From Candidatus Cloacimonadales bacterium (GTDB lineage: Bacteria > Cloacimonadota > Cloacimonadia > Cloacimonadales > JAFGVF01), in assembly GCA_963677495.2 (NCBI GenBank), contig CAXXOU010000004.1, positions 1,024,001 through 1,088,000 of the forward strand: a DNA stretch of 64,000 nt, in the 5' to 3' direction. Position 1 is the stretch's first letter; each line of letters starts with the position of its first letter. Below are positions 1-64,000 of this stretch, one piece after another. A program made the position numbers and the translations under genes. Under the pieces are notes generated by a model. It did no database searches. It worked only from the letters and a program-made list of their open reading frames with translations, and was not told where the DNA came from.

Positions 1-1
1 C

Positions 2-166
2 GGGGCAACAGTTGAAGATATTGCCCTTATGCGCAAAGTTGTAGGTCCAAAGTTAGGAGTCAAAGCCTCCGGTGGAGTTAGAACAAGAGAGAAAGCTTTG
101 GATATGCTTAGAGCTGGTGCTAATAGGATTGGTGCTAGTAGTAGTATCAGTATCATAAAAGGATAG
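2..166 (+). CDS. deoC: Deoxyribose-phosphate aldolase, 3' end (partial)
   Basis: Own translation [28 protein letters not shown]...[16 protein letters not shown] and RIGAS are DeoC C-terminal motifs; stop TAG at 164-166. Confidence 0.9.
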
Positions 167-173
167 AACAGGT

Positions 174-1544
174 ATGAAAATAGTTTTAGCTGGTTTTAAC
201 GTCGATGAAAGCTTAATTAAACAACTTCCGAATCAGACAATAGCTACACCTGAAGTAATTTCTGCTGCATATGCCAGAATTAGTAGAAGCAAGAAGAACG
301 TCACTGAATTACGTGCTGAAGCTCAACTTGAGATAGATAAAACCAGAGCTTCGAATGAAACCATATTGTACGAGATGGGGCACGGTTCTATAGCAGAACA
401 TGCTGTATTCAACTTTGACCTTATTGGTGTTTCCAGATACATTACTGAGTTCATTCAGAAAAGTAGGTTAGCTTCTTTTACAGAGAAATCTCAAAGGTAT
501 GTTACCTTAAATGGAGATTATGTTACCCCCCAAGAGATTCTTAAAACTCCTCTTGAGAAGGAATTTAATCAGATTATTGACTTGCAAGTAGCTCTTTATA
601 AAGACCTATACGAAAAAGCGAAAAGTCTGTTACAAGAAACTGACTTTGAAGGTTCTAAAAGGGACCTTCAATCTCGAGCAAAAGAGGATGCCCGTTATTT
701 CTTAGCTTTAGCAACAGAAACTCAGATGGGTATGACAATAAACGCCAGGAATCTAGAAAGGCTTCTACGACGTTTAGATAAATCTGGTTTAGAAGAAGCT
801 TTCGCCGTTAGGGAATCTATTCTTGCTCAAGTTCAGAATATAGCACCATCTATTATAAAGTATACTAAGACTGATGTTTTTGAATCCCAAAGGCTTTCTT
901 TGGAATCAATTGAAAATAAAGCTGATCAAGATGTAGCTCTTATAAGCTATGAAAAAGATGGAGATGATAAAATCTTAACATCCCTATTGTATGAGCACAC
1001 TGATTCTGCTTGGAATGACATTAAAAATACTGTTCAAAACATGGGTTCTGAAGAGAAAAGAGAATGGTTTGCTAAAGCCTTCGAGAATTTGAAAAGCTAT
1101 CACTCAATGCCTAGAGCTTTTGAAACCGTACATTCATGTTTTGAAGTGGTAATCTCAGCATCATGTTTCGCTCAGTTAAAAAGACATAGAATGGGAACAG
1201 TATTAAGAACCGATTATCAACCTGATTTTGGTCTTGTGATTCCTGATTTACTGCGTGATTTGATTGATGAAGAAGCTTTAGATAACTTAGTGAAAAAGAC
1301 TAATTCATTATATATAAAACTCAAAGCTATAAACCCATTGTTAGGTAATTACATTCTGATGAATGCAAATAAATTGAGAGTTCTCTTGACATTTAACATG
1401 AGAGAACTGTATCATTTTGCCAGACTTAGAAGTGATCAGCATGCTCAATGGGAAATCAGAGAGCTTTCCGATAAGATTGTTAATATACTTAAAGATAAGT
1501 ATCCGCTATCAGCAGGAATGATGTGCGGTAAACATCAGTTCTAA
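174..1544 (+). CDS. thyX: FAD-dependent thymidylate synthase, tandem two-Thy1-domain form
   Basis: GHGSIAEH, SFTEKSQRY and EDARY in the N-half; QLKRHR and HFARLRSDQHAQWEIR in the C-half. Confidence 0.85.
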   Translation: MKIVLAGFNVDESLIKQLPNQTIATPEVISAAYARISRSKKNVTELRAEAQLEIDKTRASNETILYEMGHGSIAEHAVFNFDLIGVSRYITEFIQKSRLASFTEKSQRYVTLNGDYVTPQEILKTPLEKEFNQIIDLQVALYKDLYEKAKSLLQETDFEGSKRDLQSRAKEDARYFLALATETQMGMTINARNLERLLRRLDKSGLEEAFAVRESILAQVQNIAPSIIKYTKTDVFESQRLSLESIENKADQDVALISYEKDGDDKILTSLLYEHTDSAWNDIKNTVQNMGSEEKREWFAKAFENLKSYHSMPRAFETVHSCFEVVISASCFAQLKRHRMGTVLRTDYQPDFGLVIPDLLRDLIDEEALDNLVKKTNSLYIKLKAINPLLGNYILMNANKLRVLLTFNMRELYHFARLRSDQHAQWEIRELSDKIVNILKDKYPLSAGMMCGKHQF

Positions 1545-1557
1545 TAAACGAGGAAGT

Positions 1558-1992
1558 ATGAAGCGCATTTCTTTTCTATTATTTACATTAGTTTTATTGA
1601 TTGGTTGTTACCAAGTTCCTCAATCTGGATATCATCCCTATTCTGGTAAGAAACCCAAAGTCGCCAAACCTAAGAAACCTAAGCTTTCAAAGAATTCAAA
1701 GGTTTGGACTTGTAGTTACTATGGTAAGAAGTTTCATGGAAGAAAGACAGCAAATGGTGAGACATTCAATATGTATAAAGTATCATGTGCTCATAAATCA
1801 CTACCCTTTAATACTCTTTTGAAAGTGACGAATGTAAAGAATGGAAAATCTATTCAAGTTAGAGTTAATGATAGAGGTCCTTACGTTGATGGAAGAGATC
1901 TAGACCTTTCTTTTGCTGCCATGAAAAAACTTGGTGGTATCAAGGATGGTGTAATCAAAGCAGAAGTAAAAATTGTGAAGGAGGGGAAATGA
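1558..1992 (+). CDS. rlpA: RlpA-family lytic transglycosylase lipoprotein
   Basis: Lipobox LLIGC; SYYGKKFHGRKTANGE, AHKSLPF, VRVNDRGPY, DLS motifs. Confidence 0.9.
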   Translation: MKRISFLLFTLVLLIGCYQVPQSGYHPYSGKKPKVAKPKKPKLSKNSKVWTCSYYGKKFHGRKTANGETFNMYKVSCAHKSLPFNTLLKVTNVKNGKSIQVRVNDRGPYVDGRDLDLSFAAMKKLGGIKDGVIKAEVKIVKEGK

Positions 1993-2891
1993 AACATTTT
2001 GAGTTCTCACCCGAAGTTGAATATGGTTTACACAATAACTTGCCGATTCTTGCTCTAGAATCAACCGTTATCACTCATGGGATGCCATATCCTGATAATC
2101 TTAAGACTGCTAAACAACTTGAAGCAATTGTTAGACATCATAATGTGATTCCTGCAACTATATGCGTGCTTGACGGTGTAATAAAAGTCGGCATGACTGA
2201 AAATGATTTTGATAAACTCACGCATGCAGAGAATAAGGAAAAGATTTCTCAGAAAGATATAGTATATGCTCTAAACAGAAAACTCACCGGTGGTACAACC
2301 GTGGCTGCTACAATGTATATTGCCTGGAAAGCAGGTATAAAAGTATTCGCTACAGGTGGCATTGGAGGTGTACATAGAAACGCTGAGAAAACAATGGATA
2401 TCTCGTCCGATATAATGGCATTCGCTAAATATCCTGTAATCGTTGTTTCAGCAGGTGCTAAAGCTATTCTTGATCTAGGAAAAACTCTTGAATCATTAGA
2501 GACGCTTTCTGTTCCTGTTCTAGGATATCAAACAGATACATTCCCGGCTTTTTATAGTAGTAAGAGTAGCCATAAAGTACGAAAAGTTGATAGTACTGCA
2601 GATATAGTAAATCTATATAAGATTCAGGAAGATTTAAATTTATGGAATGGAATGCTGATAGCTAATCCCATACCGATAGAACATGAGATTCCACAATACG
2701 TTATGGAAGAAAAGATTGAAGATGCTCTTAGAGAAGCTGATAACCAAAAAGTTCAAGGAAAAGATATTACTCCTTATCTTCTTTCAAAACTTGTAGATAT
2801 GACAAATGGTAAATCACTCAAGACAAACATAGAGTTGATCAAAAACAATGTTGAGCTTGGGTGTAAACTTGCAATTGAAATGGTTAAGTAA
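1989..2891 (+). CDS. psuG: Pseudouridine-5'-phosphate glycosidase
   Basis: ALESTVITHGMPYP, FATGGIGGVHR, GAKAILD, GKDITPYLL motifs. Confidence 0.92.
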   Translation: MKHFEFSPEVEYGLHNNLPILALESTVITHGMPYPDNLKTAKQLEAIVRHHNVIPATICVLDGVIKVGMTENDFDKLTHAENKEKISQKDIVYALNRKLTGGTTVAATMYIAWKAGIKVFATGGIGGVHRNAEKTMDISSDIMAFAKYPVIVVSAGAKAILDLGKTLESLETLSVPVLGYQTDTFPAFYSSKSSHKVRKVDSTADIVNLYKIQEDLNLWNGMLIANPIPIEHEIPQYVMEEKIEDALREADNQKVQGKDITPYLLSKLVDMTNGKSLKTNIELIKNNVELGCKLAIEMVK

Positions 2892-2924
2892 TTATAAAAT
2901 AAATGGGTTAATTCAGGAGGATTA

Positions 2925-4229
2925 ATGACATATTCACTACTCCCTAAAGTACAGGATGCAGATTTACAGGGAAAAGTCGTTCTTGTGAGAGTTGATCACA
3001 ATGTTGTTAAAAAAGGAGTAATTAAAGATACTGAGCGTATTGATGCAACTATTCCAACACTCTTCAACATCGTGCTAAGAGGTGGAAAACTTATTTTGAT
3101 GACACATAATGGACGCCCGAAAGATAAGAAAACTGGTGCTATTACTATATCTAAAGATGATTCAATAGAGCCAATTGTAGACTATCTAAAGAATAAGCTT
3201 AATGTACGGGTTGTTATTCCCGAGTGGTTTAAAAGAAATGATAATGGAATAGAAGTTGTAGATGAAGTTTGTCATAAGATGGTAAATGATCTCAAGACTG
3301 GTAATATTGATATTATTTATCTACCTAATACTAGGTGGTTCAGAGGTGAAGAATCTAATGATGAAGATACAGACTGTCTTGCTAATGCCCTATCAAAACT
3401 AGCTGATGTATATGTCAATGATGCTTTTGGCTCATGGCAAGCTCATGCCTCAACAAAACATATTACTAAGCATCTTCCAAGTTACTCCGGTATGCTTATG
3501 CAAAAAGAGATCTTCCATCTTAAAGAGCTATTCCAACCGAAGAGACCATTTGTAGGTATTGTCGCCGGTGCAAAGTTCGATACAAAGATTAAGCCTCTTA
3601 ATCAGCTTTTGGAGCTTGTTGACTATCTGATATTAGGTGGTGTTATTTATAATGCATATCTTTGTGCAAAATATGATATTGAGATTAAAGGAATAACAGA
3701 AACTGATCTTAAGTTTGCTCGTGAATTCCTGAAACGTGCTAATGAATTTCCTCAACGTATTGTAGAATTACCATATATCATAGAATCTGATACTTTAGAA
3801 GGGATGATTCCGGGACAATATAGAACACATTTTCTGCATGATTTAAAACCCGGTACTAAGCTGAACTATGTGCTTGATATTTCTTGGGAAAGCTGGGAGC
3901 TTAGACATGTTAAAGAAGTATTCAGTCGTGCTAACATGTTCTTTGTTAATGCTGTTATGGGGTTTATGCCTGACTTCAGTGATGGCACTCAGAGGATGTA
4001 TGAGCTGGTCTCGCAGAATGAACATGCTATGAAAACATTTGGTGGTGGAGATACGCTTCAAGAGTTCAAGGCTCTGAACTATGAAACATACCTTAAAGCT
4101 GTAGAACGCTCAGACTACTATTTCTATACCGGTGGTGGAGCAGTACTTAACTCAATAGAGCAGGGGTCAGCTTATGGTATGGAGCCCGTTCAAGCGTTGA
4201 TAGAAAACCAAAACAACTTTAATAAATAG
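2925..4229 (+). CDS. pgk: Phosphoglycerate kinase
   Basis: VLVRVDHNV, HNGRPK, YVNDAFG, GGGDT, TGGGA motifs. Confidence 0.88.
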   Translation: MTYSLLPKVQDADLQGKVVLVRVDHNVVKKGVIKDTERIDATIPTLFNIVLRGGKLILMTHNGRPKDKKTGAITISKDDSIEPIVDYLKNKLNVRVVIPEWFKRNDNGIEVVDEVCHKMVNDLKTGNIDIIYLPNTRWFRGEESNDEDTDCLANALSKLADVYVNDAFGSWQAHASTKHITKHLPSYSGMLMQKEIFHLKELFQPKRPFVGIVAGAKFDTKIKPLNQLLELVDYLILGGVIYNAYLCAKYDIEIKGITETDLKFAREFLKRANEFPQRIVELPYIIESDTLEGMIPGQYRTHFLHDLKPGTKLNYVLDISWESWELRHVKEVFSRANMFFVNAVMGFMPDFSDGTQRMYELVSQNEHAMKTFGGGDTLQEFKALNYETYLKAVERSDYYFYTGGGAVLNSIEQGSAYGMEPVQALIENQNNFNK

Positions 4230-4244
4230 TTTGAACTTACTTTG

Positions 4245-4268
4245 AGGGCTGTGAAAACAGCCCTTTTT
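4245..4268 (+). terminator. Probable intrinsic terminator after pgk
   Basis: agggctgt-gaaa-acagccct stem followed by a T-run. Confidence 0.6.
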
Positions 4269-4275
4269 AATTACT

Positions 4276-5238
4276 ATGAAGAAGCTACTAATTTTATTAA
4301 CACTAGTCACAACGTTCATCTTAGATGCTAAGACTGAATTCTTCCATTGGAAGTATAAAAACGATTCATACACATTAGAAGCAAGTTTCCCTGAGGAGAT
4401 GTATGAATTCTATAGAAGTCGCTCAAGAAACAGGGATTATGTGTATTTTGCAACAGATACATTTGATGACAAGCTTATAAATAGCTTTGCTAAATCTATG
4501 CATAGACTCTCTCGAAAAAACTTCCTTTCGAAAGAGGATGAGTTCAACCTTGTAATTGCCTTTATTCAAGCATTGCCGTATACTACAGATGAGATTACAG
4601 CCGGTGTGGGAGAATACGCACGATTTCCGTTTGAAACTCTCTTTGAAAAGGGAGGTGACTGTGAGGATACTGCAATATTAGCTTGTGCTATTTTAACTGA
4701 GATGGGGTATGATTGTTTGCTTGTAAGAATGGATGACCATATGGCAATGGCGATAAACTATCCAGCTAATAGTGGCACTCATTTTACTGTCGATGGAAAG
4801 AAATACTATTATCTTGAGACAACAGGGCTTAATTGGAAACTTGGTGAGGTTCCTGAGGAATATTCAGATCAATCAGCAACCCCAATTCCACTTGTCCATA
4901 CGCCGTATATAGAAATTGAAGCAGAATGGAAGGGTGATTATTATCTTAACTCGGCAGATCCTTCAATTGATCTCTCGATTGACTTAACACTTACAAATCT
5001 TGGGTCAGCGGATGCTAATGATTTAACAGTACTTATAACTATTGAAGATTCCAATGGTTCAATAATAGATCAATTTAGATCTATCAGATATCACCTCAAG
5101 CAAGAAAGAACAATGAAAGTTCTGAACAGCTCTCTACGAGCATATAAAAGAAGAGAATATCAAGTTATTGTAACAATTTTTGAAGGTGAAGATGTAGTAG
5201 GAGAGATTATTAGTGACTGGGAGTATATCAACGAATAG
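4276..5238 (+). CDS. Secreted transglutaminase-like (Cys protease fold) protein
   Basis: Signal peptide; GDCEDTAIL, DHMAMA and YYLETT triad-like motifs; beta-rich C-terminus. Confidence 0.65.
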   Translation: MKKLLILLTLVTTFILDAKTEFFHWKYKNDSYTLEASFPEEMYEFYRSRSRNRDYVYFATDTFDDKLINSFAKSMHRLSRKNFLSKEDEFNLVIAFIQALPYTTDEITAGVGEYARFPFETLFEKGGDCEDTAILACAILTEMGYDCLLVRMDDHMAMAINYPANSGTHFTVDGKKYYYLETTGLNWKLGEVPEEYSDQSATPIPLVHTPYIEIEAEWKGDYYLNSADPSIDLSIDLTLTNLGSADANDLTVLITIEDSNGSIIDQFRSIRYHLKQERTMKVLNSSLRAYKRREYQVIVTIFEGEDVVGEIISDWEYINE

Positions 5239-5478
5239 AAATTGTTAGGACTTTCCAAAAATATATTTTCTCAGATTTCCATGAAAGACCATTTCCAGCC
5301 GTTTTGAGCAATATTTTTTACATCTTGCAAGGTAGTGCTTAGATTTTTTTAAGATGTGATAATTTTTCAATTATCAATCAGTTAAGAATAGCCTTGTAAA
5401 AAAGTTTATAAAAAGTGTAAAATTTCTATTGACACGCACGGCCCACTTTGGTTTGTATGTTCACACATCGCAAGATGA

Positions 5479-5553
5479 TCCGGAATAGCTCAGCGGTAGA
5501 GCAGTTGGCTGTTAACCAATTTGTCGGGGGTTCAAATCCCTCTTCCGGAGCCA
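5479..5553 (+). tRNA. tRNA-Asn(GTT)
   Basis: Cloverleaf tccggaa...ttccgga-g-cca; anticodon loop ctgttaa; TTCAAAT T-loop; encoded CCA; TTGACA at 5429 upstream. Confidence 0.95.
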
Positions 5554-5560
5554 GATTTTT

Positions 5561-5587
5561 AGCCTGCTTAATGCAGGCTTTTTTTTA
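5561..5587 (+). terminator. Intrinsic terminator after tRNA-Asn
   Basis: agcctgc-ttaat-gcaggct stem plus long T-run. Confidence 0.85.
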
Positions 5588-5659
5588 TTTACCCTTTGCT
5601 TGTCAGATTGTGTATCATATTTAATATTGGCATTAAAGATATCAGTATAGGAGAGACTA

Positions 5660-6640
5660 ATGGGGAATAGCATTAAATATCAAACAAGTAATCTGAATCT
5701 GTCAGTTAATCAAAATTTAGATTTCATCTTGCATATATTGGCACATCTTGAAACAAACAATGTTGCTTCTAATTACGACGAAGGATATGTTGAAGAGATT
5801 ACTCAGATAAAACAGGAAACTATTTCATCTTTGAAATCAAAACTGGAACCATTAGCATGTGGAAGTTATGCATATATCTCCTTTCTACCGATATTTTTCC
5901 CTGAATTGGACCAGGTTTTCAATATCCTTAGCTTTATTGCCACAAAAGATAGAAACTATATTGATTCGCTACCGAACTCAATACTTCCGTTGATAAACTA
6001 TTTAGATAGTAATTTCGAGGAAAAGCGTAAAGAGGAGTTACTAACTTTCGTTAAAGTATGTAGGGATGAGTATCTTACATTTTTCGCTGATTATTGGTTG
6101 TCAAAAAAGGATAGTTTCGAAGAAAGAATGAAACTATTTTTAGATGTTTGGGATTCAGAGATGAATCAGCTCTTTATCAATCTCTTTAAATCCAACAATA
6201 AACATCAATACCATATCTATCTTTCTGATTGTATGCTAAAGAATGGTAGAGGAGTCTCTATGGATCTGCAATCAATAGGCTCAGTATCCAAGCTTCCTGA
6301 GAATAGGGAAGAGGTAATGTATTCTTGGATGATTGCTATTCATGAGTCAATCCATCAGATTACAGATAACATAGTGATGAGTGTACTGAATGTAAACCAT
6401 GAACAACGGAGCTTGAACCAAAACGATGCTAATTTTGATATTCATATGGCTTTTGAAAACGCTGTTTTTTATACTCATTTCAAGCTCATGAGCATGAATC
6501 GCTCATCTTCTACCACAGAAGTTCTAAAACTATTCAGTGATTTCTCAAATCAGAATATAGAATCAGTATCTCAGTTTCATGAACTTTTCCCTAACGAAGA
6601 TAGTGTGATGGAAGCGATTGATATAATTATCCCGGATTAG
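5660..6640 (+). CDS. Hypothetical protein with HExxH motif (possible Zn-metallopeptidase)
   Basis: 326-aa ORF with ggag RBS; IAIHESIHQITD and downstream MAFENAV. Confidence 0.45.
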   Translation: MGNSIKYQTSNLNLSVNQNLDFILHILAHLETNNVASNYDEGYVEEITQIKQETISSLKSKLEPLACGSYAYISFLPIFFPELDQVFNILSFIATKDRNYIDSLPNSILPLINYLDSNFEEKRKEELLTFVKVCRDEYLTFFADYWLSKKDSFEERMKLFLDVWDSEMNQLFINLFKSNNKHQYHIYLSDCMLKNGRGVSMDLQSIGSVSKLPENREEVMYSWMIAIHESIHQITDNIVMSVLNVNHEQRSLNQNDANFDIHMAFENAVFYTHFKLMSMNRSSSTTEVLKLFSDFSNQNIESVSQFHELFPNEDSVMEAIDIIIPD

Positions 6641-6651
6641 TTGGAGTATAT

Positions 6652-7470
6652 ATGTTATTAATCAAAAAACTTAACCTTGAAGGCATAAAACAAAGTGACA
6701 TAATTAAATCAACTCATCCTAGATTCCAGTGTCGACTCGAAAGCAACGATGATACTGAATCTAGCTTTTATCTCTTGAATAGAGATGGAGAAGAGATTGG
6801 ATTCTTCACTACTAAAGCCGATAATACTAAACTAAGCATGAAAATTTTCACTATCAATCGCGACCTGGATGTGGAACCTATAACTAAATGGATTAAGAGC
6901 AGATATTTTAATTCTTGCATTGAGTACATAACGATTCAAACTATTTCACGATCTGAAGATGTTTTACACAAGTTCTCCGGATTAGATTATCTTTTGCTTT
7001 ACGAGATTTCTGATGGAATAGGTGCTCACCAAAACATACTAAGTTCAGAGCTTACTGTCAGTAACGCAGTTGAGAACTATGACGAGTTGACAAAATTCTT
7101 TAAGAAAGTCTTTGTAGATGATGAAGAATATTGTAGGGCAAATTGGTCTAAACTTGTGCAAAACTATAAAGAGCTTGAGCTTCCTAAACTTGAGATAGTT
7201 GTTAACTATAATGGCAAAATTGTTGGTGCAATTATCGGCCTTAAAACTCCACTTAATAAATACTATCTACACACTATTGGAGTTGATAAAGATTTCAGAG
7301 GAAAAGGAATTGGCAGATTTTTAATGGATAATTTTATAAATAAAACAAATGGAGTTACAACTTATCTAAATGTCTTAGCATCTGCTAATGTTGCTCGATC
7401 TCTATACGAATCAGTTGGATTCAATAACTTAAAAACTGCTTCTGTCTATTGCTCATTTAAGGATTTTTAG
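6652..7470 (+). CDS. GNAT-family N-acetyltransferase
   Basis: IGVDKDFRGKGIGRFLM acetyl-CoA motif; NVARSLYESVGF. Confidence 0.8.
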   Translation: MLLIKKLNLEGIKQSDIIKSTHPRFQCRLESNDDTESSFYLLNRDGEEIGFFTTKADNTKLSMKIFTINRDLDVEPITKWIKSRYFNSCIEYITIQTISRSEDVLHKFSGLDYLLLYEISDGIGAHQNILSSELTVSNAVENYDELTKFFKKVFVDDEEYCRANWSKLVQNYKELELPKLEIVVNYNGKIVGAIIGLKTPLNKYYLHTIGVDKDFRGKGIGRFLMDNFINKTNGVTTYLNVLASANVARSLYESVGFNNLKTASVYCSFKDF

Positions 7471-7624
7471 TAACAATTTATTTTTCGTTATTAAGAAGGA
7501 CTTTTTATAAATAAGCTGACAACATATTGGAGATGCATGCATTAGTGGTTTTTCTCTGAACTTACGCTGCTAGATGAATCGATTGAATAATCACGATTTA
7601 ATCCATTCTTTTTGATTTGGATGC

Positions 7625-7958
7625 CATACACAGTGCAATTCCCAATAACTTACCACATTTCAGAGAGTTTGTCAGCCTGATAAAGCAGCGGACTTCCTAA
7701 AATGTACTTCGAAGCTGCATGCCCCTGATTTCGTTCTCGCGTCACGCTATAGCTGCAACGCAAGTCCGAAATAGACATACACAGTGCGTTTTGCAATAAC
7801 TTAGCTACATTTATTGCCCTTTTCACTCACCATCACTGCACTTTCTATCAACGCACTGTGTCTGCACTGTGCACGCACTGTGAAGGCACTGCCAACCCAC
7901 TGTTTCACTGGGTTCACAGTGCGTGCGCAGTGGGAAAACAGTGGGATGACTGTGTTTT
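7625..7958 (+). repeat. Composite intergenic element X, copy 1 (DR - hairpin - cargo - DR - CACTG/CAGTG 11-bp array)
   Basis: Near-identical to 41494-41815 and to the reverse complement of 25241-25627. Confidence 0.85.
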
Positions 7959-8581
7959 GGTAAAGAGTTTACTAAAAGTTTGCGATATCGCAAAAGAAGA
8001 GTATCTGCAAGACGACTCAGGAAAAGGTGTGGCACATAAAAGTGATACATGCTAATTGCGAAAAGTGGGGTAGGTTAGTTCAGTTTCCATAAATCTACGT
8101 TTGGTATCTAAGGTACTTCTATGCTGAGCGAATCTTGATTGCTTTAATGAGACATTACATCAAAAATGCAGTTATTCAATGGTATATTTTGAGAATACTG
8201 AATACAAAAATGAGAAACAGTAGTTTAGGATTCCCCAAAAATACAATTTACAATAAGAAAAAATATTAAATCCTATTCAGATAATATGAATTATCTCATA
8301 TACAAGCATTTAGTATGAATGTTAATTGTGATAATAATGACAAAACATGAGCTATAGGAAGTTATAAGAATGTGTTAAGAAACTTGAGTGAATTAACCTG
8401 AAATCATACTTCAAAAAGTTAGCTATTTCTGACAATATAGATGAGAGCAATAAACTAAGGTAAAAGCTATATAAAATATGAATTTATGGTTGACAATTAA
8501 TCGTATGAAGTCTCATTTGTACAAAAATTTCTCAATTAAGAAATAAAGAATCTAAGTTCAACAAAAAACGGAGGTTGATTG

Positions 8582-8947
8582 ATGAAAACCTTAGCTGAAT
8601 TAAGAAAGATTCGTGAAAAGGCACAAGCAGATATGAAACTGCGTGGCTCAAACACGAGAGTAAAAGTAATTGTAGGAATGGGAACATCCGGAATCGCCAT
8701 GGGTGCCCGTGAAGTTATGAAAACTTTCCTCGACGAAGTAGGTAAACGCAATTTAAGTGACGTTCAAGTAACACAGACCGGAGAGAAAGGTCTTACTTCA
8801 ATGGAACCTGTTGTTGATATCGTAGAAGAGGGAAAACCTGTTGTAACTTACGGTGAGATGAATCCCGACAAAGTTATGAGAGTTATCGATGAGCACATTA
8901 TGAACGGTAACGTTGTTAACGAATTTGTCGTTACTGTTGATAAATAG
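8582..8947 (+). CDS. Thioredoxin-like ferredoxin-fold hydrogenase small subunit (HndB/HydD-like), no cysteines
   Basis: VIVGMGTSGIAMGAREV...VTQTG...EPVV...VTYG...RVIDEHI matches the family layout; first gene of the hydrogenase operon. Confidence 0.8.
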   Translation: MKTLAELRKIREKAQADMKLRGSNTRVKVIVGMGTSGIAMGAREVMKTFLDEVGKRNLSDVQVTQTGEKGLTSMEPVVDIVEEGKPVVTYGEMNPDKVMRVIDEHIMNGNVVNEFVVTVDK

Positions 8948-8967
8948 GGTAAAAAAGGAAAAAATGT

Positions 8968-9423
8968 ATGTACGAAGAAATTTTTGCCAAATATGAACCA
9001 ACCAAAGATAATCTTATCTACATCCTGCATGATATTCAGGATGCACATCCTCAACAGTATCTGAGCGAAGATGCTGTACAGAGAGTTTCAGAGTATTTAA
9101 ACGTGCCTGTTAACCACATCTATGGTGTGATCACTTTCTACGGTATGTATAGTACAAAACCACGTGGAAAATTCATTGTTCGCCTTTGCGAGTCACCACC
9201 ATGTTACCTTAAAGGTTCAGACAACATCTACAAAAAACTCAAAACAGTTTTAGGTGTTAAAGCCGGAGAAACAACTGCAGACGGAATGTTCACATTAGAG
9301 TTTTGTGCTTGTCTCGGTGTTTGCGGTAATGCTCCTGTTATGATGGTTAATGAAGATGTATATGGTAATCTTACAGAGGAATCTGTAGAGAAGATTATCG
9401 AAAAAATCAGAGGAGGCAACTAA
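8968..9423 (+). CDS. NuoE-like [2Fe-2S] hydrogenase subunit (HydC/HndA)
   Basis: CESPPC and CLGVC ligands; GVITFY. Confidence 0.9.
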   Translation: MYEEIFAKYEPTKDNLIYILHDIQDAHPQQYLSEDAVQRVSEYLNVPVNHIYGVITFYGMYSTKPRGKFIVRLCESPPCYLKGSDNIYKKLKTVLGVKAGETTADGMFTLEFCACLGVCGNAPVMMVNEDVYGNLTEESVEKIIEKIRGGN

Positions 9424-10985
9424 TGAAATACTATCGCTCACATGTCCTTATCGGTATTAATGATAATGCATTAAAAGCGGGAGTGAAAGAGTTTGAAACT
9501 GCTCTCCGTAATGAAATTGCAAATAAGAATCTTCAGGATGAGATTAATCTCCTTGAAACAGGCCCTCTCGGTTTCTTCGGAAAGGGAATCTGTATTACTG
9601 TATATCCAGAGAACATTCAGTACACTAATGTTAAAGTTGAAGACATTCCTGAATTAGTTGAGAGTCATTTCCTCAAAGGTCGTCCTGTAAAAAGACTTAT
9701 GTTTGAAGAGTCTCTTAAAGGCGAAGTTAACTTCAACTATGACAACCGTATCGTACTTAAAAACTCAGGTATTATTGATCCTGAGAACATAGAAGAGTAT
9801 ATTGGAGCCGGTGGATACATGGCTCTTGAGAAAGCTCTCCTTGAGATGAAACCTAACGACGTTATTGATGTTGTAAAAGCTGCTGCCCTTCGTGGTCGTG
9901 GTGGTGCCGGTTTCCCTACAGGTCTAAAATGGAGCTTTACTGCACCTATCGAAGCTGACCAAAAATTTATTGTTGTTAATGCTGACGAAGGTGAACCGGG
10001 AACTTTCAAAGATCGTTTGATCATGGAAGGTGACCCACATATACTCCTTGAAGGTATCGCACTGGCTGCTTATGCAGTAGGCGCATCTAAAGCTTTCATC
10101 TACATTCGTGGTGAATATAAACTTTGTATTGAAAGACTCAGAAAAGCTATCCTTCAGGCAAACGAATATGGCCTCCTCGGAAACAACATTTTTGAGTCAG
10201 ATTTCAGTTTAGAGATTGACATCAAAGTGGGTGCTGGAGCTTATGTTTGCGGAGAAGAAACAGCCCTTATCGAATCACTCGAAGGTAATCGTGGACATCC
10301 ACGTTGGAAACCACCATTCCCAGGAGTTGAAGGTGTTTGGCAGAAGCCTACAGTTGTTAACAACGTAGAAACTCTTTCAAACGTTCCTTACATTGTAAAG
10401 AATGGTGCTGAAGCTTACCTTGCTCATGGACCTGCTAAGAGTTCAGGTACTAAAGTTTACACACTTATGGGTGACATTGCACGCCCAGGTCTTTGCGAAG
10501 TTGATATGGGTACTCCATTACGTACAATCATCAATGAATTTGGTGGTGGTATGAAGAAAGGTATCAAGTTCAAAGCTGCTCTCGTTGGTGGTGCTGCAGG
10601 TGTATTCTTGTCAGATCGCTTACTTGACGTAAACATGGACTTTGAAAGCTTACAAGAATATGCAGCAGTACTCGGTTCAGGTGCTATCCTTGTGATGAAC
10701 GAGAACACAGACATTGTTGATATGCTCTGGTCAGTTCTTCGTTTCTTCCGTCATGAATCATGCGGAAAATGCTCACCATGTAAACTTGGAACAGCTTTAC
10801 TTTATGACTTAATCACTAAGATTAAGAAAGGTGAAGGAACAATGGCTGATCTTGACGAAATGGTTAAGATCGCTGACATGATGCAGAAGACATCTTTCTG
10901 TGCTCTTGGTCAATCTCCGATTATGCCTATAAAGAGTGCGCTTGATAACTTCCGTTACGAATTCGAAGCAAGATTAAATAAATAG
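9423..10985 (+). CDS. NuoF-like FMN/NADH-binding hydrogenase subunit (HydB/HndC)
   Basis: LRGRGGAGFPTG, NADEGEPGTFKDR, GAGAYVCGEETAL, ESCGKCSPC...FCALG. Confidence 0.93.
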   Translation: MKYYRSHVLIGINDNALKAGVKEFETALRNEIANKNLQDEINLLETGPLGFFGKGICITVYPENIQYTNVKVEDIPELVESHFLKGRPVKRLMFEESLKGEVNFNYDNRIVLKNSGIIDPENIEEYIGAGGYMALEKALLEMKPNDVIDVVKAAALRGRGGAGFPTGLKWSFTAPIEADQKFIVVNADEGEPGTFKDRLIMEGDPHILLEGIALAAYAVGASKAFIYIRGEYKLCIERLRKAILQANEYGLLGNNIFESDFSLEIDIKVGAGAYVCGEETALIESLEGNRGHPRWKPPFPGVEGVWQKPTVVNNVETLSNVPYIVKNGAEAYLAHGPAKSSGTKVYTLMGDIARPGLCEVDMGTPLRTIINEFGGGMKKGIKFKAALVGGAAGVFLSDRLLDVNMDFESLQEYAAVLGSGAILVMNENTDIVDMLWSVLRFFRHESCGKCSPCKLGTALLYDLITKIKKGEGTMADLDEMVKIADMMQKTSFCALGQSPIMPIKSALDNFRYEFEARLNK

Positions 10986-11001
10986 ATTATGGAGGAAAAT
11001 A

Positions 11002-12783
11002 ATGGCTGATATGGTTAAAGCCTTAATTGATGGTATTGAAGTAGAAGTAGAACAGGGAACTACTATTATTGAAGCCGCTGCTAAAGCTGGTATTCATGTT
11101 CCTCAGTTATGCTACCACCCGGACTTACCACCTACAGCTAACTGTGGTGTATGTGTTGTTGAGATTGATAGATCTCCTCTTAAAAGAGCATGCTGCACAC
11201 CACTCGCAAATGGAATGGTTGTAAAAACTAATTCTAAAAAGCTTAGAGAGTATCGTAAAACTCTCGTTGAACTTATCCTTGCAAACCACGAAGTTGTATG
11301 CCCAACTTGTGAAGCAAACAACAAATGTAACTTGCAGTCACTTGCGAACAACCTTCATTGTGACATGCATAATATTCCTAACATGCAGAAGAAACGTGCT
11401 ATAGATGAAGCAAGTCCTTCTATCGTTAGAGATATGAACAAATGTATTGCTTGTGGACGTTGTGTTACTGTATGTAACGACATCCAGCAGGTTTATGCTT
11501 TAACATTCTCAGATCGTGGTTTCAAAAGCATTGTTACTACTCCATTTGATAAAGGTATGGCAGATAGCCCATGTGTTAACTGTGGTCAGTGTACTGTTTA
11601 CTGTCCTACAGGCGCACTTCGTGAAAAGAATGACATCGACCGTGTTTGGGATGCATTACTTGATCCTGAAAAACACGTTATCGTTCAAGAAGCTCCATCA
11701 ATCCGTGTTGCTCTTGCTGAAGAGTATGGAATGGAGCCTGGTCTTGCTACACCTGGTAAGATGTATGCAGCTCTTAAAGCTATCGGTTTCGATTCAGTTA
11801 TGGATACAAACTTCACAGCTGACCTTACTATCCTCGAAGAGGGTACTGAGCTTGTAAACAGAGTTAAAGAAGGTGGAAAACTTCCATTAATCACATCCTG
11901 TTCACCAGGTTGGGTTAAATTCATGGAAACTTACTATCCACATTTAGCCGGTAATGTTTCTACTGCCAAATCACCAATGTCAATGTTTGGTGCTCTTGCT
12001 AAAACTTACTATGCAGATACAAACAAAATCGATCCTGCAACTATCGTAAGTGTAGCTGTTATGCCTTGTACTGCTAAGAAATTCGAAGCTCAGCGTCCTG
12101 AACTTTCTGACTCAGGTTATCAGGATACTGACTTAGTTCTCACTACTCGTGAATTCATCAGAATGATTGACGAATGTGGTGTTGACTTCAAGAATATCGA
12201 ACCAATTCATGCTGATGAAGGTATGAGTTTCTACACTGGTGCAGGTACTATCTTTGGTGCTACAGGTGGTGTTATGGAAGCTGCTCTTCGTTCTGCTTGG
12301 AAACTTATCACAGATACAGAACTTGAGAATGTAGAGATTGCTGCAGTACGTGGTATGGAAGGAGTAAAAGAAGTTACTCTAGATATCCCTGGACTCGGAC
12401 CTGTAACATTCGCAGTTGCTCATGGTCTTGGTAATGCAAGAAAGATTATGGATAAAGTATCTAAACAGCTTGCTGAAACAGGTAAATCAGACTACACATT
12501 CATCGAAATCATGGCATGTAACGGTGGTTGTGTTGGTGGTGGTGGTCAGCCATTCGGTTCAGACATCGCTCGCCGTGCTCGTCGTGGACAAGGACTCTAT
12601 CAAGAAGATAGAGAACTTCCAAATCGTCGTTCACATGAGAACCCTGAAGTTGCTAAACTATATGCAGAGTATATTACTGACGGACCTTGCTCAGCTAAAT
12701 CACATAAGCTTCTTCATACAAATTACTTCGAACGCTCAGTTTATAGCGGTGAAGCAGTTAAAGAAGCTACACACAAACATTAA
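11002..12783 (+). CDS. hydA: [FeFe]-hydrogenase catalytic subunit (group A)
   Basis: H-cluster motifs TSCSPGW, MPCTAKKFE, EIMACNGGCVGGGGQP; N-terminal 2Fe-2S, His-ligated and 2x4Fe-4S motifs. Confidence 0.95.
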   Translation: MADMVKALIDGIEVEVEQGTTIIEAAAKAGIHVPQLCYHPDLPPTANCGVCVVEIDRSPLKRACCTPLANGMVVKTNSKKLREYRKTLVELILANHEVVCPTCEANNKCNLQSLANNLHCDMHNIPNMQKKRAIDEASPSIVRDMNKCIACGRCVTVCNDIQQVYALTFSDRGFKSIVTTPFDKGMADSPCVNCGQCTVYCPTGALREKNDIDRVWDALLDPEKHVIVQEAPSIRVALAEEYGMEPGLATPGKMYAALKAIGFDSVMDTNFTADLTILEEGTELVNRVKEGGKLPLITSCSPGWVKFMETYYPHLAGNVSTAKSPMSMFGALAKTYYADTNKIDPATIVSVAVMPCTAKKFEAQRPELSDSGYQDTDLVLTTREFIRMIDECGVDFKNIEPIHADEGMSFYTGAGTIFGATGGVMEAALRSAWKLITDTELENVEIAAVRGMEGVKEVTLDIPGLGPVTFAVAHGLGNARKIMDKVSKQLAETGKSDYTFIEIMACNGGCVGGGGQPFGSDIARRARRGQGLYQEDRELPNRRSHENPEVAKLYAEYITDGPCSAKSHKLLHTNYFERSVYSGEAVKEATHKH

Positions 12784-12803
12784 TCAATTACTGATTATAG
12801 ATG

Positions 12804-12832
12804 AAGGGCTACCCGATTGGGTAGCCCTTTTT
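12804..12832 (+). terminator. Intrinsic terminator of hydrogenase operon
   Basis: aagggctaccc-gatt-gggtagccctt plus T-run. Confidence 0.85.
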
Positions 12833-13001
12833 GTTTATAATGCCATTTTATTTCGTCAAGCGATTAGCTACTTAATAGAGACTTTCACCTTAATTAGCAA
12901 TCATTTAACTCTCCATATGTATTGTTTTAAACTTGACAAAAAAGTTTTAAACAAACTTTATATAGTTAGTAAATATATGGCATAATATTTAGGAGGAAAG
13001 A

Positions 13002-16000
13002 ATGAGGTATCTATTATTTATTGCTATTTTTGTTATTATCTCAGCTAATATTTTTGCAGATGGTACACAACCAAACGGTTTGGGAACAGAAAGCAATCCC
13101 TATCAAATTGCAACATTGGATAACCTACTCTATTTAAGTACTAACAGTTCAATGTGGGGAAGTGGAATCTTCTTTGAACAAACAGCTGATATTGATGCAT
13201 CAAGTACGAATACTTGGAATGCTGATGCAGGTTTCAGTCCTATTGGTTCTAGCACTAACAAATTTGCCGGAACTTATGATGGTGGGGGATATGAGATTAG
13301 TAATATTACAATTAACAGATCTACACAAAGTGGTGCAGGTCTCTTTGGTTACACTAATAATGCAGAGGTTTATAATACACATTTGATTAACGCCAACATC
13401 ACAGCCTTAGCTGAAGCAGGTTGCTTAATCGGAGGCAAAAGAAATACTGATGTTGAAAACTGCTCTGCAACTGGAAGCGTAATAGTAACTCATTTATCCA
13501 ACGGAAATTCATATGTCGGAGGCTTGATAGGTAGGAACGAAGTATTTGAAGATCAAACATCAAATGTTTTTAGATGCTTCTCAGATGTTGATGTTAATGG
13601 AACTGGAAAGAAATGCGGGGGGTTGATAGGTAATGTCCGTGCCGGTTGGTCGGGTTATGGTACCGGAACAATACTTATCAAAGATTGTTTTGCGATGGGA
13701 GATGTATCAGGTAATGAAGAAGTTGGGGGATTTACAGGCTATCAGGATACACCTATAGGAACAGGTAGTGTAAACATCACTAATTGCTATTCAAGCGGTA
13801 ATGTTACAGGAAATACTCTTACCGGTGGATTCATGGGTTATAACCAATCTGCTGTACTCACAGCTTGTTTTTGGGATTCGGTTAATTCAGGACAAACATC
13901 AAGTGCAGCCGGAATAGGTAAAACAACTACTGAAATGCAGACACTCTTAACTTATACAGATGCAGGTTGGGATTTTGAAATTGAAACTAATAATGGTAGT
14001 GATGATTATTGGGATATGGATTTGTCGGGATCATACAACTCAGATATCCTTACCTTGCATGGGAAGATGGTACAAATCAATCATTAACTCAACCAACTAT
14101 TACGATTGGAGATGCAACTAATATTACAGTAGATTCTGCAACAATTAATGGAACTATTAATCCTAACTTCCTTGAAACAAATGTATGGTTCGAATATGGA
14201 CTTACCACAAGCTACGGAAACCAAATTGAGATTGCATCAAATCCTGTTAATGGTAATAGTGTTATTTCTATATCATCCTATATATCTAGCCTTCAAGATT
14301 ACTCAGAATATCATTATCGAGTAAAAGCTGTGAACACATTAGGTACTTTTTATAGTGTAAACAACTCATTTACTACTGATGCTCTTTTCTCCGGATTAGG
14401 AACAGAAGCATCTCCATTTGAGATAAATGATTTCGATGATTTAGTTTTACTCTGTGAAAATGACACTTATTGGGATTCACACTTCATTCAAACAGCCGAT
14501 ATTGATGCAAGTATTACTCAATATATTGGTGGACCTGAATATACTCCAATAGGCGCATCTATTAATCCGTTTACTGGTTCATATGATGGAGATGGATATT
14601 CCATAAATTCATTGAATATTGATATAGGAACATCTTGGTACGGTGGTTTATTTGCTGTGACTTCAGGGGCTATCATTCAAAATCTGCATTTAACTGATTA
14701 TTCACTTCATGGATCTCAATCCATTGGTGGTATAATTGGATTAACTCAGTGGGAAGCAACATCCATTACAAACTGTTCAGTGGATGGAGAGATTCATGGT
14801 ACTTATTATGTAGGTGGAATTATTGGGCAGAGTTCTTCAAGCACAAATATAATAGATTGCACAGTTAATGCCATATTGTATACTATCCAATATGGGGGAG
14901 GACTTGTTGGTAAAGGAACAGCTGATGTTGACAATTGTCAATGCGATATAGAATTCCCACATGGATCTTATAATCAGTTTTCATACTTGGGGGGATTAAT
15001 TGGTTGGGCTCAGGGAGCAACAATTGATGATTCAAGTTGTAGTCTCTATGCAAACGCTCCTAATGTCTATTACATAGGGGGATTAATTGGTTGGGCAGAT
15101 ATCGGAAATATTGTTTCAAACTGTAATGCAAATGTAAACATTATCAATGCTTATGCAAGATGTGGAGGGGTTGTTGGGTATAATAATGCTTCAGGCTTTT
15201 ATAATTGCTATTCTGTTGGTTTTGTACAAGGTAGCTCCACAATCGGAGGATTTGTTGGATATAATAATGGTGGTATTTCAAACTGTTACTCCGAGTGTGA
15301 AGTAACTTCAACCCAGAATCTAGGAGGATTCGTAGGTCGAAATTATGGTTTTATATCAAACTGTTATAGTTGCGGATTGCTTCAAGGCCCCGGTTCAAAT
15401 TCTAAAGGGTTTTGCTATCTCAATGAAAACACAATAAATGACTGTTATTGGAATACTGAAACAAGTGGAATGCTTACAAGTGATGGAGGAATAGGTTTAT
15501 CTATCTCAGAAATGCGAGATATGATAACATTCACAGATGCAGGCTGGGACTTTGTAGGTGAAAGCACTAATGGTGATGAGGATATCTGGAATATTGACCC
15601 TGATTTCAACAACGGGTATCCATATCTAAATTGGCAGGAAGTTTCATATCCTCCTGATACAGGTGAAATGCTTATTTCAGAGATTTCTGATAACCTGAAT
15701 ACTGAAGATGGTTCAACAGGTTTCATTGAACTTTACAATAACTCTCCATTCTCCGTAGATATAAGTGGTTATTTGATTAGAAGAGGAAGCAATGGAGGTA
15801 CTTTTGTAACAGATGGGAATCAGTATGAAATACCTGCAAACACAATTCTATCTTCTCGAACTCGGTTGTTAATCGGTAATGGTGCTGATGAGTTAGCATT
15901 TAAAACTGCATGGGGAATAGATGATGATGTTTTCTATCTTGCAGGAGATTCAGCTCTAGATATTGCCAATGGTTATGCATATCAACTTTGGAATCCCAAT

Positions 16001-16744
16001 GTTAGAGCACAGAATATTGATGAATCTCCTAATGTGAATGCTAATGAACATATTATCCAACAGACACCGGGGGTATGGTCTGCTCCTGACTTACCTGAGA
16101 ACTCAACTCCTGGTGAAAATAGTGGAGGTCAAACCTTACCTGTTACTCTTTCAAGCTTCACAGCAGTTCAGACAGATAATGGTTCTGCAATGATAGAGTG
16201 GATAACCCAATCTGAAGCTAATACAGCCGGTTTCAATGTTCTAAGAAACACTGTGGAAGATGAACTCAGCACTGTAATGGTTAATGGAACATTGATAGCA
16301 GGTACTAACACTTCTACAGAACAACACTACTCCTTCACAGATGAAGAAGTAGAACTCGATACTGAGTATTTCTATTGGCTTGAAAGTGTTGATTTCAGTG
16401 GAACAGTAACTCATTTTGGTCCTGTATCAATCAAGATAGAATCGGAAGAACCGGGAGATGAGATACATGAGATTATCTATACAACGTCACTTAATAACTT
16501 ATATCCAAATCCTTTTAATCCTTTAACAACACTCTCATTCTCACTAAAAGGGGATAGTGATGTTCATATCTCTGTATATAATATCAGAGGTGAGAAGATA
16601 GAGGATGTAGTTCAAGCACCATTTGCGGGAGAACAGACTCATACAGTTACATGGGATGGGAAATCCCAACCAAGTGGTATGTACTTCTTCAAGATGAAAG
16701 CAGGGGATTACACGAAGACAATCAAAGCAATGATGATTAAATAA
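13002..16744 (+). pseudogene. Large secreted GLUG-repeat/FN3/lamin-tail protein with C-terminal YPNPFNP sorting-like domain, split by a 1-bp frameshift near 14043
   Basis: ORFs 13002-14087 and 14009-16744 join as ...YWDMDLSGSYNS[G]YPYLAW, matching the internal paralogous motif WNIDPDFNNGYPYLNW; repeated GGLIG/GGFVG; LPVTLSSFTA; could be a sequencing error. Confidence 0.75.
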
Positions 16745-16764
16745 TCAATTACTGATCATTATTG

Positions 16765-16790
16765 AAAGGCTACCGAAAAGGTAGCCTTTT
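16765..16790 (+). terminator. Intrinsic terminator (paralogous to 12804-12832)
   Basis: aaaggctacc-gaaa-a-ggtagcctttt. Confidence 0.8.
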
Positions 16791-16850
16791 CGCTTTGAGA
16801 GTACATCGATCCACCCTTGGTCGATAATTCTCTATCTTTAGAATGAGTCA

Positions 16851-16929
16851 AAGACCTTCTAAATGGTACTCTTGTTATCTCTTGTTTCGACCATTTGCAA
16901 GGTCTCGCAAGCTCAACCATTCCAAAGGT
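16851..16929 (-). repeat. REP-like ACCTT-N4-ATGGT doublet (RAYT-associated family)
   Basis: accatttgcaaggtctcgcaagctcaaccattccaaaggt is the near reverse complement of unit A at 24256; preceded by a half unit B. Confidence 0.8.
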
Positions 16930-17058
16930 AAACAGAATCACACAATCAAGTTAACAAGTTCATCATAACGTGGTACGGCTTCCAGTAGGTCATCATTAAT
17001 AGCTTCTGCGATAGCTCTGATTGGTAGAGAATTATCTACTCGGCTTTCCTGATATCCA

Positions 17059-17319
17059 ACGCCCCTTTAAGGCTAAAATTATGAAGAACTCTTACTTACC
17101 ACATGCCAAGGCATGTGGCTATTGAATTTACGCCCTTTCAAGGCTAAAGAAACATTATTATTACATGGCTATTTAACAAACATCATAATTAAATATTAAG
17201 AATACATCATCTTACCAAATTTGATATAAGCTCTGAAGGAGCTATCGTTTAATAGCCCCAAGCAAAGAATGAAGCTTGGGGTTAATGAATCTCTCACGTA
17301 ACTCAGCCCTATATGGCGT
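17059..17319. repeat. Inverted pair of three-hairpin REP-like units (cgccctttcaaggct family)
   Basis: 17059-17145 and 17229-17319 share one architecture in opposite orientation; a third unit lies at 41945-42030. Confidence 0.65.
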
Positions 17320-17428
17320 ATGAAATTACAAACGCACTACCAAATCCCCATAAAAGATAGTTAGTAATAATGAGTAGGAGAAATCCTGCTTAATACTAAG
17401 TCCCAAATGGGCAAAAGTAATACTTACT

Positions 17429-17890
17429 ATGAAAGTGAATTTGATGAAACCATTCCGTTCCTTTTCAGGAAAGATGGATGAACTTGTGTACTCAGCCTTT
17501 AATGATGGCTATATCTGCTTTAGTCGTGAGTATGTGATACCTGCAACTACTGAGCAGAACACTACTATGGGAAACATTGCCGAGAACCTTGGAACTGTTT
17601 ATGATAGCTTCGATTCCGGTTGGATTGATGATTTGAAAACATACACAACTTGTTATGGAAGTGATGTAGCCGGAAAGACTAAGCGTCATCCATCATTCTA
17701 TGCACTGTACATGAAGATGTGGTGGGCAGTTCACAAAGATGACCCTACTATTGACCTGAAGACTGTTACCTTTGGAGATATCCAAATTCTTGATATCGGA
17801 ATCCAAACTATTAAGGATGCAATTGATAATGGTTTTCTGCCTGAAGTCAGCAAGTATAATGACCTAACCAATTCATACAATGGTTCTTAA
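17429..17890 (+). CDS. Hypothetical protein, 'MKVNL' family paralog 1
   Basis: Aligns end-to-end by eye with 46940-47359; followed by hairpin gctcccttcggggagc. Confidence 0.75.
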   Translation: MKVNLMKPFRSFSGKMDELVYSAFNDGYICFSREYVIPATTEQNTTMGNIAENLGTVYDSFDSGWIDDLKTYTTCYGSDVAGKTKRHPSFYALYMKMWWAVHKDDPTIDLKTVTFGDIQILDIGIQTIKDAIDNGFLPEVSKYNDLTNSYNGS

Positions 17891-17931
17891 TCGTCTACGC
17901 TCCCTTCGGGGAGCATTTACTTTTATCTTGC

Positions 17932-17960
17932 AAAAAAGCTCCCACTGAAATGGGAGCTTT
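17932..17960 (-). terminator. Intrinsic terminator of rnr (likely bidirectional)
   Basis: aaaaaagctccca-ctgaaa-tgggagcttt. Confidence 0.75.
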
Positions 17961-17995
17961 AATCTATTGATAATGCTTTAAACACTAACTATTCT

Positions 17996-20386
17996 TTAAT
18001 ACTTGTGATGCCTGCTCTTATTGCGTTCCTTTGAACGGAAGCTTGAGCGGGAATCTGAGCCTCTTCGGGAGTCAGAACGTGAACCGTAACGAGATCCGGA
18101 ACGGGAGTCAGAGCTTGGACGTCTATCTCCTCCATCTCTATTATCTCTTCTGTCTCTACCACCATCTCGTCTTCCACCTCTTCCGCCTTTATAACCTCTA
18201 CGTTCTCTTACAACCGGTTTTGGTGGGTAGTATGGATTACGAGGATCATTAGGATTGAAATCGGAATTAGCTCTATCAGGATTGGCGTTTTTCTGAGTCA
18301 GGTAGATATCGTCAGTGATTCTATCAATGATAGCTTCAATTGTATCACCAAGTCTTATAATCTTAGAACCACGGTTCTGTCTCAGTTGATAGTAACGAGG
18401 GTCAAAGTCAAATGGACCTGCTTTCAGATTTCGTTCTTCAAGCACTGCTTTAACGGGCTCATCAAAGAGCTTCACGATAACTTTGTTCTTGTTAAGCTCA
18501 ATCACTTTACCTTTGAGAGTATGACCGATATACTTCTTCATATAGGAACGAACAAGTCTATTTGTAATCTCTCTTTCAGTCTCATCAGCTAAGTTCTCCT
18601 GCTCAGTACATGTCTTTGCATAGAAACCGAGTTGTGCAGATGAGAACTTCTCAACCTTATCAGAATTTAGAATCTGTTTCAACTGAGTATGCACAATCAA
18701 ATCAGAGAAACGACGGATAGGGGATGTGAAGTGGGTATATGATGATATAGCAAGCCCGAAATGGGGTTTGCATTCAGTTATATACATCGCACGTTTCATG
18801 CTCCTGAGAACCATCATATCAAAGACATCATGCATTCCTTGTTCATCAACCTGGTCCAAAGCATTCTGCAATGAAATACTCAGCTTAGAATGACTTTTCA
18901 TCTGGATATTATACGCCTTGAAAACTGATTTTAACTTCTCAATTCTCTCCTCATCCGGCATATCATGAACACGATATATTGATGTCTTCATGTTCTTCTT
19001 GAGCCTTCTTGCAACAAGCTCATTAGCAAGCAACATTGCGTTCTCAATCATCTGATGCGAGATTGTCTCACTCTCTTCATAGATTGATGAGATGTTACTT
19101 TCATCATCAAACTTAAAGTTAGTTTCAGGTAAGTTCAGTTGCAGGTATCCCTGCTTAACACGCTTCTCTTGCAAGATAAGTGAGAGTTCCTTAAAAGCTA
19201 TAAGAGCTTGATCAAGTTCATCACCAAATGTTGGTTCCTCTTTGTCGAGGAATGCGTCCACTTCTTCATAGTTAAATCTATAATTGGATTCAATGACTGC
19301 TTCAGTCACGAACTGATTGATAATATTTCCCTGCATATCCAATTTGAAGTAACAGGATACAACATTCTTTTGCTCCTGAGGGCGCAAACTACATGTTTTA
19401 TTGGATAAAATCTCTGGAAGCATAGGAATAACTTGTTTTGGAAAATAGAAGCTATTACCACGCTTAGATGCTTCTTTGAAGATAGCACTTTCAGGAGTAA
19501 CATATTCAGCCACATCAGCGATATGAACATAAAGCTCGAAACAATTATCTACTTTAGCAATAGAAATTGCATCATCAAAGTCTTTTGCGGTAACCGGATC
19601 TATTGTGAAGGTCAGGATATCAGTAAAATCTTTTCTACGACCTTCAGGGTGGGGAGGAGGAGGGTTAAAACCATGAATCTCCTTTAAAACCGGAGCAGGG
19701 AAAGTGAGGGAGAGGTTGTATTGTTTCACAACCGCAAGGAAGTCCGTCTCAGGATTCCCGCTCATTCCTAAATCCTCTTTCACGATTCCAATTGGCAATC
19801 TACTATACTTTCTGTTTCCCCATGACTTAACTTTAATCAGAACTTTATGTCCATGATTTATGTTGTCACCTTCAAGCTCAAAGTAAGTATGTATCTTTGC
19901 TGAATCAGGGATAAAGAAACTCTTATCACCGATATTAACAATATCGCCTGTAAGCGTTTCAAAGCGTCTTTTCTTAACTTCCAAGACTCTACCAAATAGC
20001 TTTCTACCGGCACGTCTACGTTCCTCGACAAGAACTGTGTCCCCATGAAATGCATTGTAAATATCCTCAGCAGGAATGTAGTAATCACCTTTCTTAGTAT
20101 TAACAAAAGCATAAGAGTTGCTTTTCACTAGGGAAGAGGCATCGAATACACCCTCCAACACAATCGGAGCTGATTTGATTCTATTACTCATCTTCTGAGA
20201 ATAAAGGTTACCTTCATGAATAAGTCTATCTTTTCGTACGAGGGCAAAAAGGTTTTGTTTCAAGACCTTACGCTGATGTTTACCTATATCTAAAGCTTTT
20301 GCGATTTCCTCTTCGGTTAGTGATACTCCGGGATTCTTATAAAACAGGTCCAATATGGACTTAGCCATGCTTCGTTGTTCGTACAT
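17996..20386 (-). CDS. rnr: Ribonuclease R
   Basis: FTIDPVTAKDFDDAIS, HIADV, YTHFTSPIRRFSDL; N-terminal HTH/CSD, S1 domain, basic tail. Confidence 0.93.
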   Translation of the reverse strand: MYEQRSMAKSILDLFYKNPGVSLTEEEIAKALDIGKHQRKVLKQNLFALVRKDRLIHEGNLYSQKMSNRIKSAPIVLEGVFDASSLVKSNSYAFVNTKKGDYYIPAEDIYNAFHGDTVLVEERRRAGRKLFGRVLEVKKRRFETLTGDIVNIGDKSFFIPDSAKIHTYFELEGDNINHGHKVLIKVKSWGNRKYSRLPIGIVKEDLGMSGNPETDFLAVVKQYNLSLTFPAPVLKEIHGFNPPPPHPEGRRKDFTDILTFTIDPVTAKDFDDAISIAKVDNCFELYVHIADVAEYVTPESAIFKEASKRGNSFYFPKQVIPMLPEILSNKTCSLRPQEQKNVVSCYFKLDMQGNIINQFVTEAVIESNYRFNYEEVDAFLDKEEPTFGDELDQALIAFKELSLILQEKRVKQGYLQLNLPETNFKFDDESNISSIYEESETISHQMIENAMLLANELVARRLKKNMKTSIYRVHDMPDEERIEKLKSVFKAYNIQMKSHSKLSISLQNALDQVDEQGMHDVFDMMVLRSMKRAMYITECKPHFGLAISSYTHFTSPIRRFSDLIVHTQLKQILNSDKVEKFSSAQLGFYAKTCTEQENLADETEREITNRLVRSYMKKYIGHTLKGKVIELNKNKVIVKLFDEPVKAVLEERNLKAGPFDFDPRYYQLRQNRGSKIIRLGDTIEAIIDRITDDIYLTQKNANPDRANSDFNPNDPRNPYYPPKPVVRERRGYKGGRGGRRDGGRDRRDNRDGGDRRPSSDSRSGSRYGSRSDSRRGSDSRSSFRSKERNKSRHHKY

Positions 20387-20823
20387 TAGTGTTTGTTTCC
20401 TATGCGTTTTTCCAGGAGTTCAAGTAGGGCTTCCTTCTCTTCGCCGGTCTTTGAGAATCTAAGGTTTAAACCTCGGAAAGGATCAAGACGGTTCGGATGT
20501 CTGAAAGTACTAAGCATGATTCCACGCTTATCCATATAATAGCACTTGAAGTCCTGATACTCGCGTCTGCTATTGATAAATAGATACTTCACGTGAATAT
20601 GCGTATCGTAAAATGTATAATAAGATGGTATGAAGTAAGTGATGAGACTGAAGAACAGTATCAAAACACCAAGTAAGTAATAAAATGGCATATCCCAGTT
20701 TACTACCGCAACATTCCAAAGCATTACTGCCATTGCGATGAGGAAGAGGGAGAGAATAATTGATGTTCGTGGACGGTCGGCGAATGGCCATGACATCCAG
20801 CTTACAAGCACTTTATTCGACAT
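20386..20823 (-). CDS. Small membrane protein (2 TM plus PH-like C-terminus)
   Basis: Two hydrophobic segments; translationally coupled between yicC and rnr; start at MSNKVLV inferred. Confidence 0.6.
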   Translation of the reverse strand: MSNKVLVSWMSWPFADRPRTSIILSLFLIAMAVMLWNVAVVNWDMPFYYLLGVLILFFSLITYFIPSYYTFYDTHIHVKYLFINSRREYQDFKCYYMDKRGIMLSTFRHPNRLDPFRGLNLRFSKTGEEKEALLELLEKRIGNKH

Positions 20824-21694
20824 TGAGAACCATCTCCTTGCATTTATCAACTTCCTCTTTGATTGTTAGGACATTATCAAAAGAGTTGGTAGTACTGAAT
20901 TTAGAGCCCAAAGTGTTAGCTTCACGATGCATCTCTTGAAGTATGAAATTCATAGTTTTACCGATGGGAGAGAGGTCAGCTTTTTCAATCGTATCCTTGA
21001 GTTTGTGGATATGATTTCTAAGACGTGTAATCTCTTCATTTATATCAGATTTATCTACATATATAGCTGTTTCAACTAAGATTCTCTTCTCGTTTTCCTC
21101 TGTAAGATGATCGTTCAGAAGCTCGATAACACGTGCTTTTAGTTTATCATGAATCTCAGTTTTATGCTCCTGAAAGTAGGCTTCAATTTCATCAATTGCC
21201 TTAAGCATCTTCCCCACTGATTCCAGGAAGAATTGCTGCATAGATTTTCCTTCAACAATTGCCATATCCTGATGCTTTGTGAGTGCTTGCTCTGCAACTT
21301 CCATGAATTTCCCTGAAAATTCAGAGCTTTCTAAGTCTTCGCTTTCCAACACAATAAGATCACTCTTTTGAAGTAGTTCATTAATGTCCGGATTGTACTC
21401 ACGATTGAGATGTTTAGCAATATCAGAACCGAGTTTATAGTACATATTAAGCTTGTTAAAATCAACTTCAGCTTGTGGAATTCGTTTGTCTTTATAGTTC
21501 ACGCGAACTTCAACTGTACCACGAGAAATCCTACTCTGCATAAGCTTTCTAATTGGCAGGTCAAGATACGTAAGTTCATTTGGAAAGTATAATTTAAGGT
21601 CTAAGAATCTGTTATTTACAGATCTAATCTGTAGTTCTATATCAAACTGGTCACTTGTATAAGAGCTTTTACCGAAACCGGTCATGCTTTTCAT
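20813..21694 (-). CDS. yicC: YicC/YloC-family endoribonuclease
   Basis: MKSMTGFG, IRSVNNRFLDL, DINEEITRL, GKTMNFILQEMHREANTLGSK. Confidence 0.9.
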   Translation of the reverse strand: MKSMTGFGKSSYTSDQFDIELQIRSVNNRFLDLKLYFPNELTYLDLPIRKLMQSRISRGTVEVRVNYKDKRIPQAEVDFNKLNMYYKLGSDIAKHLNREYNPDINELLQKSDLIVLESEDLESSEFSGKFMEVAEQALTKHQDMAIVEGKSMQQFFLESVGKMLKAIDEIEAYFQEHKTEIHDKLKARVIELLNDHLTEENEKRILVETAIYVDKSDINEEITRLRNHIHKLKDTIEKADLSPIGKTMNFILQEMHREANTLGSKFSTTNSFDNVLTIKEEVDKCKEMVLNVE

Positions 21695-21911
21695 ATATGT
21701 TATCTCCTGAAAATTCAATTATATCTATTGAATTCAAATAGGGTATTTGGGCAAGATAAATTTCATCATGTCACAAAATCCCATTTTTGGGTGTCTGAAA
21801 AACGCGTTTTTTAAGACTTAGTAATGATATATGTCTACTTAATGCGAAAAAACGCAAATTTCAGCGTCATGAATTTAGGACTAATGGGGGAAAGTTGAGT
21901 TTTTTTTCTGT

Positions 21912-22019
21912 ACCTTCGTAATGGTTGAGTTTGCGAATCCTTGCGAATGGTGCACTTCGAAGGAGTAGACGTTGCGATACAGGAGAACCATTTCCAAGAT
22001 CTGTGACCATTGAAAAGGA
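21912..22019 (+). repeat. REP-like A+B doublet pair (RAYT-associated family), degenerate
   Basis: accttcgtaatggttgagtttgcgaatccttgcgaatggt ... gagaaccatttccaagatctgtgaccattgaaaagg. Confidence 0.75.
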
Positions 22020-22377
22020 TCGGCACAAAAAAAAACTGATACTAACAACACATTCATAACTATCAACATTTAATCATCTGACTATCCACAACATAGCTAA
22101 AACCTTTACAAGTTTACATAACGTATATTATTTATAAACTATATATCTGTAAATGGGGAGAGGGCTGATTCTCTTTCCTCTCTCCCATGGCATCTAAGAT
22201 TTGAGCTGAATTAAGAGCTTTTCTGTTTTCAATCAGACTTCCGATATGACTTTGTATCTAAAAGTGAAAATTCAACCGGTTTTATTCGTGCATGGATTAA
22301 TCTACGTATTACATATCAAGATCGATTCCGGTATTTGAATCAATCTTATGAATCTCTCTAACATCTCTGATACTTTA

Positions 22378-22458
22378 CCAGGGGTCAACCACGGGTTGAC
22401 GACGGGTTTACCACGGCTCCCGTGGTTAGACCGTGGATTACCCTTGGAATATGCGTGG
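22378..22458. repeat. 11-bp-period bipartite inverted array (CCACGG/CCGTGG core)
   Basis: Cores at 22378, 22389, 22400, 22411, then inverted at 22420, 22431, 22442, 22453. Confidence 0.8.
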
Positions 22459-22682
22459 TTAAATCTCATATTTGTAGATATCATCTGATCTAAATCTCTA
22501 ATTATGATCGTCTGGTTTGATATGCAATGTACATCACTTTTAGATTAACTAATTATAACTGTGATAAGCATTGATAATATCTGAAATAGAATACTTAGTA
22601 TTTGATATATAGATGTATCTGTGTGGATAGGTAAACTTTGATCTACCTCTACCCTATTTCAGCTTCTAAGTAATTTGCAACA

Positions 22683-23156
22683 TCAATCATAGATTTTAAA
22701 ACCAAATGACCTACTATACTTAGCAAGTTTTTTACCTGATTGTTTATCAATGATATCAACCCAATATAGGTGCGTTCCTTTTTCATTACCAACATAGATA
22801 GCTAATGCATAAGCGAAATTCTCTTTGGTTTTAGCATCAATCCCGTTCCATATTATTCTGGATATGTAAGCTTTGTTTAGGCTAGAATCAATTTCTAAAT
22901 ATCCCATTTCAATCTGTTCCTCGATTCCTTTTAATTGTTCTCTTGTTAGAGATAATTTTGAACTAAAGGATTTTGAAGAAGCACTTTCATCAGGGAAATG
23001 TACTATCTTTATTGTAAAAGCAATTACTGCGATAATGAAAAATAGTACAAACAACCCACCACAACCTAATCTCTTAACTTTCACACCACAATAAGGACAT
23101 TTTTCAGCTTTACTACTAATTTCGTTTTGACACTCCTTACACTTAATAATTGCCAT
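22683..23156 (-). CDS. Zinc-ribbon domain membrane protein
   Basis: MAIIKCKECQNEISSKAEKCPYCG followed by one TM helix; ggagg RBS before ATG at 23156. Confidence 0.75.
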   Translation of the reverse strand: MAIIKCKECQNEISSKAEKCPYCGVKVKRLGCGGLFVLFFIIAVIAFTIKIVHFPDESASSKSFSSKLSLTREQLKGIEEQIEMGYLEIDSSLNKAYISRIIWNGIDAKTKENFAYALAIYVGNEKGTHLYWVDIIDKQSGKKLAKYSRSFGFKIYD

Positions 23157-23278
23157 CCCATCCTCCTTAACCCTTACAATATTAATCCGTTCAAAATATG
23201 TCAAATAGATAATTATTATCATACTTTAAAACACTCTTAAGTAGTTGCTAATTAATGTTATTAACTAACATATTATCC

Positions 23279-23307
23279 TTGCCAAAAACACCTCAATCTG
23301 ATACAAT
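23279..23307 (+). promoter_or_regulatory. Sigma70-like promoter
   Basis: TTGCCA-N17-TACAAT upstream of RBS aggag and ATG 23341. Confidence 0.6.
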
Positions 23308-23340
23308 AGTACCATAAATTATTAACACAAGGAGAGTTAA

Positions 23341-23946
23341 ATGTACTATTCACTCAAGATATTCCCGGCATACTGGGAAGTTCTTGAACCAGACATCAAG
23401 CTGATTGATCGCATGACAGGGTTCAACAATATTGAAGAAGCATTGTATCATCCGGACGAGAGTATTCCGCTCATCAGATTGCATTTTGCTAATAAGGTCA
23501 TCGATTGCAATCTCATCAGAAATGCAGGTGTCATGGATTGTTGCAGCTATGATACTCGGGCTTATGAACTGGCTGAAATGGAGAGAACCAACGGTCTAAA
23601 CCTGATGCGTATCTATCATGATTACAAGGACAAGATTGATAAACGCAGAGGGAGTCTTACCGATGCTGAGATTGGTTATTACGAGGAGAAGATGAGAAAG
23701 ATAAAGCAGATTATCACCAGAATACTTTATACCGATAACGAGATAGATTCACTTGTAAAGCGAAGCAAGCATAATGCTCATTGTGCAATCAAACGAGCAA
23801 TGAAGAAACTAAAAGTTGAAGCACCATTACTTCACAACTACCTCTCCCTCACTCTAACTATGGGCTATTGGATAAAAAATCAACCGGATTTAGACCCTGA
23901 CTTCGAACTCTTCATAAGAGAAGCTAACAATTCCTTGGCAAGTTAA
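23341..23946 (+). CDS. Hypothetical protein, possible stand-alone regulator-type domain
   Basis: Good RBS and promoter; C-terminal AIKRAMKKLKVEAPLLHNYL...MGYW. Confidence 0.55.
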   Translation: MYYSLKIFPAYWEVLEPDIKLIDRMTGFNNIEEALYHPDESIPLIRLHFANKVIDCNLIRNAGVMDCCSYDTRAYELAEMERTNGLNLMRIYHDYKDKIDKRRGSLTDAEIGYYEEKMRKIKQIITRILYTDNEIDSLVKRSKHNAHCAIKRAMKKLKVEAPLLHNYLSLTLTMGYWIKNQPDLDPDFELFIREANNSLAS

Positions 23947-24191
23947 GAGGACGGTTCAAACCGTGATGAGGACACTTTGATTTTTCAATCTGTCCTTCAT
24001 CTTGATATTTATTAAAGGTAATAGTTATGATATTCAATTCCCAAAAATACAGATTGTTAGATGAAATCTAATTGCATTATTGATATATTTGTAATAGTAA
24101 GTTGGCAATTTATGTGTGCAAGTGTACTTGGTATGTTGTATTGGCTGATTATTAGCGGTATTGAGAGCTGGACGGATGATAGACTTACCCC

Positions 24192-24414
24192 ACCTTTGGA
24201 ATGGTTGAGTTTTGCGAGACCTTGCAAATGGTGGGATCAAAGGAAGAAACACCTTACCTTTGGAATGGTTGAGTATGCGAGACCTTGCAAATGGTGGGAG
24301 TTTGCAATATATACAATTGTTTACAAGAGAACCATTCGCAAGGTCTATGGACCATTCCGAAGGTAGAATTACAAGAGAACCATTCGCAAGGTCTATGGAC
24401 CATTCCGAAGGTAG
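24192..24414. repeat. REP-like cluster A-A-B-B downstream of the RAYT-like gene
   Basis: A units at 24192 and 24256; B units at 24321 and 24369 (48-bp tandem). Confidence 0.9.
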
Positions 24415-24443
24415 TATACTGAATATTAGGAAGTCCGAAGATT

Positions 24444-24962
24444 CTAATATTCTAATTCTTCTGCTTCTTTACCTGATTTGTAATAGTTCAAAATATCGAG
24501 ATATGCACTCAATGAATCAAAAGAATCATAATAGAACTTAGTATAAACTATCTCACTCTTGAAATAATTCAGAGAACAAAACTGTCTTTGGAATTTGTTT
24601 TGGGGATTCGTGTGAATGTAGTTTATCGTAGTTTCAAGGTATGAATCATTTCTTAGTTCCTTGAATTTAACAGTGCTTTCAAAAAGAGTTCCTTTTCTAC
24701 AGTATTTCTTATTATAATATTGGGTATAGGTGTTGAATACGTACTGGAACCATTTATATATTCTTTGTGTTCCCCTCTGTTGAACAAGAAAGTGGTAATG
24801 ATTAGGCATTAAAGCAAATGCAATAATATTAACAAAATCTTGGTGTTTCGATTCTTTAATAATCTGTATAAGTGTTACATAATCACTCTTTTCTGAGAAT
24901 ATCAACCCTTTATTACATCCCCTATTAAAAGCATGATAGAAACAACCTTCTTCAGTAAACAT
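24444..24962 (-). mobile_element. REP-associated tyrosine transposase-like protein (HUH/Y1, RAYT)
   Basis: YHAFNRG, AFALMPNHYHFL (HUH), YYNKKYCRKGTLF, YIHTNP (catalytic Tyr); ggagg RBS before ATG at 24962; flanked by repeats. Confidence 0.88.
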
Positions 24963-25024
24963 ACAACCTCCATAATTATTTTGTAAGAATATAGGTAGAT
25001 GCTTGTCAATAAAAAACACACCCC

Positions 25025-25133
25025 ACCTTTGGAATGGTTGAGTATGCGAGACCTTGCAAATGGTGGGAGTTTGCAATATATACAATTGTTTACAAGAGAA
25101 CCATTCGCAAGGTCTAAGGACCATTCCGTAGGT
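25025..25133. repeat. REP-like A+B pair upstream of the RAYT-like gene
   Basis: ~110-bp near-identical direct repeat of 24256-24364. Confidence 0.9.
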
Positions 25134-25240
25134 GTATCCAGAATGGCACTTTTAGAAAGTCAAAGGTCTATTCTAAAGATGGTTTATTGTTTAAAATGCT
25201 CTCCTTATCTTTGGAGTCAATCAGATCGCTCCAGTACAAA

Positions 25241-25627
25241 ACCATCCATCAAAACGCAATCATCCCACTGCTTTCCCACTGTGCACGCACAGTGATCCCA
25301 GTGAAACAGTGGGTTGGCAGTGCCTTCACAGTGGGGACACAGTGCGTGCACAGTGGGTTGTTGAAAAGTGCAGTAAAAGTGAGAAAAAGGGGCAATGAAT
25401 GTAGCTAAGTTATTGCAAAAGGCACTGTGTATGTTAATCTAAAGCTGTCGCAATAGCGACCGAAGGGAGATGGGCGAATAGCGAAAAGTGGTAAGAGTAC
25501 ACCACTATGAGTCCAACTCCTGATAGTCGCTATGACTTCAATGGTGTCATTCTAGGAAGTCCGTTGCCTTATCAGGCCGACAAACTCCCTGAAATGCGCT
25601 AAGTTATTGCAAATTGCACTGTCTAAG
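25241..25627 (-). repeat. Composite element X, copy 2 (reverse orientation, different cargo)
   Basis: DRs at 25398-25433 and 25592-25627; hairpin 25553-25590; CACTG/CAGTG array at about 25266-25355. Confidence 0.85.
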
Positions 25628-25753
25628 CAAATCTCATTGAAAATATAGATTTACTAATCACCTCTCCCCTTTCACTAATGATTGAATATTAGTCATTTGC
25701 ATTTCCTACTAAATCACTATACTATAATCAAAACGAGCATTCAGGAGGAAACA

Positions 25754-27865
25754 ATGAGATATAGATTACTATTCATAATGTTAATGATACTAAGTTCATC
25801 ATGGGCTATGTGGGAAAGGACCAATGGTCCTGATGGTGGAGATATCCAAAAAATAATTGAATATAATGGTTATGTATTTACTATAACCGGTGGAACAATG
25901 GGTCAAAATGGTTCAGTATATAGATCTGATAATGAAGCCGAGAGTTGGGATTTAATCAGTTCCAATTTCAATATTAATTACGGGGTAACAGATATTGTTA
26001 CAAATGAGATGTATATATTTGCAGGAACTAAGGGTTTTGGAATCTATAGAAGCAGTGATTCAGGTGATTCCTGGACACATATTGAAACAATTAGTGATCT
26101 CCTCCAAACCGATGTGAGACATATGTATGCTGATAATAATGTTTTGATAGTAGCTACCTATACAAGTGGAATCTACTACTCAATGGATAATGGTGATACC
26201 TGGTCAATGATGGGGCAACTACTCACAGGTGGGTCCAATACTGTAAACGCTATTATCTCGCATAATGATACTAAGTATATCGCCACTCACGGTGGTGTAT
26301 ATAAATTTGAAAATCAAGCATGGTCTCATATTACAGAGATTACTGAAGAGTACATTCGAGATATCAAACCTTTAGCAGAATATCTTTTTTTAGCAACAAC
26401 AGATTCGATATATCGCTTCAATCCAGCTGATCTTACGTTTGAGAATACAGGTATGAACGGTTCCGATTGGATATATATACATAATGATACAATTTATACA
26501 TCAGATTACCAGATAATTAACTATTCAAGTGATTTGGGTTCTAATTGGAATTCCCTGACAATGAGTACATTGAATCAATATGCAAGATGCACTGCTTTTT
26601 ATATAGGAGAAGATTACTGGCTGAGTGGAAATGGTGTTTATAACATCTACAAATCAGTAGACGATGGATCTACATGGGAGAATTCAGCTAAAGGAATAAC
26701 AAATATAAACACACATGATTTCGCAATCTATCAAAATGAGCTGTATGCTGTAACAGAGTTTGCTGACTTCGGTAGAATCTATAGAACATCAAATCAAGGT
26801 GAAGACTGGATTCATTCAGATATAACTACTGATCAGCTTGGTTATATTTCAATATATGCCGGTGAAGATTTCATGCTTGCAGGTTCATTTGGAAATGGAA
26901 TATATAGGTCTGAAAATGGTTTAGACTGGTCTCCTCTTGGCTTTGTAAATAGTCCTATGTCCTATCCAACTGAGATCATTGAACATAATGGAGCTATCTA
27001 TACAGGTGCTTTAGGATTTAATATAGATATCTATAAGAGTAGTGATAATGGCTTTTCTTTCCAATCCTTAAATGTACCCGGGGCAGGTGATATTCATGCA
27101 TTATATTCTCAGAATGGGGTTCTCTATTACGGACGAACTGACGGTATGTACATGAGTGCTGATGATGGAATGTCATGGCAAAGTGTCGGAACATCCGAGT
27201 TTGATAATCTATTTATTAGAGGTATTGAGATCTTTAATGGGAAAATTTATGCTACAACTGTAGCCAGTTTAATTGTTCTTAATGATAATGATGAATGGGA
27301 AGAAGTTGAGCTGGGTGGAGACTATTGGATATCTTCCATTGAAAAGGTTGAAGATAAACTTCTGGTTGGAACCCGAGAAGACGGAATTTTCGAGATTAAC
27401 ACAGATGGTGTGATTAGCAACTTTAGTTCAGGATTACCGTTTGGGGCAAATGGAGTATATCCTAGAGTTTTGTCTATCTACTCTGATGATAGTTATGCAT
27501 ATCTTAGTGCTGAAATGTATGGAGTATATAGAATTCCTTTAGATGAAGTTGATATCGAAGAGAACATTTTAGAAAATAACAGAGTGAGTACGCGAGTATA
27601 TCCCAATCCGTTTAACGTTTCATTAGATAACAACATATCAATTGAACTAGACTTGAAGAGAAATTCAGAAGTAAAGGTTGAAGTATTCAACATACTTGGA
27701 CAAAGAGTTAAGACTATCAAATCAAATCAGATGAAATCGGGTCTAAGTTCAATGACATGGGATGGAAGAACAGATAAGAAGAATGAGAGTTCTTCAGGAA
27801 TATACTTCATCAAAACATCTGTTGATGAAGATGTAGGTGTTGAGAAGTTGATAATCGTAAAATAG
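25754..27865 (+). CDS. Secreted BNR/Asp-box beta-propeller protein with C-terminal FlgD-Ig/T9SS-like domain
   Basis: Repeated IYRSxDxGxSW; VYPNPFN...VFNILGQRVKT...WDG; aggagg RBS before ATG 25754. Confidence 0.8.
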   Translation: MRYRLLFIMLMILSSSWAMWERTNGPDGGDIQKIIEYNGYVFTITGGTMGQNGSVYRSDNEAESWDLISSNFNINYGVTDIVTNEMYIFAGTKGFGIYRSSDSGDSWTHIETISDLLQTDVRHMYADNNVLIVATYTSGIYYSMDNGDTWSMMGQLLTGGSNTVNAIISHNDTKYIATHGGVYKFENQAWSHITEITEEYIRDIKPLAEYLFLATTDSIYRFNPADLTFENTGMNGSDWIYIHNDTIYTSDYQIINYSSDLGSNWNSLTMSTLNQYARCTAFYIGEDYWLSGNGVYNIYKSVDDGSTWENSAKGITNINTHDFAIYQNELYAVTEFADFGRIYRTSNQGEDWIHSDITTDQLGYISIYAGEDFMLAGSFGNGIYRSENGLDWSPLGFVNSPMSYPTEIIEHNGAIYTGALGFNIDIYKSSDNGFSFQSLNVPGAGDIHALYSQNGVLYYGRTDGMYMSADDGMSWQSVGTSEFDNLFIRGIEIFNGKIYATTVASLIVLNDNDEWEEVELGGDYWISSIEKVEDKLLVGTREDGIFEINTDGVISNFSSGLPFGANGVYPRVLSIYSDDSYAYLSAEMYGVYRIPLDEVDIEENILENNRVSTRVYPNPFNVSLDNNISIELDLKRNSEVKVEVFNILGQRVKTIKSNQMKSGLSSMTWDGRTDKKNESSSGIYFIKTSVDEDVGVEKLIIVK

Positions 27866-27875
27866 GTTTTACAAG

Positions 27876-27902
27876 AAATGGGGATGATAATCATCCCCAT
27901 TT
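27876..27902 (+). terminator. Probable terminator hairpin
   Basis: aaatggggatga-taa-tcatccccattt. Confidence 0.65.
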
Positions 27903-28074
27903 AAATTAAGTTTTTGACAGTCAATCCTTACAAATCCAAAAGCTTTGCCTTCCCAAAGTTCAGTCTCAGGATTCTCTAAGGTTAGTATCAAGTTTATTAA
28001 TCAAGTCAATTATTCCTTGACTTTCATTTTGTAACAGTATATCTTCTAATCATCAATTATCTGAAGGAGTATGT

Positions 28075-30606
28075 ATGAAGAAGCTTTTACCACTGTTATT
28101 CGTCTTTGTGTTATGTAACACTTTGCTTGCAAACATTACTCGTATACAGGGACAAGGAACATCTGATTCACCGTTCCTGATATCTTCCATAGACGATATT
28201 ATAGACATTCAAAACTCATATTTTCAATTTGCTCAAGATATGCATTATTTGCAGGTTCAAGATTTTGCTATTGACCCATCTGCCTCATATTTAGCCAATA
28301 ATCCTTTGTTTGGACACTCTAATAATTTTGCAGGAGTTTATGATGGTGGAAACTATAACATTGATTTCCAGAATATTAACGGATGGACTTCTCTTTTCGG
28401 TACAACTTCTGGAGCTCATTTAATGAACATAAACTTAGTTAATATCAACTATGAGGCTATATCCTATCAAAGTCCCTTTGTAAACAATGCTATTCAAACT
28501 CTTTTTGAAAACTGTAGTGTAACCGGAACAATAAATCTTTCAGGAGATGCCGGGGGAATAGTAAACATTAATCAAGGAAGCACTATCTCTAATTGCTTTG
28601 TGAATATTGCTTTTGTTGGTGGACCTTATGCTGATGCATACAATGTTGCAGGTATTTGTTGTTCTGGATTTAATACTAATATCAGTAACTGCTTCGTTGT
28701 AGGTGAAATGCACAATACCAATGGTAGCGGGATTATAGATACTATAACAGAAGGTATAACTCCAGGAGAAACAAATCTTCATAACAATTATGTGTGTATC
28801 GATAATGTTAATAGTAGTGTAAGTGCAATGATTGGTGGCATTTGGGATAACTCAGGTCTAAATATAAGTAACAATGTTTGGAATTCAGAGCTAAACACAA
28901 CCAACCAGAGTCAGTTCAATCTAAACTTCTCAAGTTCAGAGTTGTTAGCATCAAATAACGCAGATATGCGCTTAGCTTCTACATTCACATCTATTGGTTG
29001 GGATTTCGTAGGGGAAATTGTTAATGGTAGTGACGATTATTGGTCAATAAGCCCTCAATACAATAATGGTTTCCCATACCTAACTGCTTTCAATCCTTTC
29101 ATAACTGATTTTGAAGCTGATAGTACTTCTGTTTTTGTCGATTCACAAGTCCAGTTTACAGATTTATCAGTAGGTGGAGCGAGTAATTGGAGTTGGGATT
29201 TTGATAATGATGGAGTAATTGACAGTGAGTTACAAAATCCGACTTACTCCTATTCTTTTCCTGGAACATATTCTGTAAACCTTACTACCACTTCTTCAGA
29301 TGATTCATTGAGTCTTGTTAAAACAGATTATATTGCTGTGAATCCATTACCACAACCGGATCAATATTGTGCAACTGAGAGTTTAGATTTTGGTTCAGTT
29401 TTTGACTCACAATCCAATACATTATCGATTTTGATTCAAAACATTGGAGGTGTTGAATTAGTTGTAAACAGTATCGAATCAACCGATCCTGCATATTCTG
29501 CATCTGTAAGTCAAATGGGAATACCTTTCAATGTCAGTACAGGAAGTTCACAAGATGTGGAAATAACATTCCAGCCAACAACAAATGGTGTGGTTTCGGC
29601 TACACTAACGATAAATACCAACGACCCTATAAACCCAAATCACACAATACAACTTACCGGGATAGGTCATGATCTTGTCGCAGATTTTCAAGGTGATCCA
29701 CAATCTGGGGATGTACCACTAAGTGTACAGTTTGCTAACTACTCTACAGGTACAATCATCAGTTATTTATGGGATTTTGGTGATGGTACAACTTCGACTG
29801 ATGAGTTTGGGTTTCATGAGTATCAAGTCCCGGGTACATATTCAGTATCGTTAACAGTATTTGATGCAAATCATCAGGTAACTCATATTGAAACAGACTA
29901 TATTGTAGTTAATGACTATGCAAATATAAGCACGAATCTATTGACGATTGATTTCGGTACTATCTATCTTTCATCAGCTTCCAGAGATACAACGGTTATT
30001 ATAACTAATACAGGTGTATCCGGATTACAAGTAACGGATGTAACTATAAATTATATAATGGGTAATAATGGATTCACTTTTGATTATCCTAATATGTATG
30101 AAACGATAATAGAAAATGCAACAAGCAATATGCAAATAACATTTAGCCCGGATAATGTCGGTGAATATCAATCTGAAATTGTTCTTACAAACAACTCTAA
30201 TGCTTCTCCGACTCATTCCATCTCGTTAACAGGTATCTGCGAATACAATCCTCCCAAAAATCCACAAAATGTGCAAATTACTACATCAGGTAATGATGCA
30301 ATCATAAGTTGGGATAATGTGACAGAAGATATCTTCAATAATCCAATAACACCTAACGGATATATCGTATTGTATAATGAGTCAGCGAGTACTGATAATG
30401 ATGACTACTACTTCCTCCACTATGTAAGTAGTGATTCTGTCTTCACTCATCAAAATGTTGGGTATTTCAGAGATCAGATGTACTACAGAGTTGAAGCATA
30501 TATAAGTTATAGTCCTCTTAGAACAAATGTCCTTAATGACTTAAATTCAACGAATAAAATTATAATGTATAAAGATATAGATACATACATTGAGAAACGA
30601 AAATAA
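28075..30606 (+). CDS. Secreted surface protein: GLUG-like N-region, two PKD and two choice-of-anchor-D-like Ig domains, FN3-like tail
   Basis: WSWDFDNDG and YLWDFGDG PKD motifs; LDFGSV/IDFGTI...ITFxP; GWDFVGE...NNGFPYL shared with the 13002-16744 protein; TTGACT-N17-TATCTT at 28017. Confidence 0.75.
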   Translation: MKKLLPLLFVFVLCNTLLANITRIQGQGTSDSPFLISSIDDIIDIQNSYFQFAQDMHYLQVQDFAIDPSASYLANNPLFGHSNNFAGVYDGGNYNIDFQNINGWTSLFGTTSGAHLMNINLVNINYEAISYQSPFVNNAIQTLFENCSVTGTINLSGDAGGIVNINQGSTISNCFVNIAFVGGPYADAYNVAGICCSGFNTNISNCFVVGEMHNTNGSGIIDTITEGITPGETNLHNNYVCIDNVNSSVSAMIGGIWDNSGLNISNNVWNSELNTTNQSQFNLNFSSSELLASNNADMRLASTFTSIGWDFVGEIVNGSDDYWSISPQYNNGFPYLTAFNPFITDFEADSTSVFVDSQVQFTDLSVGGASNWSWDFDNDGVIDSELQNPTYSYSFPGTYSVNLTTTSSDDSLSLVKTDYIAVNPLPQPDQYCATESLDFGSVFDSQSNTLSILIQNIGGVELVVNSIESTDPAYSASVSQMGIPFNVSTGSSQDVEITFQPTTNGVVSATLTINTNDPINPNHTIQLTGIGHDLVADFQGDPQSGDVPLSVQFANYSTGTIISYLWDFGDGTTSTDEFGFHEYQVPGTYSVSLTVFDANHQVTHIETDYIVVNDYANISTNLLTIDFGTIYLSSASRDTTVIITNTGVSGLQVTDVTINYIMGNNGFTFDYPNMYETIIENATSNMQITFSPDNVGEYQSEIVLTNNSNASPTHSISLTGICEYNPPKNPQNVQITTSGNDAIISWDNVTEDIFNNPITPNGYIVLYNESASTDNDDYYFLHYVSSDSVFTHQNVGYFRDQMYYRVEAYISYSPLRTNVLNDLNSTNKIIMYKDIDTYIEKRK

Positions 30607-30626
30607 TCTTTCAAGCATATAAAAAG

Positions 30627-30658
30627 AGCTAGTAGGATAAAATCTTGTCCTACTAGCT
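30627..30658. terminator. Hairpin between convergent genes
   Basis: agctagtagga...tcctactagct. Confidence 0.65.
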
Positions 30659-30684
30659 TAAACTTCTAGATTAAGAACTAATTA

Positions 30685-30981
30685 TTATCTCACAGTTCCA
30701 AATGCCTTTGCTTCCCAGCGTTCAGCTCGGGGTTTCTCGTTAAGGATAGCATCGAGTTTATTCAGTAAATCAATAAAGACACCGGTCTTCATGAAGGCTT
30801 GAGCGTACTTCTCATCTTTCCAGATTCCGATTGCAAGAGCTTCATCATCTTTAGTAAGTAATTGGAGTGATACAACTCCTTCCTGCTCCATACCAATATC
30901 AAACACGACTTCATTCCAGATTTGAGCACCTTTAGCTCCTGAACCCTCTTTAAACTTATAACGCATAGTTGATGCAAACAT
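30685..30981 (-). CDS. Antibiotic-biosynthesis-monooxygenase-like (dimeric alpha/beta barrel) protein
   Basis: 98 aa; QEGVVSLQLL...IGIWKDEKYAQAF pattern. Confidence 0.55.
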   Translation of the reverse strand: MFASTMRYKFKEGSGAKGAQIWNEVVFDIGMEQEGVVSLQLLTKDDEALAIGIWKDEKYAQAFMKTGVFIDLLNKLDAILNEKPRAERWEAKAFGTVR

Positions 30982-31140
30982 ATTAACTCCAGTAATTCTA
31001 ATAGTATTTAATAGTCCGAAGCATCTTACTCCAAACTCTTCACTTCAACGGGTAAATACACGCTTTTGATTGAGTTTGAATCAAGCTACATCGAATTTGT
31101 TTTTCATAAAACAAACGAAAAACATAAGATAGCTTGTTTA

Positions 31141-31782
31141 TCAACAACCTCTCTTATTGGGATCCCAGACAAATTTATGTATCTGGAGTTGGAACCTAAC
31201 TTGTAATCTATCTTCAACAATCCATTCAGCTAAAATAGCCGGTTCAAGGCTATCAATGTTGGGTGAGAACAGAAGATTACATGACTCCAAATTATGATCC
31301 TTTATAAACTCTTTAGACCAATTATAATCTGCTTTATCACTGATGACAAATTTTAATTGGTCCTCTTCCCTATTCAATAGTTCAAGGTTCTCCATACAGA
31401 ATGGTGTGTCTACATTTGCAGATGGCGTTTTGACATCCATAACAAGCGTACAAGCATCCGGAATAGCTTTTGCATATATAGTACCGTTTGTTTCAATTAG
31501 GATACTATAATCATCTTCATGTAATTTCTCTATAAGCTGAACTAACTCGTTTTGCAATAATGGTTCACCACCTGTAAACTCGACAAGTTTGATGGGAGAA
31601 TACTCTTTTATCTTTGCAACAATCTGATCAAGCGACATCTCAGTACCTTCTTCAAAGGCATAAGTGGTATCACAATATGAACAACGAATATTACATCCGG
31701 TAAGACGGACAAAGATACATGGAAGACCTGTTGCTAATGATTCTCCCTGAATACTTAGGAAGATCTCGTTGATTTTGAGCAT
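31141..31782 (-). CDS. queE: 7-carboxy-7-deazaguanine synthase (radical SAM)
   Basis: EIFLSIQGE, RLTGCNIRCSYCDT, TGGEPLLQ, IETNG, QLQIHK. Confidence 0.88.
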   Translation of the reverse strand: MLKINEIFLSIQGESLATGLPCIFVRLTGCNIRCSYCDTTYAFEEGTEMSLDQIVAKIKEYSPIKLVEFTGGEPLLQNELVQLIEKLHEDDYSILIETNGTIYAKAIPDACTLVMDVKTPSANVDTPFCMENLELLNREEDQLKFVISDKADYNWSKEFIKDHNLESCNLLFSPNIDSLEPAILAEWIVEDRLQVRFQLQIHKFVWDPNKRGC

Positions 31783-31785
31783 AGA

Positions 31786-32988
31786 TTAAAAGGGTAAATA
31801 AGGAAAGTCTTTGTGATATCCGAGAACAGAATCAACTTCATGATTCAGTGCTTCCGGGTTACCTACAACAAACTTATCTCCATTTGAAGTTGATATAAAT
31901 GAATAGTCAGCAGGATTACAATCAAATGAAGTAAACAGCTCCATGTCACCATAAAGTGGCCTACCTTTATAAACCATAAGTCTGATATTCTCAGGATTCA
32001 AATAAGCCAGATTCTCGTATGGATCAGCTTTAATCATGTCTGTAACAAGAACTGAGTCAGTTTGCTCATTTAGAACCCATTTTTGGTCCAACATTAAAGC
32101 TTTAGCACTGTTGACTGTTATCATGTCGTAGACTTGTTTCATTGATATCTGAGGATAGTGTTTCTTAATGAACTTGAACTCTTCAAACATATTTAAACTA
32201 CTGGACATAGATGAATCAGTGCCAATCACCACATTTACACCAGCTTTAATGGCATAATCAATATCAACTGATTCTCCAATCAGGAACTCATTAGAGTATG
32301 GGCACCAGCAAATTGAAGCACCTAACTCTGCCATCTTATCTATCTCCGTATGAGTAAGTGAGATGCAATGAATCAGTATAGTGTTGTTACTGATAATTCC
32401 CATATCAAGGGCTTTCTTGAACTCAGCCCTTGTGGTTTCATCAAGTCCTTCCCCTAAGTGCATTATGAACGGTTTTTTGCCTTTAGCAGCAATAAACTCT
32501 TCAGAAGCAGTACCCCCACCCCACCAGTTACCAAGAGTAATTGAGTGATGCTGAGTATATTCACGAACCAACTCAATAGGCATTTGGTCATAGTAGTTAA
32601 AAGGTTGAGGAGGTATATGGTCTTGCACGACTGCACAACCGGAAAATAGGTTTTTATAAGCCCCGAGCAATGCTACTTTATGCCCATTATCTTTTGTAAT
32701 GTCATCAAATCCCTTGTTAATCCAGAACTTATTACGTTCTAAATAAGCCTGAGAATCTTTCATATCTTCTACCCAAAGGTGGGAATTAATATATGGTCGA
32801 TTAGTCCCGGCACGGGGATACCAATTACTGACTAGGTGATCATGAGCATTAATAAAAGGCATATACGCCACAGTATTAGATTCCAACTTCAGATGTCTGC
32901 TTTGATCAGAACCAGCATCTATATCCAATCGTTGCTTGGTGACAACCTTGTTGGAATCCAATACTATTTGCGTTGGGGTTAGATACAT
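31786..32988 (-). CDS. Amidohydrolase-family protein
   Basis: NAHDHL, HLGEG, IHC, WCPYSN, GTDS metal-binding motifs. Confidence 0.8.
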   Translation of the reverse strand: MYLTPTQIVLDSNKVVTKQRLDIDAGSDQSRHLKLESNTVAYMPFINAHDHLVSNWYPRAGTNRPYINSHLWVEDMKDSQAYLERNKFWINKGFDDITKDNGHKVALLGAYKNLFSGCAVVQDHIPPQPFNYYDQMPIELVREYTQHHSITLGNWWGGGTASEEFIAAKGKKPFIMHLGEGLDETTRAEFKKALDMGIISNNTILIHCISLTHTEIDKMAELGASICWCPYSNEFLIGESVDIDYAIKAGVNVVIGTDSSMSSSLNMFEEFKFIKKHYPQISMKQVYDMITVNSAKALMLDQKWVLNEQTDSVLVTDMIKADPYENLAYLNPENIRLMVYKGRPLYGDMELFTSFDCNPADYSFISTSNGDKFVVGNPEALNHEVDSVLGYHKDFPYLPF

Positions 32989-32991
32989 TAT

Positions 32992-34170
32992 TTAGTCAAT
33001 TTTTTTTATTAGCAGTGGTAAAATCTCAAAGAGATCTCCTACAATACCCAAATCTGCCACTTTAAAGATAGGTGCTTCCGGATCTTTATTAATTGCAATG
33101 ATATAATCTGATGAAGACATACCGGCAAGATGCTGGATAGCACCTGAAATACCTGAAGCAATGTATATTCTTGGTTTAACCGTCTTACCGGTTTGACCAA
33201 TCTGATGATTATATGAAATCCATCCTGCATCAACAGCTGCTCTTGATGCTGCAACAGCACCTTCAAGTTTTTCTGCAAGATTGTGAAGTAAGTCGAAACC
33301 TTCTGGTCCTTTAAGGCCACGACCACCTGAGATAATAAAATCAGCTTCAGTAACGTTGATTAGTCCGGTTTCCTCTTTAACACTTTCAAGAAGAACTGAA
33401 CCATCGCTTTGACCGGCAAGGTCAACTTTCTCAACAACTACTTTACCCACTCTGTTGTCATCTCTTTCAAGCGGAGTCATGACTTTATGACGTACTGTGG
33501 CTAACTGAGGCCTATGGTCAGGAGTAACAATAGTTGCCATTATGTTACCACCGAAAGCTGGACGAGTCTGAAGTAAGTCTCCGGAATCAGAATCGATTTC
33601 AAGACCGGTACAATCAGCAGTTAAACCTGTATGAAGCGAAACCGCTACACGTGGAATGAAGGAACGTCCGATAACGGAAGCACCTGCAAGTACAATCTCA
33701 GGTTTATACTTTTCACTTACAGCAACCATAGCCTGAGTGTAAAGATGATCAGTGAACTTTTCAAGTTCAGGTTCGTTGACATAAAGAACTTCATCTGCAC
33801 CAAAAGCAATGAGCTCTTTGCTGAGTTCATCAACATTGTATCCGAGAAGTACAGCACTTAAAGGAACTTCAAGCTGATCAGCGAGTTCTCTGCCTTTACC
33901 AAGAAGTTCAAGTACAACCGGTGCTAGTTCTCCATCTCTCTGTTCAGCATAAACCCAAACACCTTTGAAGTCTGCTTTGTTAATAGTTGAACGTGAGTTT
34001 TTTCTTATAAAAATAGCATCAAATGGGCAATCAGTAACACATGCTCCACATAGAACGCAATTATCTGCATTAATTTCTGCAACTTTGTTTGTTATTGTAA
34101 TAGCATTGTAAGCACATGATTTGATACATTTTCCACAGCCTACACATTTTTCGACGATAACTTCAATCAT
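32992..34170 (-). CDS. etfA: Electron transfer flavoprotein alpha subunit with N-terminal 2x[4Fe-4S] ferredoxin
   Basis: CVGCGKCIKSC and CVLCGACVTDC; TGLTADCT, RPAFGG, QIGQTGKTV, GISGAIQH. Confidence 0.92.
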   Translation of the reverse strand: MIEVIVEKCVGCGKCIKSCAYNAITITNKVAEINADNCVLCGACVTDCPFDAIFIRKNSRSTINKADFKGVWVYAEQRDGELAPVVLELLGKGRELADQLEVPLSAVLLGYNVDELSKELIAFGADEVLYVNEPELEKFTDHLYTQAMVAVSEKYKPEIVLAGASVIGRSFIPRVAVSLHTGLTADCTGLEIDSDSGDLLQTRPAFGGNIMATIVTPDHRPQLATVRHKVMTPLERDDNRVGKVVVEKVDLAGQSDGSVLLESVKEETGLINVTEADFIISGGRGLKGPEGFDLLHNLAEKLEGAVAASRAAVDAGWISYNHQIGQTGKTVKPRIYIASGISGAIQHLAGMSSSDYIIAINKDPEAPIFKVADLGIVGDLFEILPLLIKKID

Positions 34171-34246
34171 TAATTTCTCCTGGAATTATCTATATTCATA
34201 TTTCATAACATTTATCAAATATAGTCAATATTTTTATTTATAATCT

Positions 34247-35512
34247 CTATTCAAAATAGAAAATAGCTTGAATTGGATTGATCTTTGCTGCTTTAATTGC
34301 CGGATAAAGCCCGGACACGAATCCAATCAACATCGAGAATCCGAAACCAAGTAAGATACCTAATATAGGGATACTAAACGGCATCCCTACAACAGTTGAG
34401 AATATCTTTAACAGAATCATAGCAAGACTTGTTCCTCCTATTGCACCTAGTATGGCAAGACTAAGTGCTTCAGCGATAAAGTAGAAGAATATATCTCCTT
34501 CCGTCGCTCCTATACTCTTTCTAATACCAATCTCTGTCATTCTTTCAGTAATTGATATAAGTAATGTACTAAAAAGGCCTATACCACCAACTATCAAAGA
34601 TACTGAAGCTATGATAGAAAGAGTTATATTGAACTTATCCATCATCTTCTTTGTTTGCTCTGTTATCTGCATTAGGAAAGATCCGACATTCTGGAACCCG
34701 AAGTTTGGGTACATCTGATGAGTAGAAAGTAATAACTGACGGGCACGATTCTTAAGGAACTTATACTCTTCAAGTGATGGTGATTGCAGATAAATATAAT
34801 CTATAGCACCATTGTTTCTTAAGTATTTTGCTCCTGTTGAAAGAGGTATATAAACTGCACGAAGGTCAGCCTTTCTTTCCCAAGCATTAAAGTTAAAGTT
34901 TTTGCGCTTTGATAACGGGTCATCAGCAAGGATACCAATAATTCTATAATTCTGGTCACCGAGATAGATAACTTTATTCAATGGGGTTTTATTGTTAAAA
35001 TACTTCTTCGCAAAATAATGACCAACTACGCAGACTTTTACACTATTATTCTCTTCATAACGAGAAAAGTATCTACCTTTTCCTATATCATAAGTCTTGT
35101 TAATAAAGAAATCAGTATTTGTTGCTCGTACTTTCACGTATTTCTTTTTATTATGATGTCGGTAATTGCTATTCTCTTCAATCATGCCATAGCTCATCTT
35201 AACTGATAAACTATCTGTTAGCATTTTATAGTCTTTGAAGTTTAAAGGCTCAACAGTTCGGCGTCTTCTACGACCATATCGCCATCTCATAGACCAGTAA
35301 TTCTGTTGAGCAGATGGTGTAATGATTATTGAGTTGTCCCACCCAAGTTTCTCCATGTTATCCATAACAAACGATTTCATTCCGTTTATAGCTGAAAACA
35401 TGGTAACAACAGCCATTACACCAATTACTATCCCAATAAGCGTAAGGAATGACCTTAGCTTATGCGAGAGTATTGTCTGTAAACTGCTACTGAAACTATC
35501 TCTTAAATGCAT
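34247..35512 (-). CDS. MacB/FtsX-family ABC transporter permease
   Basis: RSFLTLIGIVIG, SLIVGGIG...ERMTEIGIRKSIGA, GLYPAIKAAKINPI. Confidence 0.88.
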   Translation of the reverse strand: MHLRDSFSSSLQTILSHKLRSFLTLIGIVIGVMAVVTMFSAINGMKSFVMDNMEKLGWDNSIIITPSAQQNYWSMRWRYGRRRRRTVEPLNFKDYKMLTDSLSVKMSYGMIEENSNYRHHNKKKYVKVRATNTDFFINKTYDIGKGRYFSRYEENNSVKVCVVGHYFAKKYFNNKTPLNKVIYLGDQNYRIIGILADDPLSKRKNFNFNAWERKADLRAVYIPLSTGAKYLRNNGAIDYIYLQSPSLEEYKFLKNRARQLLLSTHQMYPNFGFQNVGSFLMQITEQTKKMMDKFNITLSIIASVSLIVGGIGLFSTLLISITERMTEIGIRKSIGATEGDIFFYFIAEALSLAILGAIGGTSLAMILLKIFSTVVGMPFSIPILGILLGFGFSMLIGFVSGLYPAIKAAKINPIQAIFYFE

Positions 35513-35515
35513 AAC

Positions 35516-37735
35516 CTACTTCACAACAGTTTTACATTCCGGACAGATTTTGTAATCTCCATCTTTCTTCGAATGCTTCTGATAAAGGAAATAATGCCCA
35601 CAATTAGGACACTTTTCATCTACTGGTTTATCGTTTGATATGAACTTACATTTTGGGTAGTTTGTACATGAGTAGAAGAGTTTTCCGCGTTTATTCTTCT
35701 TTTCAGTAATGAAACCTTCCTTGCAATCAGGACATTTAATCCCTGTATGAATTGCTTCAGTATACTTACAAGTAGGATAATTAGAACATGCTATAAACTT
35801 ACCGAATCTACCTGATTTAACAGTAAGCTCACTACCGCATTTCGGACACTCTCTATCAAGCTTTTCCTCTTCTTTGATTTTGATAGTACCATCTTCATCA
35901 CGAGTAAAGTTTTTAATATTTCTACATTTCGGGAAGTTATCACAAGACAGGAACTGACCATTAGAGCCCCACCTTACAACGAGATGTCCCTCTCCACACT
36001 TGTCACACTTCATATCTGTAGTTTCCTGAAGCTTTTTCTTCAGCGCTTTGACATCAACATCTGCCATCTGTCCCTTCAGACTGCCATAGTACTTGCCTAA
36101 CAGGTCAACATAATCTATCTTTCCAAATTCGACCGAGTCTAAGTCATTCTCCATATCAGCAGTAAAAGCTACATTAAAGAACTTCTCAAAACTTTGTACA
36201 AGGAATGAATTCACATGTATTCCAAGCTCAGTTGGGAAGAAGTTTTTCTTCTCCATTTCAACATACTTACGAAGTATTATAGTATTTATGATAGTAGCAT
36301 ATGTAGATGGTCTACCTATTCCATCAGCTTCCATCTCTTTGATTAATGAAGCTTCACTATATCTACTTGGTGGTTTTGTGAAATGCTGATTAGTTTTGAG
36401 CTCATCAGTTTTAACAGCATCACCTTCAGCATAAGCTGCATCAATTAACTCACCTTTGTTTACTTTGACATGAGGGTATGCTTCTAGGAAACCTTTGCTT
36501 TCAATAATAGAACCGGAAGTATTAAATTGTCCTGGTCCAGCAACTGTTTCGATTTTAATTGTATTTACTTTAGCAGGAACCATCTGAGTTGCAACAAATC
36601 TCTGCCAGATAAGAGTGTATAATCTTAGTTCATCACGATCAAGACTCTTTGCGAGCATTTCAGGAGTATTGAAGGGATTTGTTGGTCTGATTGCTTCATG
36701 AGCATCTTGTGCTTTGTTCTTGTTCTTAAAATGTCTCTGCTTATCGTGTAAGAAACCTTTACCCCATCTCTCACCGATTAAATCACGGCAACTATTCAAA
36801 GCTTCACCGGACATTCTGACGGAGTCAGTACGCATGTATGAAATAAGACCTTTACGTTCACCATCAAAATCAATACCTTCATAAAGCTTCTGGGCAATCG
36901 TCATGGTTCTTTTAGCTGAAAAGTTCAATATCTTTGAAGCTTCCTGCTGAAGTGTACTTGTAATAAATGGTGGTAAAGGATGAAGTTTACGCTGAGACTT
37001 TGTAATCTTATCAATATTAATCTCATTATTTTTAAGCTTTTCAACAACTTCAGTAGCCTCATCTATATTGGCCATTTTTATCTTCTTACCATTGATCTTC
37101 TCGAGTACAGCTTTGTAAGGTTCTGCTCCATCTTTGTAGAATTCAGCAGAGATACTCCAATACTCTTCAGGGACAAATGCTTTGATTTGCTCTTCACGTT
37201 CACAAATAAGTCTAAGTGCAACTGATTGCACACGCCCTGCACTAAGACCTTTATATATACCTTTCCATAAGAAAGGGCTTACTTGATAACCTACTATCCT
37301 ATCAAGGATTCTACGAGCTTGCTGTGCATTGACTCTATTTTCATCTATCTCTCTTGGGTTTCTAATAGATTCCTGAACAGCTTTTTGAGTAATCTCATTA
37401 AACTCGATTCTTTTTATCTTTTTGCCTTTAATCTCTTTCTTCAGCACTTGAGTTAAATGCCATGCAATTGCCTCTCCCTCTCGATCAGGGTCAGCAGCAA
37501 GAAAGATTGTATTCGCTTCTTTTACAGCTTCTTTTAAAGCAGAGATAACTTTAGACTTGGTTCTATCTGTTACATATTTTGCTTTAAATTTATTCTCTAA
37601 ATCAACACCAAAATCTTTCTTTGGTAAATCTCTTACGTGTCCCATTGAAGCTAATATATTATACTTACCTTTAAGGAACTTACTGATTGTGCTGGCCTTT
37701 GCAGCTGACTCCACAATAATTAAATCTTTTGCCAT
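35516..37735 (-). CDS. topA: DNA topoisomerase I
   Basis: IVESAAKA, DPDREGEAI, SAGRVQS, YMRTDS; C-terminal Zn ribbons. Confidence 0.96.
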   Translation of the reverse strand: MAKDLIIVESAAKASTISKFLKGKYNILASMGHVRDLPKKDFGVDLENKFKAKYVTDRTKSKVISALKEAVKEANTIFLAADPDREGEAIAWHLTQVLKKEIKGKKIKRIEFNEITQKAVQESIRNPREIDENRVNAQQARRILDRIVGYQVSPFLWKGIYKGLSAGRVQSVALRLICEREEQIKAFVPEEYWSISAEFYKDGAEPYKAVLEKINGKKIKMANIDEATEVVEKLKNNEINIDKITKSQRKLHPLPPFITSTLQQEASKILNFSAKRTMTIAQKLYEGIDFDGERKGLISYMRTDSVRMSGEALNSCRDLIGERWGKGFLHDKQRHFKNKNKAQDAHEAIRPTNPFNTPEMLAKSLDRDELRLYTLIWQRFVATQMVPAKVNTIKIETVAGPGQFNTSGSIIESKGFLEAYPHVKVNKGELIDAAYAEGDAVKTDELKTNQHFTKPPSRYSEASLIKEMEADGIGRPSTYATIINTIILRKYVEMEKKNFFPTELGIHVNSFLVQSFEKFFNVAFTADMENDLDSVEFGKIDYVDLLGKYYGSLKGQMADVDVKALKKKLQETTDMKCDKCGEGHLVVRWGSNGQFLSCDNFPKCRNIKNFTRDEDGTIKIKEEEKLDRECPKCGSELTVKSGRFGKFIACSNYPTCKYTEAIHTGIKCPDCKEGFITEKKNKRGKLFYSCTNYPKCKFISNDKPVDEKCPNCGHYFLYQKHSKKDGDYKICPECKTVVK

Positions 37736-37742
37736 ATCTATC

Positions 37743-38153
37743 CTAATTCTTTGTTAACTCTGTTTGTCCTGAAATCATTTCCAGATAGCCTCTTGAAGAG
37801 ACGTTCTGAACTCCTGTAAACATGTAGATTGTTACGATTTTTTCAAGCCTGTCTCTGTCAACTCTTGAATGTGTTTCATTATATATGTTCACACAAGCAT
37901 TAAGAATGTTCTCTAAGTCCATTGCAGTGATTGATTCCATCTGCAATAGTGTTAACAGATAACCGTATGCTCCAGTTGTTAGAGCATAGTTTTCTTGTCT
38001 GCTCAACATCCTGTTATAAGTGCTTTTCTCCTTGTCTTGAAGCGTGAGAAGGTTATAAAGAAAATCCTTCTCCTCATCAGTTAGAAGATTAAGCATCTCA
38101 TCTGTAATATCGCTATCTAAAGCCTTTATCATGTCCGTTTTATCAATCTTCAT
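37743..38153 (-). CDS. Smg/DUF494-like protein (remote)
   Basis: RMLSRQE...AYGYLLTL...ITAMDLENIL resembles the DUF494 core; lies directly upstream of topA. Confidence 0.5.
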   Translation of the reverse strand: MKIDKTDMIKALDSDITDEMLNLLTDEEKDFLYNLLTLQDKEKSTYNRMLSRQENYALTTGAYGYLLTLLQMESITAMDLENILNACVNIYNETHSRVDRDRLEKIVTIYMFTGVQNVSSRGYLEMISGQTELTKN

Positions 38154-41100
38154 TAATCTAAATCAGCTTTTCTCTTTCCACAGCATTGCTTATATTTCTT
38201 TCCACTACCACATGGACAAGGTTCATTTCTGCCAATGTTTACGTCATTAACAATCGGTTGAAGCTTTTGTCTTTCCTGTGGTTGAGGTTGTGTTTGTTGT
38301 TTTGCTTCTGAATCAGTTGCAAAAGTATCAATATCTTTATGCTCCATCTGTATGTTAGCCATAAGGTTCTTATACTCTTCAATAGTGTAGAGTTGCATAA
38401 TAAATACACTTTTTGAAACACGTGATTGCAATCTTTCAATGAGACTCTGGAATAGCTCAAAACTCTCTTTTTTATACTCAATAAGCGGGTCTTTTTGAGC
38501 ATAAGCACGTAAACCAATACCTTCTCTAAGATGGTCCATTTCATGAAGATGGTCACGCCATTCTGAATCAACTACTTCAAGAAGAGAACGTCTTTCTATC
38601 TCACGCATCTTCTCGTCACCTTGCATCTCTTCACGTTTTGCGTATGCATCCATAACAATTTCTTCTGCCATGGAATGAAGAGTTTCTGGTGTGAGTCTTT
38701 CTGTTTTAAAGCAGTCTTCTGGAACATTCAAACTATATTCTAAGTTAATCCAAGCTCTGATTCTACCAAGGTCCCAGTTCTCAGGATACTGTTCAACTGA
38801 AACAGTCTCTTCAACTTTTCTCCAAATAGTATCTTTAATCATCTCAATTATCTCAGATTTAATGTTGAGACCTTTGAGTACATTTCTGCGGTACTGATAG
38901 ATAACTTCCCTTTGTTGATTCATAATCTCATCATACTTCAGCAACTGCTTACGAATCTCAAAGTTATGTTCCTCAACCTTTGATTGCGCTCTTTCAACCG
39001 CTTTTGTCATCCAAGGATGCATAATTGGTTCATCTTCCTGCACGCCCATCTTTTGCATCATTGGTGCAATTCTATCAGAGCCGAAAAGTCGCATTAAGTC
39101 ATCTTCCAGAGATAAGTAAAACCTTGAAGTTCCGGGATCACCTTGACGTCCGGCACGACCACGAAGCTGTCTATCAATACGTCTGGAATCATGCCTTGCA
39201 CTACCGATAACATGTAAGCCATCGATTGGAGCTCCAAATGGTTGCTCTTTAGTGGGTTTACTTGAAATGTTTCTATAGCTTTCTTTGGACTGTGTAATAA
39301 CACCCTCTCCAAGTTTAATGTCTGTTCCACGACCTGCCATGTTTGTTGCAATCACAACTGATCCCGGTTTACCGGCCATAGCAACGATTTCAGCTTCTCT
39401 TTCATGGTATTTAGCATTAAGAACATTATGTACAATCTTCCTACGTTTTAGCATTCGGCTAAGGGTTTCTGAAACATCAACACTCACAGTACCCACAAGT
39501 ACGGGCTTCTTGAGTTTATGCCAATATTCAATCTCATCAATAATCGCTTTGTACTTCTCATTTTTAGTCATGTAGATAACATCATCATGATCAATACGTG
39601 TAATAGGCACATTAGTTGGTATTTGAATACATTTTAACTTATATATCTCATGGAACTCATTCTCTTCTGTGATTGCAGTACCTGTCATACCGGCAAGTTT
39701 TTCAAACTTTCTAAAGTAGTTCTGCAATGTTATCGTTGCAAGTGTCTGAGTGGCACTCTCAATCTTAAGGTTTTCTTTTGCTTCCAGAGCCTGATGAAGT
39801 CCTTCACTGAATCTTCTACCCGGCATAGCACGCCCGGTGAACTCATCAACAATAACAATCTTGTTGTCTTGCACAATGTAGTCTACATTCTGTTCGAAGA
39901 GCATATACGCTTTCAGAAGCTGGGTAATATTATGTAACTTCTCATTCTTATCCATGAAGTATTTAGTTAACTCTTGTCTTTGCTTCTCTTTCTCTTCATC
40001 AGAAAGATCTTCTCTTTGGTCTAAATCATATATCTCTTCATCAAGTGATTTAAGAAGGAAAAGATTAGTCTCATATTTATCAAGAAGTTCTCGACCTTTT
40101 TCATTGATATCAACAGCATTGGAACGTTCATCAACAGTGAAGAAAAGCTCTGCATCAAGCTCATGCATCTTCTTATCGCGGATATAGGAACCTTCACAGT
40201 CCTGAAGCAGTTTCTTGTAAATTGAATCCTTAAGGATTTTAAAAAGTGCTTTATTCTTTGGAGCACCACGATATACTTTAAGAAGTGCTTTACCAAGGGC
40301 GAATGAATCTTTATCTCCCTCATTAATCATCTGTCTAATCTCAGATAGAATACCGGCGATCATCTGTTGTTGCAGATGCACCAGTTTTGCTACATGAGGT
40401 TTAATCTCTAAATAGAAGTTTTTATCATGTTCAACCTTACCACTGATAATAAGGGGTGTTCTAGCTTCATCGATAAGAATACTATCGACTTCATCCACGA
40501 TTGCGTAATAGAACTCTCTTTGCACAAGTTGTTTAGGGCTTGTAGCCATATTATCTCTAAGATAGTCAAACCCAAATTCACTGTTCATACCATAGGTAAC
40601 ATCTTTCTGATACTCTTCTTGTCTCGCTTCAAAGTTTAAACCTGTTGTGATACACCCTACTTCCATACCATGGAAATTGAATATTGGAGACATCCATTCG
40701 GAGTCACGAGATGCCAAATAATCATTTACTGTAATAAGATGAGCTCCACGTCCTGTAAGAGCATTTAGAAAGAGAGGTAAAGTTGCTACAAGAGTTTTAC
40801 CTTCACCGGTTGCCATCTCAGCAATATTACCTTTATGAAGACATATACCACCAATAAGCTGTACATCAAATGGCACCATCTCCCATACAAGATCATTTCC
40901 ACGAACTGGGAAAGATTGCCCAACCAGTCTTCTGCAAGTGTCTTTAACAATTGCAAACACTTCAACAAGATGAAAATCAAGTATATCCTGAGTAGTCTTT
41001 TTAAGATTAGCTTTCAGAACATCAAGCTTATTACGAAGAGATTCTTTCTCTTTTTCATTAGCTTCAGTTTGATACTTTGAAAGCATCTCTTCATATTCCT

Positions 41101-41287
41101 CTTCTAAAGGAGTAATAACTTCTCTGATCTCAGCTTTTATTTCATTGATTCTATTGCGAATCTCATCATCGCTAAGTTTCTCTAATTCAGGATACTTATC
41201 ATTAATATCATCTTTTATGGGATAAAACTCTTTCAAGTCTCTTGATTGCCTATCACCCATCAATTTTTTCAACAATTTATTTAGCAT
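38153..41287 (-). CDS. secA: Preprotein translocase ATPase SecA
   Basis: [54 protein letters not shown]-terminal [13 protein letters not shown]. Confidence 0.97.
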
Positions 41288-41493
41288 TTCTTATCCTTAT
41301 ATCGATTTGATTTTCAAGTAGTTTTAACTACCCCCTTATTGTCAAACATTTTTGACATCTATAACAATAATGCAACATATAATCAAAGATTACATTATAT
41401 AGATTTTTTCTTTAGTTGTTATTTAGACTTGATATGAGTAACCCGGAATTAGTTTTCTACATAGTCGACGTATCTCTACTTCGCTCAGGGTGA

Positions 41494-41815
41494 CATACAC
41501 AGTGCCATTTGCAATGACTTACCGCATTTCAGGGAGTTTGTCGGCCTGATAAGGCAACGGACTTCCTGAAATGTACTTCGAAGTCGCATGTCCCTGATTT
41601 CGTTCTCGCGTCACGCTATCGCTGCAACGCAAGTCCGAAATTAACATACACAGTGCCATTTGCAACAACTTAGCTACTTTTATTGACCTTTCCACTCTCT
41701 TTTACTGCTCTATCTATCAACGCACTGTGCACGCACTGTGTCCCCACTGTGAAGGCACTGCCAACCCACTGTTTCACTGGGTGCACAGTGGGAAAACAGT
41801 GGGATGACTGCGATT
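41494..41815 (+). repeat. Composite element X, copy 3
   Basis: DRs at 41494 and 41645 (151 bp apart, as in copy 1); same cargo as copy 1; array is one 11-bp unit shorter. Confidence 0.85.
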
Positions 41816-41850
41816 TGCTGGATGGTTTAGTGAAAGCGAGAAGCAATACT

Positions 41851-41894
41851 ACCTTGAAAATGGTCCTAAGACCTTTTCAATGGTGCTCTTGTAA
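41851..41894 (-). repeat. REP-like unit B (RAYT-associated family)
   Basis: accttgaaaatggtcctaagaccttttcaatggtgctcttgtaa matches the reverse complement of unit B. Confidence 0.8.
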
Positions 41895-41944
41895 TGTAAA
41901 CCGATCCACTCTTGGTTGATTGAACCAGACCAAAAACCATTTAT

Positions 41945-42030
41945 ACGACCCCTTCTGGGTCGGATTTTTGTTGTATATCTAACCATAGGCTGCACCTATG
42001 GCTAATTAAACTTATACCTCTTTGAGGTAG
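41945..42030. repeat. Three-hairpin REP-like unit (same layout as 17059-17145)
   Basis: cgacccc-ttct-gggtcg ... ccatagg-ctgca-cctatgg-cta ... tacctc-ttt-gaggta. Confidence 0.6.
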
Positions 42031-42498
42031 GCATTATTCCAGCAACGCAATTCCGAGTTGTGTAACAAGACAAACCGACACAGTCGGTTAAGTCCATATA
42101 TGAACGCATCAACTGCGTAGATGCAACTGCAAGATGACTAAGGAAGAAGTGATTCGCAACGAAGTGTGAATCGCTAATTCCAGGAACTCGAAGTCTGATT
42201 CGTATTTCTCATCCAAAAAGAGCATTCTCTATCAATTTTAGAATAACTGTTATATGATGATTTATAAATTATATACCATCTATTACCTAAAGTACTTTCT
42301 CTAACAATGTTCTCAAACTAATACATATCAATAAGAATACTAGCTGACATTGTAATTCTTAAACAAACATATTGGTCTTAAGATTGATACCGACTTTAGA
42401 ACGGTCTTATATATACATATAAAGTGTTGATATTTTTGTTTGACTAATTAGTCTTACTCCTAAAACTTGCGAAAATGTATTAAAATAGTGGAGGACTA

Positions 42499-43077
42499 AT
42501 GAAAAAATTAGTATTGATGCTGGTCTTAACAACTCTGTTAACGGTTGGCTTAGTAGCAAAATCTCAAGAGATAGCATATGTAGATATAGACGCAGTTATC
42601 ACACGTTGTAATGACACACAAGAAATCCAAAGAGCTTTTGATTTAGAACGCCAAGAGTGGGCAAATCAACTTACTGACCTTGAAAATGAAATTACAAGAA
42701 TGGAAACAGATTTCGAAACTCACAAACTTACTTACAGTGCTTCAGGACGTTCTGAACAGGAAAAGAAGATTGAAGATAAGAAAGCTGAATACAGAACAAT
42801 GGTTGAAAACTTCTTTGGTGAGAATGGAATTGCAGCTCAGAGATATCAGGAACTTGTAGAACCAGTTCAAAACAAGATTCTTGAAGTGATTCAAGACATT
42901 TCTATCCAGGAAAACTATTCATTAGTACTTAACGTTAGCGCCGGTGGCATACTTTATGCTACTCAAGAGATGGACATCACTGACATGGTTATCCAGAGAA
43001 TGGATGCTGATAGTGGTCAGATTGCTCCTGCTGCTACTGATGTACCTAAAGCTGATGACAAAGGCGGAAAGAAATAG
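42499..43077 (+). CDS. skp: OmpH/Skp periplasmic chaperone
   Basis: Signal peptide, IAYVD, coiled coil, ILYA...DITDMV; upstream of lpxD. Confidence 0.85.
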   Translation: MKKLVLMLVLTTLLTVGLVAKSQEIAYVDIDAVITRCNDTQEIQRAFDLERQEWANQLTDLENEITRMETDFETHKLTYSASGRSEQEKKIEDKKAEYRTMVENFFGENGIAAQRYQELVEPVQNKILEVIQDISIQENYSLVLNVSAGGILYATQEMDITDMVIQRMDADSGQIAPAATDVPKADDKGGKK

Positions 43078-44121
43078 ATGAAGAAATTCAGGCTTGAGAT
43101 TACACCGGAACTTATAGCTTCCCAACTTCCGGGGGAGTTGATACAGCGTAATGAAGTAACTTTGGATAATGTTGCTGAGCTCTTAGAAGCTAATGGTAAT
43201 TCTGTATGTTTTTTTGAGAATGATGCCTTTGCTTCTGACTTAAAAGTGACAAAAGCCGGACTTGTATTTGTTAAACAGGATTTTGATGTATCTATCCTTC
43301 CAAATACAAACCTGCTTAAAGTTGAGTATCCTTATGTCTATTTCATGATGTTAGTAAAAACATGGTTAAAACTCAGTAAGCCTGACTTCATGACTTCTAT
43401 TAGCGAAACAGCAGTTATTGCTAACTCTGCCAAGATCTCTGATAAAGTAGTTATTAAAGAGAATGTAGTGATTGGGCAAAATGTTGTAATAGATGACTAC
43501 ACAGTCATAGAAGCAAATTGCGTTATTATGGATGATGTGCAGATTGGTAAAAACTGTCACCTCTTCCCCAACGTGACAATCTATCAGGACTCAGTTTTGA
43601 TGAATGATGTTATTCTTCATGCCGGAGTTGTGATAGGTGCAGATGGATTTGGATATATTTATCACGAAGGTATTCAACAGAAAGTTCCACAAGTTGGAAA
43701 CGTGATTATCGAAGATAGTGTTGAAATTGGTGCTAATAGTTGTATTGACCGTGGAGCACTTGGAACCACACGAATCGGTAAACACACAAAGTTAGATAAC
43801 CTTGTTCAGGTTGGGCATAACGTACAGATTGGAGAAAATACTATGTTATGTTCACAAGTTGGCATTGCAGGTAGCACGAAAGTCGGTGACTTAGTGTATC
43901 TTGCAGGTCAAGTTGGAGTTGCTGATCATATCAGCATTGGTAATAATGTGAAAGTCGGAGCAAAATCGGGCATATCCGGAAATGTTGATAACGATAAGCT
44001 TATGTTCGGCATACCGGCCCGTGAATCCGGGGTAACTAAGAGAATTATGGCTTCACAACGTTACTTGCCTGAGTTAGTGAAATATTATAAAAAAGAACTG
44101 AAGAAAAAAGATAAAGAGTAG
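43078..44121 (+). CDS. lpxD: UDP-3-O-acyl-glucosamine N-acyltransferase
   Basis: Hexapeptide repeats; [27 protein letters not shown]. Confidence 0.93.
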
Positions 44122-44125
44122 TTTT

Positions 44126-45520
44126 ATGCAAGAACACAAACAAACAATCGGTGGGTCAATATCTTATACAGGTATTGGACTTCACACCGGAGAGATAACA
44201 ACTGTAACTTTTAAACCAGCTTCTCAGGATGATGGTATTGTATTCACAAGAATAGACATGCCAGACTCCCCTGAGATTCCCGCAGACATTGAACATGTTG
44301 TAGATATATCACGCGGTACTACTATTGGTATCGGTAAGGCGACTGTTTCTACAATTGAGCACGTTTTAGCTGCTATTAAAGGTCTTGATATTGATAATAT
44401 TAAAATCGAGATTAACGGACCTGAAGCACCTGTTGCTGATGGCTCAGCCATGCCTTTCCTTCAACTTCTTAAGCAAGTTGGAATAGTACAGCAGGATTCA
44501 ATTAGAGAATACTTTGAAATAGAGGAGCCTATCAGCTTCACGGCAGAAGAAGATAATGTAGATGTAGTGATTGTACCTTCAAGTGAACTTAAGGTTACTT
44601 TCCTCGTTGATTATCAGCACCCACTTCTTGGTACTCAATATACATGGATGCCTGATCTTAGTGTGTTTGAAAAAGAGTTTGCATCTTCAAGAACATTCTG
44701 CTTCGTGAAAGAGATTCTTATGCTCAAAGGTGCCGGACTCATCAAAGGTGGTTCCCTTGATAATGCTGTTGTTATCGGAGAACCGGATATTGACCCTGAA
44801 AAACTGGAAGAGCTCAGACAAGTATTCAACTTTGACGCTCCTATAGAGATTTCAAGTGAAGGTATTATCAACAACCAACCACTTCGTTATTACAACGAGT
44901 TTGTACGTCATAAAGTATTAGACCTTATTGGTGATATTGCCCTTCTCGGTGTGCCAATTAAGGGTCATATCCTAGCTGCTCGTTCAGGACATAAGACTAA
45001 TGTAGAGCTTGTTAAGAAACTTAGAAAGATTCAGAAGAAGCAACGTTTACAGAAAGAGTATCAGAAGAAGAGAACACAAAATGTAGTGTTTGATATCAAT
45101 GCGATAAAGCGAATACTACCTCATAGATACCCATTCCTATTCGTTGATAAGATTATTGAGTTTATCCCTGGTGAAAAGATTATCGGTATCAAGAACGTTA
45201 CAGCTAACGAAGAGTTCTTTAATGGTCATTTCCCGGGTGCTCCTGTAATGCCGGGTGTACTTATAATTGAAGCTATGGCTCAAACCGGTGGTATTATGCT
45301 TCTCAATAACCTTGAGAACCCACAAGACCACCTTGCAATGTTTGCTTCGATTGATAACGTTAAGTTTAGAAAACCTGTTTTACCGGGTGATACATTACGC
45401 TTTGAATTGAAAGTAATTTCACTCAAACGCTCATTAACCAAAATGCATGGTGACGCTTTTGTGGGTGACACAAAGGTATGTGAAGGCGACTTCCTCGCCA
45501 TGGTTGTAGATAGAAACTAA
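44126..45520 (+). CDS. lpxC/fabZ: Bifunctional LpxC-FabZ fusion
   Basis: GIGLHTG, TIEHVLAA, HKVLDLIGD, SGH (LpxC); LPHRYPFL, GHFPGAPVMPGVLIIEAMAQ (FabZ). Confidence 0.95.
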   Translation: MQEHKQTIGGSISYTGIGLHTGEITTVTFKPASQDDGIVFTRIDMPDSPEIPADIEHVVDISRGTTIGIGKATVSTIEHVLAAIKGLDIDNIKIEINGPEAPVADGSAMPFLQLLKQVGIVQQDSIREYFEIEEPISFTAEEDNVDVVIVPSSELKVTFLVDYQHPLLGTQYTWMPDLSVFEKEFASSRTFCFVKEILMLKGAGLIKGGSLDNAVVIGEPDIDPEKLEELRQVFNFDAPIEISSEGIINNQPLRYYNEFVRHKVLDLIGDIALLGVPIKGHILAARSGHKTNVELVKKLRKIQKKQRLQKEYQKKRTQNVVFDINAIKRILPHRYPFLFVDKIIEFIPGEKIIGIKNVTANEEFFNGHFPGAPVMPGVLIIEAMAQTGGIMLLNNLENPQDHLAMFASIDNVKFRKPVLPGDTLRFELKVISLKRSLTKMHGDAFVGDTKVCEGDFLAMVVDRN

Positions 45521-45529
45521 AGGAGAGTC

Positions 45530-46303
45530 ATGAATTACACAGTTCATCCTACTGCTATAGTTGATAAAGACGCGAAGATTGGAGAAGGTTGCAATATAGG
45601 TCCATATTGTATTATCGGACCTGATGTTGTGATGGGAAAGAATAACAACCTGCATTCACATGTGATTGTAAACGGTCCATCAGAAATGGGAGATGGAAAC
45701 AATGTATCTCCCTATGCTGTTATTGGTACCGACCCACAAGATCTTAAGTTCGACGGTTCTAAAACATACCTTAAGATTGGAGACAACAACAATATCAGAG
45801 AGTACGCCACTATCAACCGTTCAAACGGTCCTGAAGAAGCTACTGTTGTTGGTGATAATAACCTGATTATGGCCTATGCTCATATCGCTCATAATTGCCA
45901 GATTGGTAACAATATTGTGATTGCTAATGCAGTTAATTTTGCCGGTCATGTGATTGTTGATGACTTTGCGATTGTTGGCGGTGTAACTGCCGTTCATCAG
46001 TTCGTGAAGATTGGTAAGTATGCCTTCATCGGTGGTTGTTCTGCTGTTAAGAAAGATATTCCACCATTTGTAAGAGGACAAGGTAACCTCTTCGAAGTAC
46101 ACGGCTTAAACGGTGTTGGTCTTCTTAGAAAAGGCTTCTCCAAAGAGGAAGTATCAGGTCTTAAGAAAGTTTATAAACTATATTACAGAATGAATCTTAA
46201 TACTGCTCAAGCAACTGCTGAAGCTGAGAAGTTAGATCTTAGTGATGTTCAAAAAGAATTTGTAAACTTCGTAAAGAACTCAGAACGCGGAATTACTAAA
46301 TAA
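45530..46303 (+). CDS. lpxA: UDP-N-acetylglucosamine acyltransferase
   Basis: VHPTAIV, PQDLKF, HIAHNC, HQF, GLNGVGLLR. Confidence 0.94.
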   Translation: MNYTVHPTAIVDKDAKIGEGCNIGPYCIIGPDVVMGKNNNLHSHVIVNGPSEMGDGNNVSPYAVIGTDPQDLKFDGSKTYLKIGDNNNIREYATINRSNGPEEATVVGDNNLIMAYAHIAHNCQIGNNIVIANAVNFAGHVIVDDFAIVGGVTAVHQFVKIGKYAFIGGCSAVKKDIPPFVRGQGNLFEVHGLNGVGLLRKGFSKEEVSGLKKVYKLYYRMNLNTAQATAEAEKLDLSDVQKEFVNFVKNSERGITK

Positions 46304-46322
46304 TACTATTTTAATATACATT

Positions 46323-46353
46323 AGAGTCCTCTCATTTTGAGTGGACTCTTTTT
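46323..46353 (+). terminator. Intrinsic terminator after lpxA
   Basis: agagtcc...ggactct plus T-run. Confidence 0.75.
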
Positions 46354-46744
46354 GTATCCCGATCATCCCTGATGGGGCTCTCAGCCAAATCTGAAACAGC
46401 TGAGTTACTCATGTCAATTCTAGCTCCTGAACACGATTGGCTTCCATGTTATAGCTCTATCGAGCTATGTGCAAGCGAGGGCACTTGCACTACGATTGTA
46501 CTGCAACTCTCCTGAGTTGCTGTGCCGACATGGTCGGCAGTTTCCACTGACCGAAACTTAGAAATCATACGTTCGACCGTTGAACTAAGTTTATGATTAC
46601 ACATGACAATATTAGCTTCTGAGTAAAGATTAGAGTGGTCGCTTCATATGTATCCTGTTCCCCATCCTGATCGGTGCAACATAGATGTAAAAATGTCATT
46701 TTGCTTGACACAAAATCAGGTTAAGATTTCTTAAAAACACTCTT

Positions 46745-46820
46745 GGGGCATTAGCTCAGCTGGGAGAGCACTACACTGGCAGTGTAGGGGTCATCGGTTC
46801 AAGTCCGTTATGCTCCACCA
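46745..46820 (+). tRNA. tRNA-Ala(GGC)
   Basis: ggggcat...atgctcc-a-cca with G3:U70; anticodon loop ctggcag; TTGACA at 46705. Confidence 0.95.
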
Positions 46821-46826
46821 AGTTTT

Positions 46827-46850
46827 AAGCCATCTTCGGATGGCTTTTTT
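46827..46850 (+). terminator. Intrinsic terminator after tRNA-Ala
   Basis: aagccatc-ttcg-gatggctt plus T-run. Confidence 0.88.
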
Positions 46851-46859
46851 ATTATATCC

Positions 46860-46899
46860 ACCATGTAACTGTCGCTCAAGCTCAACCATTAAGAAGGTA
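46860..46899 (-). repeat. Degenerate REP-like unit A
   Basis: caagctcaaccattaagaaggta matches 16908-16930. Confidence 0.55.
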
Positions 46900-46939
46900 C
46901 ATATCACTCCAATATCGGATGAATCAAATCATTGATATC

Positions 46940-47359
46940 TTATACAGCAGGTAACAGCTCATTCTCAACAGCCATTTTGATAGTAATAACCGGCAAATTA
47001 AGAGCAACAACATACTCCGGTGTTATTGTCTTTAGATCAACTTCGGGATAGGCTTTGTGCAGGTTATGCATCATTTTGATAAATACGTTGTAACCATTAT
47101 AAATAATGCCTTCACCGACTCTGATGTTGTTAAGCCTATTCGAATAATGTTTGATATCACTCTTGTAACTATCAGTGCAATTCTTATAAAACTTACTAAG
47201 ATTCTTGGTTTTAAGAGAAAAGTTCGAGTTATTCTTATTTTTTCTTGGTTTCACATAAGTTCGTGCTATAAGTGCATCACTCTGCGGATAGTAATAAAAT
47301 ACAAGTTTTCCGACTCTACCGTTCAAAGTCTTTGCTATCAAATCTAAATTTACTTTCAT
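46940..47359 (-). CDS. Hypothetical basic protein, 'MKVNL' family paralog 2
   Basis: ggagg RBS before ATG 47359; homologous to 17429-17890. Confidence 0.78.
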   Translation of the reverse strand: MKVNLDLIAKTLNGRVGKLVFYYYPQSDALIARTYVKPRKNKNNSNFSLKTKNLSKFYKNCTDSYKSDIKHYSNRLNNIRVGEGIIYNGYNVFIKMMHNLHKAYPEVDLKTITPEYVVALNLPVITIKMAVENELLPAV

Positions 47360-47519
47360 TGTTTCCTCCAATTCCTTCTCAAAAAGGTTTTCGTTTAATA
47401 ATTACAGGCTATAGGCTTTTAGCTATCAGCTAAAAAACCTTCCTCTATAATTATATGTGTGAAAAATGAGAGATTCCGTGAAAAAGTATGCATTTTTTTT
47501 GAATAAAGTCTTCATTCCA

Positions 47520-47592
47520 CCCTTAGATTTCTCATGCCCCACTCTCGACCCTCCCTTGCAAACCCAAGGGAGAGCCAAGGGAGGGGCAAGGG
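47520..47592. repeat. 11-bp-period bipartite inverted array (CCCTTG/CAAGGG core)
   Basis: Cores at 47520, 47531, 47542, 47553, then caaggg at 47565, 47576, 47587. Confidence 0.7.
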
Positions 47593-47765
47593 AGGCTTCT
47601 GGATTTCAGGTTGACTTCCGGCAAGGTATTTGTTCTGTAAAAGCTTTGTAAAAGCTTACAAAATATGCAATTAATTATGAATGTTTCCTCGAGAGTGATA
47701 TCAATCGATCCATTCTTATCTGCTTCTACGCTCCCTTTCAATTTTTACTCAACTTTTCTGGTTAC

Positions 47766-47850
47766 GTTGCTTATTACTTGTTTTTTTTCTTGGGCATTTA
47801 CTCAAGTATTGCTTAACTGTTTACCAAGGATTACCCAAGAGACTCTCAGG
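47766..47850. repeat. Degenerate 11-bp-period array (CTTGGG/CCCAAG core)
   Basis: ctcaag 47801, cttaac 47812, accaag 47823, cccaag 47834, ctcagg 47845; inverse words at 47766, 47777, 47789. Confidence 0.5.
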
Positions 47851-48075
47851 AAATGTATTAGAGTATGGAGGGTTGTAAGTGCAAGGGGTATGAAATTGAT
47901 ACACGAAAGATTAGTAGACACTAACTGTTGGTTAAACTTGTTTAATTAGACTAGGGATTGCCCTGTGATTATTTATAGTTTAATAATATTTATAGTATTA
48001 TCTACTGGGTGTAATATAAAAGAAGCTCTACGTCAGTGTAGAGCTTCCAAATATAACAAATCTACGATTAAACTT

Positions 48076-48501
48076 TTAATTTATCGCCCTTTTTTCTATA
48101 TCTTTCAAAGTCTCGAATCTAGATACCATAATTGATACGAATAATATTAGAACTACTACTATTGATATATACTCAAAAGCAACATTGTTTAACTCTATAG
48201 AACGAGACATATGAAACACAATAAACCACAAATAGAAAAAATAGTGCATAAATTTAACGGATGCTTTTTGAATAATTACCATCCTTATATCATGTTTGTG
48301 TATCCTGTTTCTATATGTAATTGCTATGATTGTTGCACTTATCCAAAAGGCAACGAAAACTACGATGTAAAAAGAACTAGGAATCAATGATTCTTCTAAT
48401 GCATTTGGATTATTCTTCAAAAAGACTCGAATAACAACCGTAACGATAACAAGGCCAATTAATTGTAGTGCAAATGGTAAGATTGTTTTCTTATTAATCA
48501 T
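48076..48501 (-). CDS. Small 4-TM membrane protein
   Basis: Four hydrophobic segments; ggagg RBS; terminator-like hairpin at 48021-48047. Confidence 0.65.
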   Translation of the reverse strand: MINKKTILPFALQLIGLVIVTVVIRVFLKNNPNALEESLIPSSFYIVVFVAFWISATIIAITYRNRIHKHDIRMVIIQKASVKFMHYFFYLWFIVFHMSRSIELNNVAFEYISIVVVLILFVSIMVSRFETLKDIEKRAIN

Positions 48502-48547
48502 AAAACCTCCAATACTTTTTTCTATTACTACAAAATTACATACTTAA

Positions 48548-49516
48548 CTAAAATGCGTTAGAAATGAGGGTTAATACAAATTTGAGCAACTGTTTTTTTG
48601 CTTCAGCATTAGCTGAATAAAGAGCTGCTTGAATTTCTGCATCACAATAAATTGTCTCATCCTCTGCTGGATCATTATCTCCGTAATTATGATTATCCAG
48701 ATAACTCGCTAATGCTGCAGCATCAGAACTAGGCAAATCTCGTGTATACATCCAGACTCTCTCATCTATAGTTAATCCAGCATTATCATATAGATCAATT
48801 TTTAGCAACATAGTTTTTACATCATCCAAATCAAGGTACTCTGTATGATCAACAAACCAGAATTGATAATCCTCTTTTAAGAAAGTAATTGTTTTCTTCC
48901 CAACTTTTGATAATTTTGTATTATTATCTAAAATATTTTGCATATAAGAAATTACTAACGACCGATCTCTTGTTCCATTTCCTACTTGTATGTCATAAGC
49001 TAGAATGGCTTTAAATGCAGCTACATCAGAAGCATTGCAATTAGTTGCACTTTCTATAGTACTAACGAGTAATGTGTCCATGCACTCCATGTATTCTAAA
49101 ATTCCAATGTTTGATTTATAAGAGTTGGGAGTATCTGTTACTAAGTCTTCAAAATCTGAAAGATAGTCAGCCATTTCAGATGTTGTTAACGAGACATTAT
49201 CATCAAGTGCGGATGCCATAGCAGATGAAGAATAACTAAAGAGAGTTGAGTCAGATAAAATATCATATAAATCAGATAAACCCAATGTATCACCAATCGA
49301 ATAGTTATTAGTAATAAAGGTGTCTGCATATGCATTGTAATTTGTTGAATCAAAGTAAGTAAAGAAATCATTGAGAATCTCATTATGTAGGTTCCTTTCT
49401 CCACCTTTGCCCAATCCTTGATAATTGTAATCTGTTTTAGTTGCAACTTCACCACAACCATAAATGGCTAACAATAAGAATAAGATGATGTTTAGATGCT
49501 TTAACAATTTTTTCAT
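48548..49516 (-). CDS. Hypothetical lipoprotein
   Basis: Lipobox LAIYGC; LHNEIL motif. Confidence 0.65.
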   Translation of the reverse strand: MKKLLKHLNIILFLLLAIYGCGEVATKTDYNYQGLGKGGERNLHNEILNDFFTYFDSTNYNAYADTFITNNYSIGDTLGLSDLYDILSDSTLFSYSSSAMASALDDNVSLTTSEMADYLSDFEDLVTDTPNSYKSNIGILEYMECMDTLLVSTIESATNCNASDVAAFKAILAYDIQVGNGTRDRSLVISYMQNILDNNTKLSKVGKKTITFLKEDYQFWFVDHTEYLDLDDVKTMLLKIDLYDNAGLTIDERVWMYTRDLPSSDAAALASYLDNHNYGDNDPAEDETIYCDAEIQAALYSANAEAKKQLLKFVLTLISNAF

Positions 49517-49666
49517 AAAAACCTTCCTTAAAAATTAATAATACCAATATGAGTATTAAGGCATATGCTGTCAATAATATTTATCTAAGATATTCAAAAA
49601 CTTAAATATTGGCTTGACATTTAAGTTTAGAATTATAATTTGTAACAAATATGTAAGGAGTAGATA

Positions 49667-50449
49667 ATGAAAACACTTAACAGAATAGTAATATTCATAC
49701 TTATTGTATCGCTGTTAATACCGGGCTGTCACCAATCTAGACGAATTGTAAACCCAGAGGAAAGTGACTTAGCTAAGTCATTTGTAAATCCATATGCATA
49801 CATGGGTGAGATTCACAACGATTGTCTTGAATCAGTTTTAACATCATTAGAGGCCGAAACAGATAGCACAATCGTGGGAGTAACAGCGTTAAAAGATAGC
49901 ATTTCAGCATGGACAGTCAGTTTTTTAAGCCAAGACCTAGATGAATTAGGTTATTTAGATTTTGATTTTACTGATATTTTTGATGAATTCACAACAACCG
50001 ATACAACATCTTGGGATTCTTTGGTCTATAAGGTGTCATGGGCTAATAAAATTCAACCATATTTAGTACAAATGGATTCTGTTCTTCAAACACAACCAAC
50101 TGCCAGTACAGTTAAAACGAAATTCAGAGAAATTGGCTTTGAGGTATCTAAAGATACAAGCTTAACTTCAGATCAAAAAATACAATTGTATTGTGGATTG
50201 GCTGTTGGAGAAAGCTCTGCATTATATTGGGATGAATATTACGATGATTGGAGTTTAGCCCTTAAAAATGTTATGAGTACAGAAATGTCGAGTAAAGGGC
50301 TTCCTCCTATTGTGATTGAAGTCATTATTGCTGATCTTCTAGGAGCTTTGAAGGGAGCAATATTTGGTGGTTTGCATGGTGCTATCATTGGAGCTATTAT
50401 TGGATCTGTTGCAACTATTGTTATTAATTGGCTTGCAAATACACTTTGA
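49667..50449 (+). CDS. Hypothetical lipoprotein with C-terminal glycine-zipper hydrophobic tail
   Basis: Lipobox LIPGC; NPYAYMGEIHNDCL; ADLLGALKGAIFGGLHGAIIGAIIGS. Confidence 0.7.
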   Translation: MKTLNRIVIFILIVSLLIPGCHQSRRIVNPEESDLAKSFVNPYAYMGEIHNDCLESVLTSLEAETDSTIVGVTALKDSISAWTVSFLSQDLDELGYLDFDFTDIFDEFTTTDTTSWDSLVYKVSWANKIQPYLVQMDSVLQTQPTASTVKTKFREIGFEVSKDTSLTSDQKIQLYCGLAVGESSALYWDEYYDDWSLALKNVMSTEMSSKGLPPIVIEVIIADLLGALKGAIFGGLHGAIIGAIIGSVATIVINWLANTL

Positions 50450-50575
50450 TATATCCTATGAATGTATACATCTTTTGTTGACAAATTAGAGTTGAAGAAT
50501 AGTTCTGATATAATTTAAGATGACTAAACGATAATAATTCAGTATAAAAACTTATTAGCATCAAAAAGAGGAATA

Positions 50576-52378
50576 ATGACTTATTTAAAGTTTTCACTGA
50601 TGATAGTAATGCTATTTTTAATTGCTTTTCTTTTCTCAACAACATTTGTAAACACAAATGCAGATATCCAAGGAGTTTATTCAGGAACATTGGAATGGGG
50701 AGACTATGATAATGATGGAGATTATGATTTGTTTGTAGCAGGTGTTGTTAACAGCACAAATCATATTTACACAGCAGAATTATATGTAAATGACAATTAC
50801 GGTTTAACCAATAGTGGAGTTGTTATACCAGGACTCGCCTATGCTTCAAGTGTGTGGGGTGACTATAACCTTGATGGTTACATAGACTTATTTATATCTG
50901 GTAAGATAGATGATGATCCTGATGTAAAAATTTCTGAGCTACTGGAAAATGTAAATGGTGTCCTAGTAAATCAAACAGAATTGTTTGAACCTGTATCTTC
51001 CTCATCTTCAATATGGTTCGATTACAACAATGATGGTCTTTTAGACCTTTTGTTATCTGGATATACAGAAGATTCGCAAGCTATCACTGCCTTATACGAA
51101 CAAAACTCTACTGGTTTTGTTAATAGTGGGCTAAATTTCGTAAACGTAACATCATGCGATGCTCAAGCTTGTGATTTTGATAATGATGGGTTGATTGACA
51201 TTATTATTTCAGGCTCAGATAATTGTAACAATGGTGTAACTGAATTATATCGAAATAATGGTTGTGGGTTTGATATTGTTACTACTAGTATTTCAGATTT
51301 ATATCTTTCAAGTATAGAATGGGGTGATATTGATAATGATGGAGATTCTGATTTAATTATATGCGGAGATGATTCCAATCAGACTAATACTAATATATAT
51401 CTGAACAATAATGGGACATTTTCAGACATTACTTCAAATCTTCAGGCAGTAAAATATGGGGATGTTGAACTTGCTGATATTGATAATGATGGAGATATTG
51501 ATATAGTCTTGACTGGCAAAGAAAATTCTTCAGGAAGTACAATACCATTTACTTCAGTTTATTGTAATGAGTCTTTAAATTTTGTCGAACAATCAGAAAA
51601 CCTGTTACAACTCTGGGCATCGGATTGTAAGCTTTGTGATTATGATTTTGATGGAGACTTAGACTTAGCCATATCAGGGCGTGCCAGCAATGGAAATCCT
51701 AATTCTATACTTTATCGTAACGACTGTACAACACCTAATAGTGTACCAATTCCTCCTACAAACCTTCGTATCAGTGAAGAAGGAGAATACTTTAAGTTTG
51801 AGTGGGATATGGGAACAGATGTTGAACAACCTGATATTAGTTTAACTTATGAAGTCAAGATAGGTTCTACTCCGGGAGGATGTGACATTGTATCACCAAT
51901 GGCATTACCGGATGGTAGAGCATTGAAACCTGTATTTGGGAGAATTAACTCAAATTGTTTCTATCTAATAAAAAGCTCAGTGTTCGATGAAAATGAAACC
52001 TACTATTGGAGTTGCCAATCAATTGATAACTCCTTTGCTCGTTCTGCATTTGCTGAAGAACAATCTTTCACTTATCAGAGTGTTGGTAATTCAGATAATA
52101 CTGTCTTGATTGCTCCAACTTTATCCATTGATTCTGTTTACCCTAATCCTTTCAACCCTGTGACAACAATATCTTATAGTGTATCAGAAAACACTTATGT
52201 AACACTTAAGATATACAATATCAAAGGAGAATTAGTTGAAACTCTGATTGAAAGTAATGTCAAAGCAGGTAAACATACCTATGAATGGAAACCTGAAAGA
52301 ACAGCAAGTGGAGTGTATTTCTGTAAATTATCTAATGGAGAAAGGAAAGTCACACAAAAACTTGTACTACTCAAATAG
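50576..52378 (+). CDS. Secreted FG-GAP/VCBS repeat protein with FN3 and C-terminal YPNPFNP domain
   Basis: Seven WGDYDNDGDxDL-type repeats; VYPNPFNPVTTISY...IYNIKGELV. Confidence 0.85.
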   Translation: MTYLKFSLMIVMLFLIAFLFSTTFVNTNADIQGVYSGTLEWGDYDNDGDYDLFVAGVVNSTNHIYTAELYVNDNYGLTNSGVVIPGLAYASSVWGDYNLDGYIDLFISGKIDDDPDVKISELLENVNGVLVNQTELFEPVSSSSSIWFDYNNDGLLDLLLSGYTEDSQAITALYEQNSTGFVNSGLNFVNVTSCDAQACDFDNDGLIDIIISGSDNCNNGVTELYRNNGCGFDIVTTSISDLYLSSIEWGDIDNDGDSDLIICGDDSNQTNTNIYLNNNGTFSDITSNLQAVKYGDVELADIDNDGDIDIVLTGKENSSGSTIPFTSVYCNESLNFVEQSENLLQLWASDCKLCDYDFDGDLDLAISGRASNGNPNSILYRNDCTTPNSVPIPPTNLRISEEGEYFKFEWDMGTDVEQPDISLTYEVKIGSTPGGCDIVSPMALPDGRALKPVFGRINSNCFYLIKSSVFDENETYYWSCQSIDNSFARSAFAEEQSFTYQSVGNSDNTVLIAPTLSIDSVYPNPFNPVTTISYSVSENTYVTLKIYNIKGELVETLIESNVKAGKHTYEWKPERTASGVYFCKLSNGERKVTQKLVLLK

Positions 52379-52395
52379 TATTAATCGTTTATTTT

Positions 52396-52424
52396 AATGC
52401 CCTTGTCAGGAGATAAGGGCATTT
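52396..52424 (+). terminator. Probable terminator
   Basis: aatgccctt...aagggcattt. Confidence 0.6.
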
Positions 52425-52715
52425 ACTAATTCAGGATATAAAAGAAATTTAACCCCAGAGCTACCTATCAGTAGTATGAGAGACAGCTCTTAATGGTATG
52501 ATAATGTTTCATCAATATGAGACCAACTCGCATTCAACCCTTATAGGAAGTCCGCTTTCGCTTCTCTTGGTTCAGCTCGGGCAAACTCCCTAGAAGAGTT
52601 GAAATCTATAACTCCAATGATAGGTTTGCTTGCAACCTATCGATTTAGACAAATATCTTGACTCTATAAATAAATCCCAAAACTTGATTAAAATTAATAT
52701 TTTCAGGAGATTATT

Positions 52716-55313
52716 ATGTTGACCAGTAAAGAGATTAGGCAACAATTTATAGATTTTTTCGTATCTAAACAGCATACCGTTGTGGAATCTGATACAGTTA
52801 TTCCAAGAAATGACCCTACCCTATTGTTTACAAATGCAGGTATGAACCAATTCAAGAACATCTTTCTTGGTGAGATTGAACCAAAAGAGTTAAGAGTAGT
52901 AGATTCACAGAAATGTATCCGTGCAGGTGGTAAACACAATGATTTGGATGAAGTTGGTAGAGACGGTTATCATCACACATTCTTCGAGATGCTTGGCAAC
53001 TGGTCATTTGGTGACTATTACAAAAAAGAAGCAATTATGTGGGCTTGGGAGCTCATAACAGATGTTTGGAAACTTCCTAAAGAGAAGCTTTATGCTACGG
53101 TTCATGAGAGTGACCAGGAAGCCTTTGACCTTTGGAAAGAGCATACAGACATTGACCCTACTCATATCCTCTTCGATGGAGATAAAGATAACTTCTGGGA
53201 GATGGGAGAAACTGGTCCTTGTGGTCCTTGCTCTGAGATCCATTATGACAGAGGAACTGACTACTGCGGAGTTGAAGGTGAACATGATTGTAGAGTTAAT
53301 GGAGATTGCCATAGATACATCGAACTTTGGAACCTTGTGTTCATGCAATACTTCCGTAACAAAGACCGTTCTTTAACTCCACTTAAAATGAAACATGTTG
53401 ATACTGGTGCTGGTTTTGAACGTTTATGCCAAGTATTACAAGGTCATAACAGTAACTATGATACTGATCTCTTTGTTCCTATCTTGAAGAAGATTTCAGA
53501 ACTAACAGGTGTCGAGTACAGCAGAGATGAACAAGGAGTTCCCCACCGAGTGATCGCTGACCACATAAGAGCTCTAAGTTTCTCTATCGCTGATGGTGGA
53601 ATCCCTTCTAATGAAGGACGTGGATACGTCATCAGACGTATTCTTAGAAGAGCTGCTAGAATGGGTCGTCTTCTCAATATGAAGAAACCATTCCTTTATA
53701 AAATTGTTCCAACTCTTATTGAGATTATGGGACACCATTTCACTGAACTGAAAGAGCAACAGGAATATGTTGAGATGATTATCAAAGGTGAAGAGGAACG
53801 CTTTAATCTTACCCTTGATAAAGGACTTGTAAAGTTTGATGAGATGATTGAAAAGACTGAAAGAACTACCCTTTCAGGTGATAATGCTTTCATGCTTTAT
53901 GACACTTATGGCTTCCCATTAGACCTCACAATAATCATAGCTGAAGAGAAAGGCTATATAGTTGATACGGATGGCTTTGAGAAGAAGATGCAAGAGCAGA
54001 AAGAACGAGCACGTTCAGCTTCTTCCTTCAAGGTTGAGCTGGATAACAAAGAGTGGACAGTACTTGGTGAAGATGTACCCACTGAGTTCTTGGGTTATGA
54101 GAATACTACTGTTGAAGTATCAATAATTAAATATAGATTGAATCATGACAACTCAGTAATGTTCATTCTTGATAAGACCCCATTCTATGCTGAATCCGGT
54201 GGTCAGGTCGCTGATACCGGTATAGTTTCTAATGATGACTTTGAGATTGAAGTTAGTGAAGTTAAGAAGAGTGGTGAGCAGTTTATCCATATTGGTAAGC
54301 TTAAATCAGGTATGATTAATGATAAGAAGGTCACAGCCTCAATTGACACTTTCCGTAGAAGAAGAATTGCATCCAATCATACAGCTACGCATCTTCTCCA
54401 TGCTGCTCTTAAGAAAGTTCTTGGTGATCATGTTCAACAGAAAGGATCACTTGTAACTGCTGATTATTTACGCTTTGACTTTACACATTTCAATGGGATG
54501 AAACCTGCTGAAATCGCTGAAGTTGAGAAGCTTGTAAGAGCCGAGATAACTAATGCATCATTAGTTGAGACAAAACTCATGACACCTGATGAAGCTAAAG
54601 AAGATGGTGCAACAGCCCTATTTGGTGAGAAGTATGGTGATGTAGTTCGTGTGGTTTCATTAAGCAACTTTTCAAAAGAGCTATGTGGTGGTACACATGT
54701 CAGTAATAGTGCTGAGATAGGTATGATTAAGATTCTTTCTGAATCTTCCAGTTCTGCAGGAATCCGTCGTATAGAAGCCATTACCGGTGAAGCTGTTTAT
54801 AACTACTATGAGAAGAAAGAATCACTGCTTAATGACGTAGCATCTCTACTTAAAGCAAAACATGAGAAAATAGCAGATAAAGTTCAGCAATTAATAGATT
54901 TAAACAAAGAGATTGAGAAAGAGCTAAAGACAATAAAGAGTCAGGCAGCCGGTTCTGAAATTGATAATCTCATTTCAAGTGCAGTGGAGATAAATACAGT
55001 CAAAGTAGCAGCTGGCAAAGTTGCAATTGATAACTCTAACGAGTTAAGAAATGCCGGTGATACATTGAGACAAAAGCTCGGTAGTGGTATCGGTATACTT
55101 ATAGCTGAGATTAAAGGAAAAGTATCACTTCTTACTGTTGTGACAGATGATCTTAAGAAGCAGTATCCGGCCGGTAAGATTGTTGGACAGCTTGCTGAGT
55201 TTGTTGACGGAAGAGGTGGCGGAAGACCTGATATGGCTATGGCTGGTGGTAAATCCATCGATAAGATTCCAACAGCATTGGAGAATGTGGAGAATATTAT
55301 AAAATCTTTTTAG
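52716..55313 (+). CDS. alaS: Alanine--tRNA ligase
   Basis: LLFTNAGMNQFK, HHTFFEMLGNWSFGDY, editing NHTATH and ELCGGTH, GGGRPDMAMAGG. Confidence 0.97.
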   Translation: MLTSKEIRQQFIDFFVSKQHTVVESDTVIPRNDPTLLFTNAGMNQFKNIFLGEIEPKELRVVDSQKCIRAGGKHNDLDEVGRDGYHHTFFEMLGNWSFGDYYKKEAIMWAWELITDVWKLPKEKLYATVHESDQEAFDLWKEHTDIDPTHILFDGDKDNFWEMGETGPCGPCSEIHYDRGTDYCGVEGEHDCRVNGDCHRYIELWNLVFMQYFRNKDRSLTPLKMKHVDTGAGFERLCQVLQGHNSNYDTDLFVPILKKISELTGVEYSRDEQGVPHRVIADHIRALSFSIADGGIPSNEGRGYVIRRILRRAARMGRLLNMKKPFLYKIVPTLIEIMGHHFTELKEQQEYVEMIIKGEEERFNLTLDKGLVKFDEMIEKTERTTLSGDNAFMLYDTYGFPLDLTIIIAEEKGYIVDTDGFEKKMQEQKERARSASSFKVELDNKEWTVLGEDVPTEFLGYENTTVEVSIIKYRLNHDNSVMFILDKTPFYAESGGQVADTGIVSNDDFEIEVSEVKKSGEQFIHIGKLKSGMINDKKVTASIDTFRRRRIASNHTATHLLHAALKKVLGDHVQQKGSLVTADYLRFDFTHFNGMKPAEIAEVEKLVRAEITNASLVETKLMTPDEAKEDGATALFGEKYGDVVRVVSLSNFSKELCGGTHVSNSAEIGMIKILSESSSSAGIRRIEAITGEAVYNYYEKKESLLNDVASLLKAKHEKIADKVQQLIDLNKEIEKELKTIKSQAAGSEIDNLISSAVEINTVKVAAGKVAIDNSNELRNAGDTLRQKLGSGIGILIAEIKGKVSLLTVVTDDLKKQYPAGKIVGQLAEFVDGRGGGRPDMAMAGGKSIDKIPTALENVENIIKSF

Positions 55314-55325
55314 GAGGTATATTCT

Positions 55326-56831
55326 ATGAAGCGGTTTGTATTGGTAACATTGATATTATCAGTAGTGCTTTTGATTGGTGCACAGGATTACATTGCACCA
55401 CTTTGGGAGCTTCCTGAGATTTATACAAAGGTTAGTCTCTCCTATTTAAAGTACAATAAAGAGGTTAAGTTTGAGGTGATAGAGAATGATATGGAGGCTA
55501 AGTACTATCATATGTTCACCTCTCCAACTTCCTTACAACAATCTATATGTGAGTATCTTACAGGTAGAGAAGACTATAAAAGTCTGCTTAAATATACTAC
55601 TAAAAAGGCATATATTGATTTCAATGTTGCCGGTTATATTGATTATCGTGCAGTTGAAAAGAATGCTTTTTATTTCACCGGCTACGGTATGGAGATAAAA
55701 GCAAATATCAATAACAGATTCCTGCTTCATACTGATTGGTGGAAAGGTCATTATTCCGGTGCTACAGATGCTGCCGTAAATGATTACATTGTTGATAGCT
55801 GGCACAAATCTGATGAAGGTGAAAACAATGTTACACATATTGATAATATCAAAGGAAGTCTGAGTTATCTGACAGACAATGCAATCTTCACTATTGGTCG
55901 AGGGAACTTCCTTGTTGGTAATAACATAAGTGGAAGTATAATACTCGATAACAACTGCGACGATTATGGTTACCTTAGTGCTAAACTAACTATGGGAGAT
56001 TTCAGCTATTCTGTTATGCAGGGAACTCTTATCCCTGATGAATATGATGGAAACTATGGGAAAACTATGGTAGATAAGTTTGTATCTCTTCATAAGATAG
56101 ATTGGAATTATCAGAATATTCATCTTTTCCTGGGTGAAGAGATTATCTATGGACATAGATCACTAGACTCCAACTATCTTCTCCCCCTTGGCTTCTGGCG
56201 TATTAATGAGCATTTGCTTAGAGATCGAGATAATGTGCTTATTTTTGCCGGTGGTGACATAAAGCTAAGCAAAACGACTCTCTATTCAAACCTGATATTA
56301 GACGAATTGAGTAAAGATAAGATATTCACAAATTGGTGGGGCAATAAATGGGCTTTTCAAGCAGGCTTATCCCAAGACTTTCATTACCTGCTGAAAGATG
56401 ACATTACACTTACTGGTGAACTTACTATTGTTAGACCTTGGTTATACACCCACAAATACTATTGGAACTATTCTTCACATTCAAATCAAACTCTAGGTTA
56501 TCCTGAAGGCACTAATCTAGTCAACTATAGCTTGGAATGCAATATTCCAATCGAAAGAATGGGATCTCTAGACTTAAATTATAGCCTTACACGACAAGGT
56601 GACTATGCTAACAGCTATCTCTGGAACTACGAGGACAATATTCCCGGTGACAGAGATGAGTTCGAAACAGAGCTTCTCGAGGGAGAGATTACTAATACTA
56701 CTGAGCTAACAGCTGTTTACAGTATTGAATGGTTTGCACATCATTACTTCAAACTGGCAGCAAGCACCAAGTTTGACTCGAATGATAAAAAAGAGAACAC
56801 ATTCTCGATTAGCTATATGACAAAGTTCTAG
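55326..56831 (+). CDS. Outer-membrane beta-barrel protein, Wzi-like
   Basis: Signal peptide, alternating aromatic strands, DRDNVL, NKWAFQAG, RPWLYTH, terminal Phe. Confidence 0.55.
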   Translation: MKRFVLVTLILSVVLLIGAQDYIAPLWELPEIYTKVSLSYLKYNKEVKFEVIENDMEAKYYHMFTSPTSLQQSICEYLTGREDYKSLLKYTTKKAYIDFNVAGYIDYRAVEKNAFYFTGYGMEIKANINNRFLLHTDWWKGHYSGATDAAVNDYIVDSWHKSDEGENNVTHIDNIKGSLSYLTDNAIFTIGRGNFLVGNNISGSIILDNNCDDYGYLSAKLTMGDFSYSVMQGTLIPDEYDGNYGKTMVDKFVSLHKIDWNYQNIHLFLGEEIIYGHRSLDSNYLLPLGFWRINEHLLRDRDNVLIFAGGDIKLSKTTLYSNLILDELSKDKIFTNWWGNKWAFQAGLSQDFHYLLKDDITLTGELTIVRPWLYTHKYYWNYSSHSNQTLGYPEGTNLVNYSLECNIPIERMGSLDLNYSLTRQGDYANSYLWNYEDNIPGDRDEFETELLEGEITNTTELTAVYSIEWFAHHYFKLAASTKFDSNDKKENTFSISYMTKF

Positions 56832-56834
56832 TTA

Positions 56835-57872
56835 ATGATTATTGCTTCAATCTTTGCAACATTCTTGATAATTCTCTCCATTGCCATGCTAAGATGGCAT
56901 CCGAGACAGCATGAGAAAACACATAGCTTCTCGATTGTTGTAGCAATTAGGAACGAAGTTGACTTGATAAGAGACTTCATGGAGTCATTACACCGTATTG
57001 ATTACCCAATAGACAAGTATGAGATTATACTCGTTGACGATGCCTCAATCGATAATACATCCAATGTTATAAAAGACTATATTGAGGATAAACCTCAGTT
57101 CAAACTCATCGTATTAGAGGAAAAGAGTACTGAGTATCTCGGCAAGAAAGCCGCCCTTAAAGCAGGAGTTGAAAGCTCTAACAACGAGATTCTTCTCTTC
57201 ACAGATGCAGATACAACCGTACCTTCTAAGTGGCTAAGCTCAATGAACAGTTTCTATACACCTGAGACCGGTTTTGTTATCGGATATGTTAGAAAACGTT
57301 TCATACCGGCAATGGCAAGGTTCAAAAGATTAATGTCAGTAGGTAATTTTGCTTCTACAGCCGGACTTGGTTTACCTTTCAGTTGCTCTGGCGGAAACCT
57401 ATCTATTCGAAAAGAGACCTTCGATGAGATTGGTGGTTATGAGACAATCAAGCATGAAGTTGCAGGTGATGATAAGCTTCTCTTGAAGCTTGTGAATAAG
57501 ACTAAATGGAAAGTTGCTTACAATTCAGAAATTAAGGTTCTGGAAAACAACAGACAGGAATCCTTGAGCTCAACAATCAACCGAGAGAAACGCCAGATGG
57601 GCAAGTTCAGAATGTCCTCTCCCCTCTACATGTTTCTTTCATTATTGATTCTTGTTTTCTTTATCTGGCTTCCCATAAACGTTATAGTCACTAAATCACT
57701 TCTACCTCTTCTGCCCTATGCTCTAGGAATGCTTTCATTCTATGTGGCAAGTTGTTTCAAACATCATGAAGAACTCAAACCTGTAGACTTACTGTTTATC
57801 TTTATTCTACCATACTACATGCTATTCTTTTCAATCTGGGGCGCATTATCGGGGTTTAAATGGAAAAACTAA
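56835..57872 (+). CDS. GT2 glycosyltransferase, membrane-bound
   Basis: SIVVAIRNE, VDDASID, GKKAAL, FTDAD, GDD. Confidence 0.88.
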   Translation: MIIASIFATFLIILSIAMLRWHPRQHEKTHSFSIVVAIRNEVDLIRDFMESLHRIDYPIDKYEIILVDDASIDNTSNVIKDYIEDKPQFKLIVLEEKSTEYLGKKAALKAGVESSNNEILLFTDADTTVPSKWLSSMNSFYTPETGFVIGYVRKRFIPAMARFKRLMSVGNFASTAGLGLPFSCSGGNLSIRKETFDEIGGYETIKHEVAGDDKLLLKLVNKTKWKVAYNSEIKVLENNRQESLSSTINREKRQMGKFRMSSPLYMFLSLLILVFFIWLPINVIVTKSLLPLLPYALGMLSFYVASCFKHHEELKPVDLLFIFILPYYMLFFSIWGALSGFKWKN

Positions 57873-58738
57873 CTAAGAGTAGGATAACTTTCTTCCTAAA
57901 GCTGACTTTGTCTGCTATCATCCTTTTTTTGATATTCAAGAATCTTGATTTCAGGAATGTATTCAAGAATATAAGCTCATATTCTCTTCTAACAGTAATA
58001 GCTGTTCTGGCTCTCGCATTAGTTAAACATGTGACTCAGTATTATAACTGGAAGAAGTTCCTTCAAATTAATCCGGATTATAAGAGTTCAGAGCTAGATA
58101 TTATCAAATCATATCTGATTGGTTTAGCTCTAAGGTTTGTTATGCCCGGTGGTCTTGCAACCTTTGGTAAAGTCTATTACGTTGATAATAGTAGTAAAAA
58201 GGATACAGCACTTTCAATTGGTTTAGAGAAAGTGTTTGGCACATGGACAATCTGGTTCTTTGCCGGTTGGGCTTCATTATTCTACTTTGATAATTTTTCT
58301 TATAGTCTAAGAATAAGCCTTGCGTGTCTGATAACAGTGTTTCCAATTGTACTATACTTCGTTATAGGAAAGATTAATAAACTAAAGAAGTACCAGGTAT
58401 CTTACAAACACAACATCTTCAAGATTATCATTAGCCAATTAATCTACGAAAGCTCAACATTCATGCAATACTGGTTGTTTATTAACACGTTCATCAGCAT
58501 CTCATTAGCAAAAGTAGCATATAGCACAGCCCTTATCTTATTTTCTAACACTATTCCTATCACATTTAGTGGTATTGGACTCAGAGAGTTCTTTGCAATC
58601 AATGTTCTCAGTAAGTTCGCGATATCAAGTGAAATTGCTGTAGCATCTGCCTTTTCAATTTTCTTGTTTAATGATCTGCTCCCGGCTATTTTAGGTGTGT
58701 ATTTTATTCTTAAGAATAAGAAGTCTAGATTAAGATAG
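57860..58738 (+). CDS. Lysylphosphatidylglycerol-synthase TM-domain (flippase-like) protein
   Basis: Multi-TM; PGGLA...K, PITFSGIGLRE motif. Confidence 0.8.
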   Translation: MEKLTKSRITFFLKLTLSAIILFLIFKNLDFRNVFKNISSYSLLTVIAVLALALVKHVTQYYNWKKFLQINPDYKSSELDIIKSYLIGLALRFVMPGGLATFGKVYYVDNSSKKDTALSIGLEKVFGTWTIWFFAGWASLFYFDNFSYSLRISLACLITVFPIVLYFVIGKINKLKKYQVSYKHNIFKIIISQLIYESSTFMQYWLFINTFISISLAKVAYSTALILFSNTIPITFSGIGLREFFAINVLSKFAISSEIAVASAFSIFLFNDLLPAILGVYFILKNKKSRLR

Positions 58739-58984
58739 CTTACGCATAATTCCGGTCACTTGTGTGAGTTTAAGAGCATAGGGAATTGGAATTAAATGTT
58801 TATTCACTCCGAAGTCGCAAGAAGTTGGTTGTCGGTTCACCGAACTCCCGATGCTGGTTGTAATGTCTTATTGATTGTCATCCCGATAGTTTAATGCAAT
58901 CGAGTTAATACTTTTGCTATCCTGACGTGTAAGAAGACTATTGATTCGTGGATTATTAAACCTTGTCATTTACTTGTATGGGAT

Positions 58985-61900
58985 TTAGTTCTCCTCGAAC
59001 ATAATTAAGAAATCTTGCTTTATGGAATTAAAAGATAAAAACCTATGATTTAACTCATCACTTTCTAAGTAGCTGACGGGAATTATTTGATTTGTTAAGA
59101 ACATATACTTAAGCTTATACTCACTGACACTATCAAGAGAGAGTGAATCCCCAAGTAAATCAATATTTGCATTTAACCATTTTTCTCTTGCAGTTACTTT
59201 TTTATCCCAAGGAATAAACTTCTTTAATTCCCCATACTGTTCATATGGAGTTTTTGCAAGAATCAACTGCTTACATTCTAAGGCAATGATAAATTTTCTC
59301 TCTTTTGAGACGATGATTATATCAATATCTCCAAGATCCTTTTTAGATTTCAAAACACTTGTTGGACATATTTTCATTTCTTTTTCAACGATGAACTCAC
59401 TACTCTGATATTTACTAAGGAAATTGTAAACATCTTCATTAAAGTGCTTTCCCCTTAAATCATTTACTCTTCCGATGTACGAGATCATAGTTTTGCTTCT
59501 TGCTTTATATTTACCAAGGGTTATTGCCTCTGAAAGGTAGTACATTGAGTCTTGAAGCTCACGAGCTCCGAAACAAATCTGTTCAATTCCATTTTTATTC
59601 AACAAAATATAAGGTTTCATAAATAATGAGAACTTCCTTTTAAATCTCCATGGATGATATTCATATTGCTCATATATCCGTACATCTACATCACTGTTTT
59701 CTTGTGGCTTTAGACTAAATGCCTGAATAATTGCTTCCAATTCTTCTTGATTAAGTTCCGAATCAGTCCTTACTGACCTCTTAAAATCGTTGAAACTATT
59801 TAGATATACTGATCCTTCAAAATTAAATGCAATATCAATGGACTGGGATAGCAAATTGGTATAACTATCATAAGAAAAACCAAATTCCGATAAGAAAGCA
59901 ATCTTGAATTTTTCTTCATCAACACTTTCCTGCAATTTAAAGGGATTATATGCTTCTTTTGAGAATATGATCCTTTCCTCAAATTTATCTTTAAAATACA
60001 TTCTTTTGCTTTCTTTGTAGTCATAACTAATACCCAACCTACCAGATTTCAGCAATTTAACCCTAGGGTTATCAATATTGTAATAAATACTATCCCTAAT
60101 TGAAGCCCACTCAATAACATTTATCATATATGCAATTGCTTTGTCGAAATCTTTTTGATTAAATGTACTATCTCCGGAATAATTCATATAGATTGCTTTC
60201 TCGATAAGACATCTTATTGCTATTGAGACTTGATTGTTACCTTTGTCTTCTGAGATTAATTTATTTTTCACATCAACATCTTCAATAAAACATTCGATTT
60301 TTGATGCGAGAGACTTATTGAACCACATCCTCCTTTGAATTGATGATTCGTAATACATCAAGAATATCGAGACAACATCATTTACATCATATCTTTTCAA
60401 AATTTCTTCTAAACCATCAGTATAAAATTCAACAGCTTGTTTTAACTCTTCTAAGCAATCTTCTCTTCCTAAAATCTGTCCTTCAGCCTTTCCTACATTC
60501 CTTAACAACAATCCGAAATCATCAATTTGTGAGTTTAAATAATAACTTGGCAGTTTCACATAATCGCTTAAGTTTTCGGGACTTAGTCTACAATCATCTT
60601 GACTGTTATATAGAAAGAGCATTTTTTTTGATCCCAAAGGTAAACAACAATCTAATATACTCTGAATATTTAAAGTTACTTGAGAAAACTGCTCAAACCA
60701 TTTCATGAAATATTGGAATACTTCTGACATTATGCTTTTTTCAAATGAGTTATCTGATTTTGTAAGTCTAAGAATAAGGTATTCATCAAGCTCAATCAAT
60801 AGAGTGTTTTCTTCAAGATGGAATTTCCCAAGACAGGCAGGGGGATTTTTTTCTTCCAAACCAATGTTAGCTTTAAGACTCTTTGGTTGAAAACTGATGT
60901 TGAAGTTTAACTTATTTTCTACAGCAATCTGATCTTGATTAAATCTCTTTGATAAAGAATACATCCAGTAAGCAACGCATCTGGACAGTTCATGCATGAT
61001 TTGTTTGTTTATTGTTCCATTCTCTTTAGTTGAAAGTCTGTATTGAATAAAGACATTAACTCCTAATACTTCTGTTAGTACAAAATATGGGAGATTAGGA
61101 CTATACCAGGATGAATAGATAGGAAGAATAGATGGGTATTCAATTCTAATAACAGGGACATATATATTTTGTCCTTGGTACTTATATTGAACAAGGTGCT
61201 TATCTTGTGCATTGATTGTATCAAATTTCATGCTTAAAGCTGTACCGACTCCAACACTAATTGAACTAGAGGTGCTTTCATCCGATATATAGAAGCTGTT
61301 ATCGTTATCCAAAAACATCGCTATGTTATCAAGAATAAAAGGGGTTATGTAAGTTAATTTTTGACTTGCCTCTAAATAATTCCAAATTGAAAATTTAGTA
61401 GTAGCCTGATGTTGAAATATAATGTTTAAATCATTAAGTGCTAATATTATGCTGTCCTTAAAACCATCAATTTCCACAAAATGATCTATTGAAGATAACA
61501 ATGAGAATCCTCTACCGATACCATTGATAATGGTCAACCGGTAAATCTCATAATTATTGAAGCTCTTATCCTTTTGAAGTCCCTTAAGCAGGTTTTCTCT
61601 TCTCTTGGATATTTTTTGGGCTTCTTTTTCATCAAGTTCATGAGTATCTGTCATTATTGGATTGCATGGGTCTATCTGGGAACAATCATCGAGAATGTAT
61701 TCTAAATATAGTATTTTATTAGAATCAAAGCCAAAGATGCCATCCATAACAGGCAATTTTGTGGATGAAATTTGATAATCTTGAAGCGCATATCCTTTAT
61801 TCTGAAGAAGTTGAACTATCCTCTTCCAAGAATGTTGTTCATATAAATCTTTTACTGAGTGCAGAAATCCTAGTCGTATAGCATTATACCAAATATTGTT

Positions 61901-62785
61901 TAAACAAGCATAAATAATTGTTGTTGGACCAATAAGAATATAATAATTCCCTTTTTTTACTATTGGTCGTTGTAAAATGGGATTTGTAAAATTGTCATCA
62001 TTCTGTAAGAGTGGATTACCTAAATCTAAAACAAAATCATCAATCCATTCATTTTTAAATTCATAATCATTAAAGATTGAACTAATGACTTCTTTAGTAA
62101 GGATTAATTGTTTGCTTAACTCGATCAAAGTGATATTTTCAGGAATAGTAATTGCCCGATCAAGTTCATATTCTACAAACATATTTCTACTATGCTTCAT
62201 AGATTTAGCTAAATAGTTAGATATCGATAATAAAAGATATGTAGGTCCTAGAATCGATAGTTTTATTTCTTGTGTTAGACAACTTTTATCACGGAATATG
62301 GAATCTATCAATTGTTGTAGTATAAGTACCTGTCCTTCTGCGATACCTGTGTACACAATTCTATTACCAAAAGGAGTCATAATATTCTCTGTAAAAAGAT
62401 TTTCAGGTGGATCCTCAAGATGGTGTGATGGAAAATTTTTATGAATGATTTCTCTTAACTCATTAGAGCTAATTTTTTTGAGAGCTCCTTTATCGGATAT
62501 AAGTGCTTGCCGAGTAATTTCTTCTAATCTAATATTTTTGCTATGATTCTTAGGAGTTATATGTAGAATGCTAAGCTTTGAAAGCAAATCAACATTATCG
62601 TAAGTTGAGAAAAAACCTGTAACATCTTTAATTTCAGACTGAATTAAATCTTCTTCATATCTGTTGAAAGCTTCATCTATGTCATTCTTTAGTATAAAAG
62701 ACTGGCAATTTACAAGGCAACAATATTTATACTTTTTTCCGCTACCACATGGGCATTTTTCATTTCGACCAACTGTTTTTGTCAT
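58985..62785 (-). CDS. Large protein with N-terminal SEC-C Zn motif and C-terminal PD-(D/E)XK nuclease-like domain
   Basis: [26 protein letters not shown]...GDIDIII...ALECKQ. Confidence 0.7.
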   Translation of the reverse strand: MTKTVGRNEKCPCGSGKKYKYCCLVNCQSFILKNDIDEAFNRYEEDLIQSEIKDVTGFFSTYDNVDLLSKLSILHITPKNHSKNIRLEEITRQALISDKGALKKISSNELREIIHKNFPSHHLEDPPENLFTENIMTPFGNRIVYTGIAEGQVLILQQLIDSIFRDKSCLTQEIKLSILGPTYLLLSISNYLAKSMKHSRNMFVEYELDRAITIPENITLIELSKQLILTKEVISSIFNDYEFKNEWIDDFVLDLGNPLLQNDDNFTNPILQRPIVKKGNYYILIGPTTIIYACLNNIWYNAIRLGFLHSVKDLYEQHSWKRIVQLLQNKGYALQDYQISSTKLPVMDGIFGFDSNKILYLEYILDDCSQIDPCNPIMTDTHELDEKEAQKISKRRENLLKGLQKDKSFNNYEIYRLTIINGIGRGFSLLSSIDHFVEIDGFKDSIILALNDLNIIFQHQATTKFSIWNYLEASQKLTYITPFILDNIAMFLDNDNSFYISDESTSSSISVGVGTALSMKFDTINAQDKHLVQYKYQGQNIYVPVIRIEYPSILPIYSSWYSPNLPYFVLTEVLGVNVFIQYRLSTKENGTINKQIMHELSRCVAYWMYSLSKRFNQDQIAVENKLNFNISFQPKSLKANIGLEEKNPPACLGKFHLEENTLLIELDEYLILRLTKSDNSFEKSIMSEVFQYFMKWFEQFSQVTLNIQSILDCCLPLGSKKMLFLYNSQDDCRLSPENLSDYVKLPSYYLNSQIDDFGLLLRNVGKAEGQILGREDCLEELKQAVEFYTDGLEEILKRYDVNDVVSIFLMYYESSIQRRMWFNKSLASKIECFIEDVDVKNKLISEDKGNNQVSIAIRCLIEKAIYMNYSGDSTFNQKDFDKAIAYMINVIEWASIRDSIYYNIDNPRVKLLKSGRLGISYDYKESKRMYFKDKFEERIIFSKEAYNPFKLQESVDEEKFKIAFLSEFGFSYDSYTNLLSQSIDIAFNFEGSVYLNSFNDFKRSVRTDSELNQEELEAIIQAFSLKPQENSDVDVRIYEQYEYHPWRFKRKFSLFMKPYILLNKNGIEQICFGARELQDSMYYLSEAITLGKYKARSKTMISYIGRVNDLRGKHFNEDVYNFLSKYQSSEFIVEKEMKICPTSVLKSKKDLGDIDIIIVSKERKFIIALECKQLILAKTPYEQYGELKKFIPWDKKVTAREKWLNANIDLLGDSLSLDSVSEYKLKYMFLTNQIIPVSYLESDELNHRFLSFNSIKQDFLIMFEEN

Positions 62786-62820
62786 GTTTCACACCTTTTA
62801 ATCGTATATATCTTCCTCAG

Positions 62821-63057
62821 TCACTTCCTATCTTTCGGTGGACATGGATCATTACCATAACTATTGCCACCACGAATCTGTCCATTTACACCATGAATCT
62901 TAGTATCAGACTTCTGGTTCTTTGCTATTCGAGTTGCGACTTTAATGGCTTCTTTTTGTGTCTTTGTGACTTTTGTTGCTTTAGAGTTACCAGCACCTTT
63001 TACAGCCCAGTCTTTTCCATGCTTCACAACATGTTGATTTTTCCCTTTAGTATACAT
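62821..63057 (-). CDS. DUF2188-family small basic protein
   Basis: NQHVV...WAVKGAGNSKAT...TQKEAI...IHGVNGQIR...SYGNDPCPP; ggagg RBS. Confidence 0.85.
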   Translation of the reverse strand: MYTKGKNQHVVKHGKDWAVKGAGNSKATKVTKTQKEAIKVATRIAKNQKSDTKIHGVNGQIRGGNSYGNDPCPPKDRK

Positions 63058-63475
63058 GCATCCTCCATTTTATAAATAAAATAGTTGTAATTCTTACTAA
63101 GAGTTTCTATCCCTAATAGTTTTTTAATATATTGGTTATTTTTAGCATATTCAATTCTGGGGTCAAGTAAAATAATTTAGAAAACATCATTGTTCAGATT
63201 GTAGCTCATTTTGAATTTCTATGCATAAATCATACATAGGTATATCCAATAGTTATGATCTACTATTTTCTTCGTTTTACCTAATATTTTTTAATCTACA
63301 TATAGTGGCTCCCCACCAGCTTATGAGCTCCTTAAAAAGTAGTTGCTTTAGTGTCTAAAGCGACCAGCAGAAGGAGCTCGCTTGCAATTGCAAGCAACAA
63401 TTAAACTCTCCGATAACTTTAGCCAATGACTAAAGAAGAGCTTATATGCCTTAAGAAAGTTGCCCTTAAAATACA

Positions 63476-63551
63476 AACTACGAAAACCACAAAAAGCACC
63501 CAAAGGGGGTTAGCTCTATTATTTTTCGTGTATTTAGTGTATTTCGTGGTT
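63476..63551. repeat. Inverted 9-bp-period repeats
   Basis: aactacgaa-aaccacaaa-aagcaccca ... ttcgtgtat-ttagtgtat-ttcgtggtt. Confidence 0.6.
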
Positions 63552-63608
63552 AAATATAAAACAAAGATGAATGAGTGATTTGTCTCCTTTACATCACATC
63601 TATTCCCT

Positions 63609-63656
63609 GTTAGCTTGCCGTTAGCTTCCCGTTAGAAACACGTTACAGGAAGCGAG
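63609..63656. repeat. 11-bp-period array (GTTAG core)
   Basis: gttag at 63609, 63620, 63631 and gttac at 63642. Confidence 0.65.
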
Positions 63657-63776
63657 AATTGCATTAGTACTAGATGATGAAAAGATGCAAGATAGATTTA
63701 CTATGTGAAAGTGCAATTTCATTGACAACAATCTCCAACGCATTAGAAAGTAGATAATAATCTAAAAGGACGTTTT

Positions 63777-64000
63777 ATGAAAACAATACTATCGATATTC
63801 ATGCTGGGAATCTTATCACTCTCAGTGCTTTCAGCCAAAGAGACAAAGACAATCGAGATATTCTTTAAGAATAAACCACCATCAATCAAAACACTTTCTA
63901 AAGTGCTCCCAATGGTTAACAAATACAGTAAAGAGTACAAGATTTATCTAAATGAGATATACAGTCCTGAATCAGCTGACATCATCAAAGCCTATGGTTT
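63777..64000 (+). CDS. Secreted protein, N-terminal part (runs off the window)
   Basis: Own translation MKTILSIFMLGILSLSVLSAKETKTIEIFFKNKPPSIKTL...; signal peptide; aagga RBS; TTGACA at 63722. Confidence 0.65.
   Translation, partial: MKTILSIFMLGILSLSVLSAKETKTIEIFFKNKPPSIKTLSKVLPMVNKYSKEYKIYLNEIYSPESADIIKAYG

Follow-up and report, generated by a model that had tools for sequence, protein, structure and literature searches.

A diverged copy of a dispersed, imperfectly palindromic repeat of phased 11-bp units in the intergenic DNA of a Candidatus Cloacimonadales genome

The stretch of DNA analysed here, called the window in the following, comprises 64,000 nucleotides (G000:C4:1024001-1088000, with G000 denoting this genome of 3.41 Mb, 37% G+C and four contigs). 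Its genes are chromosomal and include those for SecA, topoisomerase I, AlaRS, LpxC/FabZ, an FeFe hydrogenase and several type IX secretion sorting-domain proteins, and two tRNAs are the only Rfam matches in the window at gathering score. For one of the local proteins, the closest named homologue belongs to a Cloacimonadota bin. The array under study is located in a 960-bp gap between a YicC-like gene (20813-21718, - strand) and an unannotated ORF encoding a zinc ribbon of 179 aa (22683-23222, - strand). For the region 21650-22750, no Rfam match was obtained at E <= 1, and a scan for promoter and terminator consensus sequences revealed nothing exceeding shuffled sequences. Among the genes neighbouring the array, DNA-binding families were not matched save for a weak zinc ribbon, and its neighbours in the window are devoid of par- or rep-type domains. 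The same gap contains a non-coding block (22076-22263) with 79% identity in the congener G001 and a 26-nt core found at 96% in the relative G002; this block holds a G/C-rich hairpin around 22155-22190 and has no Rfam match.

The array itself consists of two opposed runs of four cores each. On the left, CCAGGG (22378), CCACGG (22389), CGACGG (22400) and CCACGG (22411) follow each other at an 11-bp step, and on the right the inverted cores CCGTGG (22420), CCGTGG (22431), CCTTGG (22442) and GCGTGG (22453) do the same, the last one ending at 22458. The starts of the last left and the first right core are 9 bp apart, also in the ungapped alignment of the family described below, and the dyad centre is base 22418, inside the spacer CTC. 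Tandem Repeats Finder reported a period of 11 at 22377-22416, and the inverted arms of this copy span 29 nt with 76% complementarity. The 81-base array has a G+C content of 59% (48/81), compared to 33.6% in window positions 22001-23000. An earlier note on this DNA, made from the sequence alone, had described two opposed 11-bp runs with a 9-bp jump that are GC-rich within AT-rich DNA, and both descriptions can be read directly in the sequence and its surrounding kilobase.

In order to evaluate the role of chance, we searched for any 6-mer present four times (at most 1 mismatch) at lag 11 and followed within 30 bp by 3 phased reverse-complement copies. Three sites were found in the real window (7853, 22378 and 41733) and none in either 100 first-order Markov resamples of the window or 20,000 shuffles of the array. 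The bipartite 4+4 array at 22378-22458 is real and not a chance product. The earlier note had also asked whether such arrays arise as often in shuffled sequences or match a described repeat family; the former did not occur, and for the latter Rfam yielded 0 matches and a full-text literature search, at the level of titles and abstract openings, brought up nothing on 11-bp phased dispersed arrays or Cloacimonadota repeats. Since the 41 copies are conserved over a stretch that begins approximately 12 bp ahead of the first core and ends a few bp past the last, we consider the element to extend over approximately 22366-22474 and not only over 22378-22458, with the following parts:

22366-22377, no strand: left terminal segment, diverged here from the left end conserved in the family; in 32 full-length copies, column conservation goes up some 12 bp ahead of the first core, and BLAST matches of other copies start at about 22370
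22378-22416, + strand: left arm with four CCACGG-type units; of the 38 copies analysed, 32 have a four-unit arm and 6 are without one 11-bp unit
22417-22419, no strand: central spacer CTC with the dyad centre at 22418, giving the 9-bp core-to-core step
22420-22458, - strand: right arm with four inverted CCGTGG-type units; its innermost unit is the least conserved unit in the family
22459-22474, no strand: right terminal segment; BLAST matches of other copies end at about 22466-22474, and conservation is at background a few bases past the last unit

A scan of the genome for phased CCACGG words revealed 73 arms at 42 loci, and a BLAST-anchored collection from the 3.41-Mb genome comprises 41 loci, all of which can be aligned gap-free to one 88-nt consensus. 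The earlier note had treated the array as a single site; it is actually one of 41 copies of a dispersed repeat of approximately 100 bp. The median identity to the consensus is 0.86 for the family and 0.81 for the window copy. When 1.3 kb around the window copy was used in BLAST searches, similarity was confined to approximately 22370-22474. The information content within the family goes up approximately 12 bp ahead of the first core, stays high in the spacers and drops a few bases after the last core; averaged over the family alignment, it amounts to ~1.63 bits in cores and ~1.34 bits in spacers. Units were analysed in 38 copies, with three weak partial copies set aside; 32 of them are full-length, and the remaining 6 each miss exactly one 11-bp unit. 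The two arms abut at all loci of the family in this genome, and in some copies the unit types are shuffled between the arms.

Because the similarity is bounded and the information content is high in the spacers as well, these elements of ~100 bp have been copied whole. Since the spacers are conserved almost like the cores, recent common descent, and not selection on the words, could account for this pattern, and judging from the alignment, copying of entire elements explains most of the sameness among the CCACGG copies. With respect to gene context, 39 of the 41 copies are intergenic, with 21 in tandem, 9 in divergent and 9 in convergent gaps, and the gene families flanking the 41 copies are diverse. 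This split follows the shares of tandem, divergent and convergent gaps in the intergenic length of the genome (56%, 27% and 16%, respectively), and therefore no preference for a gene context was seen. The window element is a diverged copy of a ~100-bp non-coding imperfect palindrome that is dispersed in intergenic DNA.

The palindromic layout raises the question of whether the element acts as a hairpin or as a duplex. The window copy is predicted to fold at -42.5 kcal/mol (z = -3.6 for the + strand and -2.9 for the - strand in comparison to shuffles), with a minimum-energy structure that is slipped by one unit and is not a symmetric hairpin. In the family consensus, most mirror positions are pairable, over arms of 44 nt and short outer ends. 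Across 48 mirror pairs in the 32 full copies, which are very alike, compensatory changes number at most 4 per pair, and breaks of pairing reach up to 13 of the 32 copies. Furthermore, conservation is lowest in the innermost right unit, where the stem would be closed. Owing to the few compensatory changes, the many breaks and the poorly conserved apex unit, we lean towards reading the CCACGG element as double-stranded DNA rather than as a hairpin, and the copies are too alike for a firm call.

Among relatives, the family has a narrow distribution. Three phased CCACGG words (at most 1 mismatch) were matched 63 times in this genome, 42 times in the congener G003 (an assembly 72% complete), once in G001 and not at all in the other 38 relatives searched. 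The units in G003 are of the CCCACGG type, and its two runs stand in the opposite order, as they do in the CCAAG family of this genome. The copy at C1:443673 is missing in both G002 and G003, where the gene end, the short flank and a neighbouring CACTG array are syntenic; this one clean comparison of a filled and an empty site suggests a duplication of TTA or TTTA, which is ambiguous at the junction. In G001, the flanks of the copy at C4:498406 abut without it, and the corresponding insert in this genome is 190 bp long and accompanied by a diverged copy of ~57 bp of the gene's 3' end. A comparison of the 41 copies with 400 control pairs did not reveal long flank duplications. The locus of the window copy is itself rearranged in G001, with an ABC-transporter gene in its place and no clean empty site, and three further loci checked for empty sites gave no usable synteny.

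Outside of these relatives, at least 113 loci from many phyla carry four phased CCACGG words. Most are perfect tandem 11-mers, which we take to be unrelated minisatellites. In addition, a Puniceicoccales bin contains a two-armed phased CCACGG array next to a tRNA gene, Pseudoflavitalea contains a run of at least 15 phased CCACGG units with variable spacers, and a T7-like phage contig has an 11-mer in four perfect copies after its terminase gene, with the sequence of the commonest left-arm unit of the CCACGG family. Phased CCACGG words also gave four hits in metagenome contigs, and no partner gene for these words emerged from the other phyla, the phage contig or the metagenome contigs.

The CCACGG family is part of a larger class of arrays. 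A genome-wide periodicity score identified 306 arrays at lag 11, compared to 1-38 at lags 8-14, and clusters of three exact 5-mers numbered 211 at lag 11 and 1-45 at lags 7-15. The majority of the lag-11 arrays (241 of 306) are mostly intergenic, and arrays occupy 42-67% of the upstream gaps of at least 450 bp. Clustering of 210 exact-word arrays resulted in nine families with at least 2 copies, besides singletons: CACTG together with CCCGTTAG (88 arrays), CCACGG (41), CCAAG (34), CCCGAG (18), CCCTA (8) and others of 5, 3, 2 and 2. Phased reverse-complement copies were present within 70 bp in 104 of the 216 arrays having an exact word three times. The suggestion of the earlier note that one architecture is reused with different words is borne out by these 306 arrays, nine word families and frequent inverted copies.

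Further arrays in the window have the words CACTG (7851, 25318 and 41719), CAAGGG (47540-47596) and CCCGTTAG (63603). The CACTG element shares the 11-bp step and the opposed runs with the CCACGG element, whereas its word is different and its unit exceeds 350 bp with conserved flanks. Moreover, every congener examined has CACTG arrays at the syntenic sites, in contrast to the CCACGG family with its restriction to G000 and G003. The CACTG array at 25250-25406 of the window is retained at the syntenic place in G001 with 77.7% identity, and in a five-sequence alignment of two loci across species the invariant columns of CACTG arrays lie in the words, and the spacers differ. The same array is located exactly at the edge of a difference between G000 and G001: approximately 5 kb (25406-30681) with two type IX secretion cargo genes are missing at the syntenic place in the latter. 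In 400-kb samples, 14 lag-11 arrays with other words were detected in the congener G001 (0-3 at other lags), compared to 1 in the sister-genus genome G004. So far, the lag-11 class has been seen only in this genus among those sampled, with the one sister genus sampled being nearly without it.

Several families of this class, albeit not CCACGG, are linked to the binding site of the replication initiator DnaA. The standard DnaA box is used in this genome, with 10 matches (at most 1 mismatch) around dnaA compared to 0.88 expected. Genome-wide, 88 of the 154 perfect boxes lie within 80 bp of a lag-11 array (3.2 expected), and for intergenic DNA only, 76 of 101 are near an array (13 expected). The boxes form a box-N3-box palindrome just before the phased words (e.g., C1:46853-46938, C1:231676-231762 and C4:58268-58362) and accompany all 24 arrays labelled CCCTA, all 21 labelled AAGGT, CACGA or GTCAC, which we take to be one family, and all 5 labelled AGTAA. 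No boxes were found at the CACTG (72), CCACGG (37) and CCCGTTAG (16) arrays. More specifically, none of 37 CCACGG arrays lies within 80 bp of a perfect box, boxes with at most 1 mismatch occur in 280 bp of flanks for 6 of the 41 copies (8.3 expected), and there is no perfect box in the whole window. The best 9-mer of the CCACGG units matches 5-6 of 8 box positions, values that are reached by 75% and 23.5% of random 11-mers, respectively. Box palindromes were counted at 59 sites in G000, 27 in G002, 10 in G001 and 5 in G003, and at exactly 1 site in each of seven sister-genus genomes; in all three of the latter that were checked, this site is at the 5' end of dnaA. Because perfect boxes cap other array families and the palindrome is single-copy at dnaA in the sister genus, the lag-11 class has a real link to the site of the initiator, and the CCACGG family does not show it.

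We searched for a protein that could read or mobilise the CCACGG element and found none among RAYT-like genes, IS21-type and IS3-type elements, a family of 153-aa proteins (orf153) and DnaA paralogues. Five RAYT-like genes were identified in the genome by tblastn, one of them in the window (24444-25124, - strand), and there is an IS200-type Y1 family with 7 members. RAYT was rejected as a partner, as none of the five genes has a CCACGG array closer than 2450 bp and the gene in the window adjoins a CACTG array. The true start of the latter Y1 gene is probably at residue 55 of the listed ORF, and beside it there is a perfect 48-bp tandem duplication (24321-24414); a related repeat of ~105 bp occurs at 21907-22018 and forms a nine-copy tandem cluster beside a RAYT paralogue (G000 C2:153407-154464).

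The IS21-type element, encoding IstA and IstB, is present in 16 identical copies of ~2.36 kb flanked by 7-8 bp duplications (e.g., C4:1305697-1307229). It was rejected as the source of the arrays, given that its ends carry repeats of ~27 bp and no lag-11 words, and its copies are inserted into arrays and not bounded by them; one insertion is in the middle of a CACTG array and another one in a DnaA-box palindrome. Similarly, six identical 1357-bp copies of an IS3-type element with TG...CA ends and mostly 3-bp duplications (C2:142625, C2:235206, C2:359505, C3:93495, C4:221018 and C4:1237849) lie in the same orientation to the right of different CCAAG arrays, five within ~20 bp and one at ~50 bp, at a target that resembles the right end of the IS itself. 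Since identical IS copies accompany arrays that differ from each other, the CCAAG arrays were there before the IS landed beside them, and the ends of this IS are unrelated to the arms, so that it was rejected as well. An autonomous element with CCACGG arms and a transposase was not found in this genome, the ends of the IS3-type and IS21-type elements being unrelated.

The orf153 family comprises 22 paralogues of ~153 aa, including two in the window (17429-17890, + strand; 46940-47371, - strand), and has 94 representatives in a library of 1.8 billion proteins. Arrays are located upstream of 10 of the 22 genes, compared to 8.8% of all genes (p = 6e-6). This enrichment was dropped because the length of the upstream gap explains it, with 7.2 expected given this length against the 10 seen, and the family was therefore rejected as a cognate binder. 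No match to Pfam or NCBIfam was obtained, and an AlphaFold model (pLDDT 93.7) did not reveal a standout fold (best E = 0.84 for Foldseek against the PDB, best Z = 3.9 for VIA, best E = 0.3 for BFVD). It should be noted that five orf153 genes have a DnaA-box-capped array within ~450 bp upstream, as noticed by reading and not by a counted test, and that a ~20-bp motif (TTATAGAGGA... type), which has nothing in common with the lag-11 arrays, occurs as three spaced copies at G000 C4:453950-454130, upstream of an orf153-family gene. Extra paralogues of DnaA domain IV were not found, the genome having a single gene with this domain. With respect to the family of cognate binders that the earlier note had envisaged, no binder was found, and the only statistical lead vanished once intergenic length was controlled for.

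We tentatively favor, at a confidence falling somewhat short of even, the reading that the CCACGG repeat is a proliferating MITE/REP-like element that serves as a protein platform with one protomer per helical turn. On the duplex, the eight words would lie one per turn and nearly on one face, as two opposed runs about the dyad; a sequence-specific protein would start at the central palindrome and grow outwards in both directions by one protomer per turn, in the manner of DnaA on the two opposed four-site arrays of oriC, and each word family might have its own paralogue or its own variant of a single reader. The variation of 6 of the 38 copies by an exact unit is consistent with such a platform, as are the CACTG arrays, whose words are invariant across species and whose spacers differ. 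The points that weigh against it are the search for a reader and for an autonomous element with these arms, which found neither, an arm order that varies (reversed in the G003 relatives and the CCAAG family) and is awkward for a single binding geometry, a sequence that folds better than shuffles on both strands, only one clean empty site with its ambiguous TTA/TTTA, and spacers that are kept nearly as well as cores. The good folding would be expected if the palindrome were instead a REP/REPIN-type hairpin of single-stranded DNA (or RNA) moved by a Y1 HUH transposase, either RAYT or IS200-type, with the 11-bp substructure reflecting how the stem is built. We consider this possible, albeit doubtful. 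In addition to the folding energy and the pairable consensus, the presence of five RAYT-like genes and the 7-member IS200-type family in the genome is in line with it, as is the insertion of IS elements next to arrays; targeting of REP sequences by IS is described in PMC1525189. Conversely, no RAYT-like gene has a CCACGG array nearer than 2.4 kb, compensatory changes are few against many breaks, the apex unit is the least conserved one and the predicted fold is slipped by one unit. The arms of ~44 nt also stand apart from REP stems, which are far shorter.

A reader is dispensable if the repeats are selfish or neutral satellite-like DNA, generated by slippage of 11-mers, inversion of an arm and gene conversion, and harmless in long intergenic gaps. 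Exact 11-bp unit variation, shuffled unit types, the absence of a gene-context preference, the large share of long upstream gaps with arrays, and perfect 11-bp tandem arrays of the same word in many unrelated phyla and phage contigs agree with this explanation. We nevertheless regard it as unlikely, as slippage alone does not give a fixed 4+4 design with a fixed 9-bp centre in 41 copies, the excess is at lag 11 only, and words are kept at syntenic CACTG arrays while spacers change. Two further explanations of the element appear very improbable to us. The units could be low-affinity DnaA sites, i.e., 9-mers of the TTAACCACG kind 2 bp apart, that titrate or organise the initiator in the manner of datA or oriC; this would suit the geometry of the low-affinity sites in oriC and the 88 of 154 perfect boxes near other array families, but the match of the units to the box is at chance level, none of the 37 arrays has a perfect box nearby, and boxes with up to 1 mismatch are not in excess (6 of 41 against 8.3 expected). 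Alternatively, a transcription factor, for instance a winged-helix protein of the OmpR/PhoB type, could control a regulon by using the element as an operator or enhancer array. The usual site of this class, 7-bp direct repeats with a 4-bp spacer, has an 11-bp step, which counts in favor of an operator; the tandem, divergent and convergent copies, however, track intergenic length, some lie 7-60 bp from stop codons, the neighbours are unrelated, and the whole ~100 bp is copied with spacers and ends included. Both the platform reading and its rivals concern the CCACGG element. A more far-reaching scenario, which we consider improbable, is that the lag-11 arrays are origin-like modules turned mobile: the palindrome at the 5' end of dnaA would have been captured, joined to iteron words, amplified to 59 sites and diversified, some arrays (e.g., CCACGG) would have swapped the box for a second inverted run, and an oligomerising reader family, or DnaA with adaptors, would assemble at over 300 sites and thereby influence replication control or the structure of the chromosome.

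Bacteria commonly carry interspersed palindromic repeats, of which few, to our knowledge, have a known reader. A design with one word per helical turn is otherwise known from initiator and partition assemblies. In this genome, at least nine families share this design in a strict form, and a subset of them carries DnaA-box palindromes amplified from what is a single copy in the sister genus. Should these arrays be read by a protein or protein family, they would represent a new, highly multiplied protein-DNA system in an uncultured phylum and provide a natural series of word/reader pairs. If nothing reads them, they would be a clean case of periodic satellite-like DNA arising and spreading in a compact genome. 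Either way, the arrays make up much of the long intergenic DNA and mark landing places of IS elements as well as synteny breaks.

In comparison to known systems, the CCACGG repeat resembles the REP/REPIN/BIME elements of Proteobacteria in being short, non-coding, palindromic, multi-copy and intergenic, in the presence of several families per genome and in the insertion of IS elements. In contrast to these, CCACGG copies do not flank a RAYT gene, the arms consist of four phased 11-bp units instead of one short stem, and support for a hairpin through co-variation is weak in the family. With bacterial MITEs, it shares a length of ~100 bp, inverted arms, the lack of coding capacity, dozens of copies and presence or absence between congeners, and the terminal inverted repeats that characterize MITEs are present as the 29-nt arms of the window copy with their 76% complementarity. 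Unlike in MITEs, the whole element is formed by its arms, which show an internal periodicity, and no autonomous partner for them was found in this genome.

Plasmids offer a further parallel, as parC of R1 has 11-bp repeats in two blocks and plasmid iterons stand next to DnaA boxes. The centromere and iteron arrays of plasmids are likewise phased short direct repeats, on which proteins assemble cooperatively, but they adjoin their own par or rep gene on one replicon, whereas the CCACGG element is present in 41 chromosomal copies with unrelated neighbours. It is the box-capped families of this genome that resemble the plasmid arrangement of a DnaA box plus iterons. As for oriC, a high-affinity box separates its two runs of sites, unlike the abutting CCACGG arms. 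Moreover, oriC is a single locus by the unwinding element and is read by DnaA, in contrast to the 41 copies of the CCACGG element, which are without flanking high-affinity boxes. The low-affinity DnaA arrays of Escherichia coli oriC (R5M-tau2-I1-I2 and C3-C2-I3-C1) consist of four sites each, placed 2 bp apart, as stated in the Introduction of PMC6070618, and are in opposite orientation, as the title of the 2011 work by Rozgaja et al. listed there has it; both oriC and the CCACGG element are thus built of two opposed runs of four sites with a step of 9 + 2 = 11 bp.
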